In this document: positions 1-5,100 of the stretch, piece after piece
Layout: each line of letters starts with the position of its first letter
Numbering within the stretch: position 1 is the stretch's first letter
The notes under the pieces: generated by a model
Databases searched by the model: none
What the model was told of the DNA's origin: nothing
What the model saw: only the letters and a program-made list of their open reading frames with translations
Made by a program: the position numbers and the translations under genes
Origin: Dictyostelium discoideum
Taxonomy: Eukaryota
Length of the DNA: 5,100 nt
Assembly: GCA_000004695.1 (NCBI GenBank)
Contig: CH709170.1
Span: 1 to 5,100 of the forward strand
Reading direction: 5' to 3'

Positions 1-96
1 TTCTTTTAACATTCTAAAAAATTATCTTAAATATTTGGGAAATTCAAATAAATAAATGTTATTCATAATATATATATATATATGATAATATAAATT
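1..96 (-). mobile_element. DIRS-1-type left ITR, outer ~85 bp only (partial, continues past the window start); belongs to a further minus-strand copy nested into ORF1 of the next copy
   Basis: The reverse complement of 14-96 matches the outer end of the ITR at 4684-4770 (atttatattatcat(at)n attatgaataacatttatttatttgaatttcccaaatatttaagataattttttagaatgtt). The match breaks at nt ~13, inside the heat-shock element (gttaaaagaa versus gttctagaac). The ITR terminus (tgataatataaat, 83-95) abuts unrelated sequence at 97. Confidence 0.75.
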
Positions 97-782
97 GGTA
101 AGAGTACTTCAGAACCATAGATTTCTTTTGCGATGTTGTTACGACGGACACGACTAAGCGATGCTTGAGCATTAACAGCTAAGACGATTGCACTCTGAGT
201 TAAGTAACTAATAAGTTCTACATCGACATTAGAGCTATCAGATGATAACATACTTGACATGAGAAGCAAAGGTTTCAAGCTATCGTTGATTCGCTTTTCG
301 ACAATCAACAAGTCAGTATCATTGTTCTTGACGTTGGATGATACAGTAATACCTTCAGGTGTACCGAATGGAGCGACATTCACTTGGAAGTTAGATGGAA
401 AGTTGAATACTTTATTCAATTCGGATATCTCATCTTTCTTGAGGATACATTCTTCTTCGACGAGTAAACCTTGATTGTTTACCATATGTTTGTACTGACC
501 AAGTAAGGTATCGGATAATTGATAATCGGTTGGAACTTCGACATTGTTACTTGATTCATCTTCACTTTGTTCATTCTCGGTGTCAGAGTTATCATGAGAA
601 GGTTGGCTACTTGAATTGGTATTAGAAGAGAACATAGGTTCTTTCATGAATCTTGTAAAGGCTAAGGAAAGGTTGTTGATTTGATCTTCCATTGATTTCA
701 TTCTTAAATCAAAGGATTCAGCGCTATTAGAGGCAGAGGTACTACTACTAGAGGCTTCGTTATTATTAACAGTGGTAGACAT
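97..782 (-). CDS. DIRS-1-type ORF1 (putative Gag-like protein), 5' portion (~228 codons). It is 3'-truncated at ~97 by the nested ITR; the track ORF 63-782 reads through into ITR (AT)n as ...LLPIYIIIYIYIL.
   Basis: ATG at 782 lies 120 bp downstream of the inner end of a left-ITR copy in the same orientation, which is the position of ORF1 in DIRS-1. The product is Ser/Asn/Asp-rich with an acidic N-terminus. The frame is open on one strand only; the opposite-strand ORF 259-474 is a shadow. Confidence 0.6.
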
Positions 783-1056
783 ATTTTATTGTTGATATCT
801 AAAATTATAATATGAGAAAAAAAATAATAATAAAAATTAATAAAGAGAAATAATTATTTGTATAAAATTTGTGTGTGTGTGTATCTTAAATATATATAGG
901 AGGAATTCCCAAATAAAATAAATCAAATTGTTTTAGTTTTTTGTGCCACTATTTATACGTTTTTATTTTCTTAAAAATTTCGCAAAACTCAAAAAAAATA
1001 AGAGTTTTCGACCCTTTACAACTTTGTGCATAGTGTCGGTTCGGAATTTTTCAGAG
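783..1056 (-). mobile_element. DIRS-1-type left end: 5' leader (783-901) plus the inner ~155 bp of the left ITR (902-1056). The outer ~175 bp, including the heat-shock element, is missing.
   Basis: This is the reverse complement of 4862-5100, with 1-2 mismatches per 60 bp. It includes GGAATTCC (902-909) and the (TG)6 microsatellite 870-882, which corresponds to (CA)6 at 5035-5046. Identity stops abruptly at 1056/1057 (..ggaatttttcag|agaaagtaaagc.. versus ..ggaatttttcag|ttttttcgacc..). Confidence 0.8.
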
Positions 1057-1083
1057 AAAGTAAAGCAGGGGAAAACTATATTT

Positions 1084-1086
<3 letters not shown>

Positions 1087-1132
<46 letters not shown>
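1087..1132. repeat. poly(dA)46 homopolymer
   Basis: Uninterrupted A run 1087-1132, preceded by 30 nt of unique sequence that follows the truncated ITR. Confidence 0.95.
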
Positions 1133-1134
<2 letters not shown>

Positions 1135-1159
1135 AATAATTTTGAAAATTTTGATTATA

Positions 1160-1418
1160 TTAATTTATACACACAATTTCATTACCAAAAAATACTTGGT
1201 TATCGGAAATATAAACTTTAAGATTGTGGTTTTTTTCACCTTTTGAATAAATGGCTAAACTGTCAGCTACTTTTGTTCTTGTGTTACTTTTCTTATTACT
1301 TACCCATTTCGTTAACCTTTCAAAAATATTTTGACTGGTACAATCTTCGTTACTACCACCAGCTTGTTTAATTATTCCAGTAATAAAGAAATTTGAAACC
1401 TATTTATTTAAATTTAAT

Positions 1419-1456
<38 letters not shown>

Positions 1457-1720
1457 ATTAATCTGGTAACATACATCGCCATCTGAATAGTATTTACTTT
1501 GACAAACTTTCTGAAGACTTTCGTATTCCAATATGTATGTTACACGTGGGTTTGTGGCTATTTGCACTGTTTCTTGGATTGGTGGAACAGTTGGCCTTGG
1601 AACTCTTCTAATTATTATTCTCTGGTTTTCCATTGGGTTTGGAGCATTTGCATTTCCTAATACATTACCTATTGACAAATTATTAAATGATTCATCTCCG
1701 ATAGAAATATTATTGTTTTA
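1160..1720 (-). pseudogene. Unassigned reading frame of about 186 codons on the minus strand with a single in-frame TAG (1400-1402) and a K10 tract encoded by the dT run. It is either a disrupted gene or an unusual exon.
   Basis: Track ORF 1400-1678(-) is ..NPRVTYILEYESLQKVCQSKYYSDGDVCYQINSL K10 LLNLNK*. The same frame continues after the TAG as VSNFFITGIIKQAGGSNEDCTSQNIFERLTKWVSNKKSNTRTKVADSLAIYSKGEKNHNLKVYISDNQVFFGNEIVCIN*, with stop at 1160-1162. Apart from the internal TAG there are no stops over ~560 nt of ~25% GC DNA, which is unlikely by chance. Codon usage is Dictyostelium-like (A/T third positions). No ATG start was found. Confidence 0.4.
1421..1451. repeat. poly(dT)31 homopolymer, opposed to the A46 run 288 bp upstream
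   Basis: Uninterrupted T run 1421-1451. It is read as K10 by the minus-strand frame. Confidence 0.95.
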
Positions 1721-1913
1721 TCTTCTTTGGATTGGTGATTGGTTAAAATCAGGTACATTACCATTCGGTGCTATAAAATTTGCAGATGAATTCATTTTAA
1801 AAAAATATGTATTGAAATCATTTTGGCTTTTTCAGTCTGCCCGAAAATGAAAAAAAAATAAAAAAAAAAATCATTTTTTACATAACAATGTAAAAATTAT
1901 GTAAAAAAGGTTT

Positions 1914-2360
1914 TTAATTTTTTAATTTTTTATTTTTTGAAGCCGAGAATTTATCGTGGCATTTGTAAATTATAAGGTAATTGGTATCATCAATTTGAAT
2001 TGGTATAACATTATTTAGAATATTATCATATGTAATATAATTTAATTCATTTGAAAGAAAATGGTATTTATTAAATTGGTCACCAACATATTTGTCAAAA
2101 TAATTTAATAATATTGCATGTTTTATTATGTTATCATCCATTTCAATCATTGATATTGAATTGATAATACCTGACCATCTACCTGAAAGTTCATTATCTG
2201 ATGCAACTTCAACTGCATCACCAACATTGTATATTTCTTTATTATTTTTAATTGATGAGTGAAAAGTTATATTTTTATAATTTTGAAATAATGAATCTAA
2301 TTTAATTTTTATGTTATCTAAATTATCTGGATTTTTTATTTTGTATCTGGCGTGGCGGAC
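1914..2360 (-). CDS. Unassigned AT-rich ORF of 148 codons, host-like and N/K/I/D-rich. No ATG before 2150, so it is probably a 5'-truncated exon or fragment that begins exactly at the compositional boundary.
   Basis: The minus-strand frame is open from the TAG at 2361-2363 down to the TAA at 1914-1916: VRHARYKIKNPDNLDNIKIKLDSLFQNYKNITFHSSIKNNKEIYNVGDAVEVASDNELSGRWSGIINSISMIEMDDNIIKHAILLNYFDKY...KNKKLKN*. The track lists only the ATG-initiated part 1914-2150. Confidence 0.4.
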   Translation of the reverse strand, partial: VRHARYKIKNPDNLDNIKIKLDSLFQNYKNITFHSSIKNNKEIYNVGDAVEVASDNELSGRWSGIINSISMIEMDDNIIKHAILLNYFDKYVGDQFNKYHFLSNELNYITYDNILNNVIPIQIDDTNYLIIYKCHDKFSASKNKKLKN

Positions 2361-2430
2361 CTATATGCTAAAGAATACACCAGTTTTTAGGGCATACCTT
2401 AAAAGTTTCGTAACAGCAAAACGATTATTG

Positions 2431-3355
2431 TCAGCAACCTAATCTAGTGCCCTGTACCCCCCTTATTGACTTAATTAGTAAAACGTCTACGATGGACTCA
2501 TGGCCATTAATAGCAACAGCTCCTAGTGCATAATTAATTCTTTTTTGGAAATGGCCATTTTCAACAGCACATTCCAATGCATCATTGATGTTTTTTTGCA
2601 TTGCTCCGACTAATAAGGGTTTAGTAGTACATACAAATCATCTGCTAGGCAGTCTGCAGTAGTTGGGTGATTATTGCTAATAGCCAATTTTAATGCCTCC
2701 CACCTATCTTCTGCTGTAGATGATTTGTCAAAGAGGAACGCAACAATGGCATCATGGCCAAGCATAGCAGTATTTTTTATTTCCTTACCCATTTGTGCTT
2801 CTGGCATCTTTCATAGGAAGAGTTTAATAATCGAGAGGTAACCATGCGCCACATCATTTCAGAATGCTATATTGTGTTGTTCCGTTACCTTATTCGAATC
2901 TAACATGAACTTTACAATAGATATGCGCTCATTCTTGAAAGAAGATCGGGAAGAGCGATTCGGCTATGGTATCTTCTGTTGCCCTATCTAATAAGAACTC
3001 CACGATAAAAATAATTATTCTGTATAGTCGCGATTACGAGGGCCCTATTTATATTTTCTAGTGTAGCATTATTATCTAAACTTAACTTTTGTTCTACAAT
3101 AGAAAGATCATTGTTTCTATCTGCGAAATGTAGTGGTGTTTGTCCAAGATAGTCTTTTGCATTTACATCAGCTCCCTTGTTAAGGAGGAGTTGTATGGCT
3201 CCTTCTAATCTAGCATAATGGAGCGGAGTTCTGCCTCGATGATCTGTTTTGGTTATATTTTCACCTTTTTCTATAGTCAGTTTTACTTTTTCTACTGTTT
3301 GAGTTGTTATCGCTATTTTGATCAAAAAGTTTGATCTCGGTTCGAATTTTGTCTC
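2431..3355 (-). pseudogene. Ankyrin-repeat protein pseudogene with at least 3 frameshifts or stops, in a block of higher GC (~38-40% versus ~22-25% around it)
   Basis: Four ankyrin-repeat segments lie on the minus strand in different frames. Segment 1: HRGRTPLHYARLEGAIQLLLNKGADVNAKDYLGQTPLHFADRNNDLSIVEQKL (track ORF 2984-3325, TTG start is an artefact). Segment 2: ERISIVKFMLDSNKVTEQHNIAF (~2855-2925). Segment 3: AMLGHDAIVAFLFDK..ADCLADDLYVLL (2610-2807). Segment 4: NDALECAVENGHFQKRINYALGAVAINGHESIVDVLL (2434-2592). Segments 3 and 4 are joined only by a 1-nt frame change near 2610-2640. No single frame spans them. Confidence 0.6.
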
Positions 3356-3423
3356 TCAACAGGTTGATTCTTAAAAATCAAGTCTAAACTCATTGGATGC
3401 TTCGTGACTATATCTATATATTT

Positions 3424-3775
3424 AATTAAAAATTTAATTTATTAAATTATATTTTATATTAAATATATATATATATATTATGAATATCATTTATTCATTT
3501 GAATTTCCCAAATATTTAAGATAATTTTTTAGAATGTTCTAGAACATTCGAAGAATAAAAAATTTTCGAAAGAAAAGTAAAAATTTCGAACCGGCACAAT
3601 GACGCGATCATTGTGTAAGGTCGAAAAAACTGAAAAATTCCGAACCGACACTATGCAAAAAGTTGTGAAGGGTCGAAAACTCTTAATTTTTTGAGTTTTG
3701 CGAAATTTTTAAGAAAATAAAAACGTATAAATAGTGGCACTAAAAACTAAAAAACAATTTGATTTATGGAATTCC
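3424..3775 (-). mobile_element. DIRS-1-type right ITR (352 bp). It comprises a ~39-nt terminal extension absent from the left ITR (3424-3462), followed by ~313 bp shared with the left ITR. A 24-bp right-specific spacer (3776-3799) follows.
   Basis: 3463-3775 aligns with 4688-5015 at a few percent divergence, with one 8-nt indel. The shared part ends at GGAATTCC (3768-3775). The outer 57 nt are complemented by the ICR. Confidence 0.8.
3532..3553 (+). promoter_or_regulatory. Heat-shock element in the right ITR, oriented to drive plus-strand transcription, i.e. antisense to the YR gene
   Basis: GAAtgTTCtaGAAcaTTCgaAG is four contiguous alternating nGAAn/nTTCn units. A TATAAATAG is present ~190 bp downstream at 3725-3733. 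Confidence 0.65.
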
Positions 3776-3799
3776 GACTAAGTGCGGATGGGATGGGAC

Positions 3800-3884
3800 T
3801 AATATATATATATATATTTAATATAAAATATAATTTAATAAATTAAATTTTTAATTTATATTATCATATATATATATATATATA
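3800..3884 (-). other. DIRS-1 internal complementary region (ICR), 85 bp: complement of the left-ITR 5' terminus followed by the complement of the right-ITR 3' terminus
   Basis: 3800-3856 is the exact reverse complement of 3424-3480 (57/57), which is the outer tip of the right ITR. 3857-3884 (ttatattatcat(at)n attatgaa) equals the first ~30 nt of the left ITR (4684-4715). It lies immediately after the YR stop at 3885-3887. Confidence 0.8.
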
Positions 3885-4685
3885 TTATGAAATTTGGACG
3901 ACAGTATTTAAGAAACCACCAGATTTTTCACCAATGATTCTTTTATCGTAGAAGGTATCTACAGTATCATTTGATTTCCAACGACCCATCTTCTTGACAA
4001 CGTGGAACGGAACGTTATTGGACAACAGCAGAGAAGCCATAGCGGAACGGGTAGAGTGAGATTTGAACTTGGCAATATCAATGCCTGACTTTGAGAGTGT
4101 TGATAATACAATTGAATTAATATCATTAACTTGGAGCGGTTCACCCTCATTCTTAATAAAGACAGAGTCACCCGAATGGGGCTTTCTTCTTCCTTTAGAG
4201 GCTCTAAGGTATGTTGCAAGGTGGCGAACAGGGCATACTTGAGAGTTTGTATCATCTAACCATGTTAATTCTAAGATTGAAACAACACCACTTCTTTGTT
4301 CTTTAGCATTAATAACTGGACCTTTGATTGAGTCAGTAGTATTAATGAGACCTTTGAACGACCACTTCACCAAGTCTGATGATCTTGCTAAACCAAACTT
4401 TTACAGAGAACAAGTGTCTTGTTTAATAGCGCAGTGTATGTGTACTTAGGGATGACTTTGATAGTAGATAAGTGCTTGAATACTTGGTTTGCATCCCATA
4501 TCTCTTTATACTTTGCAGATGAAGGACGCCACTTGTGAATACCAGTCATTATTCTTGTGATGAATGGATCATTAACAACATCAGTTTGATTCCTAACTGG
4601 AGCTATATACTTTGAGAGTGGAAGGTTCCCAAGACTTCATTAACAGCTCAGCTGTTTTTGTATTTGTTGTACGAGCGAAGGACAT
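3885..4685 (-). pseudogene. DIRS-type tyrosine recombinase (YR), near full length (~266 codons) but split over three frames
   Basis: Frame A (4685-4596): MSFARTTNTKTAELLMKSWEPSTLKVYSSS*. Frame B (4636-4401): ..IMTGIHKWRPSSAKYKEIWDANQVFKHLSTIKVIPKYTYTALLNKTLVLCKSLV*. Frame C (4400-3885; track ORF 3885-4373): FGLARSSDLVKW..SQVCPVRHLATYL..KFKSHSTRSAMASLLLSNNVPFHVVKKMGRWKSNDTVDTFYDK. These contain the YR hallmarks: N-terminal TLKxY, the L..K..LL.L....R.SDL box (broken by the second frameshift), CPV..L..YL, and the catalytic H-x-x-R ... GRW ... Y. Confidence 0.8.
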
Positions 4686-4764
4686 TTATATTATCATATA
4701 TATATATATATTATGAATAACATTTATTTATTTGAATTTCCCAAATATTTAAGATAATTTTTTA

Positions 4765-4786
4765 GAATGTTCTAGAACATTCGAAG
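4765..4786 (+). promoter_or_regulatory. Heat-shock element of the left ITR (sense promoter of the downstream element)
   Basis: gaatgttctagaacattcgaag is identical to the HSE at 3532-3553, with perfect GAA/TTC pentamer phasing. Confidence 0.65.
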
Positions 4787-4958
4787 AATAAAAAATTTTC
4801 GAAAGAAAAGTAAAAATTTCGAACCGGCACAATGACGCGATCATTGCACAAGGTCGAAAAAACTGAAAAATTCCGAACCGACACTATGCACAAAGTTGTG
4901 AAGGGTCGAAAACTCTTATTTTTTTGAGTTTTGCGAAATTTTTAAGAAAATAAAAACG

Positions 4959-4967
4959 TATAAATAG
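4959..4967 (+). promoter_or_regulatory. TATA-like box (TATAAATAG) inside the left ITR
   Basis: It lies in a GC-poor context ~45 bp upstream of the ITR inner end. Its distance from the HSE (~175 bp) is longer than in typical heat-shock promoters, so the assignment is tentative. Confidence 0.3.
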
Positions 4968-5100
4968 TGGCACTAAAAACTAAAAACAATTTGATTTATT
5001 TTATTTGGGAATTCCTCCTATATATATTTAAGATACACACACACACAAATTTTATACAAATAATTATTTCTCTTTATTAATTTTTAATATTATTATTTTT

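Follow-up and report, generated by a model that had tools for sequence, protein, structure and literature searches.

Opposed homopolymers in a Dictyostelium discoideum contig lie in predicted GT-AG introns of a truncated transposon gene copy

We analyzed a window of 5,100 nucleotides from Dictyostelium discoideum (contig CH709170.1, positions 1 to 5,100), in which an earlier note, made from the letters of the sequence alone, had drawn attention to two opposed homopolymers and to a long minus-strand frame that runs through one of them. The region very probably represents a dead copy of a three-exon gene, of which the 5' part is left; the copy is truncated at a DIRS-1 repeat, and the gene is the second of two in a DNA transposon of about 5 kb. 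Both homopolymers are predicted to lie in two ordinary GT-AG introns, and the opposed homopolymers, the in-frame stop and the lysine run are normal Dictyostelium gene anatomy viewed unspliced. The minus-strand frame is the already annotated gene DDB_G0294326, and intron 1 is already contained in its deposited model; the feature, in other words, is ordinary and already known, and consists of standard introns in an annotated D. discoideum contig. The features of the window and of the related elements are summarized in Table 1.

Table 1. Features of the window and transposon copies at paralogous loci (positions are those of the window unless a locus is named)
Feature	Coordinates	Strand	Size	Basis or remarks
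Truncated DIRS-1-type terminal repeat	817–1054	+		Inverted-repeat comparison and junction comparison
Exon 3 remnant	1053–1075	–	first 23 nt	TTTTCCCCTGCTTTACTTTCTCT, encodes FSPALLS; L001 homology ends at 1053
Intron 2 (predicted)	1076–1174	–	99 nt	GTGTGT...ATATAG, about 6% GC; holds A46 (sense T46) and TAA 1162–1160
Exon 2	1175–1399	–	225 nt	Paralogue alignment
Intron 1 (predicted)	1400–1474	–	75 nt	GTATGT...AAATAG, 9.3% GC; holds T31 (sense A31), K10 and TAG 1402–1400
Exon 1 of the gene of the 270-aa family	1475–1795	–	321 nt	ATG 1795–1793; carries the inactivating TAA 1720–1718
Spacer between the two transposon genes, including the 5'-flanking sequence of the second	1796–1913	–		Aligns with paralogous loci upstream of the ATG
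3' end of the putative transposase gene (about 814 aa)	1914–2344	–	last 142 codons and stop	Abrupt edge of the homology to full elements at 2344
Shadow ORF, not a gene	1533–1850	+	105 aa	In register with the sense frame at third codon positions
Element at L001	L001 2383–6505		4.1 kb	Duplication GG
Short derivative at L001	L001 8251–9008		758 bp	Duplication TA
Element at L002	L002 1456–6511		5.1 kb	Duplication CT
Element at L004	L004 543–5576		5.0 kb	Duplication TG

Both tracts were found where the earlier note had placed them (A46 at 1087–1132 and T31 at 1421–1451, with a gap of exactly 288 bp), and they are the only runs of A or T of at least 12 nt in the whole window. The long minus-strand frame was likewise present as described, with T31 read as a run of lysines (K10); its stops are TAA at 1720–1718, TAG at 1402–1400 and TAA at 1162–1160. 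We counted the stops of this frame and found three over positions 1160–1831, compared with 18 and 30 in the other two minus-strand frames over positions 1100–1900. In 2000 shuffles of 1160–1831, the best frame contained 11.7 stops on average and never fewer than four, and the frame is accordingly a real coding signal, as had been supposed from its length. It does not, however, begin at about 1720 without an ATG, as had also been supposed: the frame can be followed upstream as far as an ATG at 1795–1793 (MNSSANF...), which makes the TAA at 1720 a second internal stop and not the beginning of the frame. The conceptual product of the frame matched 19 proteins, all from D. discoideum or D. cf. discoideum, and the deposited protein P0003 (DDB_G0294326, strain AX4) was 100% identical to it.

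We rebuilt P0003 exactly from the window, with the ATG at 1633, an exon to 1475, an intron at 1474–1400, an exon at 1399–1171, an intron at 1170–1076 and an exon at 1075–963. Together with the exact match of a neighbouring ORF (66–782) to DDB_G0294324, this reconstruction identifies the window as the AX4 contig that carries the annotated gene. Introns were found at equivalent positions in six related copies, namely the window and the paralogous loci L001 to L005: the deposited proteins P0001, P0004, P0012 and P0066 were reproduced exactly using two GT-AG introns at equivalent positions, and the L003 copy aligned at the same intron positions. In P0001, P0004 and P0012 (270–280 aa), the sequence ...YYSDGD/VSNFFITG... 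(the slash marks the exon junction) is continuous over the junction of intron 1, with neither a lysine run nor a TAG, and the spliced product of the window reads YYSDGD/VSNFF and GNEI/FSPALLS, as in these three proteins. Intron 1 (1474–1400) stood out among all GT...AG intervals that cover the TAG without closing the frame. The TAG forms the last three bases of intron 1, and the intron sequence around it shows no coding conservation. Intron 2 (1174–1076) emerged from a base-level alignment of the window with two paralogous loci. The GC content was 28–34% in exons, 6–9% in introns and 18% in the intergenic stretch 1796–1900, and exon 2 measured 225 nt in the four closest copies (L001, L004 and L002 among them) and 219 nt in L005.

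Splicing would remove the lysine run together with the TAG, and would thereby give a protein collinear with the full-length paralogues of 270–280 aa. We infer splicing in vivo from this comparative and sequence evidence and from the deposited gene models, although these models may in turn be predicted ones. Of the four explanations put forward in the earlier note, the one that came closest to this structure was an exon pair flanking an unconventional intron: an intron is present, although it is fully conventional (GTATGT...AAATAG, 75 nt, 9% GC). In comparison with the spliceosomal introns of D. discoideum, both introns share the GT donor, the AG acceptor, a length of 59–99 nt among the copies, a very AT-rich composition (6–12% GC, with about 30% in the exons), homopolymer runs and positions conserved among paralogues, and intron 2 also shares a T-run ahead of its 3' splice site, which ends 11 nt before that site. 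No substantive difference was found; the two runs (31 and 46) are among the longer ones, but the paralogous loci contain similar runs of 25–34.

The same comparisons bear on two of the other explanations, namely that the stretch is a processed retrocopy of an mRNA with A46 as its poly(A) tail, or that the TAG is read through, and on the related idea that K10 is translated. Such readings draw only on the superficial look of a long A-run beside a coding frame, and we consider them refuted. Both introns are retained, and A46, which reads as T46 in the sense orientation, falls within intron 2; in four of the five paralogues, intron 2 carries a T-run (T18–T34) at the corresponding position, and the fifth, L005, carries A24. 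The TAG is intronic, and neither it nor the lysine run is present in the proteins of the paralogues; in every copy, translation continued into intron 1 would run into stops. Moreover, the lengths of some introns differ between copies by numbers that are not multiples of three, and the length of intron 1 in L004 is itself not a multiple of three (Table 2).

Table 2. Lengths of the two predicted introns and their homopolymers on the sense strand in six copies of the gene
Copy	Intron 1 (nt)	Intron 1 run	Intron 2 (nt)	Intron 2 run
Window	75	A31	99	T46
L001	75	A31	87	T34
L002	60	A17	83	T24
L003		A16		T20
L004	59	A21	68	T18
L005 (most divergent)	84	A15	71	A24

Alignment with the paralogues indicates that the window copy is a pseudogene fragment, in which a nonsense change is combined with a 3' truncation. 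At 1720–1718, the window has TAA and the four aligned paralogues (L001 to L004) have ACA (Thr). We considered an intron GTAATG...CAATAG (1761–1669, 93 nt) that would remove this TAA. The interval has 27% GC and is exon-like, and L001 to L004 read through it as conserved coding sequence with ACA at the position of the TAA codon; a nonsense mutation was preferred. With regard to the truncation, window positions 1053–2344 align with L001 5731–4452 at 97.7% identity over 1292 bp, and the alignment ends abruptly on both sides; the window holds only this internal piece of 1.29 kb of the transposon. Exon 3 is cut after 23 nt, about 245 nt of the gene are missing, and the paralogues extend for about 90 further codons, which cover most of the invariant positions of the family. 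At a divergence of 2.3% from L001, the window copy may have arisen by recent duplication and need not be an old relic. The earlier suggestion of a pseudogenised host gene was thus right about the pseudogene, given the nonsense codon and the truncation at the 3' end, but the gene is borne by a transposon and does not belong to the host.

It is possible to ask instead whether DDB_G0294326 works as annotated, that is, as a protein of 166 aa that starts at the Met at 1633 and ends in a third exon (1075–963) reading into the repeat. The deposited AX4 model exists, and it can be reproduced from the window with GT-AG introns. However, its intron 2 donor lies at 1170, 4 nt downstream of the donor at 1174 used by the rebuilt paralogues, and this shift changes the frame, with the result that the last 35 residues of the model are translated sequence of the inverted terminal repeat (ITR). 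The model also ignores 54 conserved upstream codons, which are cut off by the TAA and for this reason leave the internal ATG at 1633 as its start, and it is devoid of the conserved C-terminal stretch of about 90 residues that holds most of the invariant family positions. We consider it very unlikely that the gene functions in the annotated form. These comparisons suggest that the third exon of the AX4 model is an annotation artefact made of translated DIRS-1 repeat, and that the model as a whole represents a pseudogene fragment of a transposon gene.

The repeat at which the gene copy ends (817–1054) recurs at 3463–3753 and 4684–5100, in inverted and direct orientations, and is devoid of the outer 179 bp or so that are seen in the fuller copy at 4684–5100. 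The breakpoint between repeat and transposon lies at 1053/1054 and not at 1056/1057 as first placed, and the junction shows 2 nt of microhomology. It may stem from illegitimate recombination or from a deletion during nested insertions. The 30 nt between the repeat and A46, which had been described as unique, are made up of the last 10 nt of intron 2 (1086–1077) and about 20 of the 23 nt of the exon 3 remnant (1075–1053); the tail of intron 2 after the homopolymer measures 11 nt (ATGAAATATAG, 1086–1076). An ORF1-like gene at 63–782 adjoins the repeat, the ORF at 66–782 being exactly DDB_G0294324, and an ORF at 3885–4373 belongs to the Phage_integrase family (E = 1.6e-10). The presence of both inverted terminal repeats and a tyrosine-recombinase ORF in the window agrees with the architecture of DIRS-1 (PMC5633606), although the part encoding reverse transcriptase, RNase H and methyltransferase is absent from the window and all of the DIRS pieces are fragments. 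DIRS-1 is the neighbour that truncates the copy of DDB_G0294326, and the gene itself is not part of DIRS-1.

The family of the 270-aa protein is a real coding family under purifying selection, as judged from a dN/dS of 0.24 at a dS of about 1.0 between L001 and L002, which are 75% identical. Among 1.84 billion representative sequences, 11 matches to this family were found, and all those checked came from the D. discoideum species complex. Pfam scans of the spliced product and of a full-length paralogue gave nothing significant, and the AlphaFold model of the protein was of low confidence (pLDDT within 33–34) and unusable. On the plus strand, the ORF at 1533–1850, which had already been taken as an antisense shadow, had no Pfam match. 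It was open only in L001, which is 98% identical to the window, and was interrupted in the paralogue L002 (75% identical), with no open stretch longer than 52 aa; this ORF is therefore an antisense shadow and not a gene. As to codon statistics, codon-position GC does not discriminate between the sense frame and the antisense ORF, whose third positions coincide; conservation among the paralogues does, and was used instead.

We further analyzed the possibility that the intronic A31 pairs with U46 and loops out exon 2, leading to skipping of exon 2 or to a back-spliced circular RNA, and that the second gene of the transposon is regulated in this way. The observation in the earlier note that the two tracts can pair was borne out in silico: in the folded sense RNA (1500–1053), a helix of about 32 A/U base pairs was present in both the minimum-energy and the centroid structures (–81.7 kcal/mol, z = –2.55). 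In five of the six copies, one of them from D. cf. discoideum, the A-run of intron 1 and the T-run of intron 2 are both kept despite a dS of about 1, and the length of exon 2 (225 nt) is divisible by three, so that skipping would keep the frame. However, the complementarity is not conserved, as in L005, the most divergent copy, the runs of both introns are A-runs (A15 and A24), which have the same polarity and cannot pair. Long A/T runs are common in the non-coding DNA of these loci, an 11-kb paralogous locus containing 10 A/T runs of at least 16 nt, five of them of 25–34 nt, and such homopolymers are unremarkable for the D. discoideum genome. In addition, the tract lengths vary freely (16–31 and 18–46), as replication slippage predicts, the T-run ahead of the 3' splice site amounts to a normal polypyrimidine tract, and the window copy is in any case a truncated pseudogene. 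If true, the pairing would equip this Dictyostelium DNA-transposon family with a splicing switch of its own, acting on the second gene, but we regard it as extremely unlikely. The simplest reading is that of AT-biased, slippage-prone intron sequence, in which the T-run doubles as a polypyrimidine tract.

At every locus, the gene with the two ordinary introns follows a large gene of about 814 aa on the same strand, and in the window, the open frame at 1914–2342 matches the C-terminus of the 814-aa product of L004. Inverted repeats of about 300 bp with 70% identity were found at the ends of the L004 element (543–843 versus 5576–5282), and four elements carry the terminus CACAGC(A/G)A(A/T)GAAAA at each of their ends. 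Target duplications of 2 bp matched at all four complete elements, each in a different flanking context, for which the probability by chance is about (1/16)^4. These terminal inverted repeats and target duplications indicate that the unit of about 5 kb is a cut-and-paste DNA transposon (class II, TIR order). The 814-aa protein is a putative transposase, with conserved blocks of acidic residues that are candidates for D/D/E and of Cys/His (CxxC/DxxH-like). The family comprises 27 matches with 40–96% identity, all from D. discoideum or D. cf. discoideum, and both transposon proteins thus appear to be confined to the D. discoideum species complex among the named relatives found. Neither the 814-aa protein nor any of 17 family members had a Pfam match (E ≤ 1 for the family members), a profile search of the PDB with the family returned nothing, and the AlphaFold model of the protein (pLDDT 34) was unusable.

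Tdd elements encode an integrase-like transposase with the catalytic domain of retroviral integrases (rve) (PMC2836005). Membership in Tdd-4 or Tdd-5 was rejected, as neither the 814-aa protein nor any of the 17 family members gave an rve match at E ≤ 1. On the basis of its type, its size class of about 5 kb, the absence of a Tdd-type integrase domain and its DIRS-rich genomic context, the element is probably a DDT element. Elements of this name (DDT-A, DDT-B and DDT-S) were reportedly described by Glockner et al. in 2001. The DNA transposons of D. discoideum fall into the Tdd, DDT and Thug families, whose transposases are without similarity to known ones (PMC5633606), and the centromeric regions consist of about 49% DIRS and about 19% DDT, heavily fragmented by nested insertions (PMC2665215). 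In agreement with DDT, the element is a putative cut-and-paste transposon of about 5 kb that is bounded by terminal inverted repeats, its putative transposase resembles no known family, and it is present in multiple, fragmented copies interleaved with DIRS-1; the fragments that flank the window and the paralogous loci are of the DIRS, Skipper or rve type. By contrast, the complete copies found here measure 5.03–5.06 kb and the DDT-B consensus measures 5,471 bp (PMC9012585).

The element termini, the 2-bp duplication, the two-gene layout and the restriction to the species complex may aid the curation of the little-studied DNA transposons of D. discoideum, unless they are already contained in the original repeat survey. 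We take the CAC termini, the 2-bp target duplication and the acidic and CxxC/DxxH-like blocks to resemble those of DDE elements of the CACTA/Mirage/Chapaev type; however, the 17 family members had no match to Pfam Transposase_21 or related families at E ≤ 1, and the element was not assigned to this group. Finally, the short derivative at L001, which has the same termini as the full element, presumably recalls DDT-S.

Complete copies of the two-gene transposon, which carries a putative transposase gene of ~814 aa and a gene of the 270-aa family, were located at three paralogous loci (L001, L002 and L004), as summarized in the table below. The large protein contains the conserved blocks LLRIFTDG, GLTMDIPEFRSSC...CHTCDKPR, QPDILHNILLG and SAERFEAQ, which we take to be reminiscent of DDE transposases of the CACTA/Mirage type; no Pfam model picks up these blocks. 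In the deposited 814-aa model from L004, the 104-nt segment at 2647-2750 is treated as an intron. This segment lacks AT-richness and, when translated, matches residues retained as coding sequence in other family members; the proposed intron may be a prediction artefact bridging a frameshift in the L004 copy. A 758-bp element at L001 8251-9008 has the same CACAGC... termini, inverted relative to each other, together with a 2-bp duplication of its own (TA); it appears to be a short, non-autonomous form derived from the 5-kb transposon.

Coordinates of the features in the window and at the paralogous loci
Feature	Location	Strand	Details
Complete two-gene transposon copy	L004 543-5576		2-bp target duplications; termini start CAC
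Complete two-gene transposon copy	L002 1456-6511		2-bp target duplications; termini start CAC
Complete two-gene transposon copy	L001 2383-6505		2-bp target duplications; termini start CAC
3' part of the DDB_G0294326 model	window 963-1174	minus	intron-2 donor and exon 3
Ankyrin-repeat coding stretch	window 2345-3400	minus	raised GC (37-40%)
57-nt inverted repeat	window 3424-3480 and 3800-3856		perfect; very AT-rich
Tyrosine-recombinase (Phage_integrase) coding region	window 3885-4690	minus	ORFs 3885-4373 and 4388-4549

The 270-aa gene has a divergent subfamily at L005 5001-5833 (P0066, profile E = 1e-21), where both intron positions are kept and both introns contain A-runs (A15 and A24). The presence of a large gene (584-aa model) upstream of this divergent gene suggests a second, older transposon subfamily.

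The annotated AX4 gene in the window, DDB_G0294326, is probably a mis-annotated pseudogene. Its model takes an internal Met (1633) as its start, owing to the TAA upstream, and places the intron-2 donor at 1170 instead of 1174, the position used by the paralogues 4 nt upstream. The frame is consequently shifted, so that exon 3 (1075-963) is mostly translated DIRS-1 terminal repeat.

At 2344/2345, the transposon fragment adjoins the ankyrin-repeat coding stretch. Here, the coding sequence is spread across all three frames with numerous stops, and the stretch looks like a decayed ankyrin gene. The single intact ORF within it (113 aa, 2984-3325) has one 98%-identical relative, P0072, from another D. 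discoideum assembly; its remaining matches are generic ankyrin sequences of ≤60% identity over partial length, mostly from metagenomes.

The arms of the 57-nt inverted repeat flank a 319-bp piece with a DIRS-type repeat fragment, and (TA)n tracts lie at several repeat-fragment boundaries (68-86, 3466-3480, 3804-3818, 3868-3886 and 4696-4712). Both features may have been left in the DIRS mosaic as scars of recombination or insertion. The Phage_integrase coding region is broken across at least two frames and, judged by this disruption, the DIRS-1 piece that contains it is also degenerate. This piece is 85.6% identical to the segment at L002 6512-7617.

Follow-up and report, generated by a model that had tools for sequence, protein, structure and literature searches.

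Within a 5,100-nucleotide stretch of the Dictyostelium discoideum genome (positions 1 to 5,100 of contig CH709170.1; hereafter the window), roughly one kilobase differs abruptly in base composition from the sequence on either side of it, and the question raised by this locus is where that block came from. The initial annotation had seen ankyrin repeats in it and had named three possible sources: a host gene in decay, a passenger fragment of some mobile element, and lateral acquisition. By our analysis the block (2345-3423) is most likely the distal portion of a longer piece of bacterial-type DNA, no less than 1.77 kb in length. Coordinates of the features are collected in Table 1.

Table 1. 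Features of the window, with positions counted from its first nucleotide.
Feature	Position	Strand	Basis or remark
AT-rich multi-copy Dictyostelium-only unit, 5'-truncated	1132..2344	-	five D. discoideum proteins, 78-95% identity, no others
Breakpoint between truncated ankyrin pseudogene and 5'-truncated AT-rich repeat unit	2344..2345	.	L083 match stops at 2344
GC-richer block	2345..3423	-	3'-truncated, frame-broken ankyrin-repeat pseudogene plus ~95 bp of upstream spacer
Last ankyrin-like piece VADNNRFAVTKLLRYALKTGVFFSI, stop at 2361-2363; gene cut off here	2364..2438	-	ankyrin-like by eye only
Piece KPLLVGAMQKNINDALECAVENGHFQKRINYALGAVAINGHESIVDVLL, same frame as 2932-3006	2434..2622	-	weak Pfam Ank_4 and Ank_3 matches
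Third-frame pieces FKNERISIVKFMLDSNKV..., NDVAHGYLSIIKLFL, MPEAQ...GHDAIVAFLFDK...ALKLAISNNH	2613..2939	-	Pfam Ank_2 E=3e-4 alone
Ankyrin helix piece IVEFLLDRATEDTIAESLFPIFFQE, second frame	2932..3006	-	frame change that follows is shared with L001
Longest open piece, 113 aa, two canonical ankyrin repeats (GRTPLHYA...LLLNKGADVNAKDYLGQTPLHFA)	2984..3325	-	Pfam Ank_2, Ank
Natural 3' terminus of DIRS-1 right LTR	3424..3480	-	inverted complement of ICR segment 3802-3860
Contiguous DIRS-1 3' part: tyrosine-recombinase pseudogene, ICR, right LTR	3424..4596	-	96.7% identity to L083 3176-2004

A block between two centromeric repeats

The GC content of the block is 37.0%, compared with 24.4% in the AT-rich unit on its left and 21.0% in the right end of the DIRS-1 copy on its right (3424-3884), a contrast with the flanks of ~6.6 standard errors; since the DIRS-1 open reading frames of the same window have 36-38% GC, a value of ~37% is by itself no marker of foreign DNA here. 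GC3 in the block was 21-32% versus 15% for the adjoining AT-rich open reading frame, and within the block GC was uniform, with no AT-rich intervals. The initial annotation had placed a jump in GC near 2345 and a drop at 3423, and both edges proved sharp at those positions: the match of the AT-rich unit to its paralogue at locus L083 ends precisely at 2344, and the natural DIRS-1 right terminus (...AAATTTTTAATT) directly adjoins at 3423/3424. Short flanking direct repeats and occurrence elsewhere in the genome had been suggested as points to check. Our searches at the block found no flanking direct repeats, tRNA, Rfam family, terminal inverted or direct repeats, or target duplication (direct repeats inside it at 2500-2598 reflect ankyrin periodicity), and a second copy of the block does exist, at a locus designated L001.

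To the left, the AT-rich unit holds an ORF tail (1914-2344) and a second gene that begins near 1795 and contains a GT..AG intron at about 1400-1460. Window positions 1200-2344 matched L083 11174-10074 with 93.4% identity, and both L083 and L001 extend the AT-rich element upstream by at least 0.8 kb of homologous sequence. Multi-copy, Dictyostelium-specific and centromere-associated, the unit is probably a DDT-class DNA transposon, a class that makes up about 20% of D. discoideum centromeres (PMC2665215). We confirmed that the open frame at 1914-2360 lacks a start codon. From this frame it had been suggested that insertion or fusion had brought the block together with a gene already present; a junction of two fragments is indeed present, but the AT-rich ORF belongs to a truncated multi-copy repeat and not to a host gene. 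At 2344/2345 two truncated fragments are joined, with the stop at 2361-2363 between them in frame; the junction is a breakpoint and not a gene fusion.

To the right, the block sits against a DIRS right terminus, as the initial annotation had it; the comparison with L083, the constancy of the terminus, and the published structure of the element (PMC7192593) all agree on this. Beyond the terminus (...AAATTTTTAATT), each outer end runs into a sequence of its own, and ICR copies continue with TATATTATCATA; the end ...TTTTTAATT is constant and then gives way to unrelated sequences in four outer copies, which identifies it as that of the DIRS-1 right LTR. In DIRS-1 the right LTR is complementary to the ICR over its final 55 nt, and the replication model has the exact ends restored from the ICR with no flanking DNA carried along (PMC7192593). 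The DIRS-1 copy at 3424-4596 is internally deleted and resumes as LTR at 4684-5100. Both copies of the block lie in DIRS-1-rich chromosome tips of D. discoideum, one locus at a distance of 41-62 kb from the end of its chromosome and the other within the final 15 kb of a different chromosome; the centromeres are the DIRS clusters found at chromosome tips (PMC2665215). In an independent chromosome-scale assembly the block meets DIRS-1 and the AT-rich repeat at the same junctions (99.6% identity), so these are not an assembly artefact.

An ankyrin-repeat gene dead before its duplication

Pfam searches with the minus-strand ORF at 2984-3325 gave matches to Ank_2 (E=2.1e-17, 63.9 bits, cut-off 27.3) and Ank (E=7.6e-14, 51.5 bits, cut-off 21.1); tandem repeats of ~33 residues with Ank profiles beyond the gathering score make this an ankyrin-repeat sequence. 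The remaining pieces matched weakly when each was taken alone (E=3e-4 and 0.016), and a 342-aa frame-corrected reconstruction, built mostly from the L001 copy with its distal part from the window, matched Ank_2 in four stretches (E=2.4e-25, 89.3 bits). With coding pieces in three frames (3325-3008; 3006-2932; 2939-2862 plus 2858-2814 plus 2807-2613; 2622-2434; 2438-2364), the minus-strand ankyrin repeats that had been reported in at least three frames are real. The reading frame is broken by four or more frame changes and by two internal stops. Neighboring coding pieces abut or overlap by 1-9 nt, with no AT-rich gaps, so the breaks cannot be introns; relative to L001 they are indels of 1, 2, 5 and 9 nt and point stops. 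What we found is therefore not an intact host gene family whose apparent frameshifts are intron boundaries, the outcome the initial annotation had set against its own reading.

The L001 copy (5129-4256) aligned with window 2573-3427 with 33 substitutions at 838 aligned sites (15 transitions and 18 transversions, or 3.9%) and 8 indels, which corresponds to 90.3% identity with gaps counted. In L001 the frame of 2984-3325 carries on into IVEFLLDRATED, and in the window it is broken by a private 1-nt insertion near 3011. The in-frame stop at 2859-2861 is likewise found in the window only (L001 has GGA). Common to both copies are the frame change after 2932-3006, into the KNERISIVK piece, and the in-frame stop at 2811-2813, and these shared lesions, one frameshift and one stop, indicate that the ankyrin gene was dead before it was duplicated. 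Substitutions between the copies were distributed 10/3/10 over the three codon positions; with equal counts at first and third positions, purifying selection is not evident. Below 2573 the piece at 2434-2622 has no L001 counterpart, the L001 copy being cut there.

The block shows no sign of present function. A recent annotation places protein-coding gene models over the pseudogene pieces (P0001, P0249, and a 110-aa model at locus L084), which is a practical warning for annotation.

An insertion sequence remnant beside the second copy

The L001 copy extends 656 bp farther upstream than the window copy, and this extension contains half of a bacterial insertion sequence (IS) of the IS5 family, the 5' part with the left terminus and a stop-riddled orfA. 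The translation of L001 3848-4247 aligns along the full length of 145-aa bacterial orfA proteins (HTH_Tnp_4), with 61-73% identity in a 14-sequence alignment and 63-75% across BLASTP search matches; it has five stops, and 9 of the 60 columns that are invariant in bacteria are changed. It matched Pfam HTH_Tnp_4 (PF13613; E=7e-15, 54.7 bits, cut-off 27) and the NCBIfam IS5 family model NF033581 (E=4e-17, profile positions 5-133 of 285), the latter score lying under the whole-protein cut-off because only half of the protein is present. A DNA profile made from 65 bacterial IS copies matched L001 3868-4236 (E=5.8e-73), ending at an A-run at model position 519 of 1034. The left terminus TAGACTTGCATAACC, at L001 3809, matches the bacterial IS termini, which read TAGA(C/T/G)(T/C)TCTTGCATAACC, and the bacterial terminus TAGACTTCTTGCATAACC sits exactly where multi-copy bacterial ISs part from their flanks. 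Allowing up to four mismatches, we found no IS right end in L001, and the orfB/DDE half (DDE_Tnp_4) had no significant match in L001 or in the window, either by tblastn or with a profile built from 39 bacterial orfB sequences. As a candidate for this half we considered a match of KFEPRSNFLIKIAI to the orfB C-terminus RFGLRFNLIAAIYN, and rejected it: it lies over the first ankyrin repeat, read in a different frame, and has a profile score below 0. What L001 retains of the IS is a truncated remnant, not the whole element. Upstream of the remnant, the 218-bp flank has no open frame on either strand.

The remnant resembles the two-ORF ISs of the IS5 family (NF033581; orfA HTH_Tnp_4, orfB DDE_Tnp_4) in its left terminus, the spacing of its 5' UTR and its full-length orfA homologue, and it stops at the A-run where bacterial IS copies frameshift into orfB. 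Unlike bacterial copies, it is without the orfB/DDE half and the right terminus and has five stops in orfA, and the window is without the IS altogether.

The window copy starts at the equivalent of L001 4252-4256, just beyond the IS remnant. No IS-derived sequence was found within 2345-3423 by nhmmer with the IS profile, and the missing half was absent within the 7.3 kb beyond the DIRS-1 copy (L084). AATT is shared at the junction, which would fit either a recombinase crossover site or microhomology; the IS part may have been lost from the window copy by DIRS-1 integration or, alternatively, by a 0.66-kb deletion. The bacterial signature is thus that of the paralogue L001, the window copy itself being without IS sequence, and the half-IS and the ankyrin gene may have been captured separately.

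For orfA, bacterial genomes gave up to 66% identity and a metagenome contig with bacterial neighbors, an IS110 and a RelA/SpoT-type HD domain gave 75%. The best 80 genomic loci for the IS belonged to Parachlamydiaceae, Rickettsia endosymbionts, Legionella, Dependentiae, Wolbachia, Holosporales, Finniella, Mycoavidus and Francisellaceae, and the best plasmid matches, annotated as 'IS5 family transposase', were in Fukatsuia, Spiroplasma and Legionella. All candidate donor lineages are level at about 62-66% identity, and this IS is itself exchanged among intracellular bacteria, so the donor cannot be named. The GC content of the bacterial loci (31-39%) encompasses that of the block (37%), the IS remnant (37%) and its upstream flank (35%).

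Searches with the ankyrin part gave a different kind of result. The best matches outside Dictyostelium had 28-53% identity over partial lengths, with no close relative among them, and an exhaustive HMMER search with its 65 non-canonical residues returned weak matches to a mix of rhizobia, insects and lichen fungi, so its taxon of origin is not independently established. Word-indexed searches, exhaustive HMMER, plasmid tblastn and a viral scan returned generic repeat similarity only, and among the 80 bacterial loci just one weak match (35% identity) to a similar ankyrin gene beside the IS was found. The bacterial affinity of the ankyrin part would follow only from its linkage to the IS in L001. 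In protein collections of 5.8 billion and 1.84 billion we also found no host parent gene, the only Dictyostelium matches being the paralogue's own gene models (best 120 of 3138 matches; exhaustive search).

Origin of the fragment

Lateral acquisition, one of the sources first proposed, has gained support from these results: L001 runs into half of an IS5-family element, the nearest relatives of which are in obligate intracellular or protist-associated bacteria, and no host parent was found. The closest relatives of the IS part are bacterial, with the ankyrin part joined to it by linkage, and the sequence is embedded in host-specific sequence and reproducible in an independent assembly. We consider it likely that a piece of bacterial chromosome at least 1.77 kb long entered the nuclear genome of the D. 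discoideum lineage, that its distal part survives as the block, and that it has been decaying neutrally in the transposon-built centromeres. The ancestral fragment would have consisted, in order, of ~218 bp of flank, the IS5-family left terminus and orfA cut at the A7 frameshift run, a spacer of ~90 bp, and an ankyrin-repeat gene of at least 340 codons. It may have integrated into centromeric repeats by end-joining and been duplicated and spread through exchange between centromeres, and would have been cut by DIRS-1 and by the junction with the 5'-truncated AT-rich repeat. Contiguity, the uniform 35-37% GC, and the lack of introns and of a host parent gene suggest that the ankyrin gene and the IS came together from one donor, presumably an intracellular or phagocytosed bacterium.

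A more specific reading, which we propose tentatively and with a little less than even confidence, is that the block preserves, as a molecular fossil, DNA of an obligate intracellular symbiont (of chlamydial, rickettsial, legionellal or Dependentiae-like kind) that lived in the D. discoideum lineage and has since been lost or has escaped sampling.

As to a bacterial origin in general, ISs beside ankyrin-repeat genes are typical for obligate intracellular bacteria of amoebae and arthropods. Wild D. discoideum today hosts Chlamydiae and Amoebophilus endosymbionts (PMC8518690), and the ancestral gene resembles bacterial ankyrin effector genes (Legionella Ank/Leg; Wolbachia, Rickettsia and Amoebophilus ANK; PMC3563639) in having multiple repeats and no other domain, in lying beside an IS, and in its 35-37% GC. 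NCBIfam searches gave weak, sub-threshold matches to the Dot/Icm effectors AnkH and AnkY; this resemblance, however, is of the generic kind seen among ankyrin repeats. No orthologue could be identified, and neither secretion nor an effector function can be inferred.

Of the other explanations, a host origin is unlikely, by which a paralogue of some ordinary Dictyostelium ankyrin gene would have decayed and drifted into the centromeric repeats, the IS beside L001 being an unrelated neighbor. Although ankyrin repeats are common in eukaryotes, the ankyrin part points to no clear taxon, and centromeres do contain stray host-like pieces (e.g., the PRP6-like fragment at L001 5133-5396), the searches above recovered no D. 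discoideum protein but the paralogue's own models, the gene has no introns, a GC of 37% and a GC3 above that of the AT-rich ORF, and the block is continuous and compositionally uniform with the bacterial IS and its flank. We consider it quite improbable that a giant virus or other amoeba-infecting virus was the source: the viral contig collection contained only 11 orfA relatives, all at or below 56% identity versus the higher bacterial and metagenome values, and the viral scan found no relative of the ankyrin reconstruction, even though amoebae are hosts of such viruses, which are ankyrin-rich and sometimes carry bacterial-type insertion sequences. The repeat style 'A..NGH..IV..LL', frequent in giant-virus ankyrin proteins, was also counted in favor of a virus.

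The suggestion that the block is a passenger of a mobile element is unsupported; we consider it very improbable that it is a passenger or internal part of an uncharacterized Dictyostelium element that moved it to two chromosomes. The two copies on two chromosomes each adjoin a DIRS-1 right end, as such a passenger might, but they are the only copies seen, they meet DIRS-1 at internal positions 656 bp apart, their outer ends are truncations against unlike sequences without terminal repeats or target duplications, and the DIRS-1 replication model carries no flanking DNA (PMC7192593). Bacterial contamination or chimeric assembly, a frequent source of bacterial-type sequence in eukaryotic assemblies, has next to no likelihood given the junctions recurring in the independent assembly, the two paralogues 3.9% apart, and the five orfA stops and multiple ankyrin frameshifts, which are unlike a live contaminant.

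A bacterial fragment decaying in the centromeres would have a close parallel in Wolbachia-type nuclear insertions of insects and nematodes (PMC3998919, PMC4558871), which are also non-functional, contain IS and ankyrin remnants, lie in repeat-rich chromatin, and decay by frameshifts and stops. It differs from them in its host, a social amoeba, in its extent (at least 1.8 kb, two copies), in having no matching living symbiont genome, and in its DIRS-1 centromeres. For D. discoideum, 16 candidate bacterial gene transfers are described, all intact and with D. purpureum orthologues, some with known function (PMC3188802, Table 2). The direction of transfer is the same, from bacteria to the Dictyostelium nucleus, but none of the 16 is an ankyrin gene or an IS, whereas the block is a dead fragment in centromeric repeats. 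We found no earlier report of the fragment in the literature searched.

Lacking any apparent function, the block matters for genome history and genomics and not for mechanism. The bacterial transfers known from Dictyostelium concern genes that are old, intact and domesticated (PMC3188802); a dead fragment of IS and ankyrin gene would show raw DNA of intracellular bacteria also reaching the nucleus of this model phagocyte and persisting there, a process well documented for Wolbachia in animals and scarcely for amoebae. If the symbiont-fossil reading is true, this would be the first record of a social amoeba receiving non-functional DNA from a symbiont in its nucleus, and it would suggest that DIRS-1 centromeres are a sink that tolerates foreign DNA, copies it between chromosomes and preserves it. 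The fragment is also a datable marker, with paralogues 3.9% apart and a presence or absence that can be scored over strains and sister species, and it may serve to trace both past symbioses and exchange between centromeres.

The ankyrin-repeat block and its edges

The window is part of a D. discoideum DIRS-1 cluster. Against an independent chromosome-scale assembly (GCA_054883475.1, CM142509.1) it showed 99.6% identity, and it maps there to a 6.43-Mb chromosome, at a distance of 41-62 kb from one end; each chromosome of this species carries a DIRS-1 cluster at one of its tips, and this is its centromere (PMC2665215). The minus-strand ankyrin repeats described in the initial annotation were confirmed, as the ORF at 2984-3325 matched Pfam Ank_2 (E=2e-17), and a frame-corrected reconstruction of 342 residues, drawn mainly from the second copy of the block at L001 (the tip of another chromosome), matched Ank_2 in four stretches (E=2.4e-25) and contained about nine to eleven repeats by eye. 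The coding pieces do lie in three frames, and reading through them takes at least four shifts of frame and crosses two internal stops. Since adjoining pieces touch or share a few bases and GC content stays level from one end of the block to the other, the breaks are not introns, and the idea that the frameshifts mark intron boundaries of an intact host gene falls away. The step in base composition is also real (37.0% GC, against 24.4% to the left and 21.0% to the right). DIRS-1 ORFs inside the window are at 36-38% GC as well, so a value of this order does not by itself set foreign DNA apart here.

Layout of the window
Feature	Position	Strand	Remark
DIRS-1 pieces	1-1085		ORF1 at 63-782 (minus strand) and an LTR
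A run	1088-1131		44 nt, uninterrupted; follows the DIRS-1 left-LTR piece and precedes the AT-rich unit
AT-rich unit	1132-2344	minus	
GC-richer block	2345-3423	minus	
DIRS-1 copy	3424 to window end		internally deleted

Both edges of the block were sharp, as reported. On the right (3423/3424) it is abutted by the natural DIRS-1 right terminus, which had been named correctly: 3424-3480 is the true 3' end of the right LTR, forms the inverted complement of segment 3802-3860 of the ICR (the DIRS-1 segment complementary to the right-LTR end), shares its end nucleotide with other outer DIRS-1 copies and agrees with the published structure (PMC7192593). This DIRS-1 copy has a contiguous 3' part (3424-4596) with a frame-broken tyrosine-recombinase ORF, connected via 4594-4686 to an LTR at 4684-5100; the LTR scrap at 1-95 is separate and inverted relative to the latter.

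On the left (2344/2345), the match between the AT-rich unit and its paralogue at L083, a D. discoideum locus that also carries DIRS-1, ends at 2344. The start-less ORF at 1914-2360 had been taken for part of a pre-existing gene that received, or was fused to, the block, which did not hold up: the ORF is no host gene but belongs, as its tail, to a multi-copy unit confined to Dictyostelium, and a stop at 2361-2363 parts the ankyrin and AT-rich pieces in frame. Because both L083 and L001 run on upstream of the point equivalent to 2344, we rejected a gene fusion or simple insertion site and regard 2344/2345 as a breakpoint between two truncated fragments. The AT-rich unit is probably a DNA transposon of the DDT class, a putative assignment; this class makes up ~20% of centromeric DNA (PMC2665215). 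Its minus strand holds two genes: one is represented by the ORF tail (1914-2344), and the other begins at about 1795, is interrupted by an in-frame stop around 1720 and has a GTATGT...TAG intron at roughly 1400-1460. Its paralogues are 93% (L083) and 68% (L001) identical, and protein matches were to D. discoideum only. The A run was rejected as the unit's poly(A) tail because it reads T in the unit's orientation.

A second copy with an IS5-family remnant

The sole strong protein match to the block, among the best 120 of 3138 matches, was the D. discoideum gene model P0001, whose locus, L001, lies in the final 15 kb of its chromosome. Window positions 2573-3427 aligned to L001 5129-4256; of 838 sites, 33 carry substitutions (3.9%; 15 transitions, 18 transversions), and there are eight indels. 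Two lesions are found in the window only (a 1-nt insertion near 3011 and GGA to TGA at 2859-2861); others are common to both copies (the frame change preceding KNERISIVK and the stop following KLFL), so the ankyrin gene was dead before the duplication. With post-duplication substitutions falling 10/3/10 by codon position, first equal to third, there is no evidence of selection since. Between the copies, the spacer before the first repeat (window 3326-3427, L001 4252-4375) shows 10 differing sites out of 112 (8.9%) plus indels of 6 and 20 nt; for the ankyrin frames the count is 23 of 726 sites (3.2%), below the spacer's value. These numbers are small.

The L001 copy reaches 656 bp further upstream, and there the frame (...LLMTLEYL, EYRTYFHVASNYGISESACYRNIKWVESTLVKRPDSS, PGKKALLKKEMEYELVLIDST and SPIQRPKK, each separated from the next by a stop) reads, from its sequence, as an unmistakable if stop-riddled transposase N-terminus. 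It aligned full-length with 145-residue bacterial orfA proteins (HTH_Tnp_4; 63-75% identity) and was assigned by Pfam and NCBIfam to the IS5 family (model NF033581). A DNA profile made from 65 bacterial copies of the insertion sequence (IS) matched L001 3868-4236 (E=5.8e-73) and stopped exactly at the A7 run, the bacterial frame-shift point into orfB. The left terminus is kept, TAGACTTGCATAACC at 3809 matching bacterial TAGACTTCTTGCATAACC, which stands where multi-copy ISs diverge from their flanks; searches for the orfB/DDE half and the right end found neither. A single genome, that of the Rickettsia endosymbiont of Bradysia coprophila (L004-L026), contains this IS in dozens of almost identical copies, which makes it well suited to fixing the element's exact termini. 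In rough arithmetic, decay of the remnant (five stops; 9 of 60 bacterially invariant columns altered) exceeds the ~2% per lineage that parts the two copies, so transfer would predate the duplication.

Directly after the truncated ankyrin block, L001 5133-5396 (+; 36.5% GC) holds an 87-residue ORF (Pfam TPR_19, E=8e-5) that by eye resembles the TPR/HAT region of splicing factor PRP6 and has the look of a host-gene-like piece stranded in the centromere. After it come Skipper-like pieces (RT_RNaseH and chromo-integrase). GCA_054883475.1 annotates protein-coding genes over dead pieces at L001 3643-4779 and 4916-5815 and at 7402-7811 of L084, a locus that takes in the region beyond the window's DIRS-1 copy. 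P0001 (223 residues) crosses frames to join ankyrin repeats to fragments of the IS orfA, P0249 (233 residues) begins inside the ankyrin block and continues into Skipper RT_RNaseH, and these models are likely annotation artefacts.

Bacterial relatives of the IS remnant and probable origin of the block

The best 80 genomic IS loci belonged to Parachlamydiaceae (65%), Dependentiae (66%), a Rickettsia endosymbiont (64%; dozens of copies), Legionella, Wolbachia, Holosporales, Finniella, Mycoavidus and Francisellaceae, and the best plasmid matches were in Fukatsuia, Spiroplasma and Legionella. Closest of all, with 75% identity in protein as in DNA, was a metagenome contig whose neighbouring genes are bacterial. 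Viral contigs were more distant (≤56%), and the viral collection yielded nothing related to the ankyrin part. Bacterial IS loci have 31-39% GC; the block, IS remnant and upstream flank have 35-37%.

For the ankyrin part, the best 120 of 3138 matches held no close relative outside Dictyostelium (best matches 28-53% identity over partial lengths), and an exhaustive search with its 65 non-canonical residues returned the paralogue's own gene model only, then weak matches of mixed taxonomy. As this part is physically continuous with the IS and flank, uniform in composition and without introns or a host parent gene, we infer that it too is of bacterial origin. An intracellular bacterium would be a plausible donor, since wild D. 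discoideum today harbours Chlamydiae and Amoebophilus endosymbionts (PMC8518690). The window copy may have lost its IS half through DIRS-1 integration or through a 0.66-kb deletion, as the AATT that its junction has in common with the intact site fits either route; the missing half was absent from the 7.3 kb beyond the window's DIRS-1 copy.

We found no prior report of the fragment in the literature. The 16 bacterial transfers accepted for D. discoideum concern intact genes that D. purpureum also has; ankyrin and IS sequences are not among them (PMC3188802). The nearest parallels to the block are insertions of endosymbiont DNA into nuclear genomes (e.g., Wolbachia fragments in insects), which have no function and abound in IS and ankyrin remnants. 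The block is a real and explainable feature, without function, a probable fossil of past contact between bacterium and amoeba, and it shows centromeric repeats keeping and copying foreign DNA.

Follow-up and report, generated by a model that had tools for sequence, protein, structure and literature searches.

Within the first 5,100 nt of contig CH709170.1 of Dictyostelium discoideum (GCA_000004695.1; hereafter the window), a short segment at the end of a tyrosine recombinase open reading frame (ORF) was proposed to be complementary to the outer tips of both inverted terminal repeats (ITRs) of a retrotransposon, and the alignments to the two tips agree with this proposal. The question raised by this locus is whether the segment is DIRS-1's internal complementary region (ICR), through which the ends of the element are rebuilt during copying, or has a more trivial origin in A/T-rich or nested sequence. 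The comparisons described here make the first reading, the DIRS-1 ICR, very nearly certain.

The window was dissected by comparison with three D. discoideum loci, termed L001, L002 and L003. Locus L003, situated 46-62 kb from the end of a 6.43-Mb chromosome of a sister strain (GCA_054883475.1, CM142509.1), matches window positions 8-5100 with 99.6% identity. The comparison resolves the window into four nested DIRS-1 fragments, B, C, D and A (Table 1), with non-DIRS-1 sequence between C and D (1055-3423). Two insertion junctions are present: fragment B cuts element C at 95/96 and fragment A cuts element D at 4683/4684. Positions 8-95 of fragment B are the 100% reverse complement of 4684-4771 in fragment A. 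Element C consists of the inner part of its left ITR, followed by the leader and by ~228 N-terminal codons of ORF1/GAG (minus-strand ORF 63-782, ATG at 782-780), and is 98.3% identical to positions 179-1137 of the full-length copy of B in the sister strain; a Pfam search of this ORF1/GAG part returned no match. The left ITR of element A (4684-4999, 316 nt) consists of a 12-nt divergent tip and 304 nt of conserved sequence and starts with ATT (4684-4686) at a target ATT; in its entirety, the fragment is 99.0% identical to B positions 1-415. No RT was found in the window, and RVT_1 and RT_RNaseH matches were obtained in the full-length sister copy and in neighboring copies of L002 and L003.

Table 1. 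Coordinates of the DIRS-1 fragments and of the features of element D within the window.
Feature	Position	Strand	Description
Element B	1-95	minus	Outer 95 nt of left ITR, inserted into ORF1 of element C; terminus at 95
Element C	96-1054	minus	5'-truncated DIRS-1 without the outer 178 nt of the left ITR
Element D	3424-4683	minus	Defective copy: recombinase 3' end, ICR, right terminus
Right extension (rE)	3424-3451	minus	Outermost 28 nt of right terminus (from gapped ITR alignments)
Palindrome in right tip	3433-3446	minus	14 nt, TTTAATTTATTAAA, TTTAAT-NN-ATTAAA
Divergent part of right ITR	3452-3462	minus	TTTTATATTAA, versus ATTTATATTATC in left ITR
Conserved part of right ITR	3463-3767	minus	305 nt; begins with the 18-nt ATATATATATATATATTA
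Palindrome in ITR	3532-3549		Perfect, 18 nt, GAATGTTCTAGAACATTC
Spacer	3768-3799	minus	32 nt, G+C-richer (GGAATTCCGACTAAGTGCGGATGGGATGGGAC), between inner end of right ITR and ICR
Right half of ICR (rICR)	3800-3856	minus	57 nt, perfect complement of right terminus 3424-3480
Overlap of ICR halves	3854-3856		ATT on plus strand, AAT in element sense; "circular junction"
Left half of ICR (lICR)	3854-3891	minus	In element sense, pairs with the 34 nt at the start of a left ITR
ORF remnant with tyrosine recombinase 3' end	3885-4683	minus	From ORF list, Pfam and alignment of D with B
Element A	4684-5100	plus	Left ITR and leader of another DIRS-1 copy, inserted into D

The coding remnant of element D identifies the kind of enzyme next to the segment. 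The minus-strand ORF 3885-4373 matches the Pfam family Phage_integrase (PF00589; E = 1.6e-10, 41.5 bits vs. a cutoff of 27.1), and its translation contains the HSTR and GRW...Y motifs. The named homologs are exclusively from Dictyostelium, and all 111 database relatives derive from this genus, mostly from D. discoideum, with up to 96% identity. Upstream of 4373, the frame is broken by frameshifts and stop codons, and 161 bp near 4596 that are present in the intact copy (B positions 3499-3659) are missing.

The right half of the segment was compared directly with the right terminus, and the perfect 57-nt reverse complementarity of 3800-3856 and 3424-3480 was reproduced (57 of 57 positions); the match stops on both sides and does not extend by a single further base. 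It covers three parts of the right end: the right extension with its 28 nt, the divergent part of the ITR with 11 nt, and the 18-nt motif ATATATATATATATATTA. Since both arms consist entirely of A and T (28 A, 29 T) and include a 16-nt TA run, and since many A/T-tract "inverted repeats" occur in the window, it could be argued that the pairing is a generic palindrome, a low-complexity coincidence of the A/T-rich Dictyostelium genome devoid of any specific role. Composition-matched shuffles speak against such a coincidence. Words with mono- or dinucleotide periodicity were removed, and perfect inverted repeats were scored by their maximum length: in 3401-3900, the observed 57 nt compare with at most 16 nt in 300 dinucleotide shuffles, and 1000 shuffles confined to the two A/T-only blocks reached at most 23 nt. 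Moreover, 41 of the 57 nt do not belong to the TA run. At the corresponding two positions of six independent DIRS-1 copies, the sequence is present without a single base change, and in 46 kb of D. discoideum sequence the right-tip motif occurs 14 times, seven times in an ICR and seven times at a right terminus, and nowhere else. On the grounds of the shuffles and of this position-specific conservation, the generic palindrome was rejected, and its probability is considered negligible. Folding of 3415-3900 as single-stranded DNA yielded a long stem between the rICR and the right terminus (z = -12.3).

The left half of the segment was originally placed at 3857-3884 as a copy of the left-ITR tip. 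The copy is real, but its register was off by three nucleotides, as it starts at 3854 and ends at 3891. The left-ITR tip ATTTATATTATC... (read from 4684 onward, or in reverse complement from 95 downward) matches the segment from 3854 on, and 3854-3881 equals 4684-4711 perfectly over 28 nt. After a 4-nt (TA)2 insertion, the match picks up again and continues through ...TTATGAA at 3891, which corresponds to 4717; the extra (TA)2 accounts for the length of 38 nt of the lICR in copy D. The entire ICR of this copy thus spans 3800-3891 and measures 92 nt in place of the 85 bp (3800-3884) first assigned to it. Likewise, it does not directly follow the recombinase stop codon, as had been assumed, but overlaps the last 7 nt of the ORF, so that the stop codon (3885-3887) is located inside the lICR. 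The junction of the two halves, ...AAATTTTTA-ATT-TATATTATC..., adjoins the recombinase stop codon in six independent copies (element D of the window, one copy in L003 and two copies each in L001 and L002, with the L003 strain ortholog of D not counted separately). The shared ATT is the presumed crossover site of the tyrosine recombinase.

The two terminal repeats were compared as well. Over 305 nt, the left ITR of A (4684-4999) is 98% identical to the right terminus of D (3424-3767), and in the window this similarity appears as a direct repeat (3463-3753 equals 4696-4986 at 98%). The right extension is missing from the left ITR, and its sole complement is the ICR. A right-terminal extension of ~39 nt had been noted; this value holds for an alignment without gaps, but introduction of one gap reduces it to 28 nt (3424-3451) followed by a divergent stretch of 11-12 nt, which shares TTTATATTA with the left tip. 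The 18-nt motif ATATATATATATATATTA is common to all four components, i.e., both ITRs and both ICR halves. The palindrome GAATGTTCTAGAACATTC is found inside every ITR copy (also at 4765-4782 and, in reverse complement, near 10-27), and its TTCTAGAA core presumably represents a sequence resembling a heat-shock element. A heat-shock promoter in the ITR was reportedly described in the 1984 DIRS-1 papers. Further inside the ITR, positions 3585-3690 (and 4818-4922) comprise a pair of imperfect direct repeats, each about 45 nt long (TTCGAACCGGCACAATGACGCGATCATTGTGTAAGGTCGAAAA / TTCCGAACCGACACTATGCAAAAAGTTGTGAAGGGTCGAAAA) and each with a short hairpin when folded as DNA.

The sister strain carries element B at full length (L003:11287-16112, 4826 bp), and its first 95 nt correspond to window positions 95-1. 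Its ITRs are inverted and identical over their shared part of roughly 315 nt, with the 28-nt extension on the right one, and it contains three long ORFs of 335, 1033 and 608 aa; this copy, which is itself nested in ORF1 of another copy, is probably intact and young. It carries the identical 57-nt rICR. Together with 34 nt complementary to the left tip and after subtraction of the shared AAT, its ICR amounts to 88 nt, all of them perfectly matched. Copy B bears directly on the possibility that the segment is a nesting scar, formed when a right-terminus fragment came to abut a left-terminus fragment of another copy, or a tandem or circle-junction relic, by chance beside the recombinase gene of this rearranged centromeric region. 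Four DIRS-1 fragments are after all nested in the window, with insertion junctions at two places, and head-to-tail termini would give exactly ...TTTTTA-ATT-TATATT.... A scar does not account for the same 57 + 34 nt extent in every copy, always over the recombinase stop codon, nor for the presence of the segment in a full-length 4826-bp element with intact ORFs; in addition, deletion of the ICR abolishes retrotransposition (PMC7192593). For the family, an origin as nesting scar was therefore rejected on the basis of constant extent and position and presence in the intact element, and it is regarded as highly improbable. Because of its frameshifts, the 161-bp deletion, the insertion of A and the (TA)2 that breaks the lICR match, copy D is dead and its ICR is a fossil and not a working part.

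The assignment to DIRS-1 (Tdd-1), the founding DIRS element, which was described in the same species as the window (Cappello, Handelsman & Lodish 1985; PMC7192593, PMC5633606), is inferred from this species match and from the agreement with published measures, which concern the 88-nt ICR, the length of about 4.8 kb, the ITR of 316 nt and the place of the terminal hairpin. The published DIRS-1 ICR of 88 bp is split into 33 + 55 nt (PMC7192593), while another study gives 58 + 33 nt complementary to the ICR (PMC3950715); copy B shows 34 and 57 nt complementary to the left and right tips. Divergent and conserved ITR parts of 12/304 nt are listed for a D. discoideum element (PMC3266345) and equal the 12 nt and 304-305 nt obtained here. 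Further features in common are ITRs of about 316-344 nt, a tyrosine recombinase ORF that ends in the ICR, the right extension and the insertion of copies into one another close to the end of a chromosome. There is no substantial difference; the intact sister copy measures 4826 bp vs. the published 4814 bp, and copy D is a degenerate fragment. The prediction that the ICR as such identifies DIRS-1 arrived at the right element, but the combination of ITR and ICR marks the whole DIRS1-like superfamily (PMC3266345), and the species call rests on sequence identity.

Element ends were examined by comparison of flanking sequences. The right boundary lies after ...TTTTTAATT in the window, L001, L002 and L003, with flanks that differ immediately beyond it, and the left boundary lies before ATTTATATT in seven tip occurrences representing six independent copies. 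Copy D terminates in AAT on the plus strand (ATT in element sense; 3424-3426). The termini originally set at 3424 and 4684 agree with the flanks, but the terminus of fragment B is at 95 and not 96, and position 3857 within the ICR corresponds to 4687 and not to 4684. Nor can the ends be fixed "to the base," as had been stated: because the ICR halves overlap by 3 nt (3854-3856) and the target contributes the same ATT, their position is settled no more precisely than to within the shared trinucleotide. Several insertions illustrate this. In uninterrupted ORF1 copies, the target of B reads TTACCA-ATT-AAGATC in four of five cases compared, with ATA in the fifth. In L003, both junctions of the B insertion are visible and read TTACCA-ATT-TATATT...TTTTTA-ATT-AAGATC, while the ICR holds a single ATT between TTTTTA and TATATT. 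For element A, compared at its left junction only, three uninterrupted copies of the target show GAAGGAC-ATT-ACATGAG with one ATT. A third element, in L002, was inserted at ATC (CACTT-ATC-TACTA), with ATT at its left boundary and ATC at its right boundary. Judged by these sequences, one of the two terminal trinucleotides is derived from the target. Insertion at a single trinucleotide agrees with the prediction of a tyrosine recombinase crossover, and DIRS1-like elements are described as having a 3-bp circular junction and integrating without target-site duplication, with ATT as the commonest trinucleotide (PMC3266345). For a 3793-bp entry named "DIRS1-2," the same survey lists the junction as TTA/TAA and not ATT/AAT (PMC3266345). 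Against this listing, the ATT/AAT junction is backed by the flanks of every copy examined here; the entry possibly stems from another choice of element ends or from another subfamily.

How such an ICR would be used is outlined in a model dating back to 1985. The DIRS-1 transcript of ~4.5 kb lacks most of the left ITR (PMC7192593). According to the model (Cappello 1985), the inverted right ITR would serve as the template on which the 3' end of the cDNA is prolonged across the conserved ITR sequence; this end would then pair with the ICR, where the left-specific tip would be copied and the two ends would be juxtaposed. The 18-nt A/T motif ATATATATATATATATTA would provide a natural switch point for the pairing of cDNA and ICR. 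The product would be a circle that is made double-stranded and contains the junction ...TTTTTA-ATT-TATATT.... The tyrosine recombinase would then carry out a crossover between the ATT of the junction and a target trinucleotide that is ATT or similar to it, a step for which the insertion sites described above provide part of the evidence. Recombination at a shared trinucleotide would leave no further target-site duplication, and frequent targeting of DIRS-1 sequence itself would produce a nest such as the one in the window. The steps of template switching, splinting and ligation belong to the model and are deduced from it. Experimentally, a DIRS-1bsr[-ICR] construct produced cDNA but no integrants, i.e., retrotransposition failed after first-strand cDNA synthesis (PMC7192593). 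Extrachromosomal DIRS-1 cDNA was found to be mostly linear and single-stranded (PMC7192593); in the same 2020 study by Malicki, a circle junction was not amplifiable, and mainly linear cDNA was observed (PMC7192593).

An alternative assignment of the 57-bp pairing places its main role at the RNA level, either as a self-limiting duplex that feeds Dicer or in the positioning of a self-priming 3' hairpin, alongside or instead of the repair of cDNA ends. The transcript does hold almost all of the right ITR, the stem shows very high stability (as judged with DNA parameters), and duplexes of ICR and LTR were suggested to be Dicer substrates for RrpC-independent LTR small RNAs (Wiegand 2014; PMC3950715). 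A terminal palindrome is present as well: the motif TTTAATTTATTAAA in the right tip is the center of a wider 8+2+8 palindrome that spans 3431-3448. If 3424 is equated with the reference end, the 14-nt palindrome is located at the same distance from the end as a published hairpin (positions 4792-4805 in the 4814-bp reference), for which Poulter and Goodwin proposed a possible role as self-primer of reverse transcription (PMC7192593). A function in RNA leaves unexplained why the ICR contains a complement of the left tip, why its halves overlap on the integration trinucleotide and why a left tip different from the right ITR is restored faithfully; furthermore, the element without ICR still makes cDNA and fails afterwards (PMC7192593). 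It is thus unlikely that pairing in the transcript is the main role, and such a function may coexist with end repair.

A minor observation concerns the length of the A/T run in the lICR, which differs among the six independent copies (18, 20, 22, 24 and 26 nt; sites window 3857-3884, L001:690-717 and 6510-6545, L002:5470-5503 and 6524-6551, and L003:15650-15685). In the left-ITR tips, the run is always 18 nt (seven tip occurrences in six independent copies, as the tips at window position 4684 and L003 position 6709 are orthologs). The right terminus and rICR are less variable than the lICR run, in a small sample whose odd-run copies are degenerate. It is conceivable, but doubtful, that ATATATATATATATATTA is the actual template-switch point and that the TA-run length differences arose by replication slippage there and not by microsatellite drift after insertion. 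Plain microsatellite instability accounts for the TA-run data equally well, with a tiny sample in which the copies with odd runs are old and degenerate. If the variation were linked to replication, it would constitute a sequence footprint of an otherwise unobserved step of DIRS replication.

The arrangement seen here has relatives at several levels. DIRS1-like elements of fungi, molluscs, crustaceans, fish and amphibians share the order lITR - ORFs - lICR/rICR - rITR - rE (PMC3266345), the prevalence of ATT/ATT/AAT among terminal and junction trinucleotides (PMC3266345) and a short motif at the boundary of divergent and conserved sequence in both ITRs and both ICRs, which is represented here by ATATATATATATATATTA (PMC3266345). 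They differ in their unrelated DNA sequence and in the lengths of ITR, ICR and right extension, with ICR sums of 85-130 nt and right extensions of 9-75 nt (PMC3266345), and some of them carry a left extension, which is absent here (PMC3266345). The claim that this architecture is confined to one class of retrotransposons consequently stands at the level of the DIRS1-like superfamily, with the qualification that this superfamily is widespread in eukaryotes (PMC3266345). Ngaro, PAT-like and VIPER elements, which also belong to the order DIRS, likewise combine a tyrosine recombinase with side-by-side internal copies of terminal sequence that would allow a complete circle to be formed from a sub-genomic transcript. 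In contrast to DIRS-1, they possess split direct repeats (A1-B1 ... A2-B2) in place of ITRs and an inverted ICR (PMC7192593). LTR retrotransposons and retroviruses follow the same logic in their R-U5 and U3-R transfers, as internal redundancy restores the missing ends of the transcript by template switching. They differ in that their LTRs are direct, priming is by tRNA, the product is linear and double-stranded, the integrase is of the DDE type and the target-site duplication has a fixed length, whereas DIRS-1 employs inverted repeats, an internal splint and a tyrosine recombinase crossover at 3-nt homology.

As a discovery, the segment carries little weight, since the description of the ICR dates from 1985, a survey across eukaryotes followed in 2011, and experiments demonstrated in 2020 that it is essential (Malicki); the value of the segment lies in annotation. 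The ICR marks the window as part of a centromere-associated DIRS-1 cluster of D. discoideum and allows the four nested fragments to be delimited. The locus also provides clean natural cases of single-ATT insertion with both junctions visible, in agreement with the tyrosine recombinase crossover model. For curators, the overlap of the ICR halves by 3 nt implies that element ends are defined up to the shared trinucleotide.

The sequence between fragments C and D was also inspected. Scans of the whole window for tRNAs and Rfam families gave no matches, and the small ORFs of the middle region were without Pfam match apart from the Ank_2 domain described below. Fragment C stops abruptly at 1054, 31 nt before an A tract. 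This A47 tract (1086-1132) and a T28 tract (1424-1451) flank a region with minus-strand ORF pieces (about 1148-1783), and the sister-strain annotation places two hypothetical genes, without Pfam match, across 1148-2795. On the minus strand of 2431-3325, there are short ORFs in differing frames (2984-3325, 2610-2807 and 2431-2601) with 37-40% G+C. The first of these encodes ankyrin repeats (Pfam Ank_2, E = 2.6e-17). Its sole close relative is a 98% ortholog in another D. discoideum strain, and the next-best matches are ankyrin proteins with 40-50% identity that derive mostly from metagenomes, with some from fungi and bacteria. From its reading frames, 2431-3325 looks like a frameshifted ankyrin-repeat pseudogene between DIRS-1 fragments.
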